From positions 621-64,620 of the forward strand of contig DATDWB010000027.1 of the NCBI GenBank assembly GCA_035289845.1: 64,000 bases of DNA. Direction: 5' to 3'. Of the stretch, positions 1 through 64,000 are shown in pieces. Source of the stretch: Candidatus Nanoarchaeia archaeon. GTDB taxonomy: Archaea > Nanobdellota > Nanobdellia > Woesearchaeales > GW2011-AR9. Within the stretch, counting starts at the first letter, position 1; every line of letters starts with the position of its first letter. The notes under the pieces are model-generated. The model searched no databases. It saw only the letters and a program-made list of their open reading frames with translations, and had not been told where the DNA came from. The position numbers and the translations under genes were made by a program.

Positions 1-1
1 A

Positions 2-649
2 TTTTCCTTTCTAACCGGAGCAGCCACATCTTCCACCACCGGAGTAACCAACTTAACCATAACTTCCCAGACTTCGATCACTAACCAAGTGAACTCCATT
101 GAATTTGGAAGCGGGTACGTCAATGCCAGTTGTACTGCTTGCGCGATGGATAGCAATGGAGTGCATAACCAGACCGCAAATTGTTGTATCAGTTTCTATA
201 ATGTCATCCAGGGATTTTTATTAGAAAATACTGGAAACATCAATATCTCAGTTAATTACACCTGCCTAGGAAATTGTTCTCCTAGAGAATTGCTGGGAGG
301 AACTAATCCAACCTTTCAAATTAAAGCCACCAGTAATTTTGTAGCCAACCAAAGCCGTGAATTTAGCGCGGCCGATACGGCCGCCTCCTGTATGGCTTAT
401 AGTGGAGCGGTACTAGGAGGATGGAATATTACCAATGCCACGGTAGTCAATAATCCCGAAGCTAATTATACTACCGTAATAAGAACCGGAATGTGGCTCT
501 GCGGCAATTTAACCCATTTTCCGTTAGATTTTAAAAACTCCCAAGACGCGGGAGTTATAGACATAAACCTGAGCATACCGGAAGATGCACCAGCCGGATA
601 TGGTGTTACTAATGTTACCTTTATATTTTGGGCTACTTCAGCCGGATAA
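2..649 (+). CDS. 5'-truncated secreted/surface protein fragment, Ser/Thr-rich with many N-x-S/T sequons
   Basis: Frame 2 is open from nt 2 with no stop, so the ORF runs off the window start. Many NxS/T sequons (NASC, NQTA, NISV, NYTC, NITN, NATV, NYTT, NLTH, NVTF) typical of archaeal surface glycoproteins. First of a co-oriented surface-protein cluster. Confidence 0.4.
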   Translation, partial: FSFLTGAATSSTTGVTNLTITSQTSITNQVNSIEFGSGYVNASCTACAMDSNGVHNQTANCCISFYNVIQGFLLENTGNINISVNYTCLGNCSPRELLGGTNPTFQIKATSNFVANQSREFSAADTAASCMAYSGAVLGGWNITNATVVNNPEANYTTVIRTGMWLCGNLTHFPLDFKNSQDAGVIDINLSIPEDAPAGYGVTNVTFIFWATSAG

Positions 650-679
650 GAAACAGATAGCTTAAAATAGATTTATAAT

Positions 680-1825
680 ATGCTTATTATTATGAAATAT
701 AAGGTCTTGTTGCTGCTATTTTTACTGATTTTAATCTTTCCAAAATTATCTTCCGCCCTAAGTGTGAGCGGAAATCTGTTAAGCCCAATTATTTATGAAC
801 CAAGAAAAGTTATCACTAACCATTATACAATTGGCGATACCTACCGGAAAGTTACTGCGACAGTAGGAGGAGACTTGGTGGAGTACATAAAAATTAGTGA
901 AATAATAAACAATGAATTTGACCTGTCTATATCTTTCCCAGATAAGTATATTAGCCCCAAATCCTATTATTTTTCTTTGGTAGTCAGCGAAGAATTAGAT
1001 TCATCTAAGGGAGGATTTAGTTCAACCACCGGAGTTAATAAGATAGTCCTAGTGGAAGTTTATTCTTTAGAAAAGGATATTTTAGCCCACTTAAGCGCCA
1101 GCAATGCTGATCGAGATAAACAAGTCAATTTAGTGGTAGGAGTAGAAAGCCGTACTTATTCAGACATAGATTCAGTTAGCGCCAGGATAGAAATATTAGA
1201 TGCCGGGGGGAAAAGTTTAGGAAGTGTTTCCGCCCCTAGTAAACCCTTAAAGGCGTTGGATAGTTTAAGTTTAGAAGTCTCCTTCCCTACTTTGGGCCTA
1301 GAACCAGGGGATTATACTGCCGAAGCAACTATTAATTTTGATGGCCAAGAAAGGAAAGTAAGCCAGAATTTTAGAATTGGAAAAATGGATTTATTATTGA
1401 AAGAATATACTCCCGAACTGGAATTAGGGTTTTCTGAATTTAAGGCTGTAGTCACTAATGATTGGAGCAAGCCCTTGGAAGACGTTTATGCCAAATTATT
1501 TATTGAGGGAGAAGAGTTACTGCAGACCCCTTCCCTTAAATCTTTGGCACCGTGGACAGAAGGAGAATTAACTGGCATAGCCAAGATAAATTATTCCTTA
1601 GGCAATCACCCGGGAGTATTAGAGCTGTATTTTGCAGATAAAGTAAAATTTGAACCGATTAACATTAAAATAATTGAAAGAATTTCACCAGAGATTGTGC
1701 CTGAGAAATTGTCTACTCCAGTTATACAATTGGTAATAGTAGCCTTAGCAGCAATGATAGTTACTTTAATCATTGGCTGGTCGATAGTAAGAAAACGATA
1801 TAAAAAAAATGAAACCGAGATTTAA
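680..1825 (+). CDS. surface-anchored protein (N-terminal signal peptide, C-terminal TM anchor plus basic tail)
   Basis: N-terminus 'MKYKVLLLLFLLILIFPKLSSA' is signal-like. C-terminus '...VIQLVIVALAAMIVTLIIGWSIVRKRYKK' is TM plus basic tail. No recognisable enzyme motifs. Confidence 0.5.
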   Translation: MLIIMKYKVLLLLFLLILIFPKLSSALSVSGNLLSPIIYEPRKVITNHYTIGDTYRKVTATVGGDLVEYIKISEIINNEFDLSISFPDKYISPKSYYFSLVVSEELDSSKGGFSSTTGVNKIVLVEVYSLEKDILAHLSASNADRDKQVNLVVGVESRTYSDIDSVSARIEILDAGGKSLGSVSAPSKPLKALDSLSLEVSFPTLGLEPGDYTAEATINFDGQERKVSQNFRIGKMDLLLKEYTPELELGFSEFKAVVTNDWSKPLEDVYAKLFIEGEELLQTPSLKSLAPWTEGELTGIAKINYSLGNHPGVLELYFADKVKFEPINIKIIERISPEIVPEKLSTPVIQLVIVALAAMIVTLIIGWSIVRKRYKKNETEI

Positions 1826-2228
1826 ACAACTGGCAGTTTACTTCTTCCTGATATTAATGGCGGCCATTATTATCTTAACGCTTATTACAAAACCCCGCTG
1901 TTCTAAGGTCGAGGTGTTAGAGTCATCAATCCAGATTGTGTATGGAGAAAAAAAATTTATTGGATTGAATGCTGATACCGATAATCTAAATTTTGGAGTG
2001 AGTTCTCCCGGATCAACCATAAAAAGAGTAGTTAAAATACAGAATTCCCTTGAGTCTAGAGTCTATGTAACTTCTAAAGGCCAATTAACTTCCTGGCTAG
2101 AAGTTAACCCTTACCAATTTGAACTGGAAGCTAATCTCCCCCAGGAGGTGGAATTTATCTTAAATTTACCCGAGAATTCACCCGAAGGCGAATTTGCAGG
2201 CAAGATTTATTTTTGTTTTGAGAGTTAG
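1809..2228 (+). CDS. small secreted/membrane protein, hypothetical
   Basis: Hydrophobic N-terminus 'LAVYFFLILMAAIIILTLITK'. Overlaps the previous gene by 17 nt (operon-like). Confidence 0.4.
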   Translation: MKPRFKQLAVYFFLILMAAIIILTLITKPRCSKVEVLESSIQIVYGEKKFIGLNADTDNLNFGVSSPGSTIKRVVKIQNSLESRVYVTSKGQLTSWLEVNPYQFELEANLPQEVEFILNLPENSPEGEFAGKIYFCFES

Positions 2229-2296
2229 TTTAAATTGAAGCTAGATCGATAAATTATTAGAAACAATTAATAAATAAGGTTATAAAATAACCTCTT

Positions 2297-2770
2297 ATGC
2301 AAAAGATAACCATCCTCAACACTCGAGAAATTAAAAAAATAAGAGAACTGTGCCTAGATTATTTTGGTTATTTCCCGGAGAAAGATTATGCTTATTTAAG
2401 CAACGAGAAAAATAAAATCTTCATAATCAACAAGGAAATTCAAAAAATAGAATTAAGCAAGCTGCGGATTGATAAAATAGGCCTTTACTTTGCCGAACTT
2501 AAGGACACCCAATTCCGCTTGAGCCAGGAAGGAGCCCAACTGTTGGCAATAGAAGCCCACCAGAACGGTCAGAAACTTAAGAACGTAATCGAACTGAATA
2601 AGGAAGAGGTAGAGCAATACTTCCGGGGAAATAATATCCCTAAAGATTTAGGGGAAAATAAGCTTGTTTTACTTAAATATAATCAAGATATCTGGGGTTG
2701 CACCAAGTATAAAGCGGGAATAATTATCAACTTCTTATCCAAAATACACCGGGGAAATGTGATTGCTTAA
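2297..2770 (+). CDS. PUA-domain RNA-binding protein, Nip7-like (tentative)
   Basis: About 157 aa with a C-terminal PUA-like segment ('...LVLLKYNQDIWGCTKYKAGIIINFLSKIHRG'). Size and layout resemble the archaeal Nip7 ribosome-biogenesis factor. Not verified. Confidence 0.35.
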   Translation: MQKITILNTREIKKIRELCLDYFGYFPEKDYAYLSNEKNKIFIINKEIQKIELSKLRIDKIGLYFAELKDTQFRLSQEGAQLLAIEAHQNGQKLKNVIELNKEEVEQYFRGNNIPKDLGENKLVLLKYNQDIWGCTKYKAGIIINFLSKIHRGNVIA

Positions 2771-2885
2771 ATAGCCAGCTAAAATAAGGCCCCGGTAGTG
2801 TTTCTACTTTAAAGTAGCAGTTTAGCGAAAGATTTATAAATAAGCCAAAAGATTATACTGTAAAACTTATTGAAGGTGTAATAAA

Positions 2886-3884
2886 ATGAATTTCAAAGGA
2901 TTAGGAAGTATGTTTTTGGTAGCCCTAGTTTTCCTAGGTTTATTCAGCGAAGTGGCCCAAGCTGCAATAGTAGATGAAGCCTACTTAACTGAGAAATTGG
3001 AAGAACTAGAACTAATTTACAGCGAATCATATGGTAAATATACCCAATTAAATGTGGAAGTTGCAGCTATCATAGCTCAAATTAAAACTGCTGAGGACGC
3101 AGTAGTAGTTCAAAATGAATTGGCTGCTTTGGAAGCTCAATTAAACAGTGCTTTAAGCAACGCTATACATTACCAATCGGGAGCATCTAAACTTGGTTTA
3201 ACCAACTTAGTAGCTGATTATGCCCTGCTAATTGGAAGAATAGAGAATCTTAAAGTAGCAGTAGATGCTACCCAAGCCGATCTACAAGCTTTTGCTGACA
3301 GCCAGGATAATACTGATAACCCTGATGTGGGAGGGGATACCGAAGAATTGACCCCTGAAGAGCAAGAGTATGAACAATTACAGGAAGAGTTTGAAAATCT
3401 AGATGATGATTACCAAAATTACCGGAAAAAATATCGAGATGCGGTTCAAGATAAGGATTCCAGCTACATCAACAAGTATGAAAACAAATTGAAAGATCTA
3501 CAAGATGATCTGGAAGATTTAGCGGATGACGTGGATAACTTAATCGACGATGCTAAAGATGCTGACAACGATGATCTGCAAGATAACTCCGAAGATTTGT
3601 TGGAAGACGTAGAAAACTTACAGGATAAAATTGACAACTTATTGGCAGAAGACGAAGACTCAATCTCTAAAGAAGACAGTTACGTTCCTGCTCCAGTAAA
3701 AAGTCAACCGGCTGAAGATACCACTGTAGTAATTGAACCATTCAAATTTGAGCAATTTCCAGCTAGTCAAGTAACTGCTGGATTAACCTGGTCTGAAATT
3801 AGGCCAATTGCTTGGATTGTAGGTGGAGTTGTTACCTTAGTGGCAATTCTTATCTTCTTGGTAGCTATGCTGCTTAGAAGATAA
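2886..3884 (+). CDS. acidic coiled-coil surface protein with signal peptide and C-terminal TM anchor
   Basis: Signal 'MFLVALVFLGLFSEVAQA'. Long D/E-rich coiled-coil ('DDLEDLADDVDNLIDDAKDADNDDLQDNSEDLLEDVENLQDKIDNLLAEDED'). C-terminal TM 'IAWIVGGVVTLVAILIFLVAMLLRR'. Confidence 0.5.
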   Translation: MNFKGLGSMFLVALVFLGLFSEVAQAAIVDEAYLTEKLEELELIYSESYGKYTQLNVEVAAIIAQIKTAEDAVVVQNELAALEAQLNSALSNAIHYQSGASKLGLTNLVADYALLIGRIENLKVAVDATQADLQAFADSQDNTDNPDVGGDTEELTPEEQEYEQLQEEFENLDDDYQNYRKKYRDAVQDKDSSYINKYENKLKDLQDDLEDLADDVDNLIDDAKDADNDDLQDNSEDLLEDVENLQDKIDNLLAEDEDSISKEDSYVPAPVKSQPAEDTTVVIEPFKFEQFPASQVTAGLTWSEIRPIAWIVGGVVTLVAILIFLVAMLLRR

Positions 3885-4017
3885 TTTTTTTATCTTTTTT
3901 TAATTTTCATTTTTGAAAAATAATTTATTTTTAGGGATTCTAAGGGTATGGAATTTTGAATATTATATTTAGAAATCATAAAAATAAACAAAAATTAACT
4001 TAAAAAACAATAACAAA

Positions 4018-4254
4018 TCATTTCAACACGTCTTCTATCGGTTTGCTTCCTTTAAACTTCTTGGCTACCTGCTTAGCTTCGGCTACCAAATCTACTCCCA
4101 AATCTTTAAGTTCTTTGATATGCATTTGCATCAATTGTTCTACTATCTGAAGTATCCGCATTAATTCTTCCCGTTCTTTGGTTAGAGTGGCTAAAGAACC
4201 TTTGTGAAAGCCAATTTTTTCCTTACTATCTTCGTTTTTGTTCATAGTAAGCAC
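4018..4254 (-). CDS. small hypothetical protein (78 aa)
   Basis: Isolated ORF with charged, helical composition. No motif recognised. Confidence 0.3.
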   Translation of the reverse strand: MLTMNKNEDSKEKIGFHKGSLATLTKEREELMRILQIVEQLMQMHIKELKDLGVDLVAEAKQVAKKFKGSKPIEDVLK

Positions 4255-4439
4255 TAATTGGGTCTAATTTTATTAAGTTTTTGGTTAAATTAAGGTAATT
4301 GGGTTAAAAATACCCTTAAACATGCGGTTAAGGCTTGGGCCTAGTTATTAAAATAATACTTGTTGTGCCACCAAGCTGCTAGATGTAGACCGCAGCAATA
4401 AATAATAAAATTTAAAATCAACCTTATTATACCAAGGCT

Positions 4440-4790
4440 ATGGGTGTATTTGATAAACTGGCTTTTTGGAAAAAAAAGGATGAACTTGATTTTGATGAAC
4501 TGGCACGGAAAGAATATTCCCTGGATAGCACCCGAGGAAAAATACCTACTGATGATTTAGGATTAAATGAAAAATCCCTGTTTGAAACCGAATACCCAAC
4601 TTCCTCTCCCTCGCCTTTTTCTGCTACCCCGCCATCTTTTCCTTCATTCCGGGAAAGCAGCAGTTCCAAGGATCTAGACTTAATCAACAGCAAATTGGAT
4701 ACCATTAAAGCCCTTCTGTCCTCTTTAGATCAACGGTTAAACAATTTAGAGAAACAATCTAAAACTGAACAAAAACCCCGGTTATGGTAA
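4440..4790 (+). CDS. hypothetical protein (116 aa), directly upstream of lspA
   Basis: Ends 1 nt before the LspA start. Ser/Pro-rich middle and coiled-coil C-terminus. Preferred over the low-complexity antisense ORF 4427..4705. Confidence 0.35.
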   Translation: MGVFDKLAFWKKKDELDFDELARKEYSLDSTRGKIPTDDLGLNEKSLFETEYPTSSPSPFSATPPSFPSFRESSSSKDLDLINSKLDTIKALLSSLDQRLNNLEKQSKTEQKPRLW

Positions 4791-4791
4791 C

Positions 4792-5226
4792 ATGTCATCC
4801 TTAAGCCGGCCGGTAAAATTTTTTACTCTGATAACAATATCAATTGTATTGTTAGACCAATTGACCAAATACTTAGTTTTAACTTTAAAACCTAATCTTA
4901 ATCTAGGCCTATTATCTATCCATTATATTACCAATACTGGAGCCGGGTTTGGAATATTGAAAGGCCAGACTTTGCTCTTAGCCTTAATTTCCTTAATTGC
5001 AGCCTTAACCCTGATTATAGGTTATAAGAAGATTGATACCCAAAAAATTCCCCAAATTTTATTTGCCCTATTCCTAGGCGGAGTAATCGGAAATATGATC
5101 GACCGAGTTTTCCGCCACCAAGTTATAGACTATTTGGATTTTCATTTTTGGCCGGCGTTTAACTTAGCTGATTCGGCTATAACTGCGGCAGTAGCAGGGT
5201 TGATTATTTATTATTGGAAGAAGTAG
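4792..5226 (+). CDS. lspA: lipoprotein signal peptidase (signal peptidase II)
   Basis: Conserved LspA blocks 'DQLTKYLV', 'NTGAGFG', 'GGVIGNMIDRVF...VIDYLDF' and 'FNLADSAITAAVAGLII' (the GNxxDR and FNxAD catalytic Asp motifs). Four TM segments, 144 aa. Confidence 0.7.
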   Translation: MSSLSRPVKFFTLITISIVLLDQLTKYLVLTLKPNLNLGLLSIHYITNTGAGFGILKGQTLLLALISLIAALTLIIGYKKIDTQKIPQILFALFLGGVIGNMIDRVFRHQVIDYLDFHFWPAFNLADSAITAAVAGLIIYYWKK

Positions 5227-5232
5227 AAAAAA

Positions 5233-5550
5233 TTAAGTTAAAGATAATAAACCGGATCCAACTCGAGGTTCATTATCTTCCACTACCCTTAACCCGCCTT
5301 TCTCTGGAACAGAAAAACCAATCGATTGGGCTTTGCTTAATAAATATTCTTTTACCGTACCTGAATTTATTCGGGCAGAATGGTAAGCCTCACCATAATT
5401 ATTTACCTTAACCAATCGTTTTTCGATAGAATTTATCCCTATACTACCAATCAATCGGCATTCCTTTAAATCATAGGCTATCGACTGGACGGTTAATGGA
5501 ACATTTTCCAGATAATCATCAATTGATTTGCCGAAAGGGGATAATTTCAT
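5233..5550 (-). CDS. C-terminal continuation or partner of the upstream nucleotidyltransferase ORF
   Basis: Starts at the TAATG junction with ORF 5550..5870. Could be a frameshifted second half of one gene or a translationally coupled partner. Confidence 0.3.
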   Translation of the reverse strand: MKLSPFGKSIDDYLENVPLTVQSIAYDLKECRLIGSIGINSIEKRLVKVNNYGEAYHSARINSGTVKEYLLSKAQSIGFSVPEKGGLRVVEDNEPRVGSGLLSLT

Positions 5551-5870
5551 TAAGTCAAATTATAATTCTTTCCGCCTAAGGATAGTACTTTTACTGAATT
5601 ACAACTACCAACCAGAAATACCCCCATTCGCTTTTCTAATAATGGCAGATTGATTCCTTCAACTATAAAATCTAGATCTATTCCCTCTTTAATTGGTATA
5701 CCATATAGTTCTTGGATTATTGACCTATATAAGTAACCACCCACCAACCAAATATTGCCCGAGGCATATTTTCGAACAAAACTTAGCCTATCCAGAAATG
5801 CCTTACTGGCTGAAAATTTCAATTCAGAAGGTAATACTGCTTGCAGTGATTCGAAAGTATCTGGAAACAT
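5550..5870 (-). CDS. nucleotidyltransferase-fold protein, N-terminal part (possible split gene)
   Basis: Pol-beta-like NTase signature '...WLVGGYLYRS...GIDLDFIVEG' (G[GS]...DxD). Its stop overlaps the start of the next ORF by 1 nt (TAATG). Confidence 0.4.
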   Translation of the reverse strand: MFPDTFESLQAVLPSELKFSASKAFLDRLSFVRKYASGNIWLVGGYLYRSIIQELYGIPIKEGIDLDFIVEGINLPLLEKRMGVFLVGSCNSVKVLSLGGKNYNLT

Positions 5871-5946
5871 CCTAATATTTAGTTGAAAAAAGAATATTTA
5901 AATTATATCAAACTAAAATCAAACTAAGGATCTAAGTGCTAAAAAC

Positions 5947-6672
5947 CTACTGCACACAACTATGAGCTTTGAAACTTTTATCCCAAGCTTCTTTCTTGGT
6001 CTTGAACCAAACTCGGCGTTCCTTAGCAATTTTCTTAGCCCAATCACACTTTGGTTCGTGAAAGATATTACTTCGGGCGCTAGCTACATATTTTCCGGGA
6101 GAATGTTTACCCACAGAAGCGGAAGATTTAGTGTCAGATGATCTAGCTTCTTTGAAACTTTCCTTAGATTCAACAATCTCAACTTTAGGAACAATTTCTT
6201 CGGAATCTTCCATTTCTAATTCATCATCAACCTCATCTTCGTCGTCATCAATAATCTCAACCTTAGGTTCTTCATAATCACCAGAATTTTTGGAGTTTAA
6301 ACCTGATTTGTCCTGAGGTGATTTTGAATCGTGATGGGAATCATCACAGCATCGCCTAGATTTACGGGGGAAACTAAAAATCCAACCCAATACCGCTAAG
6401 GCTACTAATACTGCATATAATTCCCCTTTCCAATGCCATAAAATTACCAAATTGATTAAGTATAGGGTAAACACCAAGAAAAAAAATACTGCTCCCCAGC
6501 GTCGATTGTAACCTACAAAACCAATCAGGGATAATAATAACAGTCCCAAAAAACCAGCTAATTCCAAACGGAAAAAGTTGCCGGAAGCATGAACAAATAT
6601 TTTAGCCAAAGCAAATAATAATACTGCTAAAATAACAGTAATAATTAATAATTTACCTTTGCCTGGAGTCAT
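5947..6672 (-). CDS. membrane protein with acidic linker and C-terminal Ada-like zinc-binding domain
   Basis: N-terminal TM helices, then a D/E-rich stretch. C-terminus 'YVASARSNIFHEPKCDWAKKIAKERRVWFKTKKEAWDKSFKAHSC' aligns with the Ada N-terminal metal-binding domain pattern (F.YAVRTTGIFCRPSC...NV.F...EA...GFRPC), with His replacing two Cys. Confidence 0.5.
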   Translation of the reverse strand: MTPGKGKLLIITVILAVLLFALAKIFVHASGNFFRLELAGFLGLLLLSLIGFVGYNRRWGAVFFFLVFTLYLINLVILWHWKGELYAVLVALAVLGWIFSFPRKSRRCCDDSHHDSKSPQDKSGLNSKNSGDYEEPKVEIIDDDEDEVDDELEMEDSEEIVPKVEIVESKESFKEARSSDTKSSASVGKHSPGKYVASARSNIFHEPKCDWAKKIAKERRVWFKTKKEAWDKSFKAHSCVQ

Positions 6673-6803
6673 AATCTCTCGAGATGGTAATTGCTTTTAA
6701 GTATTTCTAGAGTTAAACGTTTATTATATAAAATAATTATTGGATGTTAAAAACACTTTATAATTAATAGTTAATAAACTAATAATAAATAGATTGAAAT
6801 AAG

Positions 6804-7121
6804 TTAAAATTCTTCGTCTATGCTTTTCAACAGGCCTTTTTTCTTTAAGAAATCTACTTCGGCCTTGCTGCGATATTTGTAAACTACATCCCCCTTATTG
6901 TCCCCGCCCAATTCCCAAGGTTCAATAATTACCACATCTTTTTCCCTAACCCACAAGGCTCTTCTTAATCTTCCGGGAATTCTACAGATACGTTCCTTTC
7001 CATCCAGGCAGAGAACTTTCATTCGGCTTCCGCCTAATCTAGTCTGTACTAAGCCGAGAACCTCTTTACCTTGAGGTATTCTTACTCTTATTACTGGGGT
7101 TTCTTCTTCTGGTTTACTCAT
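6804..7121 (-). CDS. eif1a: translation initiation factor aIF-1A (eIF1A homologue, S1-like OB fold)
   Basis: About 105 aa. 'RVRIPQGKEVLGLVQTRLGGSRMKVLCLDGKERICRIPGRLRRALWVREKDVVIIEPW' matches the eIF-1A family pattern. Confidence 0.85.
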   Translation of the reverse strand: MSKPEEETPVIRVRIPQGKEVLGLVQTRLGGSRMKVLCLDGKERICRIPGRLRRALWVREKDVVIIEPWELGGDNKGDVVYKYRSKAEVDFLKKKGLLKSIDEEF

Positions 7122-7252
7122 TCAGAGCTTAAGAATGGGCCTGTTTATAAACGTTTGTGGGAATAGGGAATTTCTAGAAAATTATACTATTCAGAAAAAC
7201 ATATAAACACTCTATCTAACCAAAATTGATCTAAACAAAAAAAAGGGATAAT

Positions 7253-8074
7253 GTGGCTAAAAGACTGGAATCTCCATCCTCCATTAATACTTTCAAGCAG
7301 TGTAGACGTAAGTATTATTATCAATACATTGAGAAACTGCCTACCGTCCCCAACGTCCACCAAGTAAGAGGGAATATTACTCATTCAGTATTGGAATTTT
7401 TTTTTGACATTGATATTTCTGAATTCAGTTTGGAAAATTATGCCTTGAAGTGCCGGGAAATCATTCAAAAATTATTCCTAAGCACTTGGAAAAATTATCA
7501 ATCTAAATTAAACGAACTTAATTTAAACCAAGATATCAAACAATTTTATTTTGAAGAGACCATGCTGATGCTGATGAATTGGGTAAACCATTTTATTAAC
7601 GATCTGAAAGATATTGCGGCCAAGAAAGGAATCTCGGTTCAAGAAGCGTTTAAGGAACTTACCCCCATTCGAGAACAAGAAATAAATTCTAAAGAGCATT
7701 ACGTGCGGGGGTTCATTGATGCCATAAAACAGGTCAATGAAGAAATCCACATTATTGATTATAAAACTAATTCAACTTTCGAGTTCAAAGAAAGTTTCAA
7801 ATTGCAGCTAGCTATTTATTCGCTGCTGTATTTAGAACTGCATGGACGCAAACCGGATAAGGTTGGAATTTTTTTCCTAAGGAGTAAATTAAAAATGATG
7901 AATGTGGATGAGGACTTATTGGAATTAGCCCGTAAGGAAATAGCTTTTATCCATGGACATACCCAAGAAAAGGAACAAATGGAGCATTACCCTAAAACTG
8001 TATCTGGGTTATGCAAATGGAAAAGTGGACAGTGTGATTTTTATGGAGTATGCAAACCACATGAAGCGCGCTGA
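7253..8074 (+). CDS. Cas4-like / RecB-family PD-(D/E)xK nuclease with Fe-S cysteine cluster (stand-alone)
   Basis: N-terminal 'SPSSINTFKQCRRKYYYQYI' with Cys. Nuclease core 'GFIDAI...IIDYKT' and 'QLAIYSLL' (D..EVK/QxxxY). C-terminal CxxxxxC..C ('CKWKSGQCDFYGVC'), giving the four-Cys arrangement of Cas4/AddB-type nucleases. Confidence 0.7.
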   Translation: MAKRLESPSSINTFKQCRRKYYYQYIEKLPTVPNVHQVRGNITHSVLEFFFDIDISEFSLENYALKCREIIQKLFLSTWKNYQSKLNELNLNQDIKQFYFEETMLMLMNWVNHFINDLKDIAAKKGISVQEAFKELTPIREQEINSKEHYVRGFIDAIKQVNEEIHIIDYKTNSTFEFKESFKLQLAIYSLLYLELHGRKPDKVGIFFLRSKLKMMNVDEDLLELARKEIAFIHGHTQEKEQMEHYPKTVSGLCKWKSGQCDFYGVCKPHEAR

Positions 8075-8134
8075 AAAAAATAATGAATTAAGGTCAAGAG
8101 ATTTAAGAGTTGAATAAATTGATCTTATCCGGCC

Positions 8135-9007
8135 TTATAACCCTACTGCCTGAACGCTCATCCGAATAATATCCTGATAAATTGCCACATTTTGCAGGAC
8201 AAAAGTTTCTACCAAAGCGCCTACTACTAAGAAAACTAATCCAAATAATAACAGATACAAATTAAACCCAAAGACTTCAAAAAATCTTTCCGAAGCAAAT
8301 TCCTCCAGCAATACATCTTTAGAAATTATGGAACCGGAAATTGCCGCCATAAAATAAGAGAGACCTTCTATAATCATATGAGGGAAAACAACCAGCATTA
8401 TTACTGCAAACAGTAAAAAGTGGCTTTCCCCAGAGAATAGAGCAGCATTCTTGGCTGTAAACCCAAAAATAGTCCCCCATACTGAAGCGTTCCAAGTAAT
8501 AAGGAATATAGCTCCATCACCGGATAGCAAAGCTAAAATAAAGCAGGCGATGAGGACAACAAAATTATTGCTTAACAAGTCTAAAAATAATCCTCCTCCG
8601 GCTGTAGCTTGGCCAGAAAATCCTTGCCCTAACCTTATCTCTAATTGTTCCCGGAATAAATTGTTAGTCTCCAAACTAGGCAGCAAAATTGTTCCTATCG
8701 AATATACCAGCAATATTCCCAAAAACAAGAAGACATAAATTTTTACAATATCTAAGTCGTCTCTCCACAAATTTAAGAGAGATACTTTTTTTTCTATACT
8801 CTCCCGCCGCTCTTCAATGGAAAATATTTTGTACAGTTCCGGCAGCAACAGCATGGAAGTAAAAGCTACGGCAACTAAAGCCGGATCGCCGGGAAATAAA
8901 ACATAGGAAATCAGTATTCCAACAATAGTATAAATAACCCCTAGGAGAAAAGCGTATCGACCCTTCTGCTCCAGCCAGTCTTCAGGAAAAATATGTTCTA
9001 ATACCAT
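8135..9007 (-). CDS. polytopic membrane protein (SpoIIM/DUF95-like, tentative)
   Basis: 290 aa with multiple TM helices. No catalytic motif. Confidence 0.4.
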   Translation of the reverse strand: MVLEHIFPEDWLEQKGRYAFLLGVIYTIVGILISYVLFPGDPALVAVAFTSMLLLPELYKIFSIEERRESIEKKVSLLNLWRDDLDIVKIYVFLFLGILLVYSIGTILLPSLETNNLFREQLEIRLGQGFSGQATAGGGLFLDLLSNNFVVLIACFILALLSGDGAIFLITWNASVWGTIFGFTAKNAALFSGESHFLLFAVIMLVVFPHMIIEGLSYFMAAISGSIISKDVLLEEFASERFFEVFGFNLYLLLFGLVFLVVGALVETFVLQNVAIYQDIIRMSVQAVGL

Positions 9008-9165
9008 TGCTGCCTCTTTTAAGCATTCTTAATAGTTTTTGGTTTATATAGTTTGCTGTTGATCTGGTCTGGATTGTTAGCCTGAAATCTACATTTTGAC
9101 ACAATATTTTTAAATAGAAAGCTTCTTTTGAAGTTATATATAGAGTTAAGGGGGGATAAAATAAA

Positions 9166-9711
9166 ATGGTTGCTACTTGGTTAATTATAGTAATAGTAGT
9201 CTCGGTATTGGCAGTTATATATATTTATAACGCACTGATAAAGCTTAGGGTTAGGGTTAAAAATGCCTGGTCCCAAATTGATGTCCAGTTGAAAAGAAGG
9301 TATGATTTGATACCTAACTTGATTGATGCTGTTAAAGGCTACATGAAGCATGAGAAGGGAGTGCTGGAAGAAGTTACCAAAGCTAGGACTTCGCTGATGA
9401 ACGGCCCTGCCGAAAAGAGAGCTAAAGCCTCAAATCAGATTACAGAAGCCCTGAAATCAATTTTTGCGGTAGCGGAAAATTATCCTCAGCTTAAAGCTAA
9501 CGAGAATTTTAAACAATTGCAGGAAGAATTGTCTGGTACCGAGAGCAAGATAGCTTACGCCCGGCAATTTTATAATGATAGTGTAATGAGTTATAATGAG
9601 TCCCTGCAAGTATTCCCTAAAAACTTGATGGCTAAATTATTTAACTTCAAATCAGAACACTTCTTTGCTACCAATGAAAAGGAGAAGAAGAATGTGGAAG
9701 TTAATTTTTAA
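9166..9711 (+). CDS. lemA: LemA family protein
   Basis: N-terminal TM followed by the characteristic LemA core '[39 protein letters not shown]...[27 protein letters not shown]'. Confidence 0.8.
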
Positions 9712-9723
9712 TTTTTTTAAAGT

Positions 9724-10644
9724 TTGTTTGCAGGTGAATTTATTAAAATGAATTTTTATACTGAAATAGCTGCTAATAAGCGAAAATCCTACCTGTTAAT
9801 AATTTTATTTTTTGGATTGGTAGTGTTCCTAGGCTATGTTATCGGCTATTTTTACGGAAGCCAATATTTTGGGTTAGGATTAGCGATAGTTATCGGCCTG
9901 GTTTACTTCTTAATTAGTTATTACGGCGGGGCTAATATGATCCTAACCATGACTAAAGCAAAAGAAGCAGCCAAGCCAAAATATACTAATCTTATCAACA
10001 CCGTAGAGGGCCTGTCCATAGCGGCCGGAGTCTCCATGCCTAAAGTTTATGTGATTGAAGATTCAGCTTTAAACGCTTTTGCCACCGGTAGAGATCCTAA
10101 ACATGCCGCAGTTACCGTAACTACCGGGTTATTAGATAAATTAAACAAGCTAGAATTAGAAGGAGTTCTGGCTCATGAACTGTCCCACATTAAAAACTAT
10201 GATATCCGAGTCATGATGCTGGCGGCCGTAATGGTTGGGTTGACAGTGTTATTATCCGATTTCATGCTGCGCAGCTTTTTATGGGGAGGTGGAGACCGTA
10301 AGAAGGAAGGCGGGCAGCTAACAGTAATATTCATAATTTTAGGCCTGGGCCTAGCTATACTTTCACCTTTGATTGGAGAATTAATCAAATTAGCTATTTC
10401 CCGAAAAAGAGAGTATTTAGCTGATGCTTCCGGAGCAATGTTAACCCGTTATCCTAAAGGTTTGGCCGATGCCCTGCGCAAAATAAAAGAGGATCCTGAT
10501 CCGTTGGTGGATCATGCTAATAAAGCTACAGCCCATTTATTTATATCCAGTCCTTTCCGCAAAGAGAAAGGTTCAGTAATTAAGAATTTGTTTTCCACCC
10601 ACCCACCCATTGAGGATCGAATAAAAAGATTGGAAGAACTTTGA
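9724..10644 (+). CDS. htpX: HtpX-like M48 zinc metalloprotease
   Basis: TM helices plus HExxH 'LAHELSHIKNYD' and a downstream Glu ('KREYLADASGAML'). Canonical LemA-HtpX neighbourhood. Confidence 0.85.
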   Translation: MFAGEFIKMNFYTEIAANKRKSYLLIILFFGLVVFLGYVIGYFYGSQYFGLGLAIVIGLVYFLISYYGGANMILTMTKAKEAAKPKYTNLINTVEGLSIAAGVSMPKVYVIEDSALNAFATGRDPKHAAVTVTTGLLDKLNKLELEGVLAHELSHIKNYDIRVMMLAAVMVGLTVLLSDFMLRSFLWGGGDRKKEGGQLTVIFIILGLGLAILSPLIGELIKLAISRKREYLADASGAMLTRYPKGLADALRKIKEDPDPLVDHANKATAHLFISSPFRKEKGSVIKNLFSTHPPIEDRIKRLEEL

Positions 10645-10742
10645 TCAAGCAGAGCCCAGAAATATAATTTCAGTGAGAATTTAGAAGATTTTAGGAGATA
10701 GATGTTAACTAGATTGATTAATCCCATCTAAATAGGTTAAAA

Positions 10743-12872
10743 ATGTCTCTGAAGAAAAAGGAAAAAGGCGCCGATTGGTTTACTGTAGAAGTTGATTCAA
10801 AGGGAATCCTAACCCATTATCCTAAAGATGCCCTCCACGGATTAAAATCTATCCGGCTGCAGGTAGATTACGAGCCGGAAGCCTTGTACCTTCAGCTAAC
10901 ACAGGGGAAAAAACTTCTTAGCTCAGCAGTAGTGGATGGATCTTTCTACGAAAACTTTGCCGAACAATTACGTAAGGGGGCAGTATTAGAATTGCAAACT
11001 TCAATCGTTCAGGAGACAGAAAATGATCCGCCCATTCCTCGGCTGAAGATAAATTCTTTAAGAATTAACACCGATAAGCAATGGTATCTAACCCACCGCA
11101 CTGCTTATACCTTAGAAGATTTAACCGAGATTAAAAGAGAAATAAGACGGCGGGATGCTTATTATGATTCCTTAGCAGTTAGAGATAAAAAAAAGCAGAT
11201 TAAAATTCTTCAAAGAACGGAAAATGATCTTGATTTAGAAGATAAAATATCAGGTAAATTGGTTGAAGAACGTGGAGAGGAAGTGGAAGATGAAGATTTT
11301 AAAGAAAATGATTCTTCCACTGCCGAGGATTACATTGGGGCATTTACTTACCCAGAAATTAAACGAATTTCGCGGCAGCTGGGAATTAGACGACCCAGAT
11401 CGCCTGCCTCACCGCCCAGTCAAGGTGGGGGAAAAATGAAAAGCAATTCTGATCCACTCCAAATTGATTCTTACAGCTTAATTGAACAAGACCTGTCAAA
11501 ATCCAAAATACTCTCCAAAGAATCTGAAATTCAACTTTGTAAAAAAATAGAATCAGCCAAAAATTTAATCCAAAAATTAGGTTCAGAATTACCAATAACC
11601 CTAGCGATGTATTTCCCAAGTGAAATGCCTAAGGCCCTATCCAAATCATTAGAGTTATTGCATCAATGGAAAATTAATTATAATAATACTAATAATGGTA
11701 ATGGTATACTGGAGGAATATTTTAATTTTAAACCGTTTGATTGCGACCCTGAAAAAATTACCCAAACCGAAATGGAATTAGAATCCATTATTAAATCCTG
11801 GAAGAAGTTAGGACTGCTGGGATCGCCAATATTAGATGAAGTTTTTAAAAATACAGATCCTGAAAATGTATCTTTTTTCTCAGAAAAATATATTAGACCT
11901 TTAGGTTCGCTAAGAGCATTAGCTAAGATACCTTTTAATTCCCAAGTTAAAAAAGAATTAATCCGCTGGGCGGTGGAAAGAGGATTACAGGACTATTTGC
12001 ATAAGAAATCACCCGAAGAATCTACTTATTACAGAAAACAAGGCAATGGCTTTAGATTAAACAGCAGCTATTTTATATCTAAATATATAGAGGGTGAAGT
12101 AAATTATAATCAGTTAGTGGGAGAATTTGCCAAAGCAAATATGCGGTTAGTTAGATCTTATGTTAACCGGTTTAGTGGTTATTGCTCGGGAGCAATTGCC
12201 CTTACCGATCTTTTCCAGGAAGGCAACCTGGGTCTGCTTAGAGCCATCAAAAAGTTTGACTGGCGGAAAGGTCATAAGTTTTCAACTTATGCTACTTGGT
12301 GGATCTACCAAGGAATTAGCAAGTATGCCAAAGATAACAACAGCTCAATTAGAATTCCCTTGCATCTCCAAGATAAAATTCATAACATCAAAAAATATTA
12401 TTCTAATTTTACTCAACTATATGACCGGGAGCCTACCGCAGAAGAATTAGATCTTGAATTTCCTCCCGGCCAGCAGGGAAAGAAGTCGGGAAGTGATATT
12501 CTAAAAGAAGCCCGTTCAGCAAAAGTTTATTCTCTTAATTCAAACATCAATACCGAAGATGACAGTGAAAAATTCAAGTTAGACAAATATATAGATGGAA
12601 ATGAAGAAAACTTGGTTGGGTTCATGGCAGTTGAAAAACAGTCTGAAACACAAGTTTATGACCAAGAACTGTTAGAAAAAAATAATAGGATTATTAGCGA
12701 GGTTTTGGGTAAACGAGAAGCAGAGATAATCCGTAAACGGTTTGGGTTGTATCCCTACCAAAAGATTTATACTTTAGAAGCTATCGGAAATACTTTTGGT
12801 CTAACCCGAGAACGGATTAGGCAGCTTGAACAAATATCTATGTTAAGGTTGAAGGAAAAAATCATAAAATAA
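10743..12872 (+). CDS. sigma-70 family RNA polymerase sigma factor (RpoD-like: regions 1.2, 2, 3, 4) with long N-terminal extension
   Basis: Region 1.2 'DPLQIDSYSLIEQDLSKSKILSKESEIQLCKKIE'. Region 2 'ANMRLVRSYVNRF...LTDLFQEGNLGLLRAIKKFDWRKGHKFSTYATWWIYQGISKYAKDNNSSIRIPLHLQDKIHNIKK'. Region 4.2 HTH 'VLGKREAEIIRKRFGLYPYQKIYTLEAIGNTFGLTRERIRQLEQISMLRLKEK'. Confidence 0.8.
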   Translation: MSLKKKEKGADWFTVEVDSKGILTHYPKDALHGLKSIRLQVDYEPEALYLQLTQGKKLLSSAVVDGSFYENFAEQLRKGAVLELQTSIVQETENDPPIPRLKINSLRINTDKQWYLTHRTAYTLEDLTEIKREIRRRDAYYDSLAVRDKKKQIKILQRTENDLDLEDKISGKLVEERGEEVEDEDFKENDSSTAEDYIGAFTYPEIKRISRQLGIRRPRSPASPPSQGGGKMKSNSDPLQIDSYSLIEQDLSKSKILSKESEIQLCKKIESAKNLIQKLGSELPITLAMYFPSEMPKALSKSLELLHQWKINYNNTNNGNGILEEYFNFKPFDCDPEKITQTEMELESIIKSWKKLGLLGSPILDEVFKNTDPENVSFFSEKYIRPLGSLRALAKIPFNSQVKKELIRWAVERGLQDYLHKKSPEESTYYRKQGNGFRLNSSYFISKYIEGEVNYNQLVGEFAKANMRLVRSYVNRFSGYCSGAIALTDLFQEGNLGLLRAIKKFDWRKGHKFSTYATWWIYQGISKYAKDNNSSIRIPLHLQDKIHNIKKYYSNFTQLYDREPTAEELDLEFPPGQQGKKSGSDILKEARSAKVYSLNSNINTEDDSEKFKLDKYIDGNEENLVGFMAVEKQSETQVYDQELLEKNNRIISEVLGKREAEIIRKRFGLYPYQKIYTLEAIGNTFGLTRERIRQLEQISMLRLKEKIIK

Positions 12873-13019
12873 GAAACTTAAATTTCCAACAATACCTTTT
12901 TAAAACAGCTTAATTTTCAGTTAATTATACCCGGCGAAGCACTTCCCTTGGGATGATCATGACCTTGGGCGTTATCCGCTGGGTTCATTTAATATTGCAT
13001 TTATCAATACTAATTAAAT

Positions 13020-13439
13020 ATGACTAAAAGATATACTTATTCACTTGCCAGGAATGGAAAAAATGTGTTTCTTTACGCCTTAGAGCCAATAGATTTTAAC
13101 CGGTCAGAAAATGAAGACTTAATCCACACAGCCACACAAAGAATAGTAGACTTAAAAGGCAAAGTCCCCCCTGGCGCTCGTACCGAATCTTACTTTTCAA
13201 ATTTCCAAGAACGAAATCTGCTCGTAGGATCTTATGCTACCAGCGTGGCTTGGGAAATTACCCGCCTGAAAAATAGGTTTGAAAATCAAAAATTTGAAAT
13301 GGTGCAGATAGATCGAGCAGTACTTAAAGAATTGTATGGTCGTTTAGAAAGACAACGAGCACCAATAATTCCTTGCACTCAAACTCCTGAATTCCCAGTA
13401 GAATATAAACTGGTATTGGAAGAGTTGATGAGTAGATAG
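13020..13439 (+). CDS. hypothetical protein (139 aa)
   Basis: ORF with reasonable coding composition. No motif recognised. Convergent with the HerA-like ATPase gene. Confidence 0.35.
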   Translation: MTKRYTYSLARNGKNVFLYALEPIDFNRSENEDLIHTATQRIVDLKGKVPPGARTESYFSNFQERNLLVGSYATSVAWEITRLKNRFENQKFEMVQIDRAVLKELYGRLERQRAPIIPCTQTPEFPVEYKLVLEELMSR

Positions 13440-13449
13440 TTTAAACTTA

Positions 13450-14784
13450 CTAAATCCCAAAACCCTTTTCAAAATTGTCTTTCTTTTCCCCCAACGCAGT
13501 TGGACTTCCTCCCCCGTGCCAAGTCAAACGCGGACGCATTTGCACCGGAAAAATTCGTTCGTTGGTATCATCAAAAATTACAGCTGAACCAGTAGCTGGA
13601 GGCAGATGATCTATTTCGTCTTCCAAACCTCCCCGCATGTAACTTTGAGTCAACTGACCTAAAGCTTCCACATCCATCCGAGCCGTAAGACGATGAGCAA
13701 TGACCGTATCGGATTGAGTCATGACATCGGTATGAATTTTTCCCGGCTGCTGGGAAGCTAAAACTAATGATATGCCCGGCTGACGTCCTTCCCGTAAAAT
13801 AGTTATCAAGGGATCAGTAGCCGCAGTTTTCCCCTCTTTGGGTAAAAGTTCATGGGCTTCATCGATAGCCAGCCAGACTAAAGGTTCTTCCAACTTTTCG
13901 GCTTCAGTTTTAGTAAAATAATGCATGGATTGGTCCACGTTTCTAAACTCTTCATTCTTGCGCGCCAGCATCCGCTGGTTGAACAAGTTCCGGCTGATTA
14001 AACCTACCACCAACGATTTTATTTCCCACCCGGAAGACATAGTAGCATATGGACTTAAATCCAAAACCGTAACCTGACCAGGTGAAGCTAAATCTTTTAA
14101 CGACGTTCCCTGCTCGGAAAAAATTTGCCAGCCTCGAGCTTTTTCAAATTCGTTGATGACAATATTCTTGACCACCAGACTGCTTTCTTTATCGTGCTTG
14201 ATTCGATCAATTAAAACTTCGATAGAATAACTTCGGCCTTCCTGACTAAGCTGCTGGACTACTTTAGTTATCAACACCCCTTCAGCCGTATTTAAATCAA
14301 TTCCAAAGGAATTGCCCCAATCCTTAGGATCAACATCCAGCGGCCGAATAGAGAATGGAAAATCGGTAGGAATGCCCTCGTTTTTATAACGATAATAGAA
14401 ACCAGTAGGGGTATATATTTTTACATCCAAACCTTTAGGCTCGATGTTCCAGGCCTTTAATAACTCTGCATCCTGCAAATTGGGATATTTCATAGTCCAA
14501 TAAATTCCCATCGTGTCCAATAAGATTATGGAAACGTTCTGTTTAATTTCCCGCGGCAAGTCAGCTAAGCCTTCCGCAATCAAGCCCAGAGTATAACTTT
14601 TTCCGGACCCCCTTTTACCAACAATAAAAATAACATGCGAACCGGAAATATCTAAATAAACCGGATTGGATAAGGAAGTTGTCTGCCCCATTTTGACATA
14701 TTGTTTGCCCAGTAAAATAGTCCCCAGCCGGCCTAATTTCTCAATATCCTTCTTAGAACGGCCAATAATTACATCAAACACCAT
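13450..14784 (-). CDS. HerA/FtsK-superfamily ATPase (DUF87-like)
   Basis: HAS-barrel-like N-terminus 'MVFDVIIGRS...LGTILLGKQYVKMG', Walker A 'IVGKRGSGKSYTLG', Walker B 'LVWLAIDEAHELLP'. 444 aa. Confidence 0.65.
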   Translation of the reverse strand: MVFDVIIGRSKKDIEKLGRLGTILLGKQYVKMGQTTSLSNPVYLDISGSHVIFIVGKRGSGKSYTLGLIAEGLADLPREIKQNVSIILLDTMGIYWTMKYPNLQDAELLKAWNIEPKGLDVKIYTPTGFYYRYKNEGIPTDFPFSIRPLDVDPKDWGNSFGIDLNTAEGVLITKVVQQLSQEGRSYSIEVLIDRIKHDKESSLVVKNIVINEFEKARGWQIFSEQGTSLKDLASPGQVTVLDLSPYATMSSGWEIKSLVVGLISRNLFNQRMLARKNEEFRNVDQSMHYFTKTEAEKLEEPLVWLAIDEAHELLPKEGKTAATDPLITILREGRQPGISLVLASQQPGKIHTDVMTQSDTVIAHRLTARMDVEALGQLTQSYMRGGLEDEIDHLPPATGSAVIFDDTNERIFPVQMRPRLTWHGGGSPTALGEKKDNFEKGFGI

Positions 14785-14891
14785 TTAAGGGGTTATTAGT
14801 TGAAAGGATAAAAAGGTTATGCCATTGTTGTATTTACTTTAAGAGGACAATTTACAGAAAACATTATAAAGTAGTTTTCAGCATTAATTGG

Positions 14892-15290
14892 ATGCAAAGA
14901 CTAACGCTGGATTTAAGCCAGGCTGATGGGTATTCGGCTACCTTAGATGAAGTAATGAAAACATTTTTATTAGCTCACGGATTACTTAAAGAAGAATTTC
15001 TGTACACAGCAGTTGACGGTGATAGATCGGATCGGGTGGCAGCAACGGGCACTTATAGAAAAAATGAGGAGATCTTCGCCTTTAGGCTAGATGAATTACA
15101 ATGGTATTCCGATTTTGATACCGATGAATGTATCAATAATTATTTAGAAGGTTACTCAACCCCGGCGATTGTAGTTTATAAAAAGTCTCATTTTGAAGAA
15201 TCAGAGTATGGCCCTTATCTATACCAATTTAAACACCCAGATAAAAAAACTGATGCTTTGGAAGCAATAGTGTTGGTAACAAATTATTAG
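14892..15290 (+). CDS. hypothetical protein (132 aa)
   Basis: ORF only. Acidic, no motif recognised. Confidence 0.35.
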   Translation: MQRLTLDLSQADGYSATLDEVMKTFLLAHGLLKEEFLYTAVDGDRSDRVAATGTYRKNEEIFAFRLDELQWYSDFDTDECINNYLEGYSTPAIVVYKKSHFEESEYGPYLYQFKHPDKKTDALEAIVLVTNY

Positions 15291-15357
15291 TGTTGTTCTT
15301 ATTATTAAGTGACTAATAATCAGAAGATTTATAAAGTGAAGATGATTTTGCAAACAA

Positions 15358-16209
15358 ATGAGTAAAAAAATACCTACGGAAATATTAGAACAAAAGCTGG
15401 ATAAATTTATTGCTGCCAATTTAGAGCAGGCTGTTTTAGATCAAGCCGGAGCTGAAGAAGCGCAGACTGAGCTCAGTGATCGGTATGACGTTAAAGTAGG
15501 AGAAGTTAGACAGAGATTGATAGATTTAGGAGTTAGCGAAAGTATAGTAGATGAAGTGATAATCGGCCACTTGGTAAAAGAAGCTAAACCCGTTTCCGAA
15601 ATGGCAGCGTATGCAGCAGAGATTACCCAAAATTTTCGGGCAGCAGCTGAAAATTTAGAAAATAGGTTCCAGGCCACGCATCGAGCTTTCCAGTTGACAG
15701 GAATTAAAGAATTAAATATCAAAGACCAATCCATCTCCAAAGAATTCGCGCCAAATATTCTTAGGTTTAATGAAATTATGCAATCCCATAATCAAAATCC
15801 AAATGTCCAACTCTATCTGTGGTCTTCTAGCAAAAAAGATGTTACTATATTAAGATATTTTGTTGAAAGGGAACCTATTTTTTCTGTCAAAGTAACTGAA
15901 ATGGTTAAAGAGCCTAGATCTTTTGGGTCATTTTTTAGGAAAAAAACATCCTTGCCTCCGAAAGTGCAGGATTATAAAGTGCATGATTATAGAATTTTTC
16001 CCATTGATGGTTTTATACACAGATATCCAAATTCTACTACATTTTTAAGAGAGGTACTTGAATTTAGGGTGGATCATAATAATTATTCTGCAGCTGGAGC
16101 AGCAGCAGAAGCTGCCCAACGAATTCCTTATCTAGTTGCCGGAGCATTGAAACTAAAAAAATTATATCTTGATTCTTTTGGTCTGCATAAGACCCCGGAT
16201 ACCAACTAG
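15358..16209 (+). CDS. hypothetical protein (283 aa)
   Basis: ORF only. Alanine-rich helical N-terminus. Confidence 0.4.
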   Translation: MSKKIPTEILEQKLDKFIAANLEQAVLDQAGAEEAQTELSDRYDVKVGEVRQRLIDLGVSESIVDEVIIGHLVKEAKPVSEMAAYAAEITQNFRAAAENLENRFQATHRAFQLTGIKELNIKDQSISKEFAPNILRFNEIMQSHNQNPNVQLYLWSSSKKDVTILRYFVEREPIFSVKVTEMVKEPRSFGSFFRKKTSLPPKVQDYKVHDYRIFPIDGFIHRYPNSTTFLREVLEFRVDHNNYSAAGAAAEAAQRIPYLVAGALKLKKLYLDSFGLHKTPDTN

Positions 16210-16216
16210 TAGTTTA

Positions 16217-16345
16217 TTATAGAGAAGTTTGAAAAAAAGTAATTTTGGTAAATATATTGTTTGTTTAAAGTCAAAATTACGACTATTTCAAACTTCTCTT
16301 TAGAACTTTGCTAATAAATCATCTAATTTTGCAAAGTTCTCTATA
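16217..16345. repeat. palindromic intergenic repeat element, copy A (nested hairpins)
   Basis: Perfect 14-bp inverted repeat 'AGAGAAGTTTGAAA ... TTTCAAACTTCTCT' (16221..16299) with an inner 'GTAATTTTGG...CAAAATTAC' pair. A second hairpin 'AGAACTTTGC ... GCAAAGTTCT' (16302..16340). Lies between the convergent genes at 16209 and 16393. Related to copies at 18933, 38650 and 53281. Confidence 0.6.
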
Positions 16346-16392
16346 AATAAATTGTTTAAAATATAATTAAAAAAGTAATTTTAAAAAAAATC

Positions 16393-17709
16393 TTACAACT
16401 GATCATCCGTCATTACTTTAACTTGTCTGGAATCCCGCACAGTGGAATTGGTGGCCAAAAGAAATTTAACTCCAATCTTTTCCGCCAAGTTGACTAAATC
16501 CTGATCGGCAGTGCCATCGATAGCTAAAGCATAAACTCCGCCGTTAAGACTCTTGATGGTCGAAACCAACTCGCTTAAAGGAACTTTGCCTAGGACGTTT
16601 AATTTTTGATCAAAGATACAGGCGCCTCTAGTTCCAAACAAATCTTCCATGGTTTGTTTTAAGATTTTCTTTTCATCGTCAGAAATTACTGAATTTTTGC
16701 CACTGACACCATTTCCATTACTGGGACGAGGATTTTTCAACAACTTAGATGGTTGCTGGTGGGAAGGCTGCAATCGGCCAAATCCATTGGTTGGTTTGGA
16801 GTAATCTTTCTTGAAATTAGGCCGGCTGTTCTGAGTTTGTTCTGAAGGAGGAATCTTCAACGAACCTGTATCGTCTACTCCTAACTCTAATTTGGCCTGC
16901 TCGGAAGTTATTTTGCCGCGTAAAGATTTATGAATTTCTTTTTTGGTTAATTCTTCTACTTCCTTCCCATCAGGAGCCTTACACACAGAATCAATATCAG
17001 CTACACTTAGCAATTCCCGGATAATTAAATCTCCACCCCGATCCCCATCTACAAACACGGTAGCTGATTTCTTTCGAGTCAACTCCTTAAGAGTTCTAGG
17101 GCAGGATGTTCCGTTCATGGCGATAGCGTTCTTAAACCCATGTTTCAAAAGAGTCAATACGTCGGCTCTTCCTTCAACGATGATGATCTCTTCCGACTCA
17201 TTGATAGCTGGACCGGCAGCTAATTTTTCCGGCCCATAATCTACCACTTCCATCATCCGTACGGATTGAGCTACTTCATCAGCTAACTCCTGCGAGTCAG
17301 GCAGAGTACTTTCAGTCAAAGTTTTAAGCAGCTCTTTTGCTCTAGCAATTACAAATTCCCGCTTAGTTATTCTTACGTCTTCTATACCCTGAACTTGAAC
17401 TTTAGCATTACAGGGGCCAATGCGTTGGATAATCTCTAAAGAAGCACCTACAATAGCAGTTTCAGTCTTGTCTAAAGAACTAGGAATGATAATTTCCCCG
17501 GAAGTTTTACCAGACATGGTATTGATGTTAACTTCAATCCGGCCGATTCTTCCACTTCGCTGCAATTCACGCAGTTCTAAATCATTGCCTAGCAATCCTT
17601 CGGTTTGACCAAATATTGCTCCGATGACATCGGGGCGGTCAACGACCCCTTCGATGGTAATTGTTGAATTGATGATATACTTAGCCGCAACTGGGCTTAT
17701 TTTTGCCAT
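16393..17709 (-). CDS. dnaG: archaeal DnaG-like primase (Toprim domain)
   Basis: N-terminus 'PDVIGAIFGQTEGLLGNDLELRELQRSGRIGRIEV...IIPSSLDKTETAIVGASLEIIQRIGP' and Toprim 'IIIVEGRADVLTLLKHGFKNAIAMNGTS...VFVDGDRGGDLI' are typical of archaeal DnaG. Confidence 0.85.
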   Translation of the reverse strand: MAKISPVAAKYIINSTITIEGVVDRPDVIGAIFGQTEGLLGNDLELRELQRSGRIGRIEVNINTMSGKTSGEIIIPSSLDKTETAIVGASLEIIQRIGPCNAKVQVQGIEDVRITKREFVIARAKELLKTLTESTLPDSQELADEVAQSVRMMEVVDYGPEKLAAGPAINESEEIIIVEGRADVLTLLKHGFKNAIAMNGTSCPRTLKELTRKKSATVFVDGDRGGDLIIRELLSVADIDSVCKAPDGKEVEELTKKEIHKSLRGKITSEQAKLELGVDDTGSLKIPPSEQTQNSRPNFKKDYSKPTNGFGRLQPSHQQPSKLLKNPRPSNGNGVSGKNSVISDDEKKILKQTMEDLFGTRGACIFDQKLNVLGKVPLSELVSTIKSLNGGVYALAIDGTADQDLVNLAEKIGVKFLLATNSTVRDSRQVKVMTDDQL

Positions 17710-18061
17710 TTTAAATTCCTCCGTTTTAAAGAAAGAGTCAAATCACTAATTTCACTTAAACTTCTACCCTAAGCTAAACTGCTGGTTAAACTTTTTACTT
17801 AGCATCTCTTTTGATTGGTACCGGTGAGGTACTCTAAATGAATCGTGAAACTGCTCTTTCGGTTTAAATCTATGATTATGAAGCCCGTACTACTAACCCC
17901 CACGGTCAAAGCTTGGTACGCAAAAATCGAAGATTTTTGGCATCCTTTTCAGGACTTGGCCGTAAGCTCACGCAGGTACTCTCGCGACGGGCTAATTTAA
18001 AAATTTGAACTTCTAGTATATAAAGTATTCGGTCTAAAATTCTGGTTTGAAGATTTAAGCT

Positions 18062-18175
18062 AAAAAAAAATAAACCCAGCAGGCTCTTGCGAACCCGCCA
18101 GGGATACCCTTCCGGCCGAAGCCTTCTAGGAGACAGGAAGATTACTCCTCCTGCCTAAAAAGAGGTGGTTTTGAG
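18062..18175 (-). ncRNA. candidate small structured RNA (unassigned) ending in an oligo-T tract
   Basis: On the minus strand the locally GC-rich segment '...GGCUUCGGCC GGAAGGGUAUCCCUGGCGGGUUCGCAAGAGCCUGCUGGG' has a UUCG hairpin and ends in 'TTTATTTTTTTTT' (an archaeal terminator-like tract). It lies in the 560-nt non-coding gap upstream of dnaG. Identity unknown. Confidence 0.2.
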
Positions 18176-18277
18176 GTTTAAGTTTAAAAAATGAGGTTGA
18201 TTTATAAACCTTTTGTAATTTTTGTTACTTATAAGTGGTTTGATAAACTATTTAAATGATTAGCTTTCCGAACCTAT

Positions 18278-18934
18278 ATGTCCCTAGATAAAGTATTGGA
18301 TGAGAAGGAAATATATTGTATCGGAATTTATTGGACAGATGACGAATGGAATAAAAGGAAAGAAATAGTCTGGCCGCTGATTAGAGAAGAAGCCGATTTA
18401 TGCGCCTATGCTGGGATTTATTTTCTGGACGATCGTTACCAAGAATTAAAAGATGAACTTGAACAAAGAGTATTGAGCTCCCCCGATAGTTCTTATATTG
18501 CTATCCTTAGATGGAATGACAACCGGATTGGGCCAGTATTACAACAGGCAGCGGATGCAGTTTCAAAATCACCCCGCCACAGTTATCTGGCGGGAATAAA
18601 ATTGAGCGAAGTACGGTTCAATGAAATTGGTTATCTAATCTGCAGGGGTGTTCTTGAGAGCAAGGTGTATACTAATATTGTATTAGAAGTTAATCCTGAA
18701 ACTTGGGAAAGCTGCAGAAAAGAGACTCTACTCCGAATAGAACTGGAATTAGAAGAAATAAGGAAAAGCACCCAATCAGAACAGGAAAGAGAAAGAATAA
18801 AGAAAGGCGGACGAGTATCGGTAGCAGCGAATGATAAAGCCAAATTATCATTAAGCAAAGAAGGTAATTCTATAATCGAAACTCCCTCTTCGCCAAATCG
18901 ATGGTATCAGAAATTATGGCCTAATAAATCTTAA
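18278..18934 (+). CDS. hypothetical protein (218 aa)
   Basis: ORF only. Its stop codon abuts repeat copy B. Confidence 0.4.
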   Translation: MSLDKVLDEKEIYCIGIYWTDDEWNKRKEIVWPLIREEADLCAYAGIYFLDDRYQELKDELEQRVLSSPDSSYIAILRWNDNRIGPVLQQAADAVSKSPRHSYLAGIKLSEVRFNEIGYLICRGVLESKVYTNIVLEVNPETWESCRKETLLRIELELEEIRKSTQSEQERERIKKGGRVSVAANDKAKLSLSKEGNSIIETPSSPNRWYQKLWPNKS

Positions 18935-19054
18935 GAGAAGTTTGCATAATTAAATTATTTATCCGCAAACTTCTAAAGAGAATTTGAAATAAACGTAATT
19001 TTGGTATTAAACAACGATATATTTGCCAAAATTACTATTTTTCAAACTTCTCTT
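18933..19054. repeat. palindromic intergenic repeat element, copy B
   Basis: Hairpin 1 'AGAGAAGTTTGC-ATAATTAAATTATTTATCC-GCAAACTTCT'. Hairpin 2 'AGAGAATTTGAAA...GTAATTTTGG...CCAAAATTAC...TTTCAAACTTCTCT'. Near-identical to copy C at 53281. Confidence 0.6.
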
Positions 19055-19090
19055 AACAAGTTATTTATAACCCTCTTCTTTTATTCCCTC

Positions 19091-19795
19091 ATGGTCACTC
19101 TAACTTACCAGGAACGCTTCAAAACCATTAAAGGAGTGTTTGATGAATTTACCAACCGCACTTTGTTTATTTTACAAAAAAAAGGCTGTTTTGATAAATT
19201 GGTAAGCCCGATAGCCATAGGAAAAGAAAGCAACGTTTTCTTAGCCAGCCGAAACGACAGCCAGGTAATTGTTAAAATCTACCGCATTCAAAACGCTAAC
19301 TTCAGCAAGATGTTTAGTTATATCAAAAAAGATCCCCGTTATGGATTTCTTAAAAATCAGCGCCGGCAAGTTATATTGTCTTGGGCCCAGCGGGAATATA
19401 AGAATTTGCTGAAAGCTAACCAGCTTAAGATAAACATTCCAAAAGTTATCGGCTGGAAGAATCATATTTTAGTTGAAGAAATGGTGGGAGATGCTAACCC
19501 GGCACTTAGACTTAAAGATTCCCCTCCTAAAAATCCTTTAGCTATGTTTAAGGAGATAGTAACAGGAATAAGAACCTTATATAAAGGAGGGCTTATTCAT
19601 GGAGATTTGTCTCCCTTTAACATTCTTAATTTCCAAGAAAAACCCTATTTTATTGATTTTTCTCAAGCTACGATCACTAAAACGCCTAATTCAGAAGAAT
19701 TGCTGCAGCGGGATGTTAAGATTATCTGTAATTTTTTTAATAAAATGAATATTAGCGCCAATTTTAAGCAAACGTTTTTAAAAGTGACTAAGTAA
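19091..19795 (+). CDS. rio1: RIO-type serine/threonine protein kinase
   Basis: 'AIGKESNVFLA' Gly-loop-like segment, 'KIYR' Lys, catalytic 'LIHGDLSPFNIL' and 'FIDFSQA' metal-binding loop. Start set to the internal Met at 19091, because the 19001 start would run through the repeat. Confidence 0.8.
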   Translation: MVTLTYQERFKTIKGVFDEFTNRTLFILQKKGCFDKLVSPIAIGKESNVFLASRNDSQVIVKIYRIQNANFSKMFSYIKKDPRYGFLKNQRRQVILSWAQREYKNLLKANQLKINIPKVIGWKNHILVEEMVGDANPALRLKDSPPKNPLAMFKEIVTGIRTLYKGGLIHGDLSPFNILNFQEKPYFIDFSQATITKTPNSEELLQRDVKIICNFFNKMNISANFKQTFLKVTK

Positions 19796-19804
19796 TTACT
19801 TAAT

Positions 19805-20392
19805 ATGAAGAATAGCCTGGAGAAGACAAGTAAACCACCTAAAGATAGTTCTAATTATAACAATATGGATTCGTTTGCCTATGAATTAAAAATACCTTTG
19901 GAAAGAGTAGCGGTTCTTATTGGAAAAGAGGGGGAGACTAAGAATAAAATAGAGGAGATGACCCAGAGCAGGCTGAATATATCCCCCGAAGGTGATGTGG
20001 CTATTTCCGGAGAGGATGGATTTATGCTGTATACCACTAAAGAAATAGTCCTGGCTATTGCTAGAGGTTTTAACCCCAATACCGCTTTGATGCTGCTAAA
20101 AACGGATTATGCTTTAGAGATTATCAATCTGCGAGATATTGCTGGAAAGAGCAAGAATACTTTAGAAAGATTAAAAGGCCGAATCATAGGCAAAGGCGGC
20201 AAGGCTAGGGAAGAAATAGAACGGCTGACTTCCACCAAAATATCAGTATATGGTAAAACAGTGGGCATAATTGGGGAAGCGGGAGAAGTTACCCTAGCTA
20301 GAGAAGCGGCAGCTATGCTGCTGCAAGGATCAATGCATAAAACTGTATTCCAGTTTTTAGAACGGAAGAAAAAACAAGCTTTATTTGGATAA
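19805..20392 (+). CDS. KH-domain RNA-binding protein (Dim2/Pno1-like partner of RIO kinase)
   Basis: Two KH-like GxxG segments ('VLIGKEGETKNKI', 'RIIGKGGKAREEI'). Conserved archaeal rio-KH gene pair. Confidence 0.7.
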   Translation: MKNSLEKTSKPPKDSSNYNNMDSFAYELKIPLERVAVLIGKEGETKNKIEEMTQSRLNISPEGDVAISGEDGFMLYTTKEIVLAIARGFNPNTALMLLKTDYALEIINLRDIAGKSKNTLERLKGRIIGKGGKAREEIERLTSTKISVYGKTVGIIGEAGEVTLAREAAAMLLQGSMHKTVFQFLERKKKQALFG

Positions 20393-20444
20393 ACCCTAGT
20401 TTAGAAAAATATTTATATTTTGCAATCTTTCTGAGAATAATTAC

Positions 20445-20684
20445 TTGAAATATATGGAAAGGGAATCAAAAAAAGATTGGAAGCGTATTTTGGCGTTTAT
20501 AGGAGTAATTGTTAGTATAATAATGTTGGCTATAATTTCCTTCAGCAGCCACAGTTCTAATTCCATTACGGGAGCTGCTACGGCAGGATTTAGTTATTCC
20601 ACTTTTTCCTCCGGCATAATTACAGTGTTATCAATAATTGGATTAATTATTTCGATAGTTTCCTTAAATAGATTAAATAAGTGA
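20445..20684 (+). CDS. small membrane protein (79 aa), hypothetical
   Basis: Two hydrophobic helices. Stop TGA at 20682..20684, immediately followed by the MITE-like element. Confidence 0.3.
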   Translation: MKYMERESKKDWKRILAFIGVIVSIIMLAIISFSSHSSNSITGAATAGFSYSTFSSGIITVLSIIGLIISIVSLNRLNK

Positions 20685-20694
20685 GATTTTAGGG

Positions 20695-20814
20695 GGTCTG
20701 TCCAGAATGGAATGTATTTGTATACTGGAGCACGGCGCGATTATAAATTTCCTTCGTAAATTTATGCGCCTCTTTTGGCGCCAGTATACAAAATGGCGTT
20801 ATTCTGGACAGACC
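20695..20814. mobile_element. MITE-like non-autonomous element: 14-bp perfect TIRs flanked by a 9-bp direct repeat
   Basis: Left TIR 'GGTCTGTCCAGAAT' (20695..20708). Right TIR 'ATTCTGGACAGACC' (20801..20814). Flanking 'ATTTTAGGG' at 20686..20694 and 20816..20824 (putative TSD). Interior is itself a long nested hairpin (TTGTATACTGG/CCAGTATACAA, GGCGC/GCGCC). Confidence 0.55.
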
Positions 20815-20830
20815 AATTTTAGGGTAAATA

Positions 20831-21643
20831 TTAAATTTTTTTCAAATCTTTTCTTATTTTATAAGCCTTTTCGGCATCGTCTATAATAGAAGTATCAACT
20901 TCCTGAATAAACATTTCTTCCTGATTATGATTTAATTTTTTAAACACACCTTTAAACGGCCCCGTGATCTGGGAATGCCCCGTTAAGGTCCATTTTTTAT
21001 TTTTAAATTTAAATTTCCCAGCGGCATTACAAAAAACATGGATAATCTCATTTTCACAAGCCCGGCTCAAACAACACGAATCAATAAATATTTCTTCAGC
21101 TTGAGGATTATGATGCAGGCCTCGGGAGGAAGCATCTTGGTTGCTCCAAAAAGAGGAACAAATTATTATTTTAGCTCCTTTTTTAACCATCAAACGATAA
21201 ACTTCCGGAAAGGCCAAATCCCAGCAGATGGTCAGCCCAATTTTACCCCATTTAGTATTAAATACTTCTACCTCTGATCCGGAAGTTAAGTAAGGGCGTT
21301 CGGGATGCCATAAATTGATTTTGTGATATTTTCCTTTTACTTTTCCTTTAGAATCAATGTAATAAACTGTATTAAAAATTTTGGTTTTATACTGAGTCTG
21401 CATAGAACCGGTAACAATATCCAACTTATATTTCCGGGCTAAGACCTGAAATTTCTGCCTTAATTCGCCGTGTTTATCCTGGAAATTCCAAGAAAAGATA
21501 TATTCAGGGAAAACAATAAGATCTGCTTTCCGAGTTGCTTTTTGAAGATAAGATTCTATTTTCTCAAATCTGTTCTCAACACTAGAATCATCTAAAGATA
21601 ACTGCACCACCGCTATCTTAAATTTCATAAGATAACAGTTCAA
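20831..21643 (-). CDS. carbon-nitrogen hydrolase (nitrilase superfamily)
   Basis: Glu-Lys-Cys triad context 'IVFPEY', 'KINLW', '[12 protein letters not shown]'. The start may be the internal Met at 21628 (MKFKIAVVQ). Confidence 0.8.
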
Positions 21644-21767
21644 ATCAAATATTATTAAACCTTCTTACTACTTGATAGTTCAAAATAAAAGCAATGTCAC
21701 TTCACTGAAGCTGCTCCAGACCATCCAGACCAAAATTTATATAAATGAAACTATTTCTCAAATAAAC

Positions 21768-23492
21768 ATGACTCAAAAGACGGCCGAGGAATTAGCTAAA
21801 AAGCAGCGAGAGATTTCTATCGCTGAATTCTTTGAAAAAAACCGGCATTTGCTGGGTTTTGACAATCCCCGAAGAGCTTTATTAACCGCAATCAAGGAAG
21901 CAGTAGACAATGCCTTAGATGCCTGTGAAGAAGCCCGAATTCTGCCGGAAATTAATGTTGAAATAATCCAATTGGAAGAAACTAGGTTTAGGATGGTAGT
22001 GGAAGATAACGGACCAGGGATAATAAAAAAACAAATCCCCCGAATTTTTGCCAAATTGCTGTACGGTTCAAAATTCCACAAATTATCGGCTACTCGGGGA
22101 CAGCAAGGAATAGGAATTTCAGCCGCAGTGTTATACGGCCAGTTGACCACTGGAAAACCAGCCACTATAATTTCCAAAACTGAAGTCAATAAAAAAGCCC
22201 AGCTGGTTAAATTAAAAATTAATACTCAAATTAATGAACCACAAATAATCGAAGAAACAGAAATAGATTGGGAAAACAAAGATCATGGAACCAAAATTGA
22301 AATTGATTTTGAAGGCAGTTATAACAAAGGCCGACAATCAGTAGATGAATACCTTAAAGAAACGGCCATTGTAAACCCGCATTGTACCATCATTTTTACC
22401 AATCCGGAAGCCAACCAAATTATTTTTCCCCGGGCCAGCCCAAATCTTCCTCCTGAGCCTAAAGAAATTAAGCCTCACCCTTATGGAATAGAATTGGGAA
22501 GGTTGATCAAGATGTTAGAACTAACTGAAGCCAAGACCTTGCAGCAATTTCTAACAGATGAATTTGTACGAGTTGGACCAGGAACCGCTAAACAAATTTG
22601 TGAAAATTCAGCTCTGCTGCCTCGAACTAACCCTAAACAGATCAGCCGGGACATGGCGGAAAATTTACATAAGGGAATTAACAAAACCAAAATTATTGCC
22701 CCGCCGACGGATTGCATCTCTCCCATCGGAGATGATTTGCTGGAAAGGGGATTGAGAAAAGAAATTAACGCTGAATTTTACTGCGCAGTAACTCGGCCGG
22801 CAGCAGTTTACCGGGGAAACCCCTTTGTAATTGAAGCAGCTCTAGCTTTCGGAGGAGAACAGGAAGCAGATAAGTCCATCCGGGTAATGCGTTTTGCTAA
22901 CCGAGTTCCGTTATTATACCAACAAGGAGCCTGTGGGATTACTAAAGCCATTCAAGATACAGCCTGGAGATCGTATGGACTGCAGCAAAGTAAAAATTCC
23001 TTGCCAGTTGGCCCGTGCACTATTTTAGTTCACATGACTTCAGTTTGGGTTCCGTTTACTTCTGAATCTAAGGAAGCTTTAGCCCATTACCCAGAAATAA
23101 TTAAAGAAATACGGCTAGCTTTGCAGGAGTGCGGGCGGAAACTAGGGTCATTTGTCAATAAAAAAAGACGAATCCGAGATGAAGCTAAAAAAAGAGGTTA
23201 TATTGAGAAATATATATCCCACGTAGCCGATGCCTTAGGTGAACTTATTGGCTTAAGTGAAGCTGATAAGAAAAAAACCGAAGATGATTTATATAAAATA
23301 CTGGAATCTACCCGAGGTCAATTAGAAGAGATTAAAGTTGACAATCCTGAATATGATGCCGAAATGGCCAAAATAGGCCGGGAAGAAGAAGAATTTGAAC
23401 CAGAAAAAATTGAGTCCACCAGAAAAGCAAAAAAAGGAAAGCAAACTAAATTAGTAGATGAGGATCAATATTCAGAAGAGGAGCAGGAATAA
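21768..23492 (+). CDS. top6B: DNA topoisomerase VI subunit B
   Basis: '[39 protein letters not shown]' (Bergerat/GHKL ATPase N-terminus) and 'VEDNGPGI'. Start set to 21768 (MTQKT). About 574 aa. Confidence 0.9.
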
Positions 23493-23502
23493 ATTAACTA
23501 AA

Positions 23503-24612
23503 ATGGCAGAGTCAAAAAAAGTAGAGAAAGAAAATAAAGTTGTAATTAAGATTGTGGATATAGCGAAAGATATTTACACCAAAATTAGGAAATTGAAACG
23601 GCCGGAATTAGATATGCCTATTCGCTCACTAACCAATGTGTCCTACAATGAAAAAGATGGATTTTTCGAAGTATTAGGAAACAAAAAAACTAGGACATTA
23701 TCTGCTTCCACCATTAAAACATTTGCGCAGACTTTACGCATGATGAGTTTATCTAGGGATCTCATTAAAACAAATGACATTGCCACCAAGAGGGAGGCCT
23801 ACTATGTAAGTAAAAACTGGGGGGAAGCTAGATTCAACGAGCAGCCGGAGTCAGATACCGTAATGGATGACATTGAAGCAATGATGGGAGTCAACCGGGA
23901 ACAGATTGGATTTATTCCCGAAGAAAAAGGCGGAGCAGTGGCGGGGGAGATGATAGTTATCGACAAAGATCCGGATACTAACAAAGATTTAGAAATTGAT
24001 TGCACCAAGTTTGGATCGGGGGCCTATTCCATCCCTAGCTCAGTTGAACATTTGAAATTTAAGACTAAAGCCAAGTTTATATTAGCTATTGAAACCAGCG
24101 GTATGTTTGAACGCTTGAATAAACATAAATATTGGAAGAAAGCTAATTGCATCTTGATTTCCATGGGTGGAGTTCCCACTCGAGCTTGCCGGAGATTTAT
24201 CAGAAAATTAGCAGATGAACAAAATATACCAGTGCATGTATTTACTGACGGCGATTTTTATGGATATTTTAATATTTATCGAACTTTGAAAGTTGGATCG
24301 GGAAATGCGGCGCACATCAATGAGTTTTTCTGCGTGCCTCAAGCTCAGTTCATAGGAATAACCCCTCAAGATATAATAGATTATAAGCTGCCAACTCATC
24401 CTTTGAAAGAAGTTGATATTAAACGCGCCCGGGATGCCTTAAAAAACGATCCTTTTGTACAGCATTACAAAGAATGGCAGAAAGCGGCTGAGCAGCAGAT
24501 GAAAATGAAAGCCCGTGCGGAGCAGCAGGCGTTAGCCAAGCACGGATTAAATTTTGTGATTGACAAATATTTGCCAGATAAGATCAAGGATAAGAGAACG
24601 TGGCTGCCTTGA
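23503..24612 (+). CDS. top6A: DNA topoisomerase VI subunit A (Spo11-like)
   Basis: Winged-helix plus Toprim. '...REAYYVSKNWGEARFNEQPESD...' and 'LAIETSGMF...HVFTDGDFYGYFNI'. Immediately follows top6B. An alternative start at 23458 would overlap the top6B 3' end. Confidence 0.85.
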   Translation: MAESKKVEKENKVVIKIVDIAKDIYTKIRKLKRPELDMPIRSLTNVSYNEKDGFFEVLGNKKTRTLSASTIKTFAQTLRMMSLSRDLIKTNDIATKREAYYVSKNWGEARFNEQPESDTVMDDIEAMMGVNREQIGFIPEEKGGAVAGEMIVIDKDPDTNKDLEIDCTKFGSGAYSIPSSVEHLKFKTKAKFILAIETSGMFERLNKHKYWKKANCILISMGGVPTRACRRFIRKLADEQNIPVHVFTDGDFYGYFNIYRTLKVGSGNAAHINEFFCVPQAQFIGITPQDIIDYKLPTHPLKEVDIKRARDALKNDPFVQHYKEWQKAAEQQMKMKARAEQQALAKHGLNFVIDKYLPDKIKDKRTWLP

Positions 24613-24709
24613 GTTAAGGGTGTAGGAAATCATTGGTAAAGCTGGTTTTAATTTAGTTCTTTAAAAAATATTCCCTAAATTTTATAAACTATTAAGGTAC
24701 TTTCCTACT

Positions 24710-25276
24710 ATGAAACTAAAAACAATCCTATTCTTGATCCTACTGATCGGTGGAGGATACTTGTTATTTAAAGGAAATTTATTAGGAGGAAATTCTATGA
24801 CCACAGCAACATTTGAAACATCATTAGGTACGTTCAAGATAGAGCTTTTTACTGAGGAGATGCCACTAACGACCAAAAATTTTATTGATTTGGCTGAAAA
24901 AGGATTTTACAACGGGCAGCGCTTCCATCGAGTGATTGAAAATTTCATGATACAAGGCGGCGATCCGCTAACCAAAAATGAATCTATGCAGCAATTCTGG
25001 GGTACTGGCGGGCCAGGATACAAGATTGAGGATGAATTTTCCGATGAATTTAGCAATCTTCGAGGAACCTTGGCCATGGCCAATAGCGGCCCAAATACTG
25101 GAGGCAGTCAATTCTTTATTAATGTGGCAGATAATATTTACCTGGACAGCAAGCACCCGGTATTTGGAAAAGTTGTTGAGGGTATGGAAATAGTGGAGGC
25201 TATCAGTAAAGTAGAGGCTGATGAACAAGATCGGCCAATAGAGGAAGTAGTTGTGGAAATAGTTAAGATAGGATAA
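24710..25276 (+). CDS. ppiB: cyclophilin-type peptidyl-prolyl cis-trans isomerase with N-terminal membrane anchor
   Basis: 'FHRVIENFMIQGGDP', 'GTLAMANSGPNTGGSQFFINVADN', 'VFGKVVEGMEIV'. Confidence 0.9.
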   Translation: MKLKTILFLILLIGGGYLLFKGNLLGGNSMTTATFETSLGTFKIELFTEEMPLTTKNFIDLAEKGFYNGQRFHRVIENFMIQGGDPLTKNESMQQFWGTGGPGYKIEDEFSDEFSNLRGTLAMANSGPNTGGSQFFINVADNIYLDSKHPVFGKVVEGMEIVEAISKVEADEQDRPIEEVVVEIVKIG

Positions 25277-25331
25277 GTTTAATTTTCTTATCAGAAATAT
25301 TTAAAAGTTAGGTGAATAATAGAACCACGAT

Positions 25332-25427
25332 GGGTCCGTAGCCTAGCCTGGATAGGGCGACAGCCTTCTAAGCTGTAGATCGGGGGTTCGAATCGGCCTA
25401 ATAACCACGAAAGTCCCCTCGGACCCA
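25332..25427 (+). tRNA. tRNA-Arg(TCT) with ~21-nt insertion (putative intron) in the T-loop/T-stem junction
   Basis: Acceptor GGGTCCG/CGGACCC, D-arm GCCTAGCCTGGATAGGGC, anticodon stem ACAGC/GCTGT with loop CTTCTAA, T-stem GGGGG + TTCGAAT. Then 'CGGCCTAATAACCACGAAAGT' intervenes before the 3' T-stem CCCCT. A/T-rich box ~25 nt upstream and an oligo-T tract downstream. Confidence 0.75.
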
Positions 25428-25492
25428 TTTTTATTTGATCTTTCCTTTCATTCGGAAACTTTTTAAAGCAGATAGGTTTCGATCACTACTAT

Positions 25493-25625
25493 GCGCCCGT
25501 CGCCAAGCGGCTAAGGCAATCGCCTGCAGATCGGCTAGTATCAGCCTTTATCGGCCATAACTAGGAGACAGCGATTATACGAGGGTTCGAGCTGTGCTTA
25601 GTACACGAAATTCCCTCCGGGCGCT
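25493..25625 (+). tRNA. tRNA-Cys(GCA) with two putative introns (~40 nt at 37/38 and ~20 nt in the T-loop)
   Basis: Acceptor GCGCCCG/CGGGCGC, D-arm GCCAAGCGGCTAAGGC, anticodon stem ATCGC/GCGAT with loop CTGCAG|...|A interrupted by ~40 nt. T-stem GAGGG + TTCGAGC, then 'TGTGCTTAGTACACGAAAT', then CCCTC. TATA-like 'TTTTTAAAG' upstream, oligo-T downstream. Confidence 0.7.
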
Positions 25626-25688
25626 TTATTTTCTTAATTACCTTAAAGTAAATAAATTTTATAATAATTTTTCCACTTCTTCTAATAA

Positions 25689-27236
25689 ATGCCATCACTT
25701 AGAGAATCGGTAGTTAGAGAATATAAACAAGCTTACTTGGAAGCTCAACAGGAACTAGAAAAAATAATTGGTCCCTTAAATCTTGAGGAATATGATTACT
25801 TTTTAGAACAGCAATCAGAATTGTCTAAACCGTTAACCCCTTCTAGTTCGGAAGATATTGAAGAAAAGGCTTCAATTGCGGACGTTATTTATTTGGGTGA
25901 TATTTATGGGTTGAGAGGTATGAAGCTAAATTATATTAATTTAGTGGAATATTTTAGGAATTATGACCGGCCAACTATTCTAGCGGTAGATTATTATAGT
26001 AAAGATGACCAGAAAGGTATCGATAAATACCTATCCGGAAAAATTCCTTTAGAAAAACTTAGAACTTCTGCCACTAAAAAAAGCTGCTTCTCAATTGAAA
26101 GTTGGGAAAAAATAATGGAATATGCCAAAACTAAGGGCTGTTTTGTAATGGCTTTAGGTGTTGAATCTAATATCTTAGAGCAGAAAGATGAATTTATGGC
26201 CACAGAAATTAATTCAATCTTAACTGAATTTGAAAACCCGCAAGTATTTGTCCTTACTGGGAACCATCATCTCTCTAAAAATCATTTGCCGAAAAAACTG
26301 GAACTTAAATTGGGATACCAACCTAGGGAGGTAGTTATTTTCCAGGGGGAAGAAAAAATATATTGGGAATTGATGGACCAAGGATTAGAAAATTCAGTTT
26401 CCGTAGTTAAAATAGACGAGTCAACTTATGCTTTAAATAATGTTCCCCCCCTTCTTAAAATGAACTCTTTCCTAAATTTTGAAGAGTTTGAATCCGGGGA
26501 AATTTCCAGCTCGGAAATAGTGGAATTGTATATCAATTCATTGCGCGAAGTTCTTCGGAAAGGTATAGGATTAGATGAAGATTACCAGGGATCTATTTCG
26601 GTAATAACTACTAAAAAAGACCTAGAAGAAAAATTACAGTTTCTGGGGAAAAAGATAAATCCAGAATTGCAAGTTAAATTATTAGAACGGGCAGATAAAG
26701 GAATAAGTTTTTTTCATACTGATCCTAGATTTATATATTTGGCCGATTTAGAAACCAAATTTATTGCAGAAGAATTGGGGCACAGCCTTACTATATCAGC
26801 CCAGAAACTTGATTCGGAAGATAAAAAATTTGGGGTAGAACATTTCTTCATGAAAGTTTTAGATGAAGCTTTGGCTTACGTAGTGACAAAAACCCTCTGT
26901 CAAGAACATTCGGTGGCCCCCATACCCAGTTCTATGGAACCAAAGATTTATGAAAATCTAGTCAAAGGGATAAACCTGATACCTTACTTGGAAAAGATTG
27001 AGAACCTATATCCTAAGGATCTGGAAGCCGTTAAGCAAATGTTTGTCCCAGAAGAAATAGAGTTTCATATTGCCACCCATTACTTAGGGCATTCGTTAGG
27101 AGAGAGTTGGTATAATTTGATTTTAGGAGATAATATCCCCTTAAAAGAAGGGTTAGATCTTTTCAAAAGAGAATTTATTACAACCTCAACCTGCTTTGAA
27201 GAATATATCAGATTAGTGGAAAAAGTTAGAAGTTAA
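25689..27236 (+). CDS. hypothetical protein (515 aa)
   Basis: Long ORF with consistent coding composition. No motif recognised. Confidence 0.4.
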   Translation: MPSLRESVVREYKQAYLEAQQELEKIIGPLNLEEYDYFLEQQSELSKPLTPSSSEDIEEKASIADVIYLGDIYGLRGMKLNYINLVEYFRNYDRPTILAVDYYSKDDQKGIDKYLSGKIPLEKLRTSATKKSCFSIESWEKIMEYAKTKGCFVMALGVESNILEQKDEFMATEINSILTEFENPQVFVLTGNHHLSKNHLPKKLELKLGYQPREVVIFQGEEKIYWELMDQGLENSVSVVKIDESTYALNNVPPLLKMNSFLNFEEFESGEISSSEIVELYINSLREVLRKGIGLDEDYQGSISVITTKKDLEEKLQFLGKKINPELQVKLLERADKGISFFHTDPRFIYLADLETKFIAEELGHSLTISAQKLDSEDKKFGVEHFFMKVLDEALAYVVTKTLCQEHSVAPIPSSMEPKIYENLVKGINLIPYLEKIENLYPKDLEAVKQMFVPEEIEFHIATHYLGHSLGESWYNLILGDNIPLKEGLDLFKREFITTSTCFEEYIRLVEKVRS

Positions 27237-28039
27237 GAGAGGGGATTTTGTTTAGATAAGCTTTTAATAAACCAGTACAAGGCATATAAAGATAATCCAA
27301 AGGGAATATAGCCCAAATAACCCAATAAGGGCATTTCAAATATTTTAATAAAATCTAAATAGGGAATAGTATAATACCACTTTACTGGAGCCCAGAAGTT
27401 CCATAATTCCCATAACCACCCACAAACTAAAGTACCTAGCATTAATGATAATAATAAAGAATATTTCCCCCTAGAGAGCTGATTAAGCAGAGAAGGAGAT
27501 TTAGTTAGATAATTTATGGGATCCAATAATAAGAATAAACTTATCCACACTAAAGGAAAAGTTTGATCAGGAAATATAAATGGCAAGACCAAGGCAATTA
27601 TCCCCAACAAAATTATACCTGACAATATACCATAAGTTAGTTTTAATCTTTTGTTCCAAGAAGAAAAAATGTTAAAAGACAACAATAGATCGCTGGTCAC
27701 AATCACCGCTGGCAGGACCGTAGAAAAAGATAGAGTGTACAGGATCCATTCGGGTCTACCAACACCCACATAGTACCAATTATTAACATAGATATTTAAT
27801 AGTTCATAAAACCACCAAATGGCAGCAGAAATAACAAACATCCAACCAAAAGTTTGGGGATCAGAAACAAATCTTGATTTTTGGGTACGATAATATACCC
27901 AGGCATCAATTATTAAAATATAACCAAACCATGAAAGAATAAAGGCCAAATAAGTTGAAAAAGGTTCAAGATGGTAGAAAGTTAAGAATTGCCCCAGCAA
28001 AAGCAATATCAGTCCCATGACCAAATGTAACTTCAACAT
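27233..28039 (-). CDS. polytopic membrane protein, hypothetical
   Basis: 268 aa with about 7 hydrophobic helices rich in Trp/Tyr. Confidence 0.4.
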   Translation of the reverse strand: MLKLHLVMGLILLLLGQFLTFYHLEPFSTYLAFILSWFGYILIIDAWVYYRTQKSRFVSDPQTFGWMFVISAAIWWFYELLNIYVNNWYYVGVGRPEWILYTLSFSTVLPAVIVTSDLLLSFNIFSSWNKRLKLTYGILSGIILLGIIALVLPFIFPDQTFPLVWISLFLLLDPINYLTKSPSLLNQLSRGKYSLLLSLMLGTLVCGWLWELWNFWAPVKWYYTIPYLDFIKIFEMPLLGYLGYIPFGLSLYALYWFIKSLSKQNPLS

Positions 28040-28110
28040 CTAGGTTTAGATATTAGGGAGATATATAAATTTTCACAAACAATTAAAAATAAAAACATCT
28101 TAATACCAAC

Positions 28111-29199
28111 ATGCCCAAAAAATCTATATCTTCCTTAGAATTAGCCGCTTTAGTTAATGAATTAGGATTTCTAAGGAAAGGAAAAATTTCTCAGATATAC
28201 CACCAAGGAAAGGGAGAATTGGTCCTTCAGCTGCACGCCCCTGGACAGGGAAAGAAATTGCTTAAAGTATTTCCCGGGAAATTTATGTGCCTAATTCCAG
28301 ATAAAGCTGATTCCCCACTGCGGCCATCCGGATTCTGCATGCAGCTAAGGAAATATATTGATAATGCGTTCATCAAAGATATTTATCAATTGGATTCGGA
28401 AAGAATTGTTATCTTTGAATTAGAAAAAAGTCAAAAATTTTTCCTAGTAATTGAATTTTATTCCAAGGGAAATCTTATCTTAACTGATAATAACTTGGAG
28501 ATTATTGCTACTCTAAACCGGCAGATTTGGAAAGACCGAGTAATAAAAGCTAACGAGAAATATGAGCTGCCAAAATCCAAGGTAAACTGGAAAAAACTAA
28601 CCGAGAAAGAATTACAGTCAGTTTTTAAAACTAGCCAATCCAAGAACCTAGCCCAGTGTTTAGCTGCCGAAGTAGGTTTAGGCGGATTGTATGCCGAAGA
28701 AGTTAGTTTACGAACCAAAATCGATAAAAATAAATTGCCTGCTGAATTAAATTTAGAAGAGATTGAAATAATTTTAAAAGGAATACAACATATTGTTAAG
28801 ACCCTGGATAAACCTAGAGGATATATCTACGAAGAAGAGATAACCCCTCTGCCATTGATAGGAAAAAAAGAATTAAAAGTTACTTCGACCTATAATGAAG
28901 CCATAAATACTATTAAGTTAAATGAAGTTGTTTCTCCTTATGACCAACAGATAAAGAAACTTAAAAGAACTCTAGCCCTGCAGGAAGAGGCAATTGCCAG
29001 ATTAGATGATAAAATAAAAATTAATACCCATAAGGGAGAATTAATTTACGAAAAATATGCTCCGCTTCAAAAATTATTAGAAATTGTTAAACAACTGCGC
29101 CGGATTAAAAATTGGGAGGAAGTAGCTTCCGAACTGAAGAAAGAAAAGAAGATAAGAACAATAGATTTAAAAAATAAAAAAGTAGCAATTGAACTGTAA
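28111..29199 (+). CDS. NFACT-N domain protein (RqcH/Rqc2/FbpA-like N-terminal module plus coiled coil), apparently lacking NFACT-R
   Basis: 'SISSLELAALVNELGFLRKGKISQIYHQGKGELVLQLHAPGQGKKLLKVFPGK...' resembles the NFACT-N/FbpA N-terminus. Ends in a long coiled coil. Only 362 aa, whereas full-length homologues are about 600 aa or more. Confidence 0.55.
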   Translation: MPKKSISSLELAALVNELGFLRKGKISQIYHQGKGELVLQLHAPGQGKKLLKVFPGKFMCLIPDKADSPLRPSGFCMQLRKYIDNAFIKDIYQLDSERIVIFELEKSQKFFLVIEFYSKGNLILTDNNLEIIATLNRQIWKDRVIKANEKYELPKSKVNWKKLTEKELQSVFKTSQSKNLAQCLAAEVGLGGLYAEEVSLRTKIDKNKLPAELNLEEIEIILKGIQHIVKTLDKPRGYIYEEEITPLPLIGKKELKVTSTYNEAINTIKLNEVVSPYDQQIKKLKRTLALQEEAIARLDDKIKINTHKGELIYEKYAPLQKLLEIVKQLRRIKNWEEVASELKKEKKIRTIDLKNKKVAIEL

Positions 29200-29252
29200 T
29201 TTCCCTGTGTTATCCCGAAAATTTCTTAAATAACCTAATACCTTAATTTAAA

Positions 29253-29999
29253 GTGATAAAAAACACCTTCATTTTATTAGCTAAAATTGGAACAAAGAAA
29301 GAACAAACTTTATGGAGCCAAGGAATCACTGATTGGGATAAATTTCTTAAGACTAAATACATTAAGGGATGGCCTAAAAAACAGTACTATGACCACCGGA
29401 TAATCCAGGCTCAGCAAGAATTAAGTAAAGGAAATTCGGAGTATTTCAGTAATAAAATGCCTTCAAAAGAAAAATGGAGATTGTATGATCATTTTAAGGA
29501 TGAAGCGGGATATTTAGATCTAGAGATCGATTCTTACGGCCGGATAATTGTGATAGGATTATCAAATTATTATAATACCAATTTTCTTGTCCGAGGAGTA
29601 AATTTAGATAAGGAAAATTTACAAAAAGAACTAGACAAATACAAAATAATTGTCACTTTCAATGGTTCAGCTTTTGATCTGCCAAGAATAAAGAATCAAT
29701 TGGGAGTAGAAGTTAAAGTCCCGCATATTGACCTTAAGCCATTATGTATAAATTTAGGATTAAAAGGAGGATTGAAAGAAATTGAAAAGCAGTTGAATCT
29801 TCGGCGTCCAGAGCATTTGAATGGAAATCCGGTAGAGTTATGGAAAGCTTTTCAGGCCTCTACCGACCGGGAATATTTGGAACTGTTATTAGATTATAAC
29901 CGCGAAGACTGCGAGAATTTGAAAGGAGTTATGGAATATGTATATAGGGAGATGAAAGGCATAGTGGAAAAACTATATAAACCCATAAGACTGCATTAA
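29253..29999 (+). CDS. RNase H-like fold 3'-5' exonuclease (YprB/RNase_H_2-like)
   Basis: 'LDLEIDSYGRIIVIGL', 'IIVTFNGSAFDLPRIKNQ', 'HIDLKP', 'DYNREDCENL' give a DEDD-like arrangement. Confidence 0.45.
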   Translation: MIKNTFILLAKIGTKKEQTLWSQGITDWDKFLKTKYIKGWPKKQYYDHRIIQAQQELSKGNSEYFSNKMPSKEKWRLYDHFKDEAGYLDLEIDSYGRIIVIGLSNYYNTNFLVRGVNLDKENLQKELDKYKIIVTFNGSAFDLPRIKNQLGVEVKVPHIDLKPLCINLGLKGGLKEIEKQLNLRRPEHLNGNPVELWKAFQASTDREYLELLLDYNREDCENLKGVMEYVYREMKGIVEKLYKPIRLH

Positions 30000-30002
30000 G
30001 GT

Positions 30003-31106
30003 ATGCCGATCACTCCTTGGGAAGTTTCTGAAAAAATTGATTATAATCGCTTAATAGAACAATTTGGATTGCAGCGGTTTAAATCCCTGCCTAGTCAATT
30101 TAAGGATAATGTACTGTTTAGGAGAGAGATAATATTTGCCCACCGGGATTTCAACCAAATTTTAGACTCTATTCAGAAGAAAAAACCTTTTGCCATGATG
30201 ACCGGATTGATGCCTTCAGGCAAGTTTCATTTTGGTCATAAGATGGTAGCGGATCAAGTTATATTCTATCAAAACCTGGGAGCTAAAATTTATCTCAATG
30301 TAGCGGATGTAGAAGCTTACAATTCCCGCAATCCAAACCTGAAAGAACTGCGTGAAACAGCTATCAAAGAATATTTGACCAACTACTTAGCCCTAGGATT
30401 AGACTTAAAAAAATGTGATTTTTATTTTCAATCTTCCAGATCTAAGGATGGACAAAAATCAAATGCTTACTATAGCTTAGCTAACTTTCTAGCTAGGCAT
30501 GTAACTGCCAATGAATTTAAAGCTATATATGGAGAAATTCCTCCCGGAAAAATGGTTTCTGCCTTACTGCAGGCGGCAGATATGCTTCATCCCCAGCTGA
30601 AAGAGTTTAGTCCCAAACCCATTCCGGTAGTGGTTCCTGTAGGAGCAGATCAAGATCCCCATCTGCGTTTAGCTCGGGATTTGTCCAAGCGAATAAAAGA
30701 ATTTAATTTTATTCAATTAAGTTCTACCTATCACCAATTCATGCCGGGATTAAAAGGGGGAAAAATGTCTTCCTCCGATCCATTATCCTACCTATCCTTA
30801 ACTGAAAGCGCTGAAGAAGTAGAACTAAAAATTAAAAAACATGCTTTCTCCGGCGGCCAACCTACTCTAGAAGAACATCGAAAGAAAGGCGGTGATCCAG
30901 AAGTTGACGTGCCGTTTCAGATGCTGAAGTTTGGATTGGAACCAGATGATAAAAAATTAAAACAAATTGAAATTGATTACCGCAGCGGGAAATTGCTAAC
31001 TGGTGAAATTAAAAAGATTTTAATAGATAAATTAGTTACCTTCCTTAAACAACATCAGCGTAAAAGAAAGCTGGCCGAAAAAACTGCGGAGAAGTATGTA
31101 GTTTAA
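30003..31106 (+). CDS. trpS: tryptophanyl-tRNA synthetase, archaeal/eukaryal type
   Basis: 'IDYNRLIEQFG', 'LFRREIIFAHRDFNQIL', HIGH-like 'PSGKFHFGH', KMSKS-like 'KMSSS'. 367 aa fits TrpRS rather than the shorter archaeal TyrRS. Confidence 0.8.
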   Translation: MPITPWEVSEKIDYNRLIEQFGLQRFKSLPSQFKDNVLFRREIIFAHRDFNQILDSIQKKKPFAMMTGLMPSGKFHFGHKMVADQVIFYQNLGAKIYLNVADVEAYNSRNPNLKELRETAIKEYLTNYLALGLDLKKCDFYFQSSRSKDGQKSNAYYSLANFLARHVTANEFKAIYGEIPPGKMVSALLQAADMLHPQLKEFSPKPIPVVVPVGADQDPHLRLARDLSKRIKEFNFIQLSSTYHQFMPGLKGGKMSSSDPLSYLSLTESAEEVELKIKKHAFSGGQPTLEEHRKKGGDPEVDVPFQMLKFGLEPDDKKLKQIEIDYRSGKLLTGEIKKILIDKLVTFLKQHQRKRKLAEKTAEKYVV

Positions 31107-31155
31107 AAAAGGTTTAAAGAAGTGTAAAATTAAATATAGTCTAAAGAGGGAAAAA

Positions 31156-32526
31156 ATGAAGAAAAATTACGGATATACCCCAAAAATAGGGTTGATAATA
31201 ACATTCTTAATTGTTATATTAACCTTAACCGCCTGTCAAAAACAGATTCCACCAACGGTAGATGTTGCAGCCGAGTCGCCTGTAGATATAGAATCGAAAA
31301 TTATAACAGCTGAACCAGAAGAAATAGAATCGGCAATAGAGTTAGAAAAAACAGAACCTAAAACAACCCAATTACAACTTTTTGACCCTACTATTACTTA
31401 TACCGGAGCCTATAATGGGCCTCTTTACGCTACTTCAGAGCAGGTGGGATCGGCATCCATGAATTCTTTTTTTAAAAACCTAGATCGAAACGGAATTAAT
31501 TATTTTATAGGTTTCTTTGGCATTTCTGGAGAACCTAGTCCTGAAACTCTTACTAGTGACCAAGGATTGGGGGAAGTAATTGATGCGGTACAAAAACATC
31601 CTTACCGAGTTATTCCATTTTTTAACCCCGGAATTGGAGGGGAAGAAATAGAGCAAAAAGGATATCTCAAAACTGATTTAATTAACTGGTACAAAAGCAC
31701 ACTATCTGCTTCTCAAAAGATAGTTGGAAAAAATTTTATTAAAGGAATCGGAGAAATTGAAACTCAAGAATGGAGTGCTAGACACAATGATCCCAAAATA
31801 ATTGAGCTCGTTCAATGGGCTAATAACCAGGCAATTAATTTCATGTTCCACCCAGTAGCTAGCAAATTTGGAGATGTTGAAAAAATAATTGAAGCTTACC
31901 CTAATACCATTTTCTTAATACATATGTATAGAGAAGATCTAGAAAAAAGTAAGAGCGAACTTATTAGAGTATTAAAAGAGCATAATAATCTTTATTTTAG
32001 CATAGATGCTGCCCACATAATCCATATTGAGGGAGATGCCATTTATGATTTAGACAGCAGTGATAAAGAATCATCGATTAAAAAATTTGTGTCTTATTAT
32101 GATTCCAAAGAAAATACCTTAATTAATAATGCCATTAAAGCTTATAAGCCCTTAGTTGATGCCGCTCCGGATAAAGTCATGTGGGGTACAGAGATAGGCC
32201 CAGAGTATGCTTTTGACCCGCAAGTATTTGACCGAGCAATTAAAGCTTCAAGGATGGTCATTGCCGGGTTTAATAAAGAACACCAAGAGGCAGTGGGATA
32301 TAAAAATGCGCTGAGAGTATTTGGTGAAGGAGTAGCAGTTGAGTCAAGCATTAAAATTATCAATACTGGATCATGGCCGGATTGTAGCAATACTCAGATG
32401 AGTGATTGTGATGGATCCTGTGAAATTCCGGATTCGGATATATTAACGACTGAGCAAGAAGCTTGCTTCCATAGTTGTCTTAATGAGAAGAAATGTACAG
32501 AGGTAGTTGAACAGGATATTGGTTAA
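31156..32526 (+). CDS. predicted secreted lipoprotein (lipobox LTLTAC), hypothetical, Cys-rich C-terminus
   Basis: Signal 'IGLIITFLIVILTLTAC' ends in a lipobox-like L-T-A-C. C-terminal Cys cluster 'CSNTQMSDCDGSCEIPD...CFHSCLNEKKC'. Confidence 0.45.
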   Translation: MKKNYGYTPKIGLIITFLIVILTLTACQKQIPPTVDVAAESPVDIESKIITAEPEEIESAIELEKTEPKTTQLQLFDPTITYTGAYNGPLYATSEQVGSASMNSFFKNLDRNGINYFIGFFGISGEPSPETLTSDQGLGEVIDAVQKHPYRVIPFFNPGIGGEEIEQKGYLKTDLINWYKSTLSASQKIVGKNFIKGIGEIETQEWSARHNDPKIIELVQWANNQAINFMFHPVASKFGDVEKIIEAYPNTIFLIHMYREDLEKSKSELIRVLKEHNNLYFSIDAAHIIHIEGDAIYDLDSSDKESSIKKFVSYYDSKENTLINNAIKAYKPLVDAAPDKVMWGTEIGPEYAFDPQVFDRAIKASRMVIAGFNKEHQEAVGYKNALRVFGEGVAVESSIKIINTGSWPDCSNTQMSDCDGSCEIPDSDILTTEQEACFHSCLNEKKCTEVVEQDIG

Positions 32527-32621
32527 ACCACTTCCAAATACTATTTACCAATCATTGGATATATTTGTGGACATACCACACCAATAGAAGATTTTTTAAA
32601 TAATAAAAAAATCCTTACCTT

Positions 32622-32858
32622 ATGCCTAAAAAAGTAAAATCACGGAAATCAGAAAAAAGCAAACCTGAAGTCAAGCCTTCTCGCCATTGGCAGGTTGTAC
32701 CCTTGAAAAGCAGTTTCATGGTTACAGCGATAGTTGGGTTTATTATCAGCGCGTTTTTGATAGATGATTTTAATTATAGATTGGCGTTTATGATTGTGTT
32801 CGGGTTAATGTTCATTGCTTCGTTTATAAGTTTAGAGAAAGCTCCAGTAATGGAATAA
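32622..32858 (+). CDS. small membrane protein (78 aa), hypothetical
   Basis: Basic N-terminus followed by two TM helices. Confidence 0.3.
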   Translation: MPKKVKSRKSEKSKPEVKPSRHWQVVPLKSSFMVTAIVGFIISAFLIDDFNYRLAFMIVFGLMFIASFISLEKAPVME

Positions 32859-32865
32859 ATCAATT

Positions 32866-32960
32866 CTTGGCCGAGGCTATCCCACCGCTCCCTGTGGTCG
32901 CTACGCAGCAAGCTGCGGGGTATTAGACCCACAACGGGAATAAAAGTATAGGTGCTCAAC
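32866..32960. other. locally GC-rich structured element (candidate ncRNA or regulatory structure)
   Basis: 'GGCCGAGGCTATCCCACCGCTCCCTGTGGTCGCTACGCAGCAAGCTGCGGGGTATTAGACCCACAACGGG' contains hairpins GCAGC-AA-GCTGC and TGTGGTC...GACCCACA. Stands out against AT-rich flanks in a 173-nt intergenic gap. Confidence 0.2.
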
Positions 32961-33031
32961 GGATATAGCAACCCGATAACCAAAAATCTTTTAAAAGGGG
33001 GAGATATCTTTTATTAAAATTATATTCAAGG

Positions 33032-33466
33032 ATGGAAAAAATGGTTGCAAAATTTAAAATGCTGTTGGCTGCCACAAGTGTCGCTGTTTCTTTAAGTGCA
33101 TGTCCAAAAAACAATACTGAAAGTGAAACAACAACTATCGAGAGTGTTTTAAAGACCGAAAATCCTTTAGAAGTCACAATTTATCCCGTTAACGGAAATG
33201 ACCTATACTCACCGAACCCAGTTATTAAAGTGTGGGGTTACAGTGTTCGTTCTCAGAGAGGTACTAACTTTGGAATTGGTTATGATTCCCTGCCAGAATT
33301 AGTAGAGAATTTAAAAGAAAGTTTATCAACACTTCAGCAACCAACGGGAATGATTCTTCATACTTTCGGGCTAGGTTCAGATCATGTGGACGCCATCGTA
33401 AAGGGGATGGAAGTCGCTAAAGTTGCTTATGATGGAAGGGAACAAAAAATAAATGGGTACTTTTAA
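33032..33466 (+). CDS. predicted secreted lipoprotein (lipobox SLSAC), hypothetical
   Basis: Signal 'MLLAATSVAVSLSAC' with lipobox L-S-A-C. Confidence 0.45.
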   Translation: MEKMVAKFKMLLAATSVAVSLSACPKNNTESETTTIESVLKTENPLEVTIYPVNGNDLYSPNPVIKVWGYSVRSQRGTNFGIGYDSLPELVENLKESLSTLQQPTGMILHTFGLGSDHVDAIVKGMEVAKVAYDGREQKINGYF

Positions 33467-33471
33467 GGTAG

Positions 33472-33765
33472 TTAAGGTTTCAAATCAAACTTTTCCTTAG
33501 CTTTGCTTTCTTTCCAGAATACTTCATGCGAGGCCCGTTTCTCAAACAAAGCTATTGCCAAATTAGCCACATTTTCATCAGTATTTAGGCCCCGTTTAAT
33601 AGCTAATATTTTAGCTTCCTGAAGACATTCATCCAAAATTAAAAAGTTTATTTTTTTACATTCTTCCGCTGCCTGCAGCTCTTCTTCAGATGTTAGAAAT
33701 ATCTCTTCCCACACTGGATAATTACTGCCCGGTATAGTCCGAGGGAAAGTTTTGGAAAAAACCAT
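33472..33765 (-). CDS. hypothetical protein (97 aa)
   Basis: ORF only. Confidence 0.3.
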   Translation of the reverse strand: MVFSKTFPRTIPGSNYPVWEEIFLTSEEELQAAEECKKINFLILDECLQEAKILAIKRGLNTDENVANLAIALFEKRASHEVFWKESKAKEKFDLKP

Positions 33766-33818
33766 TTTTTAAGCCTAACTATAAGAATATTTATAAATTT
33801 GTATAGTACAATATCATT

Positions 33819-34544
33819 ATGCCTTCCTTCTGGAAACACGTAAATACAGTAATTGCTGAATCTAAAATAGTTATTGAAGTGCTGGATGCCAGGATGATTG
33901 AAGATACTCGAAATATAGAAATAGAGCGAAAAATTGCCCAGGCAGGGAAAATATTGTTATTTGTAATCAATAAAAGTGACTTAGCTGACAAAAATAAGCT
34001 GCAGCAAGTAAAAAAAAAATTAAATCCGGCGGTGTTTATTTCCAGCACCCAAAAGTTAGGCACAACCATTCTAAAGAAGAAAATATTGGAATTATGCAAG
34101 GGAGAAAAGGTGATAGTGGGAGTAGTGGGTTACCCAAATGTAGGTAAATCTTCACTAATAAATGCTTTATCCGGCCGGGGAGCCGCACGAACTTCCTCGG
34201 AAAGCGGATATACTAAAGGATTGCAGAAGATTAAAGTGGATAATAAAATAACTGTCCTAGATACCCCGGGAGTATTTCCCTACAAAGAAAAAGATGTGAT
34301 TAAACATGGCAAGACGGGAGCAATTGATTATTCTAAAATAAAAGATCCAGAATTGGCCGCCTTAAAATTAATTGAAGGAGAAAAAGAACTAATTAAGAGG
34401 CATTATAAGGTAGAAGGGGACAACCCAGAAGACATTTTAGCTAACATTGCCAAAAAAATTAACCGGCTAACCAAAGGCGGGGAGCCAAATTTAGATTCGG
34501 CCGCCCGATGGGTACTCAAAGGGTGGCAAACAGGAAAAATTTAA
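33819..34544 (+). CDS. circularly permuted GTPase, YlqF/RbgA (Nog2/Lsg1-like) ribosome-biogenesis family
   Basis: G4 'VINKSDL' precedes G1 'GYPNVGKSSLIN' and G3 'DTPG', the hallmark order of cpGTPases. Confidence 0.75.
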   Translation: MPSFWKHVNTVIAESKIVIEVLDARMIEDTRNIEIERKIAQAGKILLFVINKSDLADKNKLQQVKKKLNPAVFISSTQKLGTTILKKKILELCKGEKVIVGVVGYPNVGKSSLINALSGRGAARTSSESGYTKGLQKIKVDNKITVLDTPGVFPYKEKDVIKHGKTGAIDYSKIKDPELAALKLIEGEKELIKRHYKVEGDNPEDILANIAKKINRLTKGGEPNLDSAARWVLKGWQTGKI

Positions 34545-34572
34545 AAATTCAAATTATTATCCAGCTTATGAG

Positions 34573-34977
34573 GTGAATGTTATGAATTTATTTAAACAAA
34601 AATATAATGACCAATTATATTTCTTGTTCCGGATTGTAGTGGGATTAATGTTTCTAGGCCACGGCGGACAAAAATTGTTTGGTTGGATGGGAGGCAATGG
34701 AGTAGAATTGATGAGTTTGATGGGATTAGCCGGAGTAATTGAATTGGTAGGCGGGATACTTATAACCCTAGGTGTGTTTACCCGACTAGTAGCGGCCATA
34801 GCCGCAGTAGAAATGTTAGTAGCATTCTTTAAAATGCACGTATCCCAAGGCTGGAACCCGCTTATGAACGGAGGGGAACTAGCTTTGCTATACTTTGCTG
34901 CTTTCCTGGTAATGGTGGCCTGGGGCAACGGAAAATTGAGTTTAGAAAAGAAATTATTCAAAAAAGAACGATTTTGA
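34573..34977 (+). CDS. DoxX family membrane protein
   Basis: 'LFRIVVGLMFLGHGGQKLFGWMGG' and overall four-TM DoxX layout. Confidence 0.75.
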   Translation: MNVMNLFKQKYNDQLYFLFRIVVGLMFLGHGGQKLFGWMGGNGVELMSLMGLAGVIELVGGILITLGVFTRLVAAIAAVEMLVAFFKMHVSQGWNPLMNGGELALLYFAAFLVMVAWGNGKLSLEKKLFKKERF

Positions 34978-34992
34978 ATAATTTCTTTTTAT

Positions 34993-37209
34993 TTATTTTT
35001 TATTATATTCTGCAGTAAATAATTTAACTAATTTTTCGGCGGTTTTTGGACCTATCCCCTCCAATTCCTGCAGCTGTTGAGGGTTAGAATTGACTAAATT
35101 TTTAATAGTTTGCAGCTGTTCTAATATTTTTTTAGCTCCAGATAAACCTATTCCCGGCAAGGAAGAGATAAAATATTCCTGCTGCTCACTGATAGTAGAA
35201 GGTTTTTGATTAGGGAGAGATAAACCAGAATCCTTGCCCTGTTCCCGCTTAGCCATTATAGCTAATAACAGGGCCGTATCCTGAGGATTTTTAGTGTAGA
35301 GGATAGGAATGTTAAAATCTAAAGTTATTGAAGCCAGCATACCCCTAATGGCATTAGGGTGAATTTTTCTTACCCCATAAATGTCCTCCTCTCCTTCGAT
35401 GATCAAGATTGATTTAGGAAAATTAGCACGCAGCTCTTTCATCTGATCTAATAATCGGCCATCGATTATGGAAGCTACAAAATCCGGAATCTTTTTAAGT
35501 TCCACCCCTACCTGTCCGGAAAGAATATAATCAGCCGAATTTAATTGAGCGGTTTTAACGGCAACATTAAGTTCTATTAACTCTTTAACTACCTTATTAT
35601 CTTTCTCCCGATGATCAGCTAAAATAGAGATAACCGAAGAAGTGTTATTAACAAAACTGTTCAAATTAGTATTACCAATGGGTTTAGTTTCAAAATCTTT
35701 AATTAAAGAAAAACTCCGCTTCAACTGCTCTAAATTACGATACATCCGTTTTTCTTTATGCACGGAACTCCATCTATAAGCTTCATCCCGGGTGCCTTCG
35801 GTAACTAAAATAGTTACTTCGCCCTGCTCTAATCTGCCCGTCCGTCCTCGGCGTTGAATAGAACGTACTGCGCTGGGGATGGGTTCATAAAAAATTACTT
35901 TATCCACTTTAGGGATATCCAAGCCTTCTTCGGCCACTGAAGTAGCAATTAATACGGAAAATTGTCCCTGCCGGAAATTATCAAGAACTTCCTTCTGCTG
36001 TTTCTGAGTGAAACCTAGCCCTTTTTTCTTAGCTTGGCCAACAAAGATATGGTTTTTTACCCGGAGGTTATTAATCTCTGTGACAATCTCTTCAGCAGTG
36101 TCGCGGAATTGGGTAAAAATTATTATTTTGGCAGCTTGATTTTTAGTTAAAACTTCTTGCACCAATTCTTTAAGTTTAGCTTGTTTGGGGTGCTGAACGT
36201 GTTGATTCAGCAGTTGGTTGGTTAAGTGGACAGATTCCTTAAACAGTTCATCCAATACTAAATTCTTAACAGCCTTCACTTTAGAACTTACGGCTTGAGA
36301 TTGAAGTTTATCAAAATATTCAGTTAACGGCTTTATCCCCTGTGATTCCAATAATTCTAAGGCATGCTCCACTTTCAAGGCTTCAGCTAATAAAGAAATT
36401 GATCTCAGAGCTTCAAAATTTAACTCCCCGCTGGAAATTTCTTTCTGCAATTCCAACTGCAATCCCAACATTTGGCTTTTATTTAGATCACTGCTGTGGC
36501 TGCAGCCAAGCTGTTTAATTTCAATTAACTTGTTAGCTATACAGGTTTTAAGTTTAGTTCGGATAGATTTGAATTCTTCCGGAAAGGGAACTTTAACCCA
36601 TTTTAATTTAACGGTCTGCAAATAAGGTTTAACGTCCGGATCCGATTCAGTTCTTACCTCAACCTTATCAATCTTTAAATTGGCACAAACTTCCTTAATT
36701 TTTTCCAAATCACTGCCAGGAGAAGCTGTTAGAGCTAGAATTCGTCCATAGTTAGATTGTTTATCATACTGTTCAGCAATCCATACATAAGCATATTCTC
36801 CGGTGGCGTGATGACACTCATCAAAGATTAGCAGGGATACTTCCGCCAACCTTATTCGCTGGTTAATAATGTCGTTTTCTAATCCCTGAGGAGTGGAAAT
36901 AATTATTTGAGCCGATTTCCACATTTCCGCCCGGGTATCGGGCCGCACATTCCCAGTGAAGAGGACCACCTTGTCTGGATCTATAGCCAGATGTTTTTGG
37001 AATGACTGGACATGCTGCTCGCAGAGAGGTTTAGTTGGAGCTAACATCAAAATCTTAGAATTAGGATAATTGTTCATTCTCTGAGCGGCCAATAAAAAAG
37101 CGCAGGCGGTCTTCCCTAGACCTGTAGGAAGAACAACCAGAGTGTTATGTTTTACGCTGGTGTAGAGAATAGTTTGTTGATATAATCTAGGAGTGAAATC
37201 CTTGAGCAT
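34993..37209 (-). CDS. hef: Hef/FANCM-like helicase-nuclease (SF2 helicase + ERCC4/XPF nuclease + HhH2)
   Basis: Helicase motifs 'LPTGLGKT' and 'DECHHATG'. Nuclease 'ILADHREK...ADYILS...ERK'-type ERCC4 core ('SVISILADHREKDNKVVKEL...IIEGEEDIYG'). C-terminal HhH2 'LPGIGLSGAKKILEQ...LEGIGPKTAEKL'. Confidence 0.85.
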   Translation of the reverse strand: MLKDFTPRLYQQTILYTSVKHNTLVVLPTGLGKTACAFLLAAQRMNNYPNSKILMLAPTKPLCEQHVQSFQKHLAIDPDKVVLFTGNVRPDTRAEMWKSAQIIISTPQGLENDIINQRIRLAEVSLLIFDECHHATGEYAYVWIAEQYDKQSNYGRILALTASPGSDLEKIKEVCANLKIDKVEVRTESDPDVKPYLQTVKLKWVKVPFPEEFKSIRTKLKTCIANKLIEIKQLGCSHSSDLNKSQMLGLQLELQKEISSGELNFEALRSISLLAEALKVEHALELLESQGIKPLTEYFDKLQSQAVSSKVKAVKNLVLDELFKESVHLTNQLLNQHVQHPKQAKLKELVQEVLTKNQAAKIIIFTQFRDTAEEIVTEINNLRVKNHIFVGQAKKKGLGFTQKQQKEVLDNFRQGQFSVLIATSVAEEGLDIPKVDKVIFYEPIPSAVRSIQRRGRTGRLEQGEVTILVTEGTRDEAYRWSSVHKEKRMYRNLEQLKRSFSLIKDFETKPIGNTNLNSFVNNTSSVISILADHREKDNKVVKELIELNVAVKTAQLNSADYILSGQVGVELKKIPDFVASIIDGRLLDQMKELRANFPKSILIIEGEEDIYGVRKIHPNAIRGMLASITLDFNIPILYTKNPQDTALLLAIMAKREQGKDSGLSLPNQKPSTISEQQEYFISSLPGIGLSGAKKILEQLQTIKNLVNSNPQQLQELEGIGPKTAEKLVKLFTAEYNKK

Positions 37210-37282
37210 AGTGGGTTGGAAGGAGGTTAGTTTATATAGATTATGGGCAGATGACTAGTGTGGGGAGTGGCAATTAAAGTTA

Positions 37283-38116
37283 TTATCGAGGCTTTAAAGC
37301 GTGTTTAGAAAGAAACCCTAAGATCTTTTGACTGACTAATTCCGGATTCTGAATATTTACCCCATGTTTACCTTCCGGTATAACTACTATTTCAGCATCT
37401 CGGATAAGTTTATGCATTTCAATTGAATCGGCCTGGGGTAAAATTTTATCTTTTTCGCCTTCAATAATGAGAACTGGAGATTTTATTTTAGGCAATATTT
37501 TTTTAAGGTCAAAATTAAGCATGGATTCTAAACAAGCAAACACTGACTTTAAGGGGGTATTATGTAAACCATGGTAAAAAATAGAATAATCAGAAGAATC
37601 ACGGTATTTACTCAAATCTATATCTTTTAAATGATTAAAATGCCGTTTATTGATGTGTTCATTTTTTAGAATAAAATCTAAAACCTGCTTCACAAACGGC
37701 AGAAGAATTTTTATTTTTTTATGCTGAAATACATTTCTATAAGTCGTACCGCATAAAATAAAACTTTCAATGTTCTTATAATTTTGAAATAAGTGGTAAT
37801 ACATCAAAGAAATTGCCCCGCCCATACTATGCCCAATTAGGACTACCCTCTTTATTTTTTCTTTCTCTAAGACAGTATGGATATCTTTGGCAAAACATTC
37901 CAATAAATATTTATCCTTTTCCTCCGGTTTATCTGACTGCCCATGGCCCCTTAAATCTAAGGTTAAGGTAGAATACCCCTTCTTTTGAAAGAAGGCTATT
38001 TCTTTCTTCCAAGTGGTCCAGTCGGCAGCCCAACCATGGATAAATACCAAAAATAAGCTGCCTTTGCGCTTAACCTTATAACTTATCCTGATGCCATCGA
38101 AGGATTTGATTATCAA
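37283..38116 (-). CDS. alpha/beta-fold hydrolase
   Basis: 'VFIHGWAAD', nucleophile elbow 'GHSMGG', and a distal His. Confidence 0.8.
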   Translation of the reverse strand: MIIKSFDGIRISYKVKRKGSLFLVFIHGWAADWTTWKKEIAFFQKKGYSTLTLDLRGHGQSDKPEEKDKYLLECFAKDIHTVLEKEKIKRVVLIGHSMGGAISLMYYHLFQNYKNIESFILCGTTYRNVFQHKKIKILLPFVKQVLDFILKNEHINKRHFNHLKDIDLSKYRDSSDYSIFYHGLHNTPLKSVFACLESMLNFDLKKILPKIKSPVLIIEGEKDKILPQADSIEMHKLIRDAEIVVIPEGKHGVNIQNPELVSQKILGFLSKHALKPR

Positions 38117-38329
38117 GAATATTGATAAGGGAAGCTAGTTATATAAAGGTTTGGAGAGTTAGTAGGTTTAAGTTAGTTAAAAAAAATAACTATCAATTGT
38201 TGAATTTAGCTGCGATGGTTTGAGTTGCAACTTTAAACTGATTAGCGTTTAAGTAATACAGACTTAATACTACAATAGTAATAGATTTAACCTAAACATT
38301 TTTAAATATACTCCCTTTTTACCCTAAAC

Positions 38330-38620
38330 ATGATCAATACAAAATTAGAATCCCTGGTAATTGACTTATCCTGCCAGATAAAAAAAGATCCATTAGAACA
38401 GGCACAAGAAACACTTAGGCTTACCAAATATGTCACTAGTGAGATTATAAGTGCAACTGCCAAAGTTACATCAATCACTAGACTAAAGGGTCATCCAGCT
38501 ACGATAAAAGGCTTAAAAATGACCGGTGGGAGTGTTATTGAGAATTATGAAATTATTTATGATTCTTATGGAGAACGTCATACTGCTACTTATTCTAAAA
38601 AAGAGTTTTATGATTTATAG
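38330..38620 (+). CDS. hypothetical protein (96 aa)
   Basis: ORF only. Confidence 0.3.
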   Translation: MINTKLESLVIDLSCQIKKDPLEQAQETLRLTKYVTSEIISATAKVTSITRLKGHPATIKGLKMTGGSVIENYEIIYDSYGERHTATYSKKEFYDL

Positions 38621-38649
38621 AATTATTTTGAATGTTTTTTGAAATAATT

Positions 38650-38698
38650 TATAGAGAAGTTTGCGGATAAATAATTTAATTATGCAAACTTCTCTATA
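38650..38698. repeat. palindromic repeat element, copy D (hairpin 1 only, 15-bp perfect stem)
   Basis: 'TATAGAGAAGTTTGC-GGATAAATAATTTAATTAT-GCAAACTTCTCTATA' between convergent genes. Overlaps the stop codon of the minus-strand gene that ends at 38694. Confidence 0.6.
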
Positions 38699-39467
38699 GA
38701 ACAATCCACTTCTTTTCTTCTATCTTTGTTCTAATGTCGGAATTCAACATAGGATCATATTGAGATAATTTTTCATCAATACAAGCAGACAGTTCACGAT
38801 TTTCACGTTGCGCTTGTCGTGCTCCAAAAACAGCAGCGAAGGCAGCTACAGCATCTTTAGTCCGATCCATTAAAGAAGGAAATTTCTCATAAAAAAATTT
38901 CCTAACTTCTAAAGAAGTATATTCTGGACGGATGACCGCCATCGCCAACCAAAAGGAACTTTTAACTGATTTAGTCGCTTCAGAAAAATTCTTCCAGGAT
39001 TGATTCTGTTTAGCCGTATCACAATATTCATTATAACCGCACCAATAAATAGGACGATTAAGAACAATGTCTGAAACTAGCCACGGTTCGTTGATCAATT
39101 CTAAATGATTTTGAGAATAAAGATAGTTTAATTCGTCCAAGAACTTTAGACATTGTTTTAGTCCTTTCTCTCGCGCTCTTCGTTCTAGTTCGGGATAAAC
39201 TGTGCCTAAAACATCTAACATTAGGCCAGTCCAATCATGATTTGGGCCGCCGGTATAAGCTTCATAAGACTTATTGTTGTTAATGCACCGCGCCCGGTCA
39301 ATAAACTGAGGTAATTTAGTAATTGCTTCTTCTGGCTGTTCTAACATCAATTGTTGATATTCAGCAGCAATCTTCCCGGCTTGCTGATACATAGTACCAA
39401 GTTGAGCAGCTAATTTGCCCACCATTCTCTCGCGGAAGGGTTTTTCAAAATCTAATAGAACACCCAT
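38694..39467 (-). CDS. hypothetical protein (257 aa), cotranscribed with HD-domain protein
   Basis: ORF begins 1 nt after the end of the upstream HD-domain gene. No motif recognised. Confidence 0.4.
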   Translation of the reverse strand: MGVLLDFEKPFRERMVGKLAAQLGTMYQQAGKIAAEYQQLMLEQPEEAITKLPQFIDRARCINNNKSYEAYTGGPNHDWTGLMLDVLGTVYPELERRAREKGLKQCLKFLDELNYLYSQNHLELINEPWLVSDIVLNRPIYWCGYNEYCDTAKQNQSWKNFSEATKSVKSSFWLAMAVIRPEYTSLEVRKFFYEKFPSLMDRTKDAVAAFAAVFGARQAQRENRELSACIDEKLSQYDPMLNSDIRTKIEEKKWIVL

Positions 39468-39468
39468 G

Positions 39469-40071
39469 TTAATTGCCTAACACCCCTTCCAACTCCAATA
39501 TATTCTTATGCTTGCCAGCATTCCTTAACTTCTGGGCAGCAGACGTAAAATAAGAATGTGATTTCTGGAAATTCAGCTGAGATTTAAACCACTCTTTAAC
39601 CGATTTAGACAGACCATACTCGCCCAACTCCCGACGGAGATTCTCACCGACTACAAAAAAATCATCCCTACCCAAAGAATCTAAATCTGCATCACACATC
39701 AACAGCTGCAATAAGTCTTCTCTATTTGGATCCTGCCGGAATTGACTATTTAATTGAGTGGCCATAATGATCCGACTGATATATCCAATTTGTTTATTGG
39801 AATACCCCAAGCTGGGAAGGGTATCAAACGCCATCTGCACTCCGATAGGTTCATTTTTAAAATACTGCTCCAGGTAACCTAAATCGTGATATAAAACAGC
39901 AGTTTTCAACAATAGCATATCTTCTCCTTCTATACCTTCCAGCTGACCTAACTTTTCAGCCGCTGGCAGAACATCGTTTCGAGTATGATGGATACCGTGA
40001 TAGTAAAGATTGGAAGGAAGTTTTCTCATCTGAGAATAAACATACTCCTGGGCTCGGTCAAAATCGGGCAT
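39469..40071 (-). CDS. HD-domain phosphohydrolase
   Basis: 'YYHGIHHTRNDV' and 'VLYHDLGY...D' give the H..H...HD...D metal-binding pattern. Confidence 0.75.
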   Translation of the reverse strand: MPDFDRAQEYVYSQMRKLPSNLYYHGIHHTRNDVLPAAEKLGQLEGIEGEDMLLLKTAVLYHDLGYLEQYFKNEPIGVQMAFDTLPSLGYSNKQIGYISRIIMATQLNSQFRQDPNREDLLQLLMCDADLDSLGRDDFFVVGENLRRELGEYGLSKSVKEWFKSQLNFQKSHSYFTSAAQKLRNAGKHKNILELEGVLGN

Positions 40072-40131
40072 TTACTAATCATCCCTTATCCTAGCCTTAA
40101 TTTCTTTTTTTGACATTATATAACCTAAAAA

Positions 40132-40440
40132 CTACCCCTCCTCTTCCGGAAGCTTCTGCTTGCCGCTCAAAGTAACTACACCATTATCACTTACTACTCT
40201 AATCTCTTCTAAATTGTTAATAATCAAATCATTACCCATCAAATAGAAAGAAATGTTTCGTAATTCCCGTACCCGTACTTTTTCCACATCTTTAATCTCC
40301 AACACTTTAATCGGTACCTTAGCCTTTAAATGAGGATTGTTATCCTTAAATAAACCAATAAACGCGGACCAGTATCCGTCCTCATCTTCACCTGGCTTCC
40401 GGCTAACGGTGATACTTTTAACTTTGAAAATTTGGTCCAT
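40132..40440 (-). CDS. small hypothetical protein (102 aa), faint Hsp20-like C-terminus
   Basis: 'VVSDNGVVTLSGKQK' resembles the sHsp C-terminal '...NGVLTI..PK' strand. The remainder does not clearly fit. Confidence 0.25.
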   Translation of the reverse strand: MDQIFKVKSITVSRKPGEDEDGYWSAFIGLFKDNNPHLKAKVPIKVLEIKDVEKVRVRELRNISFYLMGNDLIINNLEEIRVVSDNGVVTLSGKQKLPEEEG

Positions 40441-40443
40441 AGT

Positions 40444-40797
40444 TTATTTTATGAATCGTTTACTTTTAAATATTCCTAAAATTTTATGTAAATGCAGCTG
40501 GTAAGACAATACGAACCCGCCAACAAAGAACAGCATCACTCCCAGACGGCTGACCCAGATACTTCCACTTAAATAGCCTAAAAAGAACCCTAAAATTATC
40601 AAAACAAAGGGTAAAATTGGCTGCTTGAATCGTTTAAAGAAAAACATTCTTCCGGCCAGGAAACCACTTAAAAAAGCAGTTAAGAAACTGAAAAAGAAAT
40701 TTCTAAAAGTCACTGCCACCAAAAAACCGATCACTAACAAAAACAAGGCCAAGGTTTCCGGCCAGTGCAAATCATAACTAATTGATTTCTTAGCCAT
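40444..40797 (-). CDS. small membrane protein, hypothetical
   Basis: Three or four TM helices. Shares a stop/start junction with the next gene. Confidence 0.35.
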   Translation of the reverse strand: MAKKSISYDLHWPETLALFLLVIGFLVAVTFRNFFFSFLTAFLSGFLAGRMFFFKRFKQPILPFVLIILGFFLGYLSGSIWVSRLGVMLFFVGGFVLSYQLHLHKILGIFKSKRFIK

Positions 40798-41537
40798 TAT
40801 TTCTCCGAAGTTATCAAAATTAAAACTAAGGCCACCACTAAAGTCACAACTACCGAAATTATTAAACCTATTTTAGTTTTAGTCAATAATAATATGGCCG
40901 CCAGAACAGTCATTACAATAGAAGTATAATACAAGTTTCTAGAACCAAAAAACAAGTTCAATCCGTCTAACTGCGGGAAAGGCAGAAGGGAGCAGAAAGC
41001 CATAATTAAATTCAACATTAAACCTTTACTAAAAAAATAACTTTCCGGTGAAATGTAAGCTCCAATGGCAAATAATATAGCCAAAACGATATTGGCACAA
41101 ATCCCCCAGATAGATATTACTGCTCCATCGCCTAACGAAAAACCATATCTAAACTCACCCAACCTTTGCCGGATCATTAACGCGGAAGTTAGGCCACCAA
41201 CCAAGACTAAAGGAATTATCCCCAAAGACATAAAAGCTACCACCAAGGCGATAACTAAACCGGCTAGCCAGACTTTAAATTCAGATTTATATCCTTCCCT
41301 AAGTGCATAAGTTTTTTGCAGGGACAAACGAAATAAGAAAGTGATTCCAGTTATTAGAATCATCACTAACAGATTTCTCAGACCCAAAGCCAGATCAAAA
41401 TAATCTCCTGAACCCCAATCTCGAAAGGAAAAAATAAAGGCCGTGACCACTATAGCCAAAGCCAATCCACCAATTTCCGGTTTGCTGAAAGTAAAAAAAT
41501 CCTTTATTCTAGCTCTTAATTCGCTACTGCTTACCAC
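40797..41537 (-). CDS. polytopic membrane protein, hypothetical
   Basis: 246 aa with about 6 TM helices. Confidence 0.4.
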   Translation of the reverse strand: MVSSSELRARIKDFFTFSKPEIGGLALAIVVTAFIFSFRDWGSGDYFDLALGLRNLLVMILITGITFLFRLSLQKTYALREGYKSEFKVWLAGLVIALVVAFMSLGIIPLVLVGGLTSALMIRQRLGEFRYGFSLGDGAVISIWGICANIVLAILFAIGAYISPESYFFSKGLMLNLIMAFCSLLPFPQLDGLNLFFGSRNLYYTSIVMTVLAAILLLTKTKIGLIISVVVTLVVALVLILITSEK

Positions 41538-41576
41538 AGGCTTAGTACAGCTTGGGTAATATATAAAATATGTGGT

Positions 41577-42632
41577 TCACTTCTTCTCCAAAACCAAAAT
41601 CTTATACCCGCTATTTCCTCGGCTGATTTCTTCTTCCCTAATCAACTTAAACTTCTCAGAAATCGAAATGTCCAACTTGCTGCGGCCAATTAATAGCAGT
41701 GTGCCTTTAGGTTTTAAAATATAACTAGCTTGATAATAAATCTCGTTAATCTTATCCTCATCTTTCAATGTCACCTGCAAGATTAAACGATCAAATTGGT
41801 GTTGATCATATTTAACATCCAATTCATCCAAAGAATAACGACTAATAAACACTAAATCCTTAACTTGAGCGATGATTGCATTTTTTTGCGCGGCAATCAC
41901 ATTCTGCCTATTTTCGTCAAAGGCATAAATCTTAGTCCCGGTAGAAGGAAGTGGGTTAGGGCTGGATTTAAACCACTGGAATTTGCTAAAAGCCAATTCC
42001 TCTTTGTCCCTAAAAATTCTATTGGCATAAATAGCCGCTTCAATAGGTAAAGTTCCATCTTTCATCCAACCTACCAACAATTTTTCGCCCGGTTTGAAGC
42101 CAGATTTGCGTACAAAAAAATAAGCCAAATCTCCTTTGAAGGAAGCAGAATGGGGAAATACTCGGTAATCACGGCCGCTTAATTCCTTACCCACCAAATC
42201 TAAGCCCACAATATGACGGCGGCCAGTGAAATAAAGGTTAAGGCTGATGTCCGGATGCTTAATCTTAATTTCAGGTGAGAAACCAGCGTTCTTACTTACT
42301 TCATTAATCACGACTGGAACTAATTGTCTAGCCAAAGCTAAACGGTTATCTTGACCTTTAACATTTATAACCTCAACCTTGAAGGTCAGGCCTTTCTGGA
42401 AAAAAAAATTCCAGTTAAATTTAGATTTTTTAACCTGATCTAAATCACCAATATAAGCTAAAATTTGATTAATAGATTGAGAGCCTAAAATTAACTGGAC
42501 TACGTCCGCTTCGGTTATAGCCTGAAAAAAAATGGCTTGGTGCTCGCAAGTAGAATTCACGCCAATTAGTTCTTTAATTTCCTGCTTAGCCAACTCCTCC
42601 ATTCCCGGATTAACAATAACATAATATTCCAT
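41577..42632 (-). CDS. THUMP-domain RNA methyltransferase-like protein (Trm14/RlmL family) with degenerate SAM motifs
   Basis: N-terminal THUMP-like region and a Rossmann-like C-half. Motif I reads 'LLVGWMKDGTLPIEAAI' instead of 'DPFCGSGT..IEAA', and no NPPYG-like motif IV is evident. Confidence 0.45.
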   Translation of the reverse strand: MEYYVIVNPGMEELAKQEIKELIGVNSTCEHQAIFFQAITEADVVQLILGSQSINQILAYIGDLDQVKKSKFNWNFFFQKGLTFKVEVINVKGQDNRLALARQLVPVVINEVSKNAGFSPEIKIKHPDISLNLYFTGRRHIVGLDLVGKELSGRDYRVFPHSASFKGDLAYFFVRKSGFKPGEKLLVGWMKDGTLPIEAAIYANRIFRDKEELAFSKFQWFKSSPNPLPSTGTKIYAFDENRQNVIAAQKNAIIAQVKDLVFISRYSLDELDVKYDQHQFDRLILQVTLKDEDKINEIYYQASYILKPKGTLLLIGRSKLDISISEKFKLIREEEISRGNSGYKILVLEKK

Positions 42633-42647
42633 TCTCTAAAACTCATC

Positions 42648-45113
42648 CTAAACTAATTCTTCCGGACCGTCCGGAGGTGCATCTTCCTCGATCAATATTT
42701 TAGCCGAAGCAGCCAACTGGTCAGCATCATTCAAGCGCATTACTCTTACACCCTGGGTAGATCTTCCAATAAGTGAAATATCTGAACTTTTAATTCTTAT
42801 CCCAATACCCTGCTTAGATACCAGCATTACTTCCTCGTTTCCGTCAACTAACATGACCGCTTTAACCAACCCATTTTTATCCGTTATCTTAATGTTAGTT
42901 ACTCCTTTACCCCCCCGATTGCACAATCTATAATCGGCTACCGGAGTTCGTTTTCCATAACCCTTTTCAGTTAAGGTTAAAATGTTTTTAGTTTCGTCCG
43001 CGGCTAACATCCCAATAACTTTATCGCCTTCACTTAATCTTATTCCCCTAACTCCCCTAGCCGTTCGGCCCATAACCCTAACTGCACTTTCCCTAAATCT
43101 ATTAGCCTGGCCTTCTCGAGTGGCCAAAATTATTTCCTTGCTGCCATCCGTATATAAAACATTAACTAGATGATCATCATCTAATGTTATAGCGCGTATA
43201 CCGCCGCTTCTGGGACGAGAAAAGTCCATTAACTCGGTTTTTTTTACTGTTCCATTCTCAGTAGCCATGAATAAATATCCTTCCGCAAAATCACGCACTG
43301 GAATTATAGCATTAATCTTCTCTTCCGGCCGTAACTCTAAAATATTGGCCAGATGTTTTCCTTTACCCTGCCGAGTAGATTCGGGGATTTGATAAACCTT
43401 TAACCAATAAACCTGCCCAATATCAGTAAAGCATAATAAATAAGCGTGGGTGGAAGTAATATACAATTGTTCAATAAAATCTTCATCTTTCATCCCAGCA
43501 GCAATAACTCCCTTACCCCCTCTTTTCTGAGTTTTATAGGTGTCAATCGGTAGGCGTTTAACATACCCAGAATTAGTCATAGTAACTACCACAGTATGTT
43601 CTTCAATTAATTCTTCCAGATCTACCTCTTCATCTTCCCCGGGAACTAACTGCGATCGCCTCTCATCACCATAATTAGTTTTAATATCTTCCAATTCTTC
43701 TTTTATTAATTGTTTAACTAATTCATCTGAGGATAAGATTTGACGGTAATAAACTATTTTTTCTAAGAGCTCGGTATGTTCGGACCTAATTTTTTCCTGC
43801 TCTAAGGAAGCTAACTTTTGCAACCTTAAATCCAAGATAGCTTTAGCCTGCAGATCGGATAGGGGATAATTATTCATCAAAAATTCTTTGGCATCTTCAA
43901 CTGTCCGGCTATTTCTTATTCCGGGAATAACTTGATCTAAATTATTAAGAGCAATGAGCAAACCTTCCAAGATATGGACCCTATTTTCAGCCTGGTTAAG
44001 GTCGTACTTAGTTCGACGAAGAATTATTTCAGTACGGTGGGTAATATGATAATTTAAGAAGTCTTTCAATCCGACTACCACCGGCTGATTATCTACCAGC
44101 GCCAGCATGTTGATACCAAAAGAAACTTTTAACCGGCTGTGTTTATAGAGCTGATTTAATATTACATTGCCATCAGTATCCCGCTTCAAATCTATAACCA
44201 CTCTTATCCCATCTTGATCTGATTCATCGTTAATGTTCCTAATCCCACTTATAACCTTATCCCGAACTAAATCAGCTATCTGTCCAATCAATTCCTCCTT
44301 ATTTACCTGATAGGGTATCTCAGAAATTATTATCTGTTCATCCTTAACTTGACAAACTGATTTGATGGAAACCTTCCCCTTCCCAGTAACGTAAGCCTGC
44401 AGCAAGGAATTACCAGTAGAAACAATGCCCCCAGTAGGGAAATCGGGAGCAGGGAGTATGCTCATAAGTTCATTAATTGTAATTTGCGGATTATTAATGG
44501 AAGCAATTAGGGCGTTGCATACTTCTAGGACATTATGAGGAGGAATATTAGTGGCCATCCCCACCGCAATGCCTGAAGAACCGTTGACCAATAAATTAGG
44601 CAGTTTGGAAGGTAAAACTTCCGGTTCTTTCAAAGAAGCATCGAAATTGTCCCTAAAATTAACCGTTTCTTTCTCAATGTCTTTAAGCATCTCTTCAGCC
44701 AATTTACTTAACTTAGCTTCGGTATACCGCATAGCCGCAGCGGAATCACCATCGATACTGCCAAAATTGCCCTGCCCCTTAATTAGAGGATACCGCAGAG
44801 AGAAATCCTGAGCCATCCGAACTAAAGAATCATAGACTGCTGTATCTCCATGAGGATGGTATTTACCCAAAACTTCCCCCACTATCCGAGCACTTTTCTT
44901 GAAGGGCTTATTATGAAACATTCCCAGATCGTACATAGAATACATAATTCGCCGGTGAACTGGTTTAAGGCCATCTCTAATATCCGGCAGAGCCCGGCCC
45001 ACAATGACCGACATGGCATAATTTACATAGGCGGTCTTCATCTCCTCCTCAATTACTCTAGGGACTACCCGAGGAGTATTGGGCAAGGGCTGATTGGTGT
45101 CGGATGGATCCAT
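42648..45113 (-). CDS. gyrA: DNA gyrase subunit A
   Basis: '[33 protein letters not shown]', '[63 protein letters not shown]' (active-site Tyr region), and C-terminal beta-pinwheel repeats. Confidence 0.9.
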
Positions 45114-45314
45114 GGTAAAATTTTAGATAAAAAGGTTATATTTTTTTAGGTAGATTTATAGACGATAAATCTCCAATTAGTTTAGGGCTGGATCATTTAT
45201 AAAGATTGTGGTAATTTAAGCTCAGTTTGTTCATATCTTCACGACGATAAATTAGTTTTAAAAATTAAAGAATTGATTAACAACGGTAAATCTAGAATTA
45301 ATCCTGCCAATAGC

Positions 45315-45935
45315 CTATTCCTGAGCCTCGTGCATAGCCTTCTTAATCTCTTCCTTACTCTCGGATTCCTTGTGGTCCAAATCAATCAGGCGTTCCACTT
45401 CATCCGCTTCTTGATCTATCCTCTCAGCTTCTTTTAGCATCTCGGAAGGCACTTGTTTTAAAAAAGCTTGTTTAGCTTCCTCACTGGGAAGATCGAAGTA
45501 ATTGAAGAATTTAGAGGTTAATTTTAATTTATAAGTACGCCCAGATTTTTCCTTGGCAATAAAACCCATCTCCATCAGCCGGCGCATGTGGTCATAAGCA
45601 GCCGGACTTCTCAACTTCACTACTTCCGACTGTACAACGGGATATTTCCAAGCAATTATGGCTAAGGTCTCCATTAGAGGTTTTTCAAATTCCGTCGAAG
45701 AAACTATACTGCTTACTAAAGGGATAAACTGGTCCTTAACTGTAAGCTTCCATCCACTTTCTTTTTCTACTAAATGCAAAGAGTTATCTTTCTGATCATA
45801 ATCCTGTTTAAGCTGATTTAAGATTGTCTCAACTGCCTTCACATCCAAGGAACTTAAACTGGATATCCGCTCTAGGGTTATTTCCTTCCCTACTGCAAAC
45901 AAGATTGCTTCAACTTTCTTGGTGTTTATTTCCAT
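45315..45935 (-). CDS. scpB: segregation and condensation protein B (ScpB)
   Basis: Tandem winged-helix pattern 'VEAILFAVGKEITLERIS' and 'LMETLAIIAWKYPVVQSEVVKLRSPAAYDHMRRLMEMGFIAKEKSGRTYKLKLT'. Confidence 0.7.
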   Translation of the reverse strand: MEINTKKVEAILFAVGKEITLERISSLSSLDVKAVETILNQLKQDYDQKDNSLHLVEKESGWKLTVKDQFIPLVSSIVSSTEFEKPLMETLAIIAWKYPVVQSEVVKLRSPAAYDHMRRLMEMGFIAKEKSGRTYKLKLTSKFFNYFDLPSEEAKQAFLKQVPSEMLKEAERIDQEADEVERLIDLDHKESESKEEIKKAMHEAQE

Positions 45936-46509
45936 TCTCTTTAACTAGGAAATATATTCCCTCTTTTAAATCTATTCTCCCGTCATCTATCAGCTGGTCT
46001 AAGAAGTCTTCCAGAGCTTCCTGGGAAAGGCCAGTATAGCGGCTTAACTGTTCAGAAGTTAAGTTAGCATTGGTTAACAAAAATACCACATAATTTCTAA
46101 TTAAGGAGCTTAAGCTTTTCTTTAGGGAAGTATTCTCCATTTTCACTGCTTTAGCAACCAAATCAACCTGATGCAGCTTAGCTTGCAAATCACTCAAAAA
46201 ATTAGACAGCTCCTTATCAGCTATTTTAAGTTCAGAAGGCTGGATTATTTCCAGCATCGAAGGCATATAATCTAAACAAAAAGTGGTTAAATCCTGGAGG
46301 GTAGCTACTTCCAGTTCCAATTCGGCAAATGCACCCCACATACCTGCTTGATCTGTTCTCTCCTCAGCCTCATTTAAGTCTTCATTAGTTACCAAATAAT
46401 GGTCATCAGACCTGAGTTTTTGAATATACTCCTGAAGTGATTTTTCCACGTGCTCCTTAGGTTTTCCAGCCACTTCAATAATAGCCCTAAAATTAATTTT
46501 TTCTTCCAT
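45910..46509 (-). CDS. ScpA-like kleisin candidate / wHTH protein (overlaps scpB start)
   Basis: Sits upstream of and overlaps scpB by 26 nt (the scpA-scpB operon position). C-terminal winged-helix-like 'LSRYTGLSQEALEDFLDQLIDDGRIDLKEGIYFLV'. The N-terminus does not show the usual ScpA start motif. Confidence 0.35.
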   Translation of the reverse strand: MEEKINFRAIIEVAGKPKEHVEKSLQEYIQKLRSDDHYLVTNEDLNEAEERTDQAGMWGAFAELELEVATLQDLTTFCLDYMPSMLEIIQPSELKIADKELSNFLSDLQAKLHQVDLVAKAVKMENTSLKKSLSSLIRNYVVFLLTNANLTSEQLSRYTGLSQEALEDFLDQLIDDGRIDLKEGIYFLVKENGNKHQES

Positions 46510-46643
46510 TTAAGAGCTTATCAGAAAGTGATTTTTAAGTTTTGCTAAACGCTGAAGCTATAACTACCACCACCAGATTAGTTGTCACTTTTTAGTAATA
46601 ATAAGACAAAACATTTATAAATAGTCAAATATAGTTTAAGAGT

Positions 46644-47420
46644 ATGATAAAAGAATTGAATTATGCCCTAGGAATAGTGTTAATCGCAGTAGTATTTATT
46701 ATCTCCAACCTTTTATTTGTGCCTGATATTTCAGCAGTTGAAGATGTTATTTTAACTAAAGGAGCCCATCGGGGAAGTTCAGTGTATAACATAGAAAACA
46801 GTATGCTGGCGTTTCAGGAAGCCCTAAATAATCCCCAATACAAATTCATTGAATTTGATATCCAATACACCCAAGACAAAAAAATAATTGTGTATCATGA
46901 CTTATCTTTACTAAGATTACAGGGCAAGGCCGTTGAAGTTAGTGATTTAAGCTACGAGGAATTAGAAGCCATTAATGATTATCTAATACCAACTTATAAT
47001 GAGGCCATGGATCTTATAGGATCTAAAAAAGTAGTTAATGTAGAAATTAAATCCCAAGGTAATTTGAGCGAGGATCAAGAACTGGTTGATTTTATTGTTG
47101 CGGATTCTACAGAGAGAGGAATTGTAAATACAATCTTAATAAGTTCCATTTCTTCTGAAGTAGTGGATTATATCAACTTAACTTACCCTAAGATAAAAAC
47201 TGGCAAGATTTATTGGATTACGCCGGTTACATTTCTGCCGCTGGATTATTTAGTTAAAGAGATTTATAATTCAACTAAAGATATAGGGGCAGATTATTTA
47301 ATGCTGCATGGAGTTAATTTAAAGAATTATACTCTATGGGCAAAACTTAAACCGGAAAATGTTAATTTAGCCTTCTGGTACTTTGATGATCAGATGTATT
47401 TGTTGGGAGAATCTAATTGA
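46644..47420 (+). CDS. glycerophosphodiester phosphodiesterase family protein with N-terminal TM
   Basis: 'GAHRGSSVYNIENSMLAFQEALNN...IEFDIQYTQDKKIIVYHD' is the GDPD signature. Confidence 0.8.
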   Translation: MIKELNYALGIVLIAVVFIISNLLFVPDISAVEDVILTKGAHRGSSVYNIENSMLAFQEALNNPQYKFIEFDIQYTQDKKIIVYHDLSLLRLQGKAVEVSDLSYEELEAINDYLIPTYNEAMDLIGSKKVVNVEIKSQGNLSEDQELVDFIVADSTERGIVNTILISSISSEVVDYINLTYPKIKTGKIYWITPVTFLPLDYLVKEIYNSTKDIGADYLMLHGVNLKNYTLWAKLKPENVNLAFWYFDDQMYLLGESN

Positions 47421-47447
47421 TAAGATAACAATTTAAAACTAGTTAAC

Positions 47448-49799
47448 TCAATTCTTCCTAGCCAGAACCACACTCAGCAGCCCAAAAGCTGCCAGCAGGA
47501 AATAGGGAATTAATTTTTTGGATTTGACTGAACTGGATTCATAAATCACAATACCCGGAGAGGTGGGAAATTCTTTGGTTTCTAAAATTGATTTAATGGG
47601 GGTAGTAGGTAAATAATTATTTTCTAAACCAATTTCACCACGGCTACTTACTCCAGCTAAAGTGGATAAAGTTCCCTCCGCTAAATTTTCAGCCTTAACT
47701 TTAGTAACATAAATGGTTTCAGTTAAATCAGTAGTTGTTTTAAGATCGTTTTTCTTGATTTTAACCTTTAATTTATATTCGCCTTCTTTCATCTCGGAAT
47801 CTAAATTGAGCCAGAAATCAACCATTTTAACTTCGTTCTCTTTCAAGGAAACGGACTTAGTATTGCCTTCCCGCTCCTGATCCACACAGGAATAACATTT
47901 ACTACCCCGATAAACATAACTCCAGACCTCATAATTCTGAGAGTAGCGGTCTGCCTTAAGTTGTACTTTAAAGGTTAGGATGCCTCCCTGTCCAATGGTA
48001 GTTGGAAGATCAATTACCTCAAAATTAGGATTGGAAGAGGAAGCAGTATTTTCCGTATCCTTAACATAATCTAAGTAATCTTTACAAATATTTTGGTCTA
48101 CTCCTTGCAGAGTTATTTCTTGCTCCGATCTTAAACCTAAACCCTCTACTACTACCGTGGCTTGGCCGCTAGAAATTTTTTGGTTACAATTGGGAATTAA
48201 TTGAATAGGGATAGTTAAGGGATAAGCAGTATATCCATCCAACAAACTAATTTTGCTAACTGAACTTATTTTTACTCCCTCTTTCTCTACCCAAGTCTGG
48301 ACTGAATATCGGGTTTCATTTCCTTTGTAAATATTTATTTTGACTGTAAATTGATCCCCCCATTCCACTTTATGATCATTGCCCAGATATGATCGTTCAA
48401 TTTCTAAGGTAGAGGTTTTATTGGGAGGGGCAGGATTGATAGCTATGAGACGCTTAGCTAGATTATTACCTAAATTGTTATCTTGGCAGGTCATATTTTC
48501 CAGCCAAAATTTAATTTCATAGACCCCCTCTTTTAAGTTGGGAGAGTAAGAATTACTAGCAGTGTTTAGAACTATTTTATTAGTCCAGGGGGAATAATCT
48601 TTAATTTCATTCCCAAAAACATCGCTGATTAAACCTCTAACCGTAATCTTCTGGCTTAATCCAACCAGGCGGGAGACCCGAAGTTGGAAATCTACATCTG
48701 ATTCAAAGATAGAGGTGTTAAGTTCCAAATCCAGTCCCCAATCACATCCACTAGTGTAAATGTTTTCTGTTCCAGATGTAGGTCCAACCTTAAACCAGCC
48801 TTCAACAAATTGGCTGTAACTCATCCCTTCCACGGCCTGAGAAAAACTTACTTCATCAATTAACTTATGTTCTGCAACGGGATAGCCAGTAAACAACTTC
48901 ACTTGATCTTGGATCTTACTTAAATCAAAGTCTGAGTCCCCATCCCGGTAAACAATGGTATAACAACCGGGACATAATTCCAGGGAATTAGTGTTAGAAT
49001 TGGTAAGGTAAAGTTCATGGTGGTCATCAGAGTCATACAATACTAGCCCGGCCAAAGATAAAGTTACTGGACCAGAATTATGTAATTCGATCCATTCCCC
49101 AAACGGTTTCAAAGCGAAATCATCGCCTAGCGGATCAACCATCACTTCAGTTATTTCTAAAAACTGAAAATAATTAGGATTATTGATTAGGTCATTAGAA
49201 CCTTCCGAAAAAGTTGAATTTATTTCAGAAGCGCTAAGTTCATAATTTTCTTGGCCGGGAGTTCCAAAATTTATCCAACTCTCAGTCCAAGATTGATCTT
49301 TATTTCGCTGCAAAGTTTTATTATTTTTATAACCACCCCAATTTTGAGTGTAAGAAAAATTTAGAGCATAAGTTCCATTACCTAAGGAGAGGGTATCTTC
49401 TTCATTACCTAAGCCATTGCCTAAAGAATAATCATCCACACATAAGAAAAATTGATTATAAAATAAATTACTGGAATAATCAAAACTGGAATTGAAATCT
49501 TGGTCAACTAGAATAACATAGCTATTAGGGGCAGAAATAAGTGAACATTCCGCGGAAAAAGAACAGCAAGTTAACTGATCTGTGTTTTTGTTGTCAGTAA
49601 AAGTCCAACCGCTAAGATTGAATTGGTAATTATTAGGATTATACAGCTCGATCCATTCCTCACCAACAGAAGGAGCATACATAATTTCATTAAATTCCAT
49701 TCCTTCAACTGCAGTAGAAGCAATTGCTAGGATTGCTAAAGTTAGAACACCCAACGATGTCAAAAATTCTTTGAACACCTCCCTTTTTACACCCATCAA
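47448..49799 (-). CDS. large surface protein with two lamin-tail-like (LTD) domains, signal peptide and C-terminal TM anchor
   Basis: LTD-like 'EIMYAPSVGEEWIELYNPNNYQFNLSGWTFTD' and 'EVMVDPLGDD...GEWIELHNSGPVTLSLAGLVLYD'. Signal peptide at the N-terminus. C-terminal 'LIPYFLLAAFGLLSVVLARKN'. Confidence 0.55.
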   Translation of the reverse strand: MMGVKREVFKEFLTSLGVLTLAILAIASTAVEGMEFNEIMYAPSVGEEWIELYNPNNYQFNLSGWTFTDNKNTDQLTCCSFSAECSLISAPNSYVILVDQDFNSSFDYSSNLFYNQFFLCVDDYSLGNGLGNEEDTLSLGNGTYALNFSYTQNWGGYKNNKTLQRNKDQSWTESWINFGTPGQENYELSASEINSTFSEGSNDLINNPNYFQFLEITEVMVDPLGDDFALKPFGEWIELHNSGPVTLSLAGLVLYDSDDHHELYLTNSNTNSLELCPGCYTIVYRDGDSDFDLSKIQDQVKLFTGYPVAEHKLIDEVSFSQAVEGMSYSQFVEGWFKVGPTSGTENIYTSGCDWGLDLELNTSIFESDVDFQLRVSRLVGLSQKITVRGLISDVFGNEIKDYSPWTNKIVLNTASNSYSPNLKEGVYEIKFWLENMTCQDNNLGNNLAKRLIAINPAPPNKTSTLEIERSYLGNDHKVEWGDQFTVKINIYKGNETRYSVQTWVEKEGVKISSVSKISLLDGYTAYPLTIPIQLIPNCNQKISSGQATVVVEGLGLRSEQEITLQGVDQNICKDYLDYVKDTENTASSSNPNFEVIDLPTTIGQGGILTFKVQLKADRYSQNYEVWSYVYRGSKCYSCVDQEREGNTKSVSLKENEVKMVDFWLNLDSEMKEGEYKLKVKIKKNDLKTTTDLTETIYVTKVKAENLAEGTLSTLAGVSSRGEIGLENNYLPTTPIKSILETKEFPTSPGIVIYESSSVKSKKLIPYFLLAAFGLLSVVLARKN

Positions 49800-49935
49800 A
49801 ATTTGTGACCACAGGGGAGATATTAAAGTATTTCTATACTTTTCTGATAAAATGTCCTTATACTACCCCCTCTTCACCATTCTGGAATACTAAACAAACT
49901 TTTTAAACTTACTTTATATAAGTGTTTTATATATC

Positions 49936-50484
49936 ATGGGATGGTTATTTGGAAAAAAGAAAGAACCGCGTGTTCCTTTACCTGAAGGACACTTAGTCGA
50001 TGAGAGAGCACTACATTTCCCACCTCCTAGTTCAATGCGTAAAACTCTATTGGAGCCGGAAAAGGCTCGAGAACTGGTAGGGATGAAAAACCGTTCATCA
50101 GCCTTAGCCAGCTTGCCTGAACTACCTCAATTGGGTGAGGAAGTATTGCCTAGGATGGAAGTTAGAGAGAGGATTACCTCAGAAAGGCCAGGTCAACCTA
50201 AACGAGAAATGATGCTAGCTAAACCAGTTGTGTCCCGGTCCCGCCATGAAAATCCGTTGCGGGATAACAGTCTTTACCTAAACATAAGTGATTATAAAAG
50301 CGTCCTATTAAGAAAAGAACAACTAAAATCTGATACCTTAAAACTTCAGGAAAAAAACAAAAATTTAGAAAATTCCGAATTCAATGAAGATAAAAATTTA
50401 GAAAAAATTAAACGAACAATAAAACATCTGCACGATGACCTGCTACGTATAGATAAGATCTTGTTCGATCCCCAAGGTGATTAA
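49936..50484 (+). CDS. hypothetical protein (182 aa), first of three small coiled-coil genes
   Basis: ORF only. C-terminal coiled coil. Overlaps the next ORF by 8 nt. Confidence 0.35.
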   Translation: MGWLFGKKKEPRVPLPEGHLVDERALHFPPPSSMRKTLLEPEKARELVGMKNRSSALASLPELPQLGEEVLPRMEVRERITSERPGQPKREMMLAKPVVSRSRHENPLRDNSLYLNISDYKSVLLRKEQLKSDTLKLQEKNKNLENSEFNEDKNLEKIKRTIKHLHDDLLRIDKILFDPQGD

Positions 50485-50713
50485 AATGGAAAAAATGCCT
50501 ATTTTTGTAAAAGTTGACGACTACCAAGATGTGCTTGATCTAATCAAAAACATTAAGAAAAAAATTGATGAATCTAAGGAGACTTTATCTAAAATACATG
50601 AACTTAAAAATGAAGAAGATCATCAATTAGAATTGTGGCAAAGCACTCTAGCTGAAGTCGAGAAAAAAATTGAGGTCATAAGTCATACTTTACATGAACC
50701 CCAACAATTTTAA
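50477..50713 (+). CDS. small coiled-coil protein (78 aa)
   Basis: ORF only. Translationally coupled position. Confidence 0.3.
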   Translation: MIKMEKMPIFVKVDDYQDVLDLIKNIKKKIDESKETLSKIHELKNEEDHQLELWQSTLAEVEKKIEVISHTLHEPQQF

Positions 50714-50736
50714 CTAAATTAGATCAGGATTTTAAA

Positions 50737-51159
50737 ATGTCAACTAAGAAAAGGAAACGAGATAAGAAGCAGGCAGCTTCTAGCGGACCTAGATCTAAAT
50801 CTCCTAATTATATGGTTCAAATTGATGAACCTAAAGTATTGAGGAAGGAAGTATTGGAATCACTGCGAGAAGTTATTATTTTTACCAAAGGATTTGAAAA
50901 AATTGTAAAATTGCAGCAGGAAAAAGTTGGTTTGTTCACCAACCTGAAGGAGAGTGTAAAAGACCTTAAAGCCCTAGTAGACACTAAACTAAACCGTTAT
51001 CTACCGGAAGTGGCAGAGCCTAAAGTTTACAAGGAAGAGAAAAAAGAAATTAAGGCTGCTGAAAAGAGTTCCAAACCGGTGAGCAAAGAGGAGCAGAATC
51101 TTAACCAGCTGGAAAGCCAATTGAAGCAGATCGAAAAGCAGTTGAATGCGATTAATTGA
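50737..51159 (+). CDS. basic/coiled-coil hypothetical protein (140 aa)
   Basis: Lys/Arg-rich N-terminus and heptad-like C-terminus. Confidence 0.35.
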   Translation: MSTKKRKRDKKQAASSGPRSKSPNYMVQIDEPKVLRKEVLESLREVIIFTKGFEKIVKLQQEKVGLFTNLKESVKDLKALVDTKLNRYLPEVAEPKVYKEEKKEIKAAEKSSKPVSKEEQNLNQLESQLKQIEKQLNAIN

Positions 51160-51231
51160 GCTATAAACCCTTAATTTTTCCAATAATTTTATAAAAGATG
51201 TTCTTAGACTAAAAGTAGCTCCACATTTCAT

Positions 51232-51432
51232 GTGCGCGTGCCGGAGTGGTCAAACGGGACGGTTCGTTTGGCATGTAGGTGCTAATATGAGTCCAGACTC
51301 AAGTCGTTAGGGCAATGAGGTTTCCATAAGAAATCGGTGAAGTGTCCGGGAGCCATCCGTTGGTTTAGTACCTACGCAGGTTCGAACGCCAGTATCCTTA
51401 AGTGATCTGGATCGAAAGCCCTGCCGCGCACA
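51232..51432 (+). tRNA. intron-rich tRNA gene (~201 nt), identity unresolved: tRNA ends with ~32-nt T-loop insertion plus a large internal insertion
   Basis: Acceptor GTGCGCG/CGCGCAC plus discriminator A. D-arm CCG-GAGTGGTCAAA-CGG. T-stem GCAGG + TTCGAAC, then 'GCCAGTATCCTTAAGTGATCTGGATCGAAAGC', then CCTGC. Possible extra arm GGT-TTAGT-ACC. About 90 extra nt in the anticodon region. Followed by 'TTTTTATTTTT'. Confidence 0.5.
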
Positions 51433-51724
51433 TTTTTATTTTTGCTTCAACGGAGATATTTAAGGCAAGATATTATTTTTTGTTTAAAATAGATGATGGT
51501 AAAATAAACATAAAACCTACTTGGTATAAGGTAAGTTATTCTTTGGGGATGTAGGCAAGGATCAAATAGTAAGAAAAATTAGGTTGTGATTACCCACCTC
51601 AAGATAAAGTAGAAGGCCTAGCTAGCTTAGAATGGATTATTAGGATTACCCCAAAAGGAAGGAGTACCAGATTAAATTCTTCCAAAACCACATCTTTTTT
51701 AAAGGCAATTACTTTCCCTATCCC

Positions 51725-53065
51725 ATGTCTATAGAAGTCTGCACCCTGGGAGGTTTCTCCGATACTGGTCGGAATTCCACCGCTATTAAGATTGATGATG
51801 AAGTCATAATATTAGATATGGGGCTGCATATGGAAAATTATATCCAACATACCGAAGACCGGGAAGATGTCAGCTCTAAGACTTATTCTGAACTGCTAAA
51901 AGTTCAAGCAGTTCCGGATTATGGCCCCATTGAAGACTGGAAAGATAAAGTTAAAGCGATCATACCATCCCATGGACATTTGGACCACATGGGAGCCATT
52001 CCCTTCGCCGCCCCGTTATTTCCTAAAGCACCTATTATATGCACCCCCTTTACCGCCGAAATTTTGCGATTTACATTTGCGGATGAGAATATTAAGATAC
52101 CTAACAAACTTATACCTTTAAACCTGAATTCAGTTTACAAGCTCACCGACAAAATTTCAGTAGAATTGGTCTATATGACTCATTCCATACCTCACACTTC
52201 TTTAGTTACCTTGCATACTCCTTATGGCAAGATAGTTTACGCTAATGATTACAAGATTGACTTGCAGCCTACTTTAGGCCAGAAACCTAATTTTGCTCGC
52301 CTTAAAAAAATTGGAGAAGAAGGAGTAGTGCTGTTAGTAATTGAATCGTTGTACGCCCATGAACATAAAAAATGTCCCTCCGAATCGGTAGCCAGGCAGA
52401 TGCTTAAAGATACTCTATTTAGTATTAATACTGAAAGCAAAGCGGTTATTGTTACCACGTTTTCCTCCCACCTGGCCAGGTTAAAAAGCATAATTGAAAT
52501 TGGAAGAAAGTTGAATCGGAAAATTGTATTTTTAGGTAGGTCGCTGCACAAATATGTTATGGCCGGAGAGAAAATAAATTTAGTCCAATTTACCAACGAA
52601 GTGCAAATAATTCGCCATAAAGATAAAATTAATAATTTTTTGCGGAAAATAGCAAAGCTGGGAAGGGATAAATACCTTATTGTCTGTACTGGACATCAAG
52701 GTGAACCCAAAGCTATATTGTCTAGGCTGGTGCGGGATGAATTTGAGTTTAAATTTTCTTCAGGAGACATTGTAGTTTTCAGCTGTTCAGTTATTCCAGT
52801 AGAATTGAATAAAATTAATCGGGAAAAGTTGGAACAGCAATTAAAAAATAAAAAAGTACGAATTTTTACAGATGTGCATGTTTCCGGCCATGCCGCCAGG
52901 GAAGACCACCGGGAATTGATTGAAATGATCAAACCTAAAAATATAATCCCCTCCCATGCACCCTACGAGAAAGCCATAAATATTATTACCCTGGCCCAGG
53001 AAATGGGGTATAAAACCAAGAATTTACATTTGATGGAAAATGGAAAAAGGATAGTGTTGAAGTGA
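51725..53065 (+). CDS. rnj: RNase J-like beta-CASP/metallo-beta-lactamase ribonuclease
   Basis: 'IPSHGHLDHMGAIP' (HxHxDH), later Asp/His motifs. About 446 aa, typical of archaeal RNase J. Confidence 0.8.
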   Translation: MSIEVCTLGGFSDTGRNSTAIKIDDEVIILDMGLHMENYIQHTEDREDVSSKTYSELLKVQAVPDYGPIEDWKDKVKAIIPSHGHLDHMGAIPFAAPLFPKAPIICTPFTAEILRFTFADENIKIPNKLIPLNLNSVYKLTDKISVELVYMTHSIPHTSLVTLHTPYGKIVYANDYKIDLQPTLGQKPNFARLKKIGEEGVVLLVIESLYAHEHKKCPSESVARQMLKDTLFSINTESKAVIVTTFSSHLARLKSIIEIGRKLNRKIVFLGRSLHKYVMAGEKINLVQFTNEVQIIRHKDKINNFLRKIAKLGRDKYLIVCTGHQGEPKAILSRLVRDEFEFKFSSGDIVVFSCSVIPVELNKINREKLEQQLKNKKVRIFTDVHVSGHAAREDHRELIEMIKPKNIIPSHAPYEKAINIITLAQEMGYKTKNLHLMENGKRIVLK

Positions 53066-53280
53066 GTTTATAAGTAGGATCTTTTTTGATTTTTAAAAAA
53101 AAATGATGCCTAAAAATATTTTTCCCCCTTATGATCCAACTACTGAAAATTTAACAGCAGTCATCGCAATAAATATTTTACAACTAAAAAGCTGGATAAT
53201 ATTCGGGCAAGGTTAAATTCTGAAACTAAAAATTCTAAAACCAATTGATATATTTAGATTAGCATGGACTTATACCAGCC

Positions 53281-53402
53281 ATAGAGAAGTTTGCATAATT
53301 AAATTATTTATCCGCAAACTTCTAAAGAGAATTTGAAATAAACGTAATTTTGGCATTAAACAAATGATATATTTACCAAAATTACTATTTTTCAAACTTC
53401 TC
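53281..53402. repeat. palindromic intergenic repeat element, copy C (near-identical to copy B)
   Basis: 'ATAGAGAAGTTTGCATAATTAAATTATTTATCCGCAAACTTCTAAAGAGAATTTGAAATAAACGTAATTTTGG...CCAAAATTACTATTTTTCAAACTTCTC'. Same orientation and architecture as 18933..19054. Confidence 0.6.
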
Positions 53403-53729
53403 CATAATAAAATTTATTTATCTAATGCCTTATTTTACGACCACCCCTATTTAAGCGTTGAATATTTGGAGATAGTTTCGGCCAATCTGCCTGAAGGAGG
53501 GTTGATTTATAGTGTAAAAATGACTAGAGGACAGGTTTATACTCCGCCTTCAACTAAAATAGATATAGAACTTACAAAAATCGCTAATCTGAAAATACAA
53601 ATAATCAGATGTTGATCACTGAAGTCTACCGAGTCCGACCTAAAAACAAGGAGGGGTAGAAACAATACCCTCCATTACAACAATTTTTATAAAGGAAACT
53701 CCTTCTGAGGGAACATTAAGGGTGGAATT

Positions 53730-54476
53730 ATGAAGATAGTTATGGCTGAACCGCGCTATTTTAAAGATAGTATATCAATAATATCTGAATTAGTCAGTGA
53801 AGTCAAATTTAAGGCTAATGCGGATGGATTGGAATTGATTGCTATGGATCCGGCTAACGTAGCTATGGTAGTATTTAAAATACTTAGCAGTAGCTTTACT
53901 GAATACAATGTAAAGAAGACCGAAGATGTAGCCATCAACCTAAATAACCTTAAACAAATTTTAAGACGAGCTAAGGTGGATGACACTTTAACCTTAGAAA
54001 CTACTGAAGATAATAAATTTAAAATCATATTAAAAGGCAGTACAACCCGATCCTTTTCCATACCAACTATTGAAATTGAAGACAAACAGCAAAAAGTCCC
54101 CGAGCTTACCTTCCCTATAGTAGTGGAAACCACTTCCCAACTTTTAACCGACTCTATTGAAGATGTAAGCGTAGTAGCTGAATCAGTAACATTCCTGGGA
54201 GAAAAAGACCAATTATCAATTAAAGCGGAAGGGGATCTTTCTAAAGCCTTCATTGAAGTTAAACCTAATAAAAATACAATTATTACTACTAATTCGACAG
54301 ATAAATTTAAAGCTAAATATTCTTTGGAGTATCTTAAAAAAATGATTCCGGCGGCCAAGTTATCAGAGAAAGTTTTTCTACATTTTAACACTGATTATCC
54401 CTTAAAGTTGGAATATAAAGTAACAGATAGGCTAGCACTGAGTTTTATTCTAGCCCCTAGAGTAGATAATGATTGA
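53730..54476 (+). CDS. pcn: DNA polymerase sliding clamp PCNA
   Basis: 248 aa. 'FKANADGLELIAMDPANVAMVVFKI' N-domain and overall two-domain clamp layout. C-terminal region typical of PCNA. Confidence 0.9.
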   Translation: MKIVMAEPRYFKDSISIISELVSEVKFKANADGLELIAMDPANVAMVVFKILSSSFTEYNVKKTEDVAINLNNLKQILRRAKVDDTLTLETTEDNKFKIILKGSTTRSFSIPTIEIEDKQQKVPELTFPIVVETTSQLLTDSIEDVSVVAESVTFLGEKDQLSIKAEGDLSKAFIEVKPNKNTIITTNSTDKFKAKYSLEYLKKMIPAAKLSEKVFLHFNTDYPLKLEYKVTDRLALSFILAPRVDND

Positions 54477-54616
54477 GGCTGATCCAGAATAAAATGTTAA
54501 GTTGTTCTAAGAACAAATTAATAGAATCATATGAAAAATATAAAAAATTTCCCATTTAGAAAATTAATCACTTCTTGAAGACAATTTTATAAAGTACACT
54601 GGAAAATATAGCCCTA

Positions 54617-56080
54617 ATGGATTGTATTATCTTAAGGTATGCTGAAATAGGACTAAAAAGTAAACGTACTAAAGGGTTCTTTGAGAAAAAATACCTCCAA
54701 GCCATAAAAGAAGCCCTAAACCGGAAAAAAATAGAATTTTCAGAAATAAAAAATTATGGGGGGCGGTTTGTGGTTCTTACCCCAAACGAAGACGCGGTGT
54801 ATGTATTACGCAATGTTCCCGGGATTGAAAGTTTATCTCCGGCCATAAGCGGAAAATTCCAAGACCAGGAAGATCTTATCACTAAGATTAAACCCTTAGC
54901 TGAACCGTTGGTAAAAGGCAAAACTTTTGGGGTAAGAGTCAAAAAAATAGGAAATCATCCCTTTACCTCTTTAGAGATATCCGCCAAAATTGCTGATTTG
55001 ATCTATGGTGGAAGCGCGGGGGTTAACCTCACTTCGCCTGAAGTGGCAATTTACATTGAATTAAGGGATAAAGACTTTTTTGTTTACACCCAAACATTAA
55101 AAGGTATTGGCGGTTTATCCTCCGCCAGTACAGGAAAAGTTTTGGTGCTGTTCTCAGGAGGAATTGACAGCCCAGTAGCGGCTCATTCCATGCTTAAGCG
55201 TGGATGTAAGTGTGATTTTTTGCTAGTTAATTTTTCTGGAGACAAAAATTTTTCCCAAGTAGCAAAGGTGTATAATTTTTTAATTAACGAGTATGCCTTT
55301 AACTACACCCCTAAATTTTATTTAATAAATGGCCAAGAAATAATTGAACAAATTCAACAAAATGTTCCCGACAGGCTTAAACAGATAGCCCTAAAAATAA
55401 ATTTATACCGGTTGGCTTCGGAAATTGCCCAGGAAGAGGGGCAGGAAGCAATTGTAACCGGAGAAGCTCTTTCACAAAAATCCAGCCAGACAGTTCAGTC
55501 CCTAGCGGTTATAAGCAGCCAGACTACCCAATTGATGCTGCGGCCACTCCTAGGAATGAACAAGACCGAAATTGTAGAGTTAGCTAGAAAAATTGGAACC
55601 TTGGCAGCTTCAGAAAAAGTAAAAGAGTACTGTAACCTTTCATCTGGGCCGGTAAACACTTCCCCTAAGATGAGTGATATAGAAAAAATCCCAGTACAGC
55701 CAGAACTTATCCGCCGGGCAGTTAAAGAAAAAAAGTATTTTAATGGCCTCATTAAAATAGAATTAGAACCGGATTTAATACCAGAAGAATTAGCCTGCCA
55801 AATAACCGGAAAAAAACCTAAGCCGGAAATTGAATTTACCACGGTGGACATAAGACCAAAAAATTTGCAAGAATTATCCCCCCTTAAAATGGATATTTCT
55901 AAACCGTATCCCTTTATTTTGGAAGAGATAGATGAGTTTGATAAAAATAAAACGTACTTAATTATTTGTGATTATGGAGTTAGAAGTGAAGAAGTGGCTT
56001 ACCAGCTAAGGAAAAAAGGAGTAAAAGCGGCAGGTATAACACTTAATAGTTACTTTAAGTATAGTGGTAAAAAAAATTAA
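54617..56080 (+). CDS. thiI: tRNA 4-thiouridine synthase ThiI (THUMP + PP-loop + C-terminal rhodanese-like domain)
   Basis: 'RYAEIGLKSKRTKGFFEKK', THUMP region, PP-loop 'VLFSGGIDSPVAAH', C-terminal 'YLIICDYGVRSEEVAYQLRKKG' (rhodanese Cys loop). Confidence 0.85.
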   Translation: MDCIILRYAEIGLKSKRTKGFFEKKYLQAIKEALNRKKIEFSEIKNYGGRFVVLTPNEDAVYVLRNVPGIESLSPAISGKFQDQEDLITKIKPLAEPLVKGKTFGVRVKKIGNHPFTSLEISAKIADLIYGGSAGVNLTSPEVAIYIELRDKDFFVYTQTLKGIGGLSSASTGKVLVLFSGGIDSPVAAHSMLKRGCKCDFLLVNFSGDKNFSQVAKVYNFLINEYAFNYTPKFYLINGQEIIEQIQQNVPDRLKQIALKINLYRLASEIAQEEGQEAIVTGEALSQKSSQTVQSLAVISSQTTQLMLRPLLGMNKTEIVELARKIGTLAASEKVKEYCNLSSGPVNTSPKMSDIEKIPVQPELIRRAVKEKKYFNGLIKIELEPDLIPEELACQITGKKPKPEIEFTTVDIRPKNLQELSPLKMDISKPYPFILEEIDEFDKNKTYLIICDYGVRSEEVAYQLRKKGVKAAGITLNSYFKYSGKKN

Positions 56081-56120
56081 GCGCGTAAATTATAAAAATT
56101 GAAACGATATTATAACTATA

Positions 56121-56348
56121 ATGGCCACTTATATTGAAGGAATTGTTTGGTACATTGTTTTTTTGGACTGCTTAGGGTATAATTTTCTTACCTGGACCCA
56201 AAATAAGCTGCATACTAAAACCACCCACTGGATCTCTCAGTATTTTATCTTTAATAAATTTATGGGGTTAATATATTTTATATTGGTGATGTGGGTTGGA
56301 TTTACATTATACCGAATGAAATTGCTGGGTTTTTATTGGAAAATTTAA
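56121..56348 (+). CDS. small hydrophobic protein (75 aa), doubtful
   Basis: ORF only. Trp/Tyr-rich. Could be non-coding. Confidence 0.2.
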   Translation: MATYIEGIVWYIVFLDCLGYNFLTWTQNKLHTKTTHWISQYFIFNKFMGLIYFILVMWVGFTLYRMKLLGFYWKI

Positions 56349-56535
56349 ATTCCAGAATTAGGTTCAATGTGTGGTGGTTGGTTAACAATACTTGGTTTGG
56401 CTAAGGAGATATAAATGTTGATAAGATAAAAGGTAAGTATTAAGTCTACCTGTGTTTATACATACAAATAAACCATAAGATATATATACAATTAAAGGCA
56501 GTATTGCCTAAAATAGGAAATCTGGAGGTTTTAAT

Positions 56536-57255
56536 ATGGAAAATGAGAATTTGAATGTATTGAATGTTGCTAAAGGTAAAGCTCCATCAAATAGAAACAA
56601 TTTGTTGCTGGTTGCTTCCTTAATTCAAATAGTTTTACTGATTGTAGTGATTTCAAAACTGGGCGTAAATACTACTTCCCCAACTGGTGGAGTGGTAGTG
56701 GACGATTCTTTGCCCTCACCCACTGTTCCCTTAGACATGCAAGCATTAATTGATGATGATGCCATTAAAGGTGACCCTAAAGCCCCGGTTACAATAATCG
56801 AATTTAGCGATTTTGAGTGTCCATTCTGCGGTCGATTTTATACTGAAACCCTAGGAAAAATTGATGAAAAATATATCAAAACTGGAAAAGTCAGGCTAGT
56901 CTATCGGGATTTCCCTTTAAGTTTCCATCCTCAAGCTCAAAAAGCAGCTGAAACAGCTGAATGTGCTGGCGACCAAAACAAGTACTATGATATGCACGAT
57001 AAATTGTTTGAACTGGGTGTTAGTGGAGGAGTCGCTTCCTTTAAGCAGTATGCTAAAGATTTAGGTTTAGACACCGCTAAATTTAACGCCTGCTTAGATT
57101 CAGGAGAGAAGGCCGCTGAAATAAGCAATGATTTCATTGACGGACAAAATGCAGGAATTCAAGGTACGCCCGGATTTATTGTAAATGGGATTATGATCTC
57201 GGGAGCACAGCCTTACCAAGTATTTGAGCAAGTGATTGAATCATTACTTAAATAA
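56536..57255 (+). CDS. DsbA-like thiol:disulfide oxidoreductase with N-terminal membrane anchor
   Basis: TM anchor, then thioredoxin-fold 'VTIIEFSDFECPFCGRFY' (CPFC) and 'GTPGFIVNG' cis-Pro loop region. Confidence 0.75.
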   Translation: MENENLNVLNVAKGKAPSNRNNLLLVASLIQIVLLIVVISKLGVNTTSPTGGVVVDDSLPSPTVPLDMQALIDDDAIKGDPKAPVTIIEFSDFECPFCGRFYTETLGKIDEKYIKTGKVRLVYRDFPLSFHPQAQKAAETAECAGDQNKYYDMHDKLFELGVSGGVASFKQYAKDLGLDTAKFNACLDSGEKAAEISNDFIDGQNAGIQGTPGFIVNGIMISGAQPYQVFEQVIESLLK

Positions 57256-57335
57256 AAATTTTATTTTTTTAATTTTTGTGTTTATTTAATATTAATAATT
57301 TGGGATTGATTTTAAAAAAGATTTATTGATTAAAA

Positions 57336-57878
57336 TTACTTTTTGATTATACATACCTTAGTGGTTATCTTATTAGCTAAATAAAACAGGGATAACACTA
57401 AAATTATTACTGCTAGGAAGCCTAGTTCCAGCCCCTTAAAGGGAAGAAATCCTAATATACTACTTAACCCTAAAACACTAAAAATACTTAAGGCACAACT
57501 AGGGCAGGCTGGGACTATAATTGCAGCAATAATTCCGGTCAAGCCTGTTCCAGCCGATGAACCAGTTCCAGATAGGGATAACTTTTTCTCATGGAGCTGC
57601 TTCCTTAAAAGATAGATACTGCCTGAAAACACTACTCCTCCCAATAAACAGATTAATATTATAAATATCAAAGCGGGCAGGGGAAGCAGCATTATCCAAC
57701 CGACAATCAGATAAAAAACTAATTTTAGGCTAAAATTAGACCATAAGAGGTGATAATTAATAATTAACCCGTTGGTTACAAAAACTATTAAAGCAAAACT
57801 GAAGGTTAAGATAAAATAACTTTTTTGAGAATATACTTGAATTAAAGCTTCCCAAGTTAAAGTCAAATATTTTTTCAT
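57336..57878 (-). CDS. small polytopic membrane protein with intramembrane CPSC motif (candidate membrane thiol-disulfide oxidoreductase or metal-binding protein)
   Basis: Four or five TM helices with 'IIVPACPSCALSIFSVLG' inside a helix. No loop Cys pair, so not a canonical VKOR/DsbB. Confidence 0.35.
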   Translation of the reverse strand: MKKYLTLTWEALIQVYSQKSYFILTFSFALIVFVTNGLIINYHLLWSNFSLKLVFYLIVGWIMLLPLPALIFIILICLLGGVVFSGSIYLLRKQLHEKKLSLSGTGSSAGTGLTGIIAAIIVPACPSCALSIFSVLGLSSILGFLPFKGLELGFLAVIILVLSLFYLANKITTKVCIIKK

Positions 57879-57908
57879 AAGTTAGATGCAACCGTATTCC
57901 CTAAAGAT

Positions 57909-58253
57909 TTATTCTAATAAGCATCCGCTGCGTAAACTTAAATCTTCCAATGATAACTTGCCTACCTCCCTAGTCCCATCCTCAAATACCCAAGTGGGGT
58001 AAGAAGTTATGCCGGCAAAATTGCAAACTTCTCTTTGCCCGCCACCTTCCAGAGCGCATTCAATATAGTTAACTTCACTAAAACTGCTTCCAAAGAGAAG
58101 TTTTTGTTCTTTACAATGCGGACACCAATCTGCCCCATACATTTTAACACCTTTTTCAGTCAAACATTGAGCAAATTCTTTGCTGGCTCCGTTGCAGCTA
58201 ATTAAAAAGATGGTCAAAACAGCCATTAATAAAATTAAATACGTTTTTTTCAT
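57909..58253 (-). CDS. thioredoxin-like lipoprotein (lipobox LISC, CPHC active site)
   Basis: Signal 'LILLMAVLTIFLISC' ends in a lipobox-like L-I-S-C. 'YGADWCPHCKEQK' thioredoxin motif. Confidence 0.6.
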   Translation of the reverse strand: MKKTYLILLMAVLTIFLISCNGASKEFAQCLTEKGVKMYGADWCPHCKEQKLLFGSSFSEVNYIECALEGGGQREVCNFAGITSYPTWVFEDGTREVGKLSLEDLSLRSGCLLE

Positions 58254-58301
58254 TTTTAGAGGAGGTTAAGCATTATTTTTAAATTTTGCTATTTTATTGT
58301 T

Positions 58302-58718
58302 TTAAAGAGTTCCTAAAATTTTACCTTTAATATTAGTACTTTTATGTTTATGTTCCTGATAAGGCTTAGCACGTTTAATGAGCGGATTTAATCCCAATTC
58401 ACTTAATTTATCACTTAGATTAGCTTCGCTAATAGCATGGTCATAACCTAAGAAAATTATACCTGGGTTTTTTTCCATAATTATCTTAAAATGATCATCC
58501 GGATAACCCAGCACGGCTTCATCAACTATCCTAAGATTTTTAATCAGCTCTAGCCGTTCATTCTCATTAAATACTACCACTTTATTTTGCTGTTTCTTAG
58601 TCTTATCTCTAGCCACAACTACAATTAAGAAATCTGCTAGCCTCTTTGCCTGTTGTAAATAATTAATATGCCCTAAGTGCAATAGGTCAAAGGTGCCAAA
58701 ACACATTATAGTCTTCAT
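58302..58718 (-). CDS. cytidylyltransferase-fold nucleotidyltransferase, RibL-like (archaeal FAD synthetase) candidate
   Basis: 'MCFGTFDLLHLGHINYLQQAKRLADFLIVVVARD' and 'VDEAVLGYPDD...IIFLGYDH' match the (H/T)xGH cytidylyltransferase family. Size and pattern fit RibL (MJ1179). Start overlaps the upstream gene by 4 nt. Confidence 0.5.
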   Translation of the reverse strand: MKTIMCFGTFDLLHLGHINYLQQAKRLADFLIVVVARDKTKKQQNKVVVFNENERLELIKNLRIVDEAVLGYPDDHFKIIMEKNPGIIFLGYDHAISEANLSDKLSELGLNPLIKRAKPYQEHKHKSTNIKGKILGTL

Positions 58719-60790
58719 TTGTCTTTTAAAACGGCCTCGTCAATTATTAATTTGCCGGAATGAGGGCCATCCATTATTTTTCTGAACCGGATAATTTCTA
58801 ATTTTTTATTAAATAAAGGTGCATCCAGGACTAAAGACTCAAATTCTCCTCCCTCACCCGCTAAGTTAAGATTTTTTCTTTTTAGTTCCTCAATCATTTT
58901 TTCATCAATTTCTCTTCCCAACCAGGATTCGTCTAAACCATCAGCTGCAACAGCAGTAATTACAACCGTAAACCCTTGATGGACTAGATAATACATCTGC
59001 TGTTCCTGAGGTTTATGCCATAAGGGAGAAAAAATTTTTAATTGTAATCTGTCGCAGATTTTTTCTATCCTATCGCGTTGATAAGTTGAAAATATAGCTC
59101 CATTAACAATACCTTCAATCTGATATTTTTCTTTAGCTTTATGCAAGGCTTCCTCCAGATCAGCCAATTCTTCCTCCTTGACTCCTTTAGTTTCCTGAAT
59201 TAAGATTGGAATTCCCATTGATTGGGCCTGTAATTCCACTAATTCTGTTCCTGCTGATTGAAACATGTAAGAATAATTATTTTTGGATTTTAAAGTTATC
59301 AAACAGGTTAACTCGTAATTCTGTTGCTGCATAATATAAGCTGCGGAAGTTGAATCCTTACCGGAAGAAAATAGCACGCCCAACTTAACATTAGAAGGAT
59401 GGTAAAATGTCTGAAGGTAAGCCGATTTGGATACAAAGCCATTTAATTTGGCCAATTTGCTTAATGCATTATCAATTTTTGAACCGTACTGAGCGGCCGT
59501 TTTTTTACGGAAAGCTATTTTGGGATCAATCCCGTCAGCTAAAGCAATATCCCGTAAAATTAGTTTAGTTTCAGAACTTTTAATTTTAAATTCTCCAGGT
59601 ATTTTTAAGGCAAAATTAACTAATTTAAGATCCAGGAAAGGTAATCGCAACTCCAAATTATTCTCCATGGTGATTACGTCGTCCCGGTAAAGGTCTCGTT
59701 CATAAATTTTAAGCAGGCCAGATAGACATTCTGGATTGATATTGGGTGAATTTTTGTGCCGTTCATATCCCGCAAATATTTCTTCACTCCCCAAACCAGA
59801 AAAAATTACCTTGCATCCATCCTCTTTAGCTAATTCACAAGCTAGGTAAAAAGTTAGACCAACCCCTACCTTGACCACATTTGAATCTTCAATTAAGGTA
59901 ATTACTTCTTTTAGATAACCGGGTAGATCTTCTAATTTAATTTTCTTGATTCTTAGTTTTAAATTTAATTTGGCGGCAGCTTTTTGAGCCCAGATTAAAT
60001 CTTGTGGTGGCTGCCCTTCAGTATCTAATACAGCTGTGTAGCAGATAAAATCCTGGCCCAAATCTTGTAGACACTTAGCCAAGAAAGTAGAGTCTACTCC
60101 CCCGGAGAATAACAATCCAAATTTCTGATTAGGTATCCTTTTTTTGACCGCTTCCCGCAATAATTTTTTAGTAGTTTGTTTTAAGTCCCCATATCCTAAT
60201 TGGTGTTCTGGAAGATAGGTTAAAAAATCTCTGAAGATAAAATTAAGAGTTTGTAATTTTAAATGATATATTAATATGGCACGGGGATTTAATTCCTTAA
60301 CTAAATTATAACCCAGATTTTCCAAAACCTTTTTTTCTGAAGCAATAGCCAAAGAGCCATCAACATAGGAATACCACAACGGTTTTACCCCTAGCAAGTC
60401 TCTAGCTAAAATAACTTTATCCCCTTTAATGTAAGCAAAGGAATAAACACCATCCAATTCGGAAAGATAAACTGCTGGTTCTGAGCCAAATACATCCCTC
60501 TTATCCAAGAATTGAAGCAATAAATCCGCATCATTTTCCACTTTAAAATTGTATTTATCCGCCAACTCCCGCCAGTTATAAATTTCACAGTTAGCGGCCA
60601 AAGTTCCAACTCGGGTGATTGGCTGAGGCACATGATTCACCAGAGCATGCAAAGTGTGGCCTAAAAAACTAGCGGGATTGATCTTAGCTATACCTGATCC
60701 ATCCCTGCCCCTATTTTTAAGCAGAGGCAAAGCTAACTTAACCTGTTCTTCCGCCTTAGGATTATTAAAAATTCCAATTATGCCACACAT
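58715..60790 (-). CDS. three-domain fusion: class-II glutamine amidotransferase + asparagine-synthetase-like PP-loop domain + Dph6/MJ0570-like PP-loop ATP pyrophosphatase domain
   Basis: N-terminal 'MCGIIGIF...RGRDGSG' (Ntn Cys2). First PP-loop 'FGLLFSGGVDSTFLAK'. Second PP-loop 'VLFSSGKDSTSAAYI' and 'AGEGGEFESLVLDAPLF', both diagnostic of the diphthine-ammonia ligase / ATP_bind_4 family. Confidence 0.7.
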   Translation of the reverse strand: MCGIIGIFNNPKAEEQVKLALPLLKNRGRDGSGIAKINPASFLGHTLHALVNHVPQPITRVGTLAANCEIYNWRELADKYNFKVENDADLLLQFLDKRDVFGSEPAVYLSELDGVYSFAYIKGDKVILARDLLGVKPLWYSYVDGSLAIASEKKVLENLGYNLVKELNPRAILIYHLKLQTLNFIFRDFLTYLPEHQLGYGDLKQTTKKLLREAVKKRIPNQKFGLLFSGGVDSTFLAKCLQDLGQDFICYTAVLDTEGQPPQDLIWAQKAAAKLNLKLRIKKIKLEDLPGYLKEVITLIEDSNVVKVGVGLTFYLACELAKEDGCKVIFSGLGSEEIFAGYERHKNSPNINPECLSGLLKIYERDLYRDDVITMENNLELRLPFLDLKLVNFALKIPGEFKIKSSETKLILRDIALADGIDPKIAFRKKTAAQYGSKIDNALSKLAKLNGFVSKSAYLQTFYHPSNVKLGVLFSSGKDSTSAAYIMQQQNYELTCLITLKSKNNYSYMFQSAGTELVELQAQSMGIPILIQETKGVKEEELADLEEALHKAKEKYQIEGIVNGAIFSTYQRDRIEKICDRLQLKIFSPLWHKPQEQQMYYLVHQGFTVVITAVAADGLDESWLGREIDEKMIEELKRKNLNLAGEGGEFESLVLDAPLFNKKLEIIRFRKIMDGPHSGKLIIDEAVLKDK

Positions 60791-60862
60791 GGGTGACTAA
60801 TTCCAGGGCGTTTTTATAAAGGTTTAGAATAAAAATAGTCACTAAAAAATCTGTTAGATTTA

Positions 60863-61192
60863 TTAAAAAAGGTTATCTGAAAACTTAACATACACTGGGT
60901 AACAGTTTTCCCTCCAGATATAGGGATTCTCTTTTTGCAGAACAGTCCTAATTATTTCCCGATCTTGCTCCAACAAAGGCTGGCCTAGGGTAGAAGCCAA
61001 AACAAAAATGCATTCCTGCCCCTTATCCCTAGCGCTAGGATTGACAAACAATTCCCTTACTAAGTGAGCTTCTATTACCAATCCGGGAAAGGGGTCACCT
61101 AGATTATGCTGAGATAAGTAATCTTTGATTAGCTGTTCCATTGGTACAATTACTTTGTTAGCGTCGGAAACCTTATTCACATCTTGGACCAT
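60863..61192 (-). CDS. hypothetical protein (109 aa)
   Basis: ORF only. Confidence 0.3.
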   Translation of the reverse strand: MVQDVNKVSDANKVIVPMEQLIKDYLSQHNLGDPFPGLVIEAHLVRELFVNPSARDKGQECIFVLASTLGQPLLEQDREIIRTVLQKENPYIWRENCYPVYVKFSDNLF

Positions 61193-61305
61193 ATTTAAGA
61201 TTTTAATAGTTTTATATATAAAAATTGTGTTAGATGTGGCTATCGATTTATTTGGCGTGGAGTAGCATAATAATTAAAAAGACCACCCAAAAAGATTAGT
61301 TTATT

Positions 61306-61767
61306 TTGATAGACACCAAATCAATAAGGTTAAAGCCTGAATTAATGAAATTGGTTCAGGAACAGAAAATTCCATCGCTGATGCTCTACCTGATTGAAGT
61401 GTATATTACTCCTGAATCGGCTGCGCAAGAAGGATCAAAGGTTGACCTTTCTCAAAAATTTGTTTACAGTAAGTATGGTTTTACACCTTTAAGTAAAGGA
61501 GCAGTTATTATCAGCCCAGAGTTCTTCTTTTCTTCTAAATATTATGAAATCGCAGATTTGACCGATCTTGAAGAAGAAGAAATGCCCCTGTCTTTTTCCA
61601 CAATGGAGCATTTAGTAAGCTACTTAAAAGATAAAAAAATAAAAAAAATAAATTATCCTAGCGGGCCATTTAAGTATTGGGAAGATTTTGAGAGCCTTTT
61701 CCTATATAGGGGTCTGCACCAACCGGAAATAAAAGAAATACTTGACTACGCCAAAAAGATCGCTTGA
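61306..61767 (+). CDS. hypothetical protein (153 aa)
   Basis: ORF only. Confidence 0.3.
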   Translation: MIDTKSIRLKPELMKLVQEQKIPSLMLYLIEVYITPESAAQEGSKVDLSQKFVYSKYGFTPLSKGAVIISPEFFFSSKYYEIADLTDLEEEEMPLSFSTMEHLVSYLKDKKIKKINYPSGPFKYWEDFESLFLYRGLHQPEIKEILDYAKKIA

Positions 61768-61784
61768 GACTACCCAGTTTACTA

Positions 61785-62882
61785 TTATTTTATATGTAGC
61801 TCTAATATATCTTGGTCTTGCAAAATGTGTTTTAACATCAGTCTCTGTCCAGGAAATTTAACTGATTTCCCCCACACTCTAGCAAACTTAAATTTTTTAA
61901 CAAAATCGTGGTGCAGTTTTACACACACATTCTCAATGCTAGCTCCGCGGAAAATAATTAAAGGTTCATTCAAATCTGCTTCCTTCTTAGGCTCCTTCAA
62001 ATAGACGCGAATAAAGTCCAGACGATTGAATATCAAATCTTTTAACTCATCTATCCCTAAATTTTCGTGGGCTGAAATAATCACATCAGCATTCATTTCC
62101 TGCTTTACCTTAGCGACTGCAGCAGTAGAAGCCAAATCGGCTTTGGCAATGCAGGTTATACCCGGCACATATTTTTTATTCCCTTCAATACAGTCAATAA
62201 AATCATCTACATCTATCGGACTGCGTATTAAAACCTCAGCATTGGCAATTTTAAATTCCCGTAAAATACTTTTCAAGGTATCATCATCGACATCTAGAGG
62301 TACGGTTTTGCCAATATGAATCCCTCCTTGAGATTTTCGCTTGATGAAAACCTCCGGTTTCTTTTTATTAATTCGAATTCGGGCTTCCCAGACTTCCCGC
62401 AGAATGGCAGGGTAATGTTCCGGATGATTGACATCAATCACAATTAATACTAAATCAGCGTTTTGGATTACCGCTAAAACTTCCCGCCCCCTACCCCGGC
62501 CGGAAGCTGCTCCACTAACAATTCCGGGAACGTCCAAAATTTGGATTTTAGACTGTTTATACTCCATAATTCCCGGTATAACTGATAAGGTAGTGAAGGC
62601 ATAGGCTGCTACCACCGATTCGGCATTAGTAAGCTTATTTAATAGAGTAGATTTACCGGCGGAGGGAAACCCCAGCAGTAAAACAGTAGCATCTCCCGAC
62701 TTCCTAACAGTATAACCATGCTCAGACTTACCGGTTTTTTTGCCAACACGAGAGTCTTGTTTGTCTTTTAACTGAGCTATTTTAGCCTTAACTATCCCCA
62801 CGTGGCCCTGAGTAGCCTTGTTATATTTCGTTTTCTTTAACTCGTCCTGCAGTTCCTTGATTTTCTTGCTATAATCAACCAT
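61785..62882 (-). CDS. drg: developmentally regulated GTP-binding protein (DRG/Rbg1, Obg-family GTPase with TGS domain)
   Basis: G1 'GFPSAGKSTLLNKLT', G3 'DVPG', G4-region 'VIDV', C-terminal TGS-like '...VWGKSVKFPGQRLMLKHILQDQDILELHIK'. Confidence 0.85.
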   Translation of the reverse strand: MVDYSKKIKELQDELKKTKYNKATQGHVGIVKAKIAQLKDKQDSRVGKKTGKSEHGYTVRKSGDATVLLLGFPSAGKSTLLNKLTNAESVVAAYAFTTLSVIPGIMEYKQSKIQILDVPGIVSGAASGRGRGREVLAVIQNADLVLIVIDVNHPEHYPAILREVWEARIRINKKKPEVFIKRKSQGGIHIGKTVPLDVDDDTLKSILREFKIANAEVLIRSPIDVDDFIDCIEGNKKYVPGITCIAKADLASTAAVAKVKQEMNADVIISAHENLGIDELKDLIFNRLDFIRVYLKEPKKEADLNEPLIIFRGASIENVCVKLHHDFVKKFKFARVWGKSVKFPGQRLMLKHILQDQDILELHIK

Positions 62883-63030
62883 AAACAGGACTATCTCAAG
62901 GAGGGTTTTTAACCTTTTCTGCCATTTATGACCTGTAAAATATCAGCCTGAAGGTCAAAGAAAACTGACCACTAGTGGAATAAGCAGATTTATACCGGCT
63001 CTGCAGAAAAAGTCCTACTTCGCAGACAAG

Positions 63031-63174
63031 AAATGTGACTTATTCACATTTCTGTCCTGAAAATAAATCTTTGTTTATTTTCATGTACCACAACCCTAAA
63101 CTAAAGTCCTAGGAACATGGTCTGCTACGTCTGGTCAAGTCAAGATTATCTGATAATCATTGACAATCTTGACC
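63031..63174. promoter_or_regulatory. divergent promoter region with two palindromic operator-like sites
   Basis: 'AAATGTGA-CTTAT-TCACATTT' (63031..63051, 8-bp perfect inverted repeat). About 42-bp imperfect palindrome 'GGTCAAGTCAAGATTATC-T-GATAATCATTGACAATCTTGACC' (63133..63174). Lies in the 360-nt gap between drg (minus) and the next plus-strand gene. Confidence 0.35.
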
Positions 63175-63242
63175 TAGACGGACTCTTTCTACAGAGTCAT
63201 TTATACCCAAAGATTTAAAAAGATGCCCATTAAATTTTATTT

Positions 63243-63716
63243 ATGGAAGAAAGAGAAAAAAGATACGCTGCTTCAGCAATCATTTATAATGACCAAGGAC
63301 TAGTTTTACTTGCCCGAAGATCTTTAACCAAACGGCCTTTTCCAGGCGTTTTGTCATTGCCTTCAACCTATTTAAGAGATCAGGATGGAAATTTTTCACA
63401 TGAATTTCCAACTTATAAAACCGTAAAAGAACAATTGGAGGCAGCAGTAAAAAACAAATTAGGTATCGATATAACTCTAGGCAGCCCAATAGGGGATAAA
63501 ATAGGAGTTCAGGGAGAATATATCCTACATATGGCGGATTATTTTGCTCGATTTACCAAGGGTGAAATTACCCCCAATGAAGAGGATTTCTGTGAAGCTT
63601 TGTTTGCCGATCCGGCAGAAATGTTCGCCGGAAAAAAACGAGATAAGATGGGGTTATGTATGCAAATACTCCTAACCCGATTAAATTTTGACCCAGACTT
63701 CTGGAAGAGATACTGA
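63243..63716 (+). CDS. hypothetical protein (157 aa), weak Nudix-fold-like N-terminus without an intact Nudix box
   Basis: 'AASAIIYNDQGLVLLARRS...PFPGVLSLPS' resembles a Nudix beta-strand/loop. The REx2EE box is not present. Confidence 0.3.
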   Translation: MEEREKRYAASAIIYNDQGLVLLARRSLTKRPFPGVLSLPSTYLRDQDGNFSHEFPTYKTVKEQLEAAVKNKLGIDITLGSPIGDKIGVQGEYILHMADYFARFTKGEITPNEEDFCEALFADPAEMFAGKKRDKMGLCMQILLTRLNFDPDFWKRY

Positions 63717-63840
63717 AGGAAAGAAGGTAATTCAACATAAACCACGGGGTAATATGGTAGCACTAGTGTATAGGCAGACTATTTATACTAAACCAATTTA
63801 ACCACAATTTTTATATATCAAGCTTCCAATTTAAGTTACA

Positions 63841-64000
63841 TGGAAAATAGCACCATCAGCGGTGTGGTACAAACTGCCCAAATCTACTTTAAATCTATTT
63901 TAATAGGAGTAGTTATATTGCTGGTGGGTTTTAGTTTAGGGGTCTTAGCCAAAAAAATTCTTCAGCGCATATTAAAAGAAGTAGAGTTAAATAAGATTAT
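63841..64000 (+). CDS. 3'-truncated ORF, membrane protein N-terminus
   Basis: ATG at 63841, open to the window end. 'IYFKSILIGVVILLVGFSLGVLA' TM helix. Confidence 0.3.

Follow-up and report, generated by a model that had tools for sequence, protein, structure and literature searches.

An archaeal Dph6 domain fused to a glutamine amidotransferase module whose AsnB-like half departs in sequence from canonical asparagine synthetase

In a 64,000-nucleotide stretch of DNA (the window) from a woesearchaeal/nanoarchaeial MAG, a single gene at 58715..60790 (-) encodes a 691 aa protein that joins a class-II glutamine amidotransferase (GAT) domain, an AsnB-like PP-loop domain and a Dph6/DUF71 domain. 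We propose, at a probability of roughly 45%, that this gene is the organism's Dph6, a diphthamide synthetase with a built-in glutamine amidotransferase module, and that its middle PP-loop domain would serve either as a gate or relay or for a second amidation. Diphthamide is a universal modification of EF-2 in archaea and eukaryotes. Among the genomic hints that some archaea take the ammonia for the final step of its synthesis from glutamine, the fusion is the strongest.

The reading frame runs over 691 aa with no stops and no frameshifts up to its stop codon at 58715..58717 (-). The motifs that the initial annotation had quoted were found in the protein exactly as given, namely MCGIIGIF (aa 1–8), LLFSGGVDST (aa 226–235), VLFSSGKDSTSAAY (aa 472–485) and GEGGEFESLVLDAPLF (aa 645–660), and Pfam profiles recovered all three of the domains that it had named (Diphthami_syn_2, E = 5.9e-62, aa 469–675; Asn_synthase, E = 7.9e-43; GATase_7, E = 1.2e-14). 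PF28410, which appeared as a possible extra domain, was rejected, as it is the new Pfam split 'Diphthami_syn_2_C'. The predicted structure had a pTM of 0.84, with a short link to the Dph6 domain. A TATA-like box (tttataaaaa, 60811..60820 (-)) was found 21–30 nt 5' of the ATG, consistent with the fusion gene being transcribed from an archaeal promoter of its own, into an mRNA whose leader is short or lacking.

The C-terminal domain (aa 469–691, 58718..59386 (-)) comprises the N and C parts of Diphthami_syn_2. The NCBIfam model TIGR03679 (Dph6_archaeal) matched aa 472–685 at 257.7 bits, above its cut-off of 197.3, and PF01902 scored 209.5 bits against a cut-off of 23.2. Along their whole length the C-terminal 223 aa shared ~50% identity with PF0828 and with PH1257 (E~1e-50), in alignments that spanned residues 7–229 of the former and residues 7–224 of the latter. 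This end-to-end alignment places the region in a second PP-loop domain, as had been suggested from the motifs, and not in the C-terminus of an AsnB. The second PP-loop (SSGKDS, aa 475–480, 59351..59368 (-)) and GEGGEFES (aa 645–652) were both conserved across the fusion family, and the domain retains SxGKDS, SYM, YQR and GEGGEFE(S/T). Eight of the residues of PF0828 that have been proposed to face EF-2 (S44, Y45, E78, Y103, Q104, E183, E186 and E188; PMC3541065) were matched residue for residue in our alignment, as SYM, E-E-L, YQR and GEGGEFE. In the predicted structure the domain superposed on stand-alone archaeal Dph6 with TM 0.92–0.94; PF0828 (PDB 3RJZ/3RK0/3RK1) and PH1257 (PDB 2D13) have the PP-loop, the EGGE motifs and the fold in common with it. 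On the evidence of these profiles and alignments the C-terminal domain is a genuine Dph6/DUF71 domain.

Stand-alone archaeal Dph6 proteins such as PF0828 and PH1257 are, unlike the fusion, without an amidotransferase partner domain, whereas yeast Dph6 carries C-terminal RidA-like domains in place of the fusion's amidotransferase module. Eukaryotic Dph6 is likewise a fusion, to RidA domains that putatively release ammonia (PMC3541065). The dph pathway is encoded by DPANN archaea (PMC6143161). When the 64-kb window was searched by tblastn with both halves of the protein, the fusion gene itself was the only match, and neither a further dph6 nor another AsnB-like gene was found. No EF-2, dph2 or dph5 gene was present among the window's ten largest ORFs (which include Hef, GyrA and TopoVI-B), and no tRNA gene or Rfam family was found when the window was scanned for them.

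The remainder of the protein has the same Ntn-GATase and PP-loop synthetase arrangement as E. coli AsnB (PDB 1CT9) and human ASNS (PDB 6GQ3), and its GAT and AS-like domains superposed as a unit on both with TM 0.75–0.78 in the predicted structure. Residues shared by the fusion and AsnB/ASNS (human numbering) are Cys-1, Asn-74/Glu-76/Asp-96, SGGxD, Ser-362/Gly-363, Asp-400, Glu-414 and Lys-466. Within the GAT domain (aa 1–175, 60266..60790 (-)), Cys2, Arg27-Gly28, Asp30, Asn67, Glu69 and Asp87 were conserved; the glutaminase network proper (C2, N67, E69 and D87, equivalent to Cys-1 and Asn-74/Glu-76/Asp-96) was invariant in 79–80 of 80 family members, and so was the inter-domain Glu380 (ASNS Glu-414) across the family. 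This network, together with the predicted fold, suggests that the GAT domain is an active glutaminase, which we count in favor of our preferred reading. Two positions depart from ASNS: Gly-75 is replaced by an invariant Cys68, and the glutamine-binding Arg-48 (E. coli Arg49) by Leu47 in 80/80 members, a mapping confirmed by profile alignment. As Arg-48 is the ligand of the alpha-carboxylate, free L-glutamine is not assured as the amide donor.

The middle domain (aa 208–465 including its C-terminal helices, 59396..60169 (-)) carries the first PP-loop (SGGVDS, aa 229–234, 60089..60106 (-)), of which S229-G-G-x-D233 was invariant in all 80 members. The equivalents of ASNS Asp-294, Ser-362, Gly-363, Asp-400, Arg-403 and Lys-466 were intact, the last of these, the catalytic lysine, being K430 in 78/80. 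In contrast to this retained machinery, the aspartate side of the pocket differs from that of ASNS throughout the family, with Thr-336 replaced by Val306 and Arg-339 by Gly309; Asp-367 is replaced by a conserved Glu. On the aspartate side too, Glu-364 (E. coli Glu348) was replaced by Leu333 in 78/80 members, and neither Glu nor Asp stood at this position in any of 187 matched sequences. Human ASNS requires Glu-364 and loses its activity when this residue is changed, as in the variants E364A and E364Q (PMC6748925). From its residues, then, the AsnB-like half is not a canonical asparagine synthetase; its ATP/PPi chassis has been kept and its acceptor pocket remodelled.

Taken together as a working model, the C-terminal DUF71 domain would, by orthology, adenylate the diphthine carboxylate on EF-2 and amidate it to diphthamide. 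Cys2 of the Ntn domain would hydrolyse an amide donor, most likely glutamine, and the released ammonia would pass along an AsnB-type inter-domain path to the middle PP-loop domain. The amidotransferase module would in this way free diphthamide formation from the need for free ammonium. Against this model, all characterised AsnB-family enzymes, to our knowledge, deliver ammonia to their own synthetase site. Given that the middle domain keeps its ATP/PPi chassis around a rebuilt acceptor pocket, we suggest that it acts as an ATP-dependent gate or relay for ammonia, or that it carries out a second amidation linked to the same pathway. Glutamine-dependent amidation is plausible, and the idea is complicated by a middle domain that is conserved, adenylating and not AsnB. 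We put forward only tentatively that the AsnB-like module constitutes a distinct archaeal amidotransferase family with a substrate tied to EF-2 or diphthamide, acting either in glutamine-dependent diphthamide synthesis, by a mechanism of two PP-loops that is not known from other systems, or in the addition of a second amide.

A possible though doubtful alternative is that two enzymes share one chain, with the GAT and AS-like domains, glutamine-dependent and complete in themselves, adenylating and amidating a carboxylate other than that of aspartate, and with Dph6 taking up free ammonium in the manner of the yeast enzyme. Yeast Dph6 reportedly uses ammonium in vitro (Su et al. 2012, PNAS; Uthman et al. 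2013, the latter cited in PMC6143161). The substrate might then be another group on EF-2 or within the translation apparatus, and the fusion would reflect a shared target or regulation and not channelling. Such an arrangement would suit the intact PP-loop and catalytic equivalents beside a remodelled acceptor pocket, and also the conservation of the AS-like domain, whose mean pairwise identity of 0.65 exceeded that of the other two domains (0.59 for Dph6 and 0.56 for GAT). The nearest folds after AsnB, which are beta-lactam synthetase, CarA and TsnB9, belong to AsnB paralogues that have other substrates. Moreover, complete standalone GAT and AS-like proteins without Dph6 were common in the same phylum (many of them in Woesearchaeota), and no dph6 gene was found within 6–10 kb of their genes, which indicates that this module can work alone. 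Conversely, AS-like and Dph6 proteins without a GAT domain exist as real genes. A split-gene origin was considered for these and rejected, since the genes upstream were unrelated or divergent and none encoded a GAT; the association of the AS-like domain with Dph6 is hence not only about glutaminase-derived ammonia. Against the two-enzyme arrangement, no conserved neighbor suggests a substrate, and it explains only loosely why fusion has repeatedly been to Dph6 in particular.

It is unlikely that the protein is an ordinary bifunctional fusion, in which an asparagine synthetase (Asp + ATP + Gln -> Asn) and an independent Dph6 came together by accident as genomes of small size fused their genes. 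In both sequence and fold, aa 1–436 did match human ASNS and E. coli AsnB best, and TIGR01536 (asparagine synthetase B) scored 245.2 bits, just under its cut-off of 267.1. However, PRK09431 reached 188 against a cut-off of 499, and the AsnB-like half lacks ~90 residues that ASNS has at its C-terminus. The family-wide changes Arg-48->Leu, Gly-75->Cys, Thr-336->Val, Arg-339->Gly, Glu-364->Leu and Asp-367->Glu set the fusion apart from ASNS; those at Glu-364, Thr-336, Arg-339 and Arg-48 in particular speak against synthesis of asparagine, and a fusion made by chance would be expected neither to last nor to turn up repeatedly in archaeal lineages that are far apart. Annotation pipelines name the standalone GAT and AS-like relatives 'asparagine synthetase B', which fits a bifunctional protein at first sight; with this name, DPANN genomes are probably credited with more capacity for amino-acid biosynthesis than they have.

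That an error in sequencing or assembly merged adjacent asnB-like and dph6 genes is hardly conceivable: although split forms elsewhere indicate that the halves can be separate genes, the ORF is intact in the window, an identical protein in ENA is also uninterrupted, and the same uninterrupted ORF of 680–725 aa was found in 80/80 species-level loci examined, including that of Methanolobus bombayensis DSM 7082, which argues that these are not two mis-joined genes.

The fusion was described as novel in the initial annotation, and in this respect it has to be corrected, as the architecture has been known since 2012. De Crécy-Lagard et al. (2012) reported an AsnB-DUF71 fusion (GAT-II, Asn_Synthase_B_C and DUF71) in Methanohalophilus mahii, Methanosalsum zhilinae and 'Ca. 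Nanosalinarum', with a domain order and a proposed role identical to those of the window's protein, and the use of glutamine-derived ammonia for diphthamide synthesis was already proposed there (PMC3541065). A single protein is the only DUF71 homologue listed for each of M. mahii and M. zhilinae, so the Dph6 of these species must be the fusion. A reviewer of the 2012 paper asked which of the PP-loops uses the ammonia (PMC3541065). The middle domain was treated in that paper as an asparagine synthetase, which our residue analysis contradicts; the setting apart of the AsnB-like half from canonical asparagine synthetase, as read from its residues, is what the present analysis adds.

The fusion also proved to be common in the lineage of the window's MAG, as the rule and not the exception, whereas it had been ascribed to 'a few Archaea' (PMC3541065). 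We found the architecture in at least 120 protein clusters, with 278 matching stretches among species-representative genomes, and all three domains were present in 120 of 230 family members. Its carriers are mostly Woesearchaeota/Nanoarchaeota, with a cultured Methanolobus in addition, and the distribution extends across Woesearchaeota, Nanohaloarchaeota and Methanosarcinaceae. The isolate M. bombayensis DSM 7082 encodes an uninterrupted full-length homologue of 49% identity. In hundreds of MAGs the fusion protein is routinely labelled 'diphthine--ammonia ligase'. Its standing as the usual form of Dph6 throughout a DPANN lineage, its occurrence in cultured Methanolobus and its non-AsnB middle domain sharpen the question of the ammonia source.

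We also analyzed the genes around the fusion, for which the 1294 ORFs of 80 loci were compared all-vs-all and clustered. The clustering recovered nothing common to distant loci that could be a conserved functional partner. The neighbors that did recur showed clade-limited synteny, and comprised a nucleotidyltransferase, a DRG GTPase and two further proteins, one a membrane protein of 179 aa and the other 107 aa long. A class-I SAM methyltransferase upstream at loci L081/L082, L086 and L075 was dropped as a candidate, with identities of 27–30% and inconsistent positions. The nucleotidyltransferase was downstream in 38/80 fusion loci, nearly all of them from the closest relatives, and almost never at more distant loci, including that of Methanolobus. 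Linkage within the closest clade only points to local synteny and not to a conserved functional connection, and the nucleotide-cofactor or modification operon that had been suggested for this pair is not supported. The downstream gene would then be co-transcribed with the fusion through its position and not through shared function.

In the window this gene (58302..58718 (-)) encodes a 138 aa protein of the cytidylyltransferase family (PF01467, E = 1.9e-17), and the 4-nt overlap noted in the initial annotation was confirmed, the stop codon of the fusion and the start of the nucleotidyltransferase lying within ATGA at 58715..58718. Its likeness to RibL, also noted there, was borne out. The protein begins MKTIMCFGTFDLLHLGH...IVVVARD, has the HxGH motif in the form HLGH, and shares 47% identity, from end to end, with 3GLV, a T. 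volcanium protein of 143 aa. Like RibL (M. jannaschii MJ1179) and 3GLV it is ~140 aa long, with HxGH and a cytidylyltransferase-like fold. Two conserved cysteines have been reported for RibL (PMC11423594); in contrast, Cys6 is the only cysteine of the 138-aa protein, which therefore cannot carry the pair. An archaeal-type FAD synthetase of Entamoeba without the RibL cysteines is still active (PMC11423594), and the missing pair does not exclude such a function here. JGI and NCBI give the name 'FAD synthetase/synthase' to relatives at 57–62% identity, and by this homology the downstream gene is probably a RibL-like FAD synthetase.

The fusion gene (58715..60790, minus strand) is an uninterrupted open reading frame of 691 aa carrying all four motifs listed in the initial annotation, and the downstream gene (58302..58718, minus strand) is one of 138 aa. 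The stop of the first and the start of the second share ATGA, so that the gene pair with its 4-nt overlap was found as had been described. The first ATG of the fusion gene is preceded, at a distance of 21-30 nt, by a TATA-like box (tttataaaaa), which fits an archaeal promoter of its own and a leader that would be short or absent. Pfam searches upheld the three-domain reading, with GATase_7 at aa 55-157 (the glutaminase domain, GAT), Asn_synthase from aa 208 (the asparagine-synthetase-like domain, AS-like) and Diphthami_syn_2 at aa 469-675 (the Dph6 domain, or DUF71; E=5.9e-62). The protein scored above the cut-off of the NCBIfam Dph6_archaeal equivalog (257.7 vs 197.3 bits) and just below that of the asparagine synthase equivalog (245.2 vs 267.1 bits). 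Residues 1-473 of human asparagine synthetase (ASNS) align with its first 436 aa, whilst its last 225 aa match, over their whole length and at about 50% identity, two stand-alone DUF71 proteins of known structure, PF0828 (P. furiosus, 3RJZ) and PH1257. The C-terminus is therefore not an AsnB tail, and, the frame being unbroken, no frameshift or stop separates two mis-joined genes.

An AF2 model built from a 40-sequence alignment (mean pLDDT 87.3, pTM 0.84) gave the same division. As one unit, residues 1 to ~465 could be superposed on both AsnB of E. coli and human ASNS (TM 0.75-0.78, normalised to target), with beta-lactam synthetase, carbapenam synthetase and TsnB9 as the next-best folds, and the C-terminal domain matched PF0828 and PH1257 at TM 0.92-0.94. 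This domain is very probably the organism's Dph6.

At least 120 full-length clusters, 58-68% identical to the fusion protein, came out of a word-indexed search; they were mainly from Woesearchaeota/Nanoarchaeota MAGs and commonly labelled "diphthine--ammonia ligase". In an exhaustive search of 1.84 billion representatives, 775 clusters reached E<=1e-30, and proteins with all three domains were still present at ~35% identity. Scanning species-representative genomes yielded 278 matching stretches, from which 80 loci were retained; among them were the isolate Methanolobus bombayensis DSM 7082 (49% identity, full length), a second Methanolobus and one Methanofastidiosia MAG. All 80 had an unbroken reading frame of 680-725 aa, nearly always starting with Met-Cys. 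The fusion is real and recurrent, and an assembly artefact was excluded as its source. Two family members have a long N-terminal extension in place of the Met-Cys start: an SMC-like coiled-coil region in the protein cluster P0130 (1005 aa), and a DRG-GTPase N-terminus in a 1045-aa reading frame at locus L041. Lacking Cys-1, their glutaminase would be dead, and mis-assembly or read-through gene calling may account for them.

The initial annotation had called the fusion novel, but the three-domain architecture is known. AsnB-DUF71 fusions were reported in Methanohalophilus mahii, Methanosalsum zhilinae and 'Ca. Nanosalinarum' by de Crécy-Lagard et al. (2012; PMC3541065), who distinguished GAT-II from Asn_Synthase_B_C within the AsnB part and already proposed that NH3 would come from glutamine hydrolysis. 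As their Table S1 lists one DUF71 homolog each for M. mahii and M. zhilinae, the fusion is the sole Dph6 candidate there. A reviewer of that paper asked which of the two PP-loop domains takes the ammonia, and which reaction the Asn-synthetase-like domain would catalyze. Our literature search found no paper after 2012 testing the glutamine-NH3 proposal for AsnB-DUF71.

The active-site residues annotated in the ASNS structure paper (PMC6748925) were located in an alignment of human ASNS with 80 family members taken from genomes; the numbering was self-consistent and key positions were backed by profile-to-PDB alignment. The glutaminase core (Cys-1, Val-52, Asn-74, Glu-76, Asp-96) was retained, as were the AS-like PP-loop SGGxD, Asp-294, Ser-362, Gly-363, Glu-368, Asp-400 and Arg-403, the inter-domain Glu-414 and the catalytic Lys-466. 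Arg-48 was replaced by Leu and Gly-75 by Cys in 80/80 members, Thr-336 by Val family-wide, Arg-339 by Gly in 71/80, and Glu-364 by Leu and Asp-367 by Glu in 78/80 each. Among the 187 family sequences whose motif could be located, none had an acidic residue at the Glu-364 position. In E. coli, the corresponding Glu348, Thr322 and Arg325 are required for beta-aspartyl-AMP formation. In human ASNS, E364A and E364Q are inactive variants (PMC6748925). Mean pairwise identity was also highest for the AS-like domain (0.65 vs 0.59 for Dph6 and 0.56 for GAT). This conservation, together with the replaced acceptor residues, points to an enzyme under selection with a rebuilt acceptor pocket, which probably uses ATP; it does not look like a scaffold in decay, nor like a canonical asparagine synthetase. 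The 2012 question is thereby sharpened, as the AS-like domain would be a conserved non-AsnB enzyme.

When 230 family members were sorted by architecture, 120 had all three domains, about 35-49 had GAT and AS-like only, and ~16 had AS-like and Dph6 without GAT; the variants were intermixed in a crude neighbor-joining tree of the AS-like domain. Standalone GAT+AS-like genes stop at a convergent neighbor, occur in the same phylum as the fusion bearers, and had no dph6 within 6-10 kb. GAT-less forms begin just before the AS PP-loop, and their upstream genes are unrelated. Both variant types are genuine genes; the AS-like domain is therefore the core that stays constant, and GAT and Dph6 are common but dispensable partners. 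Members of a standalone clade around the protein clusters P0199, P0282 and P0287 carry the automatic label 'asparagine synthetase B' or, despite having no Dph6 domain, 'diphthine-ammonia ligase', and the catalytic Glu of ASNS is missing from both groups. Systematic mis-annotation of standalone AsnB-like subfamily members in DPANN MAGs is likely. The Woesearchaeal contig L089 encodes, ~5.5 kb from its standalone GAT+AS-like gene, a Diphthamide_syn protein of 222 aa (one half of a split Dph1/2, of the type reported for DPANN) directly followed by a DnaJ-domain protein of 179 aa (16915..18128). Eukaryotic Dph4 is a J-domain protein, which this pairing recalls; it may be coincidence.

Our working model, to which we give a probability of roughly 45%, is that the N-terminal module would feed glutamine-derived ammonia to the Dph6 reaction, in which the AS-like domain would take part as a relay or partner that depends on ATP. 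The model agrees with the 2012 proposal (PMC3541065) and with the fusion of eukaryotic Dph6 to RidA domains. The main rival, rather unlikely in our judgment, is that the module is a self-contained amidotransferase for a non-aspartate substrate and Dph6 takes free ammonium. A plain AsnB joined to Dph6 is improbable because of the active-site replacements. Neither the glutamine-ammonia model nor any other jointly accounts for the loss of Arg-48 and Glu-364 and the GAT-less and Dph6-less forms.

The 138-aa downstream protein (NTase) belongs to a cytidylyltransferase-like Pfam family. Along its full length it shares 47% identity with 3GLV (T. volcanium, 143 aa), and relatives at 57-62% identity are named FAD synthetase or synthase by JGI/NCBI, so the earlier "RibL-like" label is fair. 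With its single cysteine, it lacks the cysteine pair of RibL. The suggested nucleotide-cofactor or modification operon was not supported: an NTase homolog lies directly 3' of the fusion in 38 of the 80 loci, nearly all close relatives, and is almost always missing from the more distant ones, Methanolobus included. We attribute this arrangement to local synteny and translational coupling rather than to a functional operon. Around the 80 loci, no further neighbor was conserved between lineages.

On the 3' side of the NTase lie a lipoprotein-like thioredoxin-fold protein directly adjacent (57909..58253, minus strand, 114 aa), a polytopic membrane protein without Pfam match (57336..57878, minus strand, 180 aa) and a secreted DsbA-like thioredoxin_4 protein (56536..57255, plus strand). 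Homologs of these recur in 9-17 related loci, and the cluster (56536..58253) may be an extracytoplasmic disulfide-bond system. A 487-aa ThiI (54617..56080, plus strand; ThiI_fer, THUMP and ThiI PP-loop), with a ~100-aa C-terminal extension past the Pfam ThiI domain, provides a third PP-loop ATPase less than 6 kb away from the fusion gene and is not conserved in related loci. On the 5' side, the immediately adjacent 60863..61192 (minus strand, 109 aa) and 61306..61767 (plus strand, 153 aa) have no Pfam match, with homologs in 0/80 and 2/80 related loci, respectively.

Elsewhere in the window, a 709-aa open reading frame (10743..12872, plus strand) contains Sigma70_r2 (56 bits, aa 464-533) and Sigma70_r4 (35 bits, aa 654-705). 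A sigma-factor-like protein of bacterial type, here with a long N-terminal extension, would not be expected in an archaeon, and its gene context is otherwise archaeal. An 821-aa DNA gyrase subunit A (42648..45113, minus strand; DNA_topoisoIV and six GyrA_C blades) shares the window with an archaeal Topo VI subunit B (21672..23492, plus strand), suggesting a bacterial-type gyrase in a DPANN-type genome.
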